Shown here: in pieces, positions 1 through 363 of the stretch | Layout of the letters: every line of letters starts with the position of its first letter | How positions within the stretch are numbered: the stretch's first letter is position 1 | NCBI RefSeq assembly: GCF_003334385.1 | Contig: NZ_QOWN01000191.1 | Source: Escherichia coli | Lineage (GTDB): Bacteria > Pseudomonadota > Gammaproteobacteria > Enterobacterales > Enterobacteriaceae | Strand: one strand, 5' to 3' | Length of the DNA: 363 bases | The notes under the pieces: generated by a model | Database searches by the model: none | What the model saw: only the letters and a program-made list of their open reading frames with translations | Told to the model about the DNA's origin: nothing | Program-made: the position numbers and the translations under genes

Positions 1-363
1 CTGCCTGATGGTGTGGAGACATACGGGGTGTGGGGACTCTCCCTGCCGTCACTGCGCCGTCGCCTGTTCCGCTGTGTCTCCATCCGGGAAAACACGGACG
101 GCACCTTTGCCATCACGGCAGTGCAGCACGTACCGGAAAAAGAAGCCATCGTGGATAACGGGGCCCGCTTTGAGCCGCAGTCAGGCACCCTGAACAGCGT
201 TATCCCACCGGCAGTGCAGCACCTGACGGTGGAGGTGAGCGCAGCTGACGGCCAGTATCTGGCGCTGGCGAAATGGGACACGCCGCGGGTGGTGAAGGGC
301 GTGCGCTTCAGTCTGCGCCTGACCAGTGGAAGCGGTGAGAACAGCCGCCTGCTGACCACCGCC
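1..363 (+). CDS. J: Internal fragment of a phage tail tip attachment / host-specificity protein (lambda gpJ-like central tail fibre protein); partial at both ends, frame +1
   Basis: Frame +1 has no stop codon across all 121 codons (the only TGA/TAA triplets fall in frames +2 and +3). Third-position GC is about 76% (92/121 by hand count), with CTG the dominant Leu codon, as in enterobacterial-type coding sequence. The translation contains RRLFRCVSIRENTDGTFAITAVQHVPEKEAIVDNGA and PPAVQHL...WDTPRVVKGV, which I recognise from memory as near-matches to the middle of lambda J (UniProt P03749). No start or stop is in the window, so gene boundaries are unknown. Not verified by a search. Confidence 0.85.
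   Translation, partial: MPDGVETYGVWGLSLPSLRRRLFRCVSIRENTDGTFAITAVQHVPEKEAIVDNGARFEPQSGTLNSVIPPAVQHLTVEVSAADGQYLALAKWDTPRVVKGVRFSLRLTSGSGENSRLLTTA
116..129. repeat. Copy 1 of a 14-bp perfect direct repeat (cggcagtgcagcac), intragenic and in frame; encodes (T)AVQH
   Basis: Exact string cggcagtgcagcac at 116-129 and again at 209-222. Flanking bases differ on both sides (a/c upstream, g/c downstream). Confidence 0.9.
205..363 (+). other. Probable N-terminal half of a fibronectin type III-like (Ig-like beta-sandwich) domain within the J-like protein
   Basis: Codons 69-121 read PPAVQHLTVEVSAADGQYLALAKWDTPRVVKGVRFSLRL... This follows the usual FN3 opening pattern: Pro-Pro start, a hydrophobic strand A (HLTVEV), a hydrophobic strand B ending in the conserved Trp (YLALAKW), then Pro (DTP). 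Lambda gpJ is known to carry FN3-like domains in its central region. The domain would continue beyond the window. Confidence 0.5.
209..222. repeat. Copy 2 of the 14-bp perfect direct repeat (cggcagtgcagcac), intragenic and in frame; encodes (P)AVQH
   Basis: Identical 14-mer, 93 bp (31 codons) downstream of copy 1, in the same codon phase (gca gtg cag cac in both). Confidence 0.9.

Follow-up and report, generated by a model that had tools for sequence, protein, structure and literature searches.

An in-frame fragment from the interior of the gene for tail-tip protein J in a lambda-like phage or prophage of Escherichia coli, located at the inferred hub-to-FNIII-1 hinge

The formation of a trimeric tail-tip cone by protein J (gpJ; NP_040600) of phage lambda and the binding of this protein to an outer-membrane receptor are known from experiment (PMC10721106, PMC11101478). 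Binding of LamB at the C-terminal receptor-binding domain of J twists the central straight fibre, flips the helical shaft and releases three strings of fibronectin type III (FNIII) domains (PMC11101478). Here we describe a stretch of E. coli DNA of 363 bases and 64% GC (hereafter, the window), which we identify, with a probability of about 97%, as an in-frame piece from within the gene that encodes the tail-tip protein J of a lambda-like siphovirus, carried either as an Escherichia/Shigella prophage or in a free phage genome.

Frame +1 of the window is without a stop over all 363 bases and encodes 121 amino acids (LPDGVETYGVWGLSLPSLRRRLFRCVSIRENTDGTFAITAVQHVPEKEAIVDNGARFEPQSGTLNSVIPPAVQHLTVEVSAADGQYLALAKWDTPRVVKGVRFSLRLTSGSGENSRLLTTA). 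The GC content at its three codon positions is 67, 50 and 76%, and the commonest first-position base is G, a pattern that is coding-like. However, given the length and GC content of the window, an open frame is weak evidence on its own, as at least one of the six frames is open in about 20% of mononucleotide shuffles (two or more in 1.6%), and the case therefore rests on homology. A phmmer search of all PDB chains with the frame +1 translation found residues 549-670 of the 1132-residue lambda tip attachment protein J with an E-value of 1e-49 and about 70% identity (PDB identifiers 8IYK, 8IYL, 8K35, 8XCG, 8XCI and 9E7M). The NCBIfam model lambda_TipJ (NF049904) is matched collinearly at its positions 549-670 with an E-value of 6e-68 and 229 bits; its cut-off of 1950 bits applies to the whole protein and is beyond the reach of any 121-residue fragment, and a full-length relative whose protein is identical over the window scores 2127 bits against it. 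Several PHROGs families of J, central tail fibre or host-specificity proteins are likewise matched, with E-values of 1e-43 to 1e-74. All protein matches in the PDB, PHROGs and NCBIfam lie in frame +1 on the + strand. Thus, the preliminary description, which had assigned the translation to the central region of lambda gpJ, a member of a known protein family, and had pointed to matches in another frame or strand as evidence against it, is borne out in each of these respects.

Its expectation regarding Pfam holds in part. The Ig_J family (PF24421), which corresponds to FNIII-1 of J, is matched with an E-value of 2e-19 by residues 61-120 of the translation, which align with model positions 1-60 of 104, the match being ended by the end of the window. 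The Phage-tail_3 family (PF13550), which had also been anticipated, has no match inside the window; in the full-length relative this domain occupies residues 331-492 and hence lies upstream, so that its absence here has no bearing on membership of the J family. The full set of Pfam domains in that relative consists of FNIII-A (86-207), Phage-tail_3 (331-492), Ig_J (609-712), Ig_J_second (714-816) and Phage_Tail_Tip (871-997). The segment is also under purifying selection as part of J, since the dN/dS ratios are 0.10-0.34 in comparisons with homologues of 71-96% nucleotide identity, the full range against 10 homologues being 0-0.34.

The coding fragment (bases 1-363, + strand, frame +1) corresponds to codons 549-669 in an allele of 1,176 codons, equivalent to residues 549-671 of lambda gpJ. 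We took the domain limits from the lambda structure (PMC10721106) and transferred them to the window through the alignment, which divides it, on the + strand, into four parts. Bases 1-63 encode the C-terminal end of the extra beta-sandwich ('OB') insert of hub domain IV (in lambda the insert spans residues 483-569, of which 549-569 fall here; PMC10721106), with 62% amino acid identity to lambda. Bases 64-90 encode strand beta25 of hub domain IV, LFRCVSIRE (lambda residues 570-578; PMC10721106), in which nine of nine residues are as in lambda and which is invariant across all 11 aligned sequences. [quoted passage not shown] Bases 181-363 encode about the first 60% of the FNIII-1 or Ig-like domain (PF24421), which is cut by the end of the window and is 62% identical to lambda. 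The receptor-binding domain is located well beyond residue 670 (PMC11101478), at least some 300 codons past the window. The preliminary description had likewise placed it well downstream, as the domains of the full-length relative also indicate; host range and receptor therefore cannot be read from the window.

The best match among E. coli sequences, at 99.4% nucleotide identity, is in NZ_CM129862, where the gene is annotated as 'gpJ: phage attachment tail tip protein J' with 1,176 residues. The two sequences differ at two positions, both synonymous third-position changes, so that the protein of the segment is 100% identical. In this record the segment corresponding to the window spans 15001-15363 within a gpJ coding sequence at 13357-16887, from which it follows that base 1 of the window is the first base of gpJ codon 549; the homologous lambda segment likewise begins at codon 549 of J. 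The gene order around it is tape measure, an M-like gene, L, K (a C40 peptidase), I and J, followed by tail-fibre genes. Among phage records, megablast matched 188, the best at 98.6% being Escherichia phage PhiR12_2_star, and the matched records include many Stx1- and Stx2-converting lambdoid phages; where matches are annotated, the names given are J, host specificity protein or tail fibre, and some records are without annotation at the matching place. PhiR12_2_star has the textbook order V-G-T-H-M-L-K-I-J, and the order H-M-L-K-I-J followed by a tail fibre is common to NZ_CM129862, PhiR12_2_star and lambda, in agreement with the lambdoid tail module proposed earlier. This allele class is common in Stx-converting and other lambdoid prophages of E. 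coli. The collections searched yielded no exact copy of the window, and a 135-nt core of it was absent from species-representative genomes and from IMG/VR.

A match is present in 3,194 of 5,426 complete E. coli genomes (59%), which carry it at a median of 2 places each and at 13 at most. Presence in only this fraction of genomes, often in multiple copies, marks the window as accessory DNA, which is what the preliminary description had considered probable. Of its proposal of a phage or prophage setting, the prophage part is supported in the nearest E. coli genome, where the element adjoins potB/potA/pepT and is therefore an integrated prophage; the window alone, however, is compatible with an integrated prophage as well as with the genome of a free phage, because phage isolates match it at 98.6%. 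We infer both the intactness of the whole gene and its prophage status from relatives. A small number of the matching places in the E. coli search (27 of 9,463) are on plasmids instead of the chromosome and may represent phage-plasmids or plasmid-borne prophage fragments. In the NZ_CM129862 locus, the region past the tail-fibre genes (19858-25965) carries cargo genes whose annotated products are an S6 family peptidase of 1,335 residues (SPATE-type autotransporter) and a protein with a YadA C-terminal domain. In PhiR12_2_star, a transposase and an ATP-binding transposition helper (an IS21-like pair) at 15828-18130 separate the tail-fibre fragments from the gene for tail-fibre assembly.

Defects are frequent among lambdoid prophages, and the window could accordingly derive from the decayed J gene of a cryptic prophage that makes no functional tail tip. 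The multiple copies of the segment per E. coli genome are consistent with such an origin, as is the frameshifted, incomplete portal gene in the prophage of the nearest relative, NZ_CM129862, which suggests that this prophage may itself be defective. The segment, however, shows neither a stop nor a frameshift, and the protein that it encodes is the same as that of the corresponding part of an intact 1,176-residue J, from which it is separated by synonymous differences only. The dN/dS ratios are well below 1 throughout, and the same allele occurs at 98.6% identity in phage isolates that are inducible and form plaques. On this evidence we regard decay of the gene as unlikely.

A second possibility concerns the opposite strand, where frame -2 is also free of stops over the whole window (bases 1-363, - strand). 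The preliminary description had spoken of one stop-free frame with coding bias; frame +1 is indeed open with a coding-like GC pattern, but it is not the only open frame, and the description itself mentioned a stop-free antisense frame when naming what would speak against it. In NZ_CM129862 the antisense frame runs for 210 codons without a stop, longer than anywhere else in the gene, and it is also open in PhiR12_2_star and phage 1717. This length, together with the rarity of two or more open frames among the mononucleotide shuffles, could suggest a real overlapping gene embedded in J. However, a stop is present in seven of ten homologues, including two phages at 94-96% identity as well as lambda, the translation matches no family in PHROGs or NCBIfam, and promoter-like sites number zero on both strands of the window. 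The openness is also expected from composition. A stop in frame -2 arises where TTA, CTA or TCA straddles two codons of J, and few third positions of J are T (14 of 121), by which such stops are suppressed; when the window is resampled synonymously, frame -2 is open in 27% of cases, and it is open in 12% of all in-frame stretches of 363 nt in the same J gene. Substitutions are in excess at third positions, which does not distinguish between +1 and -2, as these frames have their third codon positions in common. With stops in most homologues, no family match and openness expected about 12-27% of the time, we rejected frame -2 as a gene: an embedded gene is very improbable, and the openness of the frame is a chance by-product of composition. 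We would give hardly any credence to the more speculative proposal that the 210-codon frame is expressed as a lineage-specific overlapping gene of this allele class, or to its weaker alternative, in which the divergent FNIII-1 surface (62% identity to lambda) would have a distinct accessory role in binding the cell surface.

That the window encodes instead a J-like protein of some other machine, such as an F-type tailocin or the hub of a non-lambdoid siphovirus, can be set aside as exceedingly improbable, for although an F2-pyocin tail fibre protein gives a weak match at its residues 559-622 (E = 3e-6), the match to lambda J is stronger by more than 40 orders of magnitude, and the DNA matches at 94-99% are all J genes of lambdoid phages or prophages in E. 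coli.

The fragment of J thus identified lies in a region where two allele classes have recombined. Among E. coli genomes, identity to the window has two modes: 1,202 records lie at 95-99% and 1,305 at 60-80%. Using the sites that differ between the window and lambda, we observe that the Stx2c phage PV98-693 (201-569) agrees with the window allele as far as about alignment column 120 and with the lambda allele beginning at about column 129, the change falling in the most conserved stretch, AVQHVPEKEAIVDNGA, where the allele classes have 91% nucleotide identity. In phage 1717 (201-566), a short patch within the linker, AHFDGDQSG at columns 165-186, is of the lambda type. The junctions between the two classes are inside the window at about 120-190, near the boundary between the hub and FNIII-1, and we consider them to be ordinary lambdoid mosaic exchange between two allele classes near a domain boundary. 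At a larger scale, near-identical J alleles are found behind different head and tail-shaft modules: the NZ_CM129862 locus (1-7354) has an HK97-type capsid, head-closure and gp10 set, and PhiR12_2_star (1-5231) has a lambda-type Nu3/D/E/FI/FII/Z/U/V set. These differences behind J constitute mosaicism at the level of modules.

Other features of the window are few. The repeats found in it are short two-copy matches only, among them a direct repeat of bases 116-136 and 209-229 with a 14-nt exact core, CGGCAGTGCAGCAC. It encodes AVQH twice, once in the linker (ITAVQHVPE) and once at the start of FNIII-1 (PPAVQHLT), and both motifs are kept in all 11 aligned J sequences, including lambda; the repeat itself may be due to chance. 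A scan of the window for structured RNA with Rfam gave one lncRNA match at chance level, which scored 14 bits where the gathering score is 50 (E = 0.7). One terminator-like hairpin is present on the - strand (114..97), against 0.3 expected, which is not significant.

By homology with the solved tail tip of lambda, three copies of the J protein to which the window belongs would form a closed cone at the end of the tail, in which the last hub strand encoded in the window would continue the wall of the tail tube. Upon receptor binding, the freed FNIII strings would presumably swing out on the linker, as they do in lambda, perpendicular to the hub, and so open the tube for the exit of DNA. We infer this hinge and cone-closing role for the window-encoded part by carrying it over from lambda at about 70% identity. 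The window falls in a structurally understood part of J, between the hub and the FNIII domains, where this hinge would lie. Its value is mainly for annotation, as it marks lambdoid phage or prophage DNA, which is accessory and often multi-copy, and it says nothing on host range. No result obtained is at odds with its reading as a J fragment. The gene and its family are already known, and a solved structure at about 70% identity spans the exact segment; nothing new is hidden in it.

The F2-pyocin match noted above, weak yet significant, is to a tail fibre protein of solved structure and involves residues 8-74 of the translation (bases 22-222), which indicates that J has the region from the end of the hub to the linker in common with F-type tailocins. 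The trigger of HepS abortive infection maps to residues 902-933 of lambda J, in the central fibre (PMC13043305), and a link to it was dropped as these residues are outside the window. The baseplate hub protein pb3 of phage T5 gave no sequence-level match to the window among the searches made. It is similar to J in having a scaffold of four hub domains, after which come a linker and a pair of FNIII domains that swing outwards when the structure opens (PMC10721106). However, unlike in lambda J, the four hub domains of pb3 are contained in one protein and its hub domain IV is without the beta-sandwich insert; its FNIII domains are separated in the closed state (PMC10721106). Much closer is lambda gpJ itself, which belongs to the same family and corresponds in position (residues 549-670 of 1132), in the succession of the beta-sandwich insert of hub domain IV, beta25, linker and FNIII-1, and in its H-M-L-K-I-J neighbourhood. 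The two differ in that identity is about 70% at the amino acid and 71% at the nucleotide level, with a single-codon indel in each of two parts, the linker and FNIII-1, and the full-length J of the nearest relative of the window has 1,176 residues as compared with 1,132 in lambda. The closest relationship is with the gpJ proteins of E. coli lambdoid prophages and Stx-converting siphoviruses, for example those of NZ_CM129862 (WP_447311874.1), PhiR12_2_star (XSB41810.1), JLK-2012 and BP-4795, which share the frame of the window and are 92-99.4% identical to it in nucleotides and 93-100% in amino acids, the few substitutions that separate them being mostly synonymous.

What the first reader, a model, noticed from the sequence alone, without database searches (positions are those of the whole stretch)
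43..165. Patchy conservation relative to lambda J: a near-invariant core with more diverged flanks
From memory of lambda J, codons 15-55 (LPSLRRRLFRCVSIRENTDGTFAITAVQHVPEKEAIVDNGA) differ at only about 4 of 41 positions. The preceding 14 residues and the following ~65 residues appear much more diverged (roughly 55-60% identical), with what look like one-residue length differences in two loop-like stretches (around nt 166-204 and nt 322-345). This fits either a functionally constrained junction, such as a hub-to-fibre interface, or mosaic exchange of segments between tail-tip genes, which is well documented in lambdoid phages. These percentages rest on recalled sequence, not an alignment.
Basis: partly seen in the sequence, partly recalled or inferred. 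Interest (0 to 1): 0.35.

Follow-up and report, generated by a model that had tools for sequence, protein, structure and literature searches.

The report
Conserved hub-to-fibre joint in phage J
This is an ordinary piece of a lambda-like phage tail-tip gene (J) in which the stretch joining the tail hub to the central fibre is kept nearly unchanged by selection, and related phages use that same conserved stretch as the crossover point for swapping fibre modules.

Summary
The window is codons 549-669 of a J (tip attachment) gene from an E. coli lambdoid prophage and aligns to lambda gpJ 549-671. Codons 15-55 differ from lambda at exactly 4 of 41 positions. The flanks are 57% and 62% identical, and each of two loops carries a one-residue indel.

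The cause is purifying selection, not a recently imported lambda-like patch. In the core dN is about 3.4-fold lower than in the flanks (0.093 vs 0.320, p=0.002), while dS is deep and not significantly different (0.75 vs 1.15). The window carries its own haplotype ('type A') at all 59 sites that distinguish it from lambda-type genes. The core is also the best-conserved part of the window in 65 homologues of 32-51% identity.

Structurally the core is the beta-hairpin that closes hub domain HDIV plus the short helix of the linker to FNIII-1. The diverged flanks are a surface beta-sandwich insertion, the flexible linker loop and FNIII-1.

Mosaic exchange is nevertheless real in relatives. Stx2c phages join a type-A hub to a lambda-type fibre with the crossover inside nt 108-166, and phages 1717 and phi330 have other breakpoints in conserved blocks.

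This is known biology, documented here in detail; interest is low.

The parts
1..363 (+). In-frame internal fragment (121 codons, frame 1, no stop) of a lambdoid prophage J gene (tip attachment / central tail fibre protein); corresponds to residues 549-669 of a 1176-aa J and to lambda gpJ 549-671
   Evidence: PDB gpJ chains 8iyk/9e7m, E about 1e-49
1..63 (+). End of the beta-sandwich (OB-like) domain inserted in hub domain HDIV (lambda residues 483-569); diverged N-flank, last strand predicted at aa 10-14
   Evidence: Xiao et al. 2023, PMC10721106; AF2 strand at query 119-123; 57% identity to lambda over aa 1-14; identity to query 0.32 in distant homologues
43..165 (+). The reported conserved core (aa 15-55): 37/41 identical to lambda, dN 0.093 vs 0.320 in the flanks, dS 0.75 vs 1.15
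61..126 (+). Beta-hairpin that returns to and closes HDIV: strand aa 21-30 (RLFRCVSIRE; lambda beta25, residues 570-578) and strand aa 36-42 (FAITAVQ); near-invariant E30
136..156 (+). Short alpha-helix (aa 46-52, EKEAIVD) of the HDIV-to-FNIII-1 linker; motif H43-x-P45-x-K47 is invariant or nearly invariant in homologues of 32-65% identity
   Evidence: [quoted passage not shown]
108..166 (+). Stretch with no fixed difference between the window-type (A) and lambda-type (L) haplotypes; contains the longest A/L perfect-identity block of the window (nt 130-164 or 145-164); crossover interval of the Stx2c_JNE090279 chimera and left edge of the phage 1717 patch
163..195 (+). Flexible linker loop (aa 55-65, pLDDT below 50) carrying the first one-residue indel (after nt 174); replaced by lambda-type sequence in phage 1717 (L-type run nt 150-183)
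181..363 (+). First 61 residues of the first Ig-like/FNIII-1 domain (Pfam Ig_J PF24421, J residues 609-712); diverged C-flank
   Evidence: AF2 strands at aa 73-82, 85-93, 102-109; identity to query 0.18 in distant homologues
273..286 (+). Conserved KWDTP block; crossover interval of phage phi330 (A to L), coinciding with a 12-nt A/L identity block at nt 274-285
328..345 (+). FNIII-1 loop (aa 110-115, GSGENS), hypervariable, carrying the second one-residue indel (after nt 345); absent from almost all distant homologues (gap fraction 0.99)

Best explanation
The window encodes the part of a J-type tail-tip protein where the polypeptide leaves a decorative beta-sandwich insertion, returns to complete hub domain HDIV with a beta-hairpin, and then exits through a short helix and a long flexible loop into the first fibronectin-like domain (FNIII-1) of the central fibre. 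The hairpin and helix (codons 15-55, above all 37-55) are held nearly constant by purifying selection. They belong to the hub core that continues the tail tube, and they anchor the linker on which the FNIII string swings when the tip opens. The surface insertion, the flexible loop and FNIII-1 tolerate substitutions and single-residue indels. That explains the patchy identity to lambda J. As a by-product, the conserved stretch gives the longest run of DNA identity between diverged J alleles in this region, and homologous or homeologous recombination has used it as a crossover site. This produced chimeras that combine one hub with another fibre. Shown: the selection signature, the family-wide conservation, the domain assignment and the recombinant relatives. 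Inferred: the specific structural reason for the constraint (packing in the HDIV/HDI ring and the hinge role of the linker).
For: Alignment and statistics. Nei-Gojobori: core dN 0.093 vs flanks 0.320 (permutation p=0.002); dS 0.75 vs 1.15 (p=0.17). Among codons encoding the same residue, 13/37 in the core and 21/49 in the flanks carry synonymous changes (p=0.51). Against six lambda-type genes pN is 0.00-0.02 in aa 37-55, about 0.17 in aa 15-36 and 0.24-0.30 in the flanks. In 65 representatives of 32-51% identity, mean identity to the query is 0.50 for aa 15-55 and 0.62 for aa 37-55, vs 0.32 and 0.18 in the flanks; J 586-606 is the second-best 21-residue window of J 440-720. E30, H43, P45, K47 and F57 are invariant or at least 90% conserved. 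Domain assignment: beta-sandwich 483-569, beta25 570-578, linker of long loop plus short helix, then FNIII-1 (PMC10721106); Pfam Ig_J from residue 609; AF2 model with mean pLDDT 86 showing strands, helix and a low-confidence loop in the expected order. The HDIV-HDI ring bridges gpM and the lower hub, and the linker repositions on LamB binding (PMC11101478). The window is type A at 59/59 diagnostic sites with MaxChi p=0.72. Recombinant relatives. Joints favour the longer identical blocks (PMC2327257).
Against: No atomic coordinates could be inspected, so burial and contacts of the core residues are inferred from published domain descriptions and a monomer prediction, not measured. The 5' half of the core (aa 15-36) is only moderately more constrained than the flanks (pN 0.17 vs about 0.25). 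Synonymous divergence in aa 37-55 is somewhat lower than elsewhere (pS 0.29-0.44 vs 0.48-0.56; p=0.06-0.29), and two polymorphisms (nt 129, nt 132) are shared between haplotype groups. Some homogenisation by gene conversion across this block therefore cannot be excluded.
Confidence: 0.8

Rival explanations
1. Mosaic exchange explains the pattern: the core of this gene is a lambda-like DNA segment acquired by recombination and set in more diverged flanks.
For: Mosaicism is pervasive in this gene family. The PHI test is significant for all sequences, for type A alone, and with the three obvious recombinants removed (p=0.009). Clear recombinants exist with breakpoints inside the window region.
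Against: Core dS to lambda is 0.75, not significantly below the flanks. nt 43-107 is only 72-77% identical to lambda-type genes at DNA level. The window matches its own haplotype at all 59 fixed A-vs-L sites, 12 of them in nt 43-107 (20 in nt 1-107), and shows no breakpoint. The core is also conserved in homologues of 32-51% identity, which recent exchange cannot explain.
Confidence: 0.04
2. Constraint plus homogenisation: the invariant 3' half of the core (nt 108-166) owes part of its DNA identity to repeated gene conversion between J alleles across this junction, in addition to protein-level selection.
For: There is no fixed A/L difference in nt 108-166. nt 129 T and nt 132 G occur in both haplotype groups. 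pS is 0.29-0.44 there vs 0.48-0.56 in the C-flank. Two independent crossovers map in this interval.
Against: The drop in pS is not significant (p=0.06-0.29) on only 19 codons. 4-7 synonymous differences to every lambda-type gene remain. Shared polymorphisms could be recurrent third-position changes.
Confidence: 0.12
3. Chance heterogeneity: substitutions are simply unevenly scattered in a short alignment.
For: Only 121 aligned codons; the boundaries were chosen after looking at the sequence.
Against: Scan-statistic p=0.011 and longest-run p=0.026. The same segment is independently the most conserved part of the window in 65 distant homologues, and it coincides with a domain boundary.
Confidence: 0.02
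4. A nucleic-acid-level element (embedded promoter, RNA structure or overlapping gene) constrains the core.
For: 88-93% DNA identity in nt 108-166; one terminator-like hairpin on the minus strand at nt 114-97.
Against: No Rfam match (best E=0.71, 14 bits against a gathering score of 50). No promoter-like site, and the terminator-like count is within shuffle expectation (1 vs 0.3 +/- 0.6). Alternative-frame ORFs are 61 aa or shorter. Synonymous sites still vary.
Confidence: 0.02

Closest known systems
Bacteriophage lambda gpJ (tip attachment protein J; PDB 8IYK, 8IYL, 8K35, 8XCG, 8XCI, 9E7M)
   Same: Homologous over the whole window (71% aa identity, E about 1e-49). Same domain order: beta-sandwich insertion, HDIV beta25, linker helix and loop, FNIII-1. 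Same gene neighbourhood (tape measure, M, L, K, I, J) in the 99.4%-identical prophage.
   Different: A distinct allele ('type A'): 66% identity over the full protein, one-residue deletions in the linker loop and in an FNIII-1 loop, and a very different C-terminal receptor-binding end (20-30% identity), so the receptor is probably not LamB.
J genes of Stx-converting and other E. coli lambdoid prophages (e.g. PhiR12_2_star, BP-4795, JLK-2012, SW070917 prophage)
   Same: 93-99.4% nucleotide identity over the window; annotated tail tip host specificity protein J; present in 3,194 of 5,426 complete E. coli genomes, median 2 copies.
   Different: None of substance. The window is one more copy: the best match differs at 2 nt, and three IMG/VR contigs encode the identical protein segment.
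T5 baseplate hub protein pb3 and F-type pyocin central fibre (PDB 25vf)
   Same: Four-hub-domain scaffold followed by a linker and two FNIII domains (PMC10721106). The F2-pyocin fibre matches window aa 8-74, which is the core plus linker (E=3e-6).
   Different: pb3 lacks the beta-sandwich insertion in HDIV and carries HDI in the same chain. Sequence similarity outside the core is too low to detect with the window.
Homeologous recombination as a source of lambdoid mosaicism (Martinsohn et al. 2008, PMC2327257; De Paepe et al. 2014, PMC3945230)
   Same: Exchange between alleles about 25-30% diverged, with joints in the longest identical blocks: nt 130-164/145-164, and 274-285 for phi330.
   Different: Here the joints are intragenic and lie at a protein-domain boundary, so the exchanged units are hub and fibre modules of one protein rather than whole genes.

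Membership tests
Lambda gpJ-type tip attachment / central tail fibre protein | Significant sequence homology to gpJ across the segment | tested here: met
   Window aa 1-121 align to gpJ 549-671, 86/121 identical; phmmer E=6.5e-50 and 1.1e-49 to PDB gpJ chains.
Lambda gpJ-type tip attachment / central tail fibre protein | Full-length domain architecture (FNIII-A_GpJ, Phage-tail_3, Ig_J, Ig_J_second, Phage_Tail_Tip) | tested here: met
   All five Pfam families at E of 2e-30 or better in the 1176-aa J of L002, whose window region is 99.4% identical. The window itself holds only the junction and the start of Ig_J.
Lambda gpJ-type tip attachment / central tail fibre protein | Position in the tail gene cluster after tape measure, M, L, K and I | tested here: met
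   Annotated context in L002 and L003. This is inferred for the window from near-identical loci, because the window has no flanks.
Lambda gpJ-type tip attachment / central tail fibre protein | Trimeric assembly into the tail tip and receptor binding | not testable with these tools
   Needs virion structure or a genetic test.
HDIV / linker / FNIII-1 junction as in lambda gpJ and T5 pb3 | Beta-strands completing HDIV, then a short helix and a long loop, then an Ig-like domain | tested here: met
   AF2 model (mean pLDDT 86.4): strands at aa 21-30 and 36-42, helix at aa 46-52, loop with pLDDT below 50 at aa 55-65, Ig-like strands from aa 73. This agrees with PMC10721106 and Pfam Ig_J.
Intragenic mosaic (recombinant between J haplotypes A and L) | Switch of parental affinity along the sequence | tested here: not met
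   The window is type A at 59/59 diagnostic sites; MaxChi p=0.72. The feature is met in relatives: Stx2c_JNE090279 and phi330 (0 of 2,000 permutations) and phage 1717 (run of 10 L sites, 0 of 100,000 permutations).
Segment under stronger purifying selection than its neighbours | Lower dN with comparable dS, and conservation in distant homologues | tested here: met
   dN 0.093 vs 0.320 (p=0.002); dS 0.75 vs 1.15 (p=0.17); family profile 0.50 (0.62 for aa 37-55) vs 0.32 and 0.18.

The most novel reading that the evidence does not exclude
The HDIV-closing hairpin and linker helix may be more than a passively conserved structural element. They could act as a preferred 'splice point' of J genes, where hub modules (which must match gpL, gpM and gpI of the resident tail) are recombined with fibre/receptor-binding modules. 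In that case conservation at this joint, including the mildly reduced synonymous divergence in nt 108-166, would be partly maintained because it permits host-range module swapping. Breakpoints across thousands of prophage J copies would then cluster here beyond what identity-block length predicts.
Probability: 0.1. Interest if true: 0.45.

Novelty: already known. Interest (0 to 1): 0.18.

Why it matters
It adds little new biology. J genes of lambdoid prophages, their domain structure and their mosaicism are all well described. The useful points are practical. First, identity to lambda J varies along the gene because domains differ in constraint, so patchy identity alone should not be read as recombination. 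Comparing synonymous with non-synonymous change separates the two causes. Second, natural chimeras (Stx2c and Stx1 phages) show that a type-A hub works with a lambda-type fibre when joined at residues of about 588-598. That marks a tolerated fusion point for engineering J-based host-range swaps or F-pyocin-like particles.

Tried and rejected
(1) Polymorphism among 73 full-length, ungapped window matches of 93-99% identity (mainly IMG/VR loci): the share of amino-acid-variable codons is the same in the three segments (0.21, 0.20, 0.24), so at this shallow depth there is no contrast and little power. (2) Single-breakpoint MaxChi on phage 1717 gave p=0.225 because the event is a short double-crossover patch; a run-length test was used instead. 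(3) Looked in the two open-access lambda tail-tip papers for residue-level contacts of gpJ 563-605 and found only domain boundaries. (4) Tested for reduced synonymous divergence in aa 37-55 as a sign of DNA-level constraint or conversion: a trend only. (5) Rfam, promoter/terminator and alternative-ORF scans of both strands were negative or at chance level. (6) The PDB hits to designed 'SAKe' proteins (7on6, 8pju) had no stretch passing the threshold on its own and were disregarded as spurious. (7) No fold search was run, because the sequence match to solved gpJ chains already settles the fold.

Full report
WHAT THE WINDOW IS. Frame 1 of the + strand is open for all 121 codons; the other frames hold only short ORFs of 61 aa or fewer. 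BLAST places the window inside genes annotated as tail tip host specificity protein J. It matches 254 phage records, up to 98.6% identity, mostly Stx-converting and other E. coli lambdoid phages. It also matches 3,194 of 5,426 complete E. coli genomes, median two copies each, best 99.4%. In the best-matching prophage (L002) the gene is 1176 aa, follows the tape measure, M, L, K and I homologues, and the window is its residues 549-669. Phage PhiR12_2_star shows the same arrangement. Pfam finds FNIII-A_GpJ, Phage-tail_3, Ig_J (residues 609-712), Ig_J_second and Phage_Tail_Tip in that protein. The window protein matches solved lambda gpJ chains with E of about 1e-49.

CHECK OF THE OBSERVATION. 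I aligned the window to the real lambda J (NC_001416). Window aa 1-121 correspond to gpJ 549-671, with two one-residue gaps, after aa 58 (nt 174/175) and after aa 115 (nt 345/346). Codons 15-55 are 37/41 identical, codons 1-14 are 8/14 and codons 56-121 are 41/66. Over the full protein, identity to lambda J is 66% and oscillates between about 20% and 95%. The core is the last of about five conserved peaks and the only 41-residue window with at least 37 identities that starts beyond residue 425. It sits between a trough of 41-54% (residues about 500-550) and one of 51-68% (residues about 600-690).

SELECTION OR EXCHANGE. If the core were a recently exchanged lambda-like patch, synonymous sites should also be similar. 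They are not. Among codons encoding the same amino acid, 13/37 in the core and 21/49 in the flanks carry a synonymous change (p=0.51). Nei-Gojobori estimates give dS of 0.75 in the core (bootstrap interval 0.37-1.70) and 1.15 in the flanks (0.70-2.27), permutation p=0.17. By contrast dN is 0.093 vs 0.320 (p=0.002). The core is graded. In aa 15-36, pN is about 0.17 and DNA identity to lambda-type genes is 72-77%. In aa 37-55, pN is 0.00-0.02 and DNA identity is 88-93%, with pS of 0.29-0.44 against 0.48-0.56 in the C-flank, a non-significant dip (p=0.06-0.29).

FAMILY-WIDE CONSERVATION. A search of 1.84 billion representative proteins with J 440-720 found 2,842 homologues. In an alignment of 65 full-coverage representatives of 32-51% identity, mean identity to the query is 0.50 for window aa 15-55 and 0.62 for aa 37-55. 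It is 0.32 for aa 1-14 and 0.18 for aa 56-121. J 586-606 is the second most conserved 21-residue window of the 281-residue segment, after the HDIV strands that precede the insertion. In a 27-sequence alignment, K47 is invariant and E30, H43, P45 and F57 are at least 90% conserved. Gaps in the family alignment lie in the FNIII-1 part; the GSGENS loop (aa 110-115) is absent from nearly all distant homologues.

STRUCTURE. Xiao et al. [quoted passage not shown] Ge and Wang 2024 (PMC11101478) state that the pseudo-hexameric HDIV-HDI ring bridges gpM and the lower hub, and that on LamB binding the linker between the hub domains and the FNIIIs disengages and repositions. An AlphaFold2 model of J 440-720 built with the alignment (mean pLDDT 86.4) gives, in window residues: a strand at 10-14, strands at 21-30 and 36-42, a helix at 46-52, a low-confidence loop at 55-65, then Ig-like strands at 73-82, 85-93, 102-109 and from 116. 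So the N-flank is the end of the surface insertion. The core is the hairpin that closes HDIV plus the linker helix. The first indel is in the flexible linker loop, the C-flank is FNIII-1, and the second indel is in an FNIII-1 loop. I could not inspect coordinates, so the contacts of the core residues remain inferred.

MOSAICISM IN RELATIVES. An alignment of 22 J genes shows two haplotypes in this region, window-like (A) and lambda-like (L), separated by 59 fixed nucleotide differences inside the window. The window is A at all 59 and has no breakpoint (MaxChi p=0.72). Three relatives are recombinant:

- Stx2c_JNE090279 is A at every diagnostic site up to nt 107 and L at nearly every one from nt 167 (0 of 2,000 permutations reached the observed chi-square). 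Over the whole gene it is A for residues 1-588 and L for 598-1175, that is, a type-A hub with a lambda-type linker loop, FNIIIs, shaft and receptor-binding end.
- Phage 1717 carries a run of 10 L-type sites at nt 150-183, including the one-residue indel, within an A background (0 of 100,000 permutations).
- phi330 switches from A to L between nt 273 and 286.

The interval nt 108-166 has no fixed A/L difference and holds the longest perfect A/L identity block of the window (nt 130-164 or 145-164). The phi330 joint coincides with a 12-nt block at nt 274-285. This agrees with the experimental finding that joints between sequences 22% diverged mostly fall in the longer identical blocks (PMC2327257). 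PHI tests are significant for all sequences, within type A alone, and after removing the three recombinants (p=0.009). The Stx2c-type junction occurs at 99% identity or more in 27 phage records and 12 complete E. coli genome records, so it is an established form.

OTHER READINGS. No Rfam family reaches significance (best E=0.71). There is no promoter-like site, and the single terminator-like hairpin on the minus strand is within shuffle expectation. A modest contribution of gene conversion to the DNA identity of nt 108-166 cannot be excluded: variants at nt 129 and nt 132 are shared between groups, and pS is slightly lower there.

VERDICT. The pattern is best explained by domain-specific purifying selection on the HDIV-closing hairpin and linker helix, flanked by tolerant surface, loop and Ig-like segments. 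Mosaic exchange does not explain the window's own pattern, but it operates on relatives and uses the conserved joint as a crossover site. This is a detailed illustration of known properties of lambdoid J genes, not a new kind of feature.

Noticed in passing
L002 3357-6887 (J residues about 100-380 vs 390-1000), compared with lambda J: Synonymous change among identical codons is much lower in residues about 100-380 (16-30%) than in residues 390-1000 (40-55%). This suggests the N-terminal hub part has a more recent common history with lambda, with an older mosaic boundary near residue 385-395.
   Followed up: no
J residues 535-701 in the 22-gene alignment (window = 549-669): Within the stretch examined (residues 380-830), fixed differences between the A and L groups exist only between residues 535 and 701. 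Outside that range the two groupings break down, which implies further recombination on both sides of the window.
   Followed up: partly
L006 857-4321 vs L002 3357-6887: Two prophage J genes with the same window protein end differently (1155 vs 1176 aa). The same hub and junction therefore carry different C-terminal, presumably receptor-binding, ends.
   Followed up: no
L084 (phage vB_EcoS_phi330) 921-4336: J is annotated as two overlapping CDSs (921-1271 and 1208-4336), and the long ORF starts only at 1157. This is a frameshift, a truncated N-terminus or a sequencing error in J of an isolated phage.
   Followed up: no
MW057783.1 'Campylobacter phage CJLB-4', 17072-17395 (hit H94): A record labelled as a Campylobacter phage (48,361 bp) matches with the same identity and nearly the same coordinates as phage lambda. 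It is probably lambda contamination or a mislabelled record.
   Followed up: no
window nt 129 and 132: The variants T129 and G132 occur both in some type-A genes (L038, 1720a-02) and in lambda-type genes (T129 in all six, G132 in lambda and PhiR47_2). This is shared polymorphism across the haplotype boundary inside the invariant protein stretch.
   Followed up: partly
window aa 8-74 (nt 22-222): The F2-pyocin tail fibre (PDB 25vf and related entries) matches just this part of the window (E=3e-6). The HDIV-closing hairpin and linker are what remain detectable by sequence in F-type tailocins.
   Followed up: no
L002 7070-10363 (downstream of J): The best-matching prophage has no lom after J. It has instead a tail fibre N-terminal domain protein, a DUF4376 protein and a YadA C-terminal domain protein, whereas several relatives (phi330, 1717, PhiR29_1, ev099, STEC1575) have lom.
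   Followed up: no

Follow-up and report, generated by a model that had tools for sequence, protein, structure and literature searches.

Introduction

The tail tip of phage lambda has been resolved by cryo-EM in both a closed and an open state (PMC10721106, PMC11101478). Its tip attachment protein J (gpJ) presents, in order, hub domain IV (HDIV), a linker, two fibronectin type III domains (FNIII-1 and FNIII-2), a helical shaft, a beta-prism and the RBD. Within lambda HDIV, an extra beta-sandwich comprising residues 483-569 is inserted before strand beta25 (residues 570-578) (PMC10721106). FNIII-1, which spans approximately residues 616-716 (8IYK, 8K35, 8XCI, 9E7M), is an already known domain: cryo-EM structures of both states include it, the literature has a name for it and Pfam family PF24421 describes it. 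In the closed state of lambda, three FNIII-1/FNIII-2 pairs pack against one another on the tail axis and constitute the distal seal of the tube; upon LamB binding, the helical bundle adopts a new fold and the FN3 strings come apart, two of the three moving to one side of the fiber and one to the other (PMC11101478).

Similar FN3 behavior has been described for T5 pb3 (PMC10038345) and the F-type pyocin protein PA0641 (10.64898/2026.02.24.707460), both of which share with lambda gpJ the hub domains HD II-IV, a long linker and two FNIII domains at the cone tip, and in both of which the FN3 strings change position once the receptor is bound. The three strings of T5 stand apart, without the closed cone found in lambda (PMC10721106). 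Canonical FN3 domains (PF00041; 10Fn3, titin, neogenin, sDscam FNIII1) share with the gpJ domain a seven-strand A-B-C-C'-E-F-G sandwich, an N-terminal Pro, a Trp in strand B and, in the E-F region, a Tyr and the Leu-x-x-Gly motif, in a kinship that is seen at the profile level; their context differs, with the gpJ domain sitting in a trimeric phage tail tip.

Here we analyze a stretch of DNA of 363 nt, referred to in its full length as the window. Our results indicate with high confidence that the window encodes the end of HDIV, the linker and then strands A to C' of FNIII-1 of a lambda-like gpJ, a domain that, by homology, would mainly be a structural closing and hinge module. The domain lies at the same place in the same protein as its lambda counterpart.

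The window is an internal fragment of a prophage J gene

Frame +1 is open across all 121 codons of the window (nt 1-363), whereas the remaining two plus-strand frames are interrupted by stops and none of the listed minus-strand open reading frames exceeds 26 aa. The frame +1 translation is LPDGVETYGVWGLSLPSLRRRLFRCVSIRENTDGTFAITAVQHVPEKEAIVDNGARFEPQSGTLNSVIPPAVQHLTVEVSAADGQYLALAKWDTPRVVKGVRFSLRLTSGSGENSRLLTTA (quoted in excerpt as ...NSVIPPAVQHLTVEVSAADGQYLALAKWDTPRVVKGVRFSLRLTSGSGENSRLLTTA). Searches with phmmer against PDB sequences matched window aa 1-120 to residues 549-670 of the chain described as 'Tip attachment protein J' (8IYK, 8IYL, 8K35, 8XCG, 8XCI and 9E7M; E 1e-49), and the window is 70% identical at the protein level to lambda gpJ residues 549-671. 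Positions 549-670 of the NCBIfam profile lambda_TipJ (NF049904) aligned to the fragment with an E-value of 6e-68. The curated cutoff of this profile, 1950 bits, is a whole-protein score beyond the reach of a 121-codon fragment alone; the nearest full-length homolog, the gpJ of Escherichia coli SW070917, scores 2127 bits and is hence a member of the family.

At the nucleotide level, megablast matched the window to 188 phage records as well as to 3,194 of the 5,426 complete genomes of E. coli, and the annotated features among the matches listed were all J, host-specificity, tail-tip or tail-fiber genes. The closest match is the prophage gpJ gene of E. coli SW070917, with 99.4% identical nucleotides and an identical protein across the window, followed by phage PhiR12_2_star (98.6% nucleotide identity). 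The tail-tip operon order M-L-K-I-J was found in these two nearest records, beyond the 363 nt of the window: the tail-tip genes L, K and I precede J in both, and M is visible upstream in PhiR12_2_star.

These searches also bear on the possibility that the motifs that first drew attention to the window resemble an FN3 domain by chance, in non-coding or differently framed sequence. We found no point in support of this reading, and it is refuted by frame +1 being the sole open frame, by the strength of the matches to gpJ (E 1e-49) and to the Pfam family Ig_J (E 2e-19) and by the breadth of matches to E. coli genomes and phage records, whose annotated features were, among those listed, invariably J, host-specificity or tail-fiber genes.

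The two nearest relatives also differ from lambda beyond the region covered by the window. Downstream of J, both PhiR12_2_star and SW070917 harbor a side-tail-fiber-like gene, annotated as 'prophage tail fiber N-terminal domain-containing protein', and then a DUF4376 gene (the region 3' of J corresponds in these records to L001 6070-7774 and L002 6070-8176), whereas lambda carries lom at that place. The nearest full-length homolog is 1176 aa long, compared with 1132 aa for lambda gpJ, and differs from it in the C-terminal receptor-binding region. Since the C-terminal region of J in the nearest relatives (about 180 residues from approximately residue 1000) is unlike the LamB-binding domain of lambda, the receptor of these J proteins is probably other than LamB.

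Hub domain IV and the linker precede the domain onset

To test the fold, relatives were gathered by exhaustive HMMER search (751 matches at E ≤ 1e-3), and 36 sequences with 26-93% identity to the query, which consisted of the window and the downstream residues of the nearest homolog, were aligned. The window itself ends after strand C', and the complete fold was modeled with AlphaFold2 using downstream residues taken from SW070917 gpJ (protein-identical; 99.4% at the DNA level). Because the first residue of the window is equivalent to lambda residue 549, the 5' part of the window could be mapped directly onto the described elements of lambda HDIV. The resulting features, in window coordinates, are the following:

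nt 1-363, plus strand: fragment from the interior of a lambdoid prophage J gene (tip attachment or central tail fiber protein) in frame +1, equivalent to residues 549-669 of the 1176-aa homolog
nt 1-63 (codons 1-21), plus strand: C-terminal end of the extra beta-sandwich in hub domain IV, mapped from lambda residues 483-569 (PMC10721106)
nt 64-129 (codons 22-43), plus strand: last HDIV strands, with LFRCVSIRE (codons 22-30) equivalent to lambda beta25, followed by GTFAITAVQH
nt 130-204 (codons 44-68), plus strand: HDIV-FNIII linker, with PEKEAIVDNG (aa 47-54) as a short helix, then a loop up to approximately codon 68
nt 181-360, plus strand: Pfam PF24421 (Ig_J, 'Tip attachment protein J, Ig-like domain'), first 60 of its 104 model positions, cut by the window end
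nt 205-363, plus strand: N-terminal 53 residues of FNIII-1, from AlphaFold2 strands, Foldseek and the family profile
codons 69-70, plus strand: Pro-Pro start of FNIII-1, with P70 91% conserved
nt 217-246, plus strand: predicted strand A (AlphaFold2)
nt 253-279, plus strand: predicted strand B with core Trp92 (AlphaFold2)
nt 304-327, plus strand: predicted strand C (AlphaFold2)
nt 322-345 (codons 108-115), plus strand: variable C-C' loop TSGSGENS (alignment)
nt 346-363, plus strand: predicted strand C' (AlphaFold2), cut by the window end

Codons 1-68 encode the terminal part of hub domain IV and the HDIV-FNIII linker (PMC10721106). The AlphaFold2 model presents one strand at aa 10-15 and another from aa 18 in the sandwich end, and the last HDIV strands at aa 18-30 and 36-42. 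Codons 22-43 constitute the best-conserved stretch of the window, with a mean identity of 0.56 across homologs and a histidine, H43, conserved in 97% of them, and K47 of the linker is invariant among the aligned homologs. In the linker, the model places a helix at 47-54 and a helix or turn at 64-67; residues 48-57 have a pLDDT below 50, as would fit a flexible linker. The linker loop is one residue shorter than that of lambda (FE-PQ vs FDGEQ).

Sequence kinship of T5 pb3 and the F-type pyocin PA0641 to the window is distant, and the F2-pyocin tail fiber (25vf_A) aligns only to window aa 8-74 (nt 22-222), the alignment ending at the FN3 start (IPPGVQ). The end of this alignment fits the same domain boundary, and the restriction of the aligned region to the HDIV end and the linker indicates that the hub-linker sequence is conserved more deeply than FNIII-1.

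The only repeat found in the window is a 21-nt in-frame direct repeat that spans this region, with copies at nt 116-136 and 209-229 (spacing 93 nt) that are identical at 18 of 21 positions, the first 14 nt being exact. It encodes AVQH twice, in the last HDIV strand (ITAVQHVPE) and at the start of FN3 strand A (PPAVQHLTV). Lambda carries the same AVQH peptide repeat, with two DNA copies that differ more, and in distant homologs the second copy reads PxVE[NH]L and is not conserved outside the lambda-like clade; for these reasons, the repeat is probably incidental. An Rfam scan of both strands of the window returned only a meaningless lncRNA match (14 bits, E 0.71), and a scan of the window for promoters found none. 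A single terminator-like hairpin with a T-run (nt 97-114, minus strand) lies inside the coding region and is not significant (1 vs 0.3 ± 0.6 in shuffled sequences).

An FN3-type beta-sandwich begins inside the window

The initial annotation had proposed, from short motifs alone, that an FN3-like domain starts at nt 205 (codon 69), so that the window would hold the first part of the fold downstream of a conserved segment. The motifs lie where it had placed them: PP at codons 69-70 (nt 205-210), HLTVEV at 74-79 (nt 220-237), YLALAKW at 86-92 (nt 256-276), DTP at 93-95 (nt 277-285) and VKGV at 98-101 (nt 292-303). The sole Pfam match on the fragment, to PF24421 (Ig_J), covers aa 61-120 with an E-value of 2.2e-19. 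Since this match runs from model position 1 to position 60 of 104, the window takes in the onset of the domain but ends, on the 3' side, before the domain is complete. In the full-length homolog, where Ig_J is complete (E 4e-40), Pfam families are arranged as follows:

residues 86-207: FNIII-A_GpJ
residues 331-492: Phage-tail_3
residues 609-712: Ig_J (PF24421)
residues 714-816: Ig_J_second (PF24489)
residues 871-997: Phage_Tail_Tip

The position of the domain is that of gpJ FNIII-1, with the upstream segment aligning to lambda residues 549-616, including beta25, and Ig_J_second following directly. With regard to the precise onset, the check suggested in the initial annotation was for a Pfam boundary close to codon 69. 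Ig_J begins eight codons upstream of that, at codon 61 (nt 181), and the generic fn3 model, which matches the full-length homolog marginally at residues 620-703 (E 0.065) from model position 3, equivalent to window codon 72, implies a start at codon 70. The first predicted strand runs from codon 73, and nt 205 is a good estimate of the FN3 onset. The exact start residue of lambda FNIII-1 is not given in PMC11101478, including its supplements, in the supplementary legends of PMC10721106 or in the Ur-lambda paper, and for this reason the boundary adopted here is taken from Pfam and from the AlphaFold2 model. The proposed domain boundary within the window was likewise borne out, with greater conservation on the upstream side: across 35 homologs, identity to the query averages 0.56-0.60 at aa 22-60, whereas at aa 61-121 it drops to 0.26.

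Structure prediction on the 36-sequence alignment (mean pLDDT 87.3) yielded seven strands in this region, at residues 73-82, 85-93, 102-109, 116-123, 127-133, 136-145 and 155-161, with a second sandwich at residues 169-257. The predicted strands follow the FN3 order A-B-C-C'-E-F-G, but only A (73-82), B (85-93), C (102-109) and most of C' (116-123) lie in the window, with E, F and G beyond its 3' end; the window thus contains four of the seven strands and 60 of the 104 Ig_J positions, in agreement with the claim that it holds only the first part of the fold. Modeling of the isolated domain (residues 66-166) returned the same strand pattern with a pLDDT of 91.6 and a pTM of 0.83. In Foldseek superpositions of this predicted model on solved structures, lambda gpJ (8xci, 8iyk, 8k35, 9e7m) matched with TM scores of 0.86-0.89 at 2.1-2.3 Å over 99-101 columns; by sequence, the FN3 portion of the window is 64% identical to lambda. 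Structure prediction and comparison with the solved lambda tail tip hence place the start of a beta-sandwich here and superpose it on gpJ. Together with the Ig_J match and the profile matches to fibronectin, titin and LIFR described below, they establish that a sandwich of FN3 type begins inside the window.

The domain is related to canonical FN3 domains

After lambda gpJ, the next Foldseek matches of the isolated-domain model were FN3 domains, those of POMGNT2 (TM 0.76-0.78) and sDscam FNIII1 (TM 0.75/0.81), and further FN3 matches included 10Fn3 (1ttf), monobodies, irisin, LAR, EpoR and CD148. Matches to the two-domain model were lambda gpJ (E 7e-30), the T1 tail tip (E 3e-9) and, at E-values of about 1e-8, FN3 pairs arranged in tandem in neogenin, titin, NCAM, fibronectin and LAR.

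Kinship with FN3 is also apparent by sequence. The domain-family profile, searched against PDB sequences, identified titin (E 2e-13), the LIF receptor LIFR (E 2e-7), RPTPσ (E 2e-7) and fibronectin (E 6e-7 to 1.5e-6), as well as gp130, ROS1, IL-3Rα, IFNAR1 and Eph receptors, and the fibronectin alignment paired family-profile positions 6-79 with residues 4-81. Identity between canonical FN3 domains and the gpJ domain is 11-28%, and the generic fn3 model is below threshold on this sequence alone. Among the 36 family members, nine were matched by PF00041 at E ≤ 1e-3, with a best value of 7e-7; on the query the model was marginal both at full length (E 0.065) and with the isolated domain (E 0.0013), and it gave no match in the Pfam scan of the window fragment. 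Because generic fn3 is marginal on the single sequence, the assignment is based here on the family profile together with structure. Among the FN3 core residues, P70 (91%) and the strand-B W92 (89%) are conserved in the window, and further landmarks lie just past it, with G136 conserved in at least 90% of sequences and an E-F consensus of L..G.Y...VRA.N..GQ.G.

We considered whether the segment might belong to another Ig-like or beta-sandwich class, such as PKD, Big, Y_Y_Y or prealbumin-like domains, instead of FN3 proper. Pfam does maintain a separate 'Ig_J' family for the domain, and there are weak overlapping Pfam matches to Y_Y_Y (E 6.6e-7, over the last 40 residues), CarboxypepD_reg, SpaA, Cadherin and PKD. 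These weak matches, however, are to partial models and cover the E-F-G region only, while the whole-domain profile finds the FN3 domains of fibronectin, titin, cytokine receptors and Eph receptors over positions 6-79 or more, and the recognized non-gpJ matches among the top-ranked Foldseek matches are all FN3. The strand order A-B-C-C'-E-F-G, the Trp in strand B and the LxxGxYxxxVxAxN..G signature in E-F are likewise those of FN3, and the lambda structure papers name the domain FNIII-1 (PMC11101478, PMC10721106). Assignment to a different beta-sandwich class is thus highly improbable.

A predicted closing and hinge module of the tail tip

The assignment of the window to gpJ FNIII-1 suggests a role by comparison with lambda. 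FNIII-1 is the first of two tandem FNIII domains, with strands E, F and G and the whole of FNIII-2 encoded 3' of the window, and would act mainly as a structural closing and hinge module atop the central fiber. Before receptor binding, a three-helix bundle below the FN3 pairs would clamp the cone shut; at channel opening, the FN3 pairs would swing sideways on the long HDIV-FNIII linker, allowing the hub domains to rotate and the DNA channel to open. We infer that this sealing and gating mechanism carries over from lambda, whose gpJ shares 64% identity with the FN3 portion of the window.

Ig-like modules on phage tails have also been associated with weak surface or carbohydrate interactions, an association raised in the initial annotation as well, and the domain could in principle be primarily an accessory adhesion module that binds cell-surface carbohydrates weakly and raises adsorption, with no structural or gating role. 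Carbohydrate binding has been put forward as a possibility for the Ig-like domains of gpJ (PMC10721106), the FN3 part is far less conserved than the hub and linker (0.26 vs 0.56-0.60 identity) and the surface loop at aa 108-115 varies by indels, as expected of an exposed, adaptable surface. Low conservation, however, is normal for FN3 scaffolds, the papers cited here report no binding data for gpJ FNIII domains, and in lambda the FNIII-1/FNIII-2 pairs form the distal seal and relocate at channel opening (PMC11101478), as the FN3 strings do in T5 (PMC10038345). A primarily adhesive function is therefore unlikely, and any role of the gpJ FN3 domain in carbohydrate adhesion is speculative; a mainly structural closing and hinge function is the reading that we favor.

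Sequence exchange and the C-C' loop

The initial annotation had further remarked that modules of this kind are frequently shuffled between phages. Taken as a junction at the domain boundary in the window, this claim did not hold among close relatives, for which nucleotide alignments reveal none. In blastn searches, lambda-type J genes align at 74-76% nucleotide identity from nt 4 to nt 324-335, continuously across nt 181-205, and codon-level sliding identity to lambda drops gradually, without an abrupt step. On these grounds, a mosaic junction at nt 181-205 was rejected.

The blastn alignments to more distant J genes, both of lambda type and of an approximately 83%-identity Stx-phage group, end instead at the C-C' loop (nt 324-335). 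This loop differs in sequence from its lambda counterpart, with an indel that leaves it one residue shorter (TSGSGENS- here vs TVTADDGSE in lambda), and it looks like a variable surface loop or, possibly, a local recombination edge.

A different pattern emerged among five J-like fibers of 1100-1400 aa (P0095, P0110, P0129, P0138 and P0146), which are 39-46% identical to the query within query residues 113-258. The shared part starts at window-equivalent residue 113-130 and corresponds to the C-terminal half of FNIII-1 plus FNIII-2, whereas similarity to the same five fibers is not detectable over the hub and linker, including the otherwise best-conserved residues 22-60. This suggests a distal FN3 module that is common to different hub types. 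That the C-terminal half of FNIII-1 and FNIII-2 have been swapped between J-type fibers with unrecognizably different hubs and linkers is a doubtful extension of this pattern and of the loss of nucleotide alignment at the C-C' loop, to which we assign a low probability. If true, it would place a recombination hotspot inside FNIII-1, at or just past the 3' end of the window, and not at the domain boundary proposed initially.

Implications

FNIII-1 being a known domain of gpJ, the result matters little beyond correct annotation. The onset of an FN3 domain is nevertheless recognizable from raw sequence to within a few codons. For J-based host-range chimeras, the conservation of the linker and the HDIV strands and the tolerance of the FNIII-1 C-C' loop to indels may be useful.

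Follow-up and report, generated by a model that had tools for sequence, protein, structure and literature searches.

The 14-bp direct repeat in a 363-nt stretch of Escherichia coli DNA (the window) is very probably a fortuitous feature within a lambdoid J gene, at which rare slippage deletions occur and yield linker-less J proteins that are likely non-functional or neutral. Predicted deletion products, in which one repeat copy is kept and the DNA between the copies is lost, were found in natural prophages. Overall, this is ordinary mutational biology and a new instance of a well-known process, with no designed switch.

Judging from its sequence, the window is an internal part of a lambdoid J gene, which encodes the tail tip attachment and host specificity protein. 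Frame 1 of the plus strand was open over the whole window (1–363), which at the nucleotide level was 95–99% identical to genes from E. coli lambdoid phages and prophages that are annotated as J ("tail tip host specificity protein J"). In a phmmer search against the PDB chains 8iyk_J and 9e7m, the window translation was aligned to residues 549–670 of lambda gpJ with an E value of about 1e-49, i.e., homology to lambda gpJ (TipJ) was found across the hub-to-FNIII region. Thus, the assignment to J made in an earlier first-pass annotation was confirmed by both types of comparison. Matches to the window were present in 188 phage records and, at about 9,463 places, in 3,194 of the 5,426 complete E. 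coli genomes. All six Pfam domains (FNIII-A, Phage-tail_3, Ig_J, Ig_J_second, Phage_Tail_Tip and Ig_GpJ_C) were matched with E values of 1e-22 or better; this architecture was scored on a full-length relative of the Sp11 type, and the window spans only the start of Ig_J. The window itself came without flanks; the gene order in the related loci L082, L083, L085 and L086 was L, K, I, J, lom and side tail fibre.

The 14-mer CGGCAGTGCAGCAC occurred exactly twice in the window, at 116–129 and 209–222 on the plus strand, with 93 nt from start to start. A search of the window for further copies with up to two mismatches gave none. The two copies share one reading phase: (ac)g gca gtg cag cac of copy 1 encodes T39-AVQH43 (gpJ 588–591), and (cc)g gca gtg cag cac of copy 2 encodes P70-AVQH74 (gpJ 620–623) at the start of FNIII-1. 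Coordinates, spacing and codons therefore agreed with the first-pass description of an in-phase repeat encoding AVQH. Shuffling of the window gave repeats of at least 14 nt in 0.02% of trials with mononucleotides and in 0.08% of trials with codon order. Resampling of synonymous codons from J-gene usage, with the protein fixed, gave them in 2.7% of the trials, and because of this the nucleotide repeat is regarded mostly as a by-product of the repeated tetrapeptide. About three repeated tetrapeptides within 200 residues are expected per J protein; three were observed in lambda J and eight in the Sp11-type J of O157. The repeat is real and unusual for a single window, yet it is within expectation if many windows and alleles are scanned. 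Weak inverted repeats were seen beside the second copy, at 205–214/223–232 (10 nt, 90%) and 175–185/222–232 (11 nt, 82%). A slippage-promoting DNA structure was not found, as the single-strand fold of window positions 110–235 was no better than that of shuffles (z = −1.0), and no role is claimed for these inverted repeats for this reason.

The two AVQH sites were compared at the nucleotide level among natural alleles. In 80 IMG/VR alleles of the window type, i.e., with proteins 95–100% identical to that of the window, the longest stretch of in-register agreement between the two sites measured 14 nt in 18 alleles, 13 nt in 8, 9 nt in 49 and 6 nt in 5. The commonest state was ACG GCG GTG CAG CAC versus CCG GCA GTG CAG CAC, with GCG at site 1 in 49 of the 80 alleles. 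Lambda-type alleles shared 8 nt in register in 72 of 79 cases; lambda itself carries ACC GCC GTG CAG CAT versus CCA GCG GTG CAG CAC at a spacing of 96 nt. Synonymous variants at the two sites did not co-vary. The motif TA[VL]QH.PEK at site 1 was kept in homologues down to about 30% identity, and AVQH at site 2 was limited to the E. coli/Salmonella clade, with PPVEH, PPVEN, PQV.. and others in the remaining homologues. The core GTG CAG CA(C/T) shared by the sites uses the preferred E. coli codons for Val and Gln. Judging by these alleles, the nucleotide identity is not maintained and drifts synonymously. Since it varies between alleles, since AVQH at site 2 is clade-limited and since the core codons are common, the repeat is best explained by chance and codon bias, as a feature of some alleles only. 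The earlier suggestion that the identical codons reflect more than the protein motif did not hold, given that the 14-mer was kept in 18 of 80 alleles and that lambda-type alleles share 8–9 nt. The alternative offered by the same annotation, that a GC-rich gene with few codon choices had produced the repeat by chance, turned out to be the best account of its origin.

It was also considered that the two AVQH sites are the relic of an internal duplication or have been homogenised by gene conversion. Such an origin would agree with the sharing of one tetrapeptide by both sites, in this allele with identical codons, and with a repeat family that reaches 21 nt at 86% identity. It is scarcely credible, however, as the flanks are unrelated (DGTFAIT-AVQH-VPEKE versus NSVIPP-AVQH-LTVEV), the sites lie in different folds (an HDIV strand and FNIII strand A), distant homologues that keep TA[VL]QH at site 1 have other residues at site 2, and the synonymous variants are independent. 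Similarity beyond the motif and shared by homologues, by which an internal segment duplication would be recognised, was not seen. As a separate observation, the strand-like motifs AITA (residues 534, 585 and 670) and ITAV (586 and 728) recur around the hub/FNIII region of Sp11-type J, and HMMER gave a weak alignment of ENTDGTFAITAVQH to the FNIII-2 strand region IELTPGYFQITATPH (lambda gpJ 720–736). These likenesses probably reflect a similar beta-strand composition and not homology.

The structural setting of the fortuitous repeat was derived from an AlphaFold2 model of Sp11-type J residues 440–720 (37-sequence alignment, mean pLDDT of 84). In the model, the first AVQH ends a strand (584–590), which is followed by a helix (595–602) and a low-confidence loop, and the second AVQH opens a strand (622–631). 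Transferred to the plus strand of the window, positions 106–126 (F36–Q42, FAITAVQ; model residues 145–151, J 584–590) encode the last beta-strand of the hub domain HDIV, as the domain is defined in PMC10721106. The inter-repeat interval at 130–208, VPEKEAIVDNGARFEPQSGTLNSVIP plus the first base of P70, was assigned as the HDIV-to-FNIII-1 linker on the basis of the model and of the natural alleles that lack this unit; it is predicted to form a short alpha-helix at about nt 139–162 (model residues 156–163) and then a long loop, with pLDDT below 50 at 167–174. Positions 217–363 encode the N-terminal part of FNIII-1, which equals Pfam Ig_J, with strand A at about nt 217–246 (model strand from 183–192). 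The Pfam match of Ig_J (PF24421) covered J 610–713 with E = 2e-40, and repeat copy 2 lies inside it. According to the model, the two repeat copies bracket the linker-coding DNA almost exactly, and the interval 130–208 plus one repeat copy makes up the 93-nt unit that is removable by slippage.

In lambda gpJ, HDIV contains a beta-sandwich/OB insertion at residues 483–569, and strand beta25 is at 570–578 (PMC10721106, PMC11101478). The linker has to bridge the distance between HDIV, which sits at the top of the tip complex, and the FNIII cone (PMC10721106, PMC11101478), and it "disengages and repositions" when the FNIII cone opens upon LamB binding (PMC11101478). The homologue linkers had 27–28 residues in nearly all of 65 proteins, the most distant of which are about 30% identical, and none was shorter than 25 residues. 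The spacing between the AVQH sites was 31 or 32 residues in 47 of 49 protein fragments spanning both sites; these fragments were obtained from a word-indexed protein search and are mostly short J pieces, good for counts of motif and spacing and not for length variants. The earlier reading of the repeat as a route to length variants of the fibre is not supported in an adaptive sense, as the interval corresponds to the hub-to-FNIII-1 linker and not to the fibre shaft, and its length is almost invariant.

Two classes of linker length were observed in J, with AVQH spacings of 31 and 32 codons, which differ by a one-codon indel in the loop at window positions 172–180 (codons 58–60; FE-PQS versus FDG[DE]QS in the Sp11 and lambda types). 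The spacing was 93 nt in 80 of 80 window-type loci and 96 nt in 79 of 80 lambda-type loci. The exception, L117 172–924 (IMGVR_UViG_651053022_000004, contig range 71088–72053), is a lambda-type J with two back-to-back in-frame tandem duplications. The first, of 129 nt (172–300 and 301–429, 94% identical), comprises V549 to H591 and ends exactly at the first AVQH; the second, of 246 nt (433–678 and 679–924, 93% identical), comprises the linker and part of FNIII-1. Neither junction was present in the 5,426 complete E. coli genomes. Since the copies differ by 6–7%, recent slippage is not the cause; L117 looks like alleles of a multi-copy gene that were joined by the assembler, or like an unequal exchange between alleles.

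Probes of 40 nt were designed to span the junctions that a deletion and a duplication would create, and normal alleles can match no more than 27 nt of either probe. The deletion probe was matched over its full length in 3 of the 5,426 complete genomes, i.e., in O157:H7 strains 2571 (40/40) and F6321 (40/40) and in OkiPb01713 (39/40), where the denominator is imperfect as the probe tolerates only about three mismatches. The remaining 25 matches in the complete genomes were partial ones of 34 nt from normal alleles. In alignments of the deletion alleles, window positions 1–115 were joined straight to 209–363, giving the protein junction FAITAVQHLTVEV. Three complete genomes thus contained four gene copies from which precisely the inter-repeat unit is missing and in which a single repeat copy remains, and at least two independent events are represented. 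The deleted unit was 96 bp (32 codons) in both parental backgrounds. The first-pass annotation had anticipated a clean in-frame deletion of 31 codons; the clean deletion was found in 2571 (two copies), in F6321 and in OkiPb01713 and its relatives, but it is one codon longer than foreseen. Its proposed survey of homologues gave a mixed outcome, with exact-unit deletion variants being found and the nucleotide identity of the AVQH sites not being conserved.

Outside the complete genomes, the deletion junction was not found among 50,697 phage records, where the 40-nt probe gave only partial matches to normal alleles, nor with a degenerate pattern in IMG/VR or JGI metagenomes. The duplication junction, whose product had also been predicted, was absent from the 5,426 complete E. 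coli genomes (40-nt probe) and from IMG/VR (degenerate pattern). A search of the literature for described J linker deletions gave nothing relevant, and the papers on lambda gpJ cited here report no mutant that lacks the linker. Slippage between spaced repeats is known to have a strong deletional bias (PMC4948707), and the lack of duplication junctions fits this bias. In summary, two features of a slippage substrate were present: direct copies close to each other (a 14/14 match 93 nt apart here, 96 nt apart in the Sp11-type parent), and natural products with one copy and without the interval in at least two independent backgrounds.

The J allele of OkiPb01713 differed from its sister in 2013C-4974 in two respects only: the 96-nt deletion and a 1-nt indel, by which the sister is frameshifted. 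Before the deletion, the two sites read CGGCGGTGCAGCAC and CGGCAGTGCAGCAC. Since the junction keeps the G, the exchange fell within the 9-nt GTGCAGCAC, and a perfect 14-mer is thus not required. The OkiPb-type deleted protein was encoded on 36 contigs of independent assemblies, including the complete genome CP027597 and many draft (short-read) contigs of 3.6–4.1 kb, one of which was common to at least 20 samples. Six of these contigs were examined and showed 0 nt mismatches in J. Given the 36 contigs and the identity of J in these six, the OkiPb deletion allele is real and inherited in a lineage. In this prophage remnant, lom is frameshifted, and the sister J is a pseudogene by frameshift. An ISEc8 element (IS66 family) was found about 125 nt upstream of the J start, in place of L, K and I (L084 1–2130, L088 1–2132 and L170 1–876). 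In the lineage of OkiPb01713, 2013C-4974 and CP027597, J has either the frameshift or the deleted linker, which gives a snapshot of a prophage decaying in steps.

In O157:H7, the deleted J had 3384 nt, as compared with 3480 nt for the full-length J of the Sp11 type, represented by Sakai ECs_2161 and by the other copy in F6321 itself, in which perfect 14-mers are located at gene nt 1760 and 1856. Between the deleted and the full-length copy of F6321 there were 0 mismatches, i.e., the 96-nt deletion was the sole difference. In F6321, the deletion was confined to the ydfJ-site prophage, and in 2571 both paralogous prophages carried it, one at 1.867 Mb and the other, that of the ydfJ site, at 3.064 Mb. 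The corresponding loci are L082 (CP038425, 1.867 Mb) and L089 23673–27056 (CP038425, 3.064 Mb) in 2571, and L083 and L086 (CP038369) in F6321. The two deleted copies in 2571 could be due to prophage–prophage recombination or gene conversion, to recurrence at the repeat, or to cross-mapping during long-read polishing. The O157 deletion alleles belong to a prophage whose late region appears complete, and the ORFs were otherwise intact.

These properties bear on the view that the deletion alleles are sequencing or assembly artefacts and that the repeat is a pure coincidence without consequence. O157:H7 carries several near-identical prophage J copies, a single long-read project supplied both O157 genomes, polishing cross-talk could have produced the two deleted copies of 2571, and the draft contig L117 shows artefact-like tandem duplications in the same region. 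Nevertheless, an artefact is very improbable: the OkiPb-type protein was present on 36 independent contigs, including Illumina-type contigs of 3.6–4.1 kb and two complete genomes from different laboratories, and the O157 deletion occurred in two strains that differ elsewhere. Moreover, a precise loss of 96 nt at a short repeat is no known assembler error, the repeat being far below any k-mer.

With the deletions accepted as real, the AVQH pair was ranked among the repeats of the gene. In the 3480-nt Sp11-type J, the AVQH 14-mer was the longest exact direct repeat with a spacing of up to 600 nt, followed by a 12-mer (140 nt apart) and by 11-mers that are 108, 408 and 579 nt apart. With an 80-nt query, deletion junctions of the 12-mer pair and of the 11-mer pair at 108 nt were not found in the same complete E. 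coli genomes. This outcome fits the established influence of repeat length and proximity on misalignment deletions. By this repeat ranking and the two negative controls, the AVQH pair is a putative deletion hotspot of J.

It might be asked whether the repeat is a selected, programmed switch, i.e., a contingency locus that toggles the length of J and for which the identical codons are kept. The in-phase repeat keeps the products in frame, no other close repeat in the gene reaches its length, and deletion alleles with an open frame exist. This possibility is nonetheless extremely unlikely, as most alleles share only 8–9 nt between the sites and their synonymous variants are independent. The deletion was rare (3 of 5,426 genomes versus about 9,463 J-like places) and did not occur in the 50,697 phage records, IMG/VR or the JGI metagenomes, no reverse (duplication) product was found in the complete genomes or IMG/VR, and one of the events lies in an IS-truncated prophage remnant. 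There are just two spaced copies and no tandem array. Phase-variable contingency loci are characterised by a tandem array or homopolymer and by frequent reversible change, neither of which was observed here. The deletions look like sporadic slippage and not like adaptive changes, because the linker length is near-invariant and because one deletion lies in the IS-truncated remnant.

Linker-less J alleles might, on the other hand, be functional, with an altered geometry or trigger of the tail tip, and not be dead genes. The frame is kept and the rest of the gene is intact, the late region of the O157 prophage looks complete, and the OkiPb-type allele is unchanged in many isolates. Such function is unlikely, however, since linkers of fewer than 25 residues were absent from the homologues, which extend to about 30% identity, and since the linker must span the distance from HDIV to the FNIII cone and move on opening. 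The OkiPb-type gene lies behind ISEc8 without L, K and I upstream and with lom frameshifted, so that no tail can be made in cis, and the absence of changes is equally expected of a young neutral allele. More specifically, the loss of the hinge could alter closure or triggering, e.g., by a pre-opened tip or another receptor dependence, with the AVQH microhomology as a one-step in-frame route to it; this is very unlikely. Rather, linker-less J has probably lost its function, as indicated by the conservation of linker length and by the published role of the linker. We infer that the deletions were neutral or inactivating and struck prophages that are redundant or in decay, although the O157 alleles, with their apparently complete late region, may retain function.

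The preferred account, a chance repeat with sporadic deletion, may be summarised as follows. AVQH happens to be read both where the last HDIV strand ends and where the first FNIII-1 strand begins; these elements are unrelated, and in this allele both sites use the common E. coli codons GCA GTG CAG CAC. The resulting copies, being close (93–96 nt), GC-rich and in phase, provide a substrate for misalignment. Replication slippage or short-homology illegitimate recombination would then cause the loss of one copy and of the interval, i.e., of the hub–FNIII-1 linker, and such a loss has occurred at least two times in natural prophages. The last HDIV strand is thereby fused directly to FNIII-1 strand A, with the whole linker lost, and the linker-less J is most likely non-functional, or neutral in redundant or already decaying prophages. 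Slippage as the mechanism appears to be the best explanation of the anatomy of the junctions.

The case serves as a worked example in which a tiny chance repeat in raw sequence predicted real deletion alleles in bacterial genomes, and it shows how a prophage structural gene is eroded by slippage at microhomologies. The natural alleles represent ready-made, precise hinge deletions that could be used to test the proposal from cryo-EM that the hinge moves when the lambda tip opens. In addition, one E. coli lineage and a few O157:H7 strains can be recognised by the junction FAITAVQHLTVEV.

Deletions by misalignment depend on the length and the proximity of the repeats. In E. coli, short direct repeats are known to flank spontaneous deletions, which were reportedly described as lacI deletion hotspots by Albertini et al. 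in 1982, and slipped misalignment is said to have been reviewed by Lovett in 2004. A summary of the mechanism is given in PMC4948707. The J deletions resemble the short-repeat deletions in lacI in that a pair of short, GC-rich direct repeats at a distance of about 100 nt is involved and one copy is kept, in that imperfect or shorter homology (9 nt) also works, and in that deletions outnumber duplications. They differ from them in that the events were deduced from natural alleles and affect a prophage structural gene, in which they are in frame by chance. In Sodalis symbionts, deletogenic replication slippage at spaced G+C-rich repeats accompanies genome decay (PMC4948707). Deletions at short spaced repeats under relaxed selection and with a strong deletional bias are common to both cases, whereas in Sodalis the process is genome-wide in a symbiont without repair genes (PMC4948707) and here it concerns a single site in E. 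coli prophages at low frequency. Compared with lambda gpJ (PDB 8IYK, 8XCG and 8XCI; PMC10721106, PMC11101478), the inter-repeat interval equals the published linker, with its long loop and short helix, and AVQH is present at both linker ends there too (residues 588 and 620). In contrast to the window, the lambda sites share only GTGCAGCA in their DNA, and the lambda linker is one residue longer, in accordance with the 32-codon spacing.

Follow-up and report, generated by a model that had tools for sequence, protein, structure and literature searches.

High GC content and a stop-free antisense frame in an internal fragment of a lambda-type gene J from Escherichia coli

A 363-nt stretch of Escherichia coli DNA, which is the whole of the DNA analysed here and is referred to as the window, raises two questions: where its high GC content comes from, and whether a stop-free frame on its antisense strand encodes a protein. 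The window contains 122 G, 111 C, 69 A and 61 T, giving a G+C content of 233/363 (64.2%). In frame +1, GC is 66.9% at first codon positions (81/121), 49.6% at second positions (60/121) and 76.0% at third positions (GC3, 92/121). A sequence-only reading of the window had counted 233 G or C nucleotides and 92 of 121 third positions by hand, and our recount gave exactly the same figures. We conclude that the window is almost certainly an internal piece of gene J from a lambda-like phage or prophage of Escherichia, read in frame +1, that its GC content has ordinary causes, and that the open antisense frame arises as a by-product of codon usage and is no gene. Composition, frame and context of the window are all as in known biology, and the result is in this sense already known.

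Frame +1 (positions 1 to 363, plus strand) matched the NCBIfam family NF049904 (lambda_TipJ) with E=5.7e-68 over profile positions 549-670 of 1163. The match scored 229 bits; the curated cut-off of this family is 1950 bits for the whole protein and is out of reach for a fragment of 121 residues. The J and tail-fiber families of PHROGs (PHROG 31, 1727 and 2148) matched the same frame with E=1e-43 to 1.5e-74. A PDB search with frame +1 returned the cryo-EM chains of lambda J, 8iyk_J and 9e7m, with E~1e-49 over residues 549-670. The window matched positions 20001-20363 of the two closest relatives (L001 and L002), in register with a gpJ CDS annotated at 18357-21887. The gpJ genes of the E. coli SW070917 prophage and of PhiR12_2_star are 3,531-nt CDSs of 1,176 codons, in which the window occupies codons 549-669. 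Variable columns among 13 homologues were also distributed as in a gene read in frame +1, with 75 at third positions versus 31 and 34 at the other two codon positions. The sequence-only reading had proposed that the coding strand be confirmed by searching with both stop-free frames; frame +1 gave the strong J matches described above and the minus-strand frame gave none, which favours frame +1. By sequence the window thus belongs to the gpJ family, the lambda-type tail tip attachment and host specificity protein, and its near-identical relatives point to the same family by domain architecture and operon context.

Within the window, positions 1 to 180 (plus strand) correspond to the stretch of J that leads from the Pfam Phage-tail_3 hub domain, located at residues 331-492 in the gpJ of the relative, to the first Ig-like domain. 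This part contains the strongly conserved motif ...RLFRCVSIREN...AITAVQHVPEKEAIVDNG, seen both in the alignment with lambda J and in the alignment of the homologues (A1). Positions 181 to 363 (plus strand) encode the N-terminal ~61 residues of the Ig_J domain (PF24421, 'Tip attachment protein J, Ig-like domain'; Pfam E=2.1e-40). Ig_J spans residues 609-712 in the gpJ of the relative, and residue 61 of the window is J residue 609. The full-length relative with 99.4% identity, named gpJ by PGAP, shows the Pfam series FNIII-A, Phage-tail_3, Ig_J, Ig_J_second and Phage_Tail_Tip. In L001 and L002, the genes are ordered tape measure (H), M, L, K, I and J, followed by tail fibre genes, and in lambda J is likewise placed in the tail operon after I and ahead of the lom or side tail fibre genes. 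Judging from these operons, the window would occupy the same position in its own genome. The putative function of J is that of a central tail fibre or receptor-binding protein, whose receptor-binding C-terminus lies outside the window.

Like lambda gpJ (NF049904; cryo-EM entries 8iyk, 8iyl, 8k35, 8xcg, 8xci and 9e7m), with whose residues 549-670 it is collinear, the window encodes a typical J segment. The two share 86 of 121 residues (71% amino-acid identity), and the close relatives of the window have the same domain order as lambda J and the same position after H-M-L-K-I. The loop after ARFE is one codon shorter in the window, and the C-terminal part of the segment reads SGSGENSRLL in the window versus VTADDGSERLV in lambda. 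The gpJ proteins of coliphages and prophages are closer, with SW070917 (WP_447311874.1), PhiR12_2_star (XSB41810.1), JLK-2012 and BP-4795 matching the full window at 95-99.4% DNA identity. The SW070917 gpJ has 1,176 amino acids and the same architecture as lambda-type J.

DNA matches to the window were found in 188 phage records, nearly all of them from Escherichia phages or Stx-converting phages (top identity 98.6%), and in 3,194 of 5,426 complete E. coli genomes (top identity 99.4%). The nearest relative is the SW070917 prophage, with 99.4% identity, an identical protein segment and two synonymous differences. Among the phage records and complete E. coli genomes searched, no record was 100% identical over the full window. 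Two sequence types can be distinguished among the J homologues in this segment, one at 92-99% identity and the other at ~75%. The type of the window is common in E. coli prophages and Stx phages and has ~75% DNA identity to the lambda type. From the 99.4% relative, it seems probable that the host and flanks of the window are likewise those of an Escherichia prophage.

The conserved core motif VQHVPEKEAIVDNG, with all third positions degenerate, was then searched for in one genome of each bacterial and archaeal species. Matches were restricted to E. coli, E. albertii, Escherichia sp. and four short or MAG contigs, and no higher-GC enterobacterial genus was among them; as the scan demanded an exact match to the peptide motif, it would overlook J genes of other genera that have diverged. 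The four contigs carry coliphage J DNA with 75-98% identity and belong to records of organisms unrelated to enterobacteria, namely Algoriphagus aestuariicola (L015, a 280-nt contig), a Collinsella MAG (L017) and a Clostridiales MAG (L018 and L019). Contamination or mis-binning is the most likely origin of the J DNA in these records.

The GC content of the window lies well above that of E. coli, as the sequence-only reading had stated: it is 64.2% compared with 50.7% for the host-flank genes potB-purB of the nearest relative. The first cause which that reading had put forward, GC-rich lambdoid tail genes, is directly upheld by the relatives. The late operon of L001, from terminase to tail fibre, has 57.6% GC beside the 50.7% flank. 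Its gpJ gene has 57.2% GC and a GC3 of 67.6%, and the gene as a whole has 57.2-57.3% GC in the two closest relatives and 57.1% in lambda. The comparison of the gene with its flanking genome, which the same reading had recommended and which we made in the relatives, thus places a 57% gene beside E. coli DNA of 50.7% GC. In lambda, measured directly on NC_001416, GC is 56.9% in the left 20 kb, 43.7% from 20 to 38 kb and 47.1% in the remainder (49.9% for the whole genome). A literature search on the GC content of the lambda left arm found nothing relevant.

The window exceeds even the average of its gene. Its total GC is reached by only 0.6-2.3% of the 363-nt windows of three J genes, and the window is therefore a local GC maximum of a 57% GC gene. 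GC3 is less unusual; 76% is reached by 26-31% of 363-nt windows in the closest J genes and lies within the ordinary spread along gene J. We calculated the GC content expected for the window protein at 61.4% under gpJ codon usage, 57.8% under host-flank usage and 53.5% under uniform usage, compared with 64.2% observed. About 4 of the ~7 points of excess over the gene average are accounted for by amino-acid content and ~3 by G or C at third positions. The window protein is richer in Leu, Val, Arg, Ser, Pro and Ala, and poorer in Ile, Met, Asp, Lys, Gln and Asn. Since the window is a local GC peak and part of its excess is amino-acid content, 64% overstates the GC content of gene J. The peak recurs in each homologue examined and is a stable feature of this part of J. 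Among the 11 annotated homologues, whose DNA identity runs from 99% down to ~74%, the homologous segment has 62.1-64.0% GC without exception, lambda being one of them with 62.1%. In further Escherichia and metagenome contigs it has 60.4-63.4%.

These observations bear on two other explanations of the GC content. One, the second cause offered by the sequence-only reading, is that the gene has adapted to a higher-GC enterobacterial host such as Klebsiella or Enterobacter (~55-57% GC). The 57% GC of whole J is numerically equal to that of such hosts, but every one of the closest relatives (98-99.4% DNA identity) comes from an E. coli chromosome or a coliphage, the flank of the nearest relative has 50.7% GC, and the same segment reaches 62% in lambda itself. 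The species scan for the exact peptide motif returned only Escherichia and probable contaminant contigs; because the J segment was found there only in Escherichia, a higher-GC host is not needed, and we consider it highly improbable. The other explanation, that the peak is a mosaic segment newly imported into J from a GC-richer phage lineage, has in its favour that J genes are visibly mosaic here, in IMG/VR contigs and in the two sequence types, and that by GC the window ranks among the top 1-2% of J. Both sequence types and lambda nevertheless have the peak at this position, with 62-64% GC throughout, and it is therefore old and not specific to one lineage. Conserved amino-acid content, moreover, accounts for over half of the GC by which the window exceeds the gene average. 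Recent import is accordingly very unlikely as well, if marginally less so than a higher-GC host.

On the minus strand, the frame with codons at plus-strand positions 360-362 down to 3-5 (positions 3 to 362, 120 codons) has no stop, as in frame +1; this agrees with the frame described in the sequence-only reading. The other four frames of the window have 2-6 stops each, including two stops in the in-register antisense frame. In L001 and L002 the open antisense run extends to 209 codons from stop to stop, at window coordinates -189 to 443. Each antisense codon consists of position 3 of a sense codon and positions 1-2 of the next one, so that both frames have their wobble positions in common. For a stop to appear in this wobble-sharing frame, TTA, CTA or TCA must straddle a codon boundary on the plus strand. 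This can happen only ahead of a Tyr codon (TAY), if the preceding codon ends in T or C, or ahead of a His or Gln codon (CAN), if the preceding codon ends in T. Such potential sites number 8 in the window, none of which makes a stop (0/8), and T-ending codons number 14 out of 121. With few potential stop sites and rare T-ending codons, the antisense frame is stop-free passively.

How often would such a frame be open by chance? The antisense frame was open in 12.8% of shuffles of the codon order of the window and in 27.8% of synonymous resamplings with gpJ codon usage, in which any antisense frame was open in 38.8%. With host-flank usage it was open in 9.8% of resamplings, and in mononucleotide shuffles in 4.9%. 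The openness of the frame is thus no more than chance given codon usage. Antisense runs of at least 209 codons occurred in 8.7% of codon shuffles of whole J, which puts the 209-codon run at the 91st percentile, unremarkable yet not typical. The sequence-only reading had called the open frame expected for the antisense of GC-rich coding DNA. Its status as a by-product was upheld; 'expected' is slightly too strong, and 'common' more fitting, for a frame open in about one quarter to one third of equivalent sequences.

Other genes of the late operon also have long antisense runs, of 291 codons in the tape measure gene and 316-386 codons in the tail fibre gene. In lambda J (L003, 15505-18903), a stop-free run of 705 codons was seen in the in-register antisense frame, which has 0.4 stops per 100 codons, and in lambda L the in-register antisense frame is open over the full length. 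Such in-register openness agrees with the scarcity of the codons TTA, CTA and TCA in the GC3-rich late genes.

The antisense frame was not conserved among the homologues. In 8 of 11 annotated homologues, some of them at 94-96% identity, it is broken by a stop, through changes that are synonymous in the sense frame. In JLK-2012 (96.4% identical), the antisense stop results from one GGC->GGT change at window position 252 that is silent in J. Stx2a phages and lambda are among the homologues with a stop, and further antisense stops were found in L012, L013, L014, L016, L019 and L020. With stops in 8 of 11 homologues and a chance of openness of 13-28%, the frame is not kept open beyond what sense codon usage gives. 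The antisense translation of the window had no match in PHROGs or NCBIfam at E<=1, and the 209-residue antisense product of the nearest relative had none in Pfam (E<=10) or PDB (E<=1). A consensus scan of L001 19600-20700, which is weak evidence, found no sigma-70-like promoter on either strand. Amino-acid changes in the two frames were 3 vs 4, 6 vs 9 and 7 vs 9 in the three comparisons; since the wobble positions are common to both frames, neither these counts nor the periodicity of substitutions can separate the frames well. The case against antisense coding is built on non-conservation, absence of homologues and chance levels.

According to the summary in PMC3454372, Merino (1994) and Silke (1997) describe long antisense ORFs as a frequent outcome of codon usage. 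The window resembles the shadow ORFs of that summary in having a stop-free antisense strand over G/C-rich third positions, and its open frame can be reproduced from sense codon usage alone. It differs in the frame concerned: classical shadow ORFs lie in the in-register frame (-1) and arise through rare TTA, CTA and TCA codons, whereas the open frame of the window is the wobble-sharing one. Mir et al. (2012) argue that long out-of-register antisense ORFs exceed the codon-usage expectation genome-wide and that some may be coding (PMC3454372), and by their argument statistics alone do not settle a coding role. A real overlapping antisense gene inside J could thus claim the 209-codon open frame of the closest relatives, the view of Mir et al., and the fact that its wobble positions coincide with those of J, an arrangement that tolerates dual coding better than any other. 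It is opposed by the stops in most homologues, the empty searches of all four databases, the promoter scan, and the chance levels of 28% for the window and 8.7% for the long run. Equal or longer antisense runs also occur across the late operon, of which the 705-codon run in lambda J, in another frame, is an example. We find such a gene barely credible, and the same holds for the narrower proposal that the 209-codon frame encodes a young, lineage-restricted overlapping protein in the J sublineage of the window, to which we attach next to no weight.

In the preferred reading, that of a J fragment with ordinary composition and a non-coding antisense frame, three contributions to the GC content add up. 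In lambdoid phages, the head-tail (late, left-arm) operon as a whole has ~57% GC and ~68% GC3, which places it 6-7 points over the ~51% of its E. coli host and well over the early and accessory regions of the phage. The amino-acid composition of the window alone lifts the expected GC to about 61% under the codon usage of the gene, and third positions somewhat richer in G or C than the gene average (76% vs 68%) supply the rest. The stop-free antisense frame is a passive consequence of the sense codon usage. That lambdoid left-arm genes are GC-richer than the E. coli host has long been known, and GC3-rich genes tend to carry long antisense open frames. Our finding restates the contrast between the left-arm structural genes and the host. 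It also bears on annotation. On short fragments ORF length alone fails to pick the coding strand, a caution against ORF-only gene calls that we retain from the sequence-only reading, and local GC is a poor guide to host GC, as a gene of 57% GC, carried by a genome of 51%, here peaks at 64%.

Several smaller features were noted in the window and its homologues. No inverted repeats were found in the window, and an Rfam scan of it gave only a chance-level match (14.3 bits vs a gathering score of 50 bits, E=0.71). Terminator-like matches of a hairpin and T-run numbered 5 in L001 19600-20700, 1.1 kb of J coding sequence, compared with 1.0 +/- 1.1 in shuffles. Of the five, one falls within the window, on its minus strand (L001 20097-20114, window-equivalent 97-114). 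All are weak consensus matches within the coding region of J.

The J genes in two IMG/VR contigs (L012 and L013) have 94.2% overall identity to the window and are identical to it only at positions 121-240. Their differences are clustered shortly upstream of that stretch, at window-equivalent positions 39-54, 78-79 and 112-120, and the run at 39-54 alters the peptide. The two contigs carry clearly mosaic, recombinant J alleles, as expected of J genes. In L018 (2697-2968), window positions 1-161 and 248-363 adjoin and positions 162-247 are apparently missing, which suggests a deletion of ~86 nt in J. As ~86 nt is not a multiple of three, the J gene of this record is either disrupted or an assembly artefact. 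The J gene of phage PhiR29_2 (L009) has a 2-nt deletion relative to all other homologues at ~2300-2345 (A1 columns 305-306), which shifts the J frame, and is annotated as two overlapping CDSs at 354-2345 and 2323-3750. The deletion could be a sequencing error, or J could be a pseudogene or have a frameshift site here.

The window also contains a 14-nt exact direct repeat, CGGCAGTGCAGCAC, at positions 116-129 and 209-222, with a spacing of 93 nt (31 codons). Allowing for mismatches, the repeat extends over 116-136 and 209-229. A repeat as long as this was present in 0.17% of shuffles of the codon order of the window. Both copies encode AVQH, in the contexts ITAVQHVPEK and PPAVQHLTVE. The repeat could have originated as a structural motif, an old micro-duplication or a gene conversion. 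The AVQH pair also occurs in lambda J, 32 codons apart, and is conserved as peptide.
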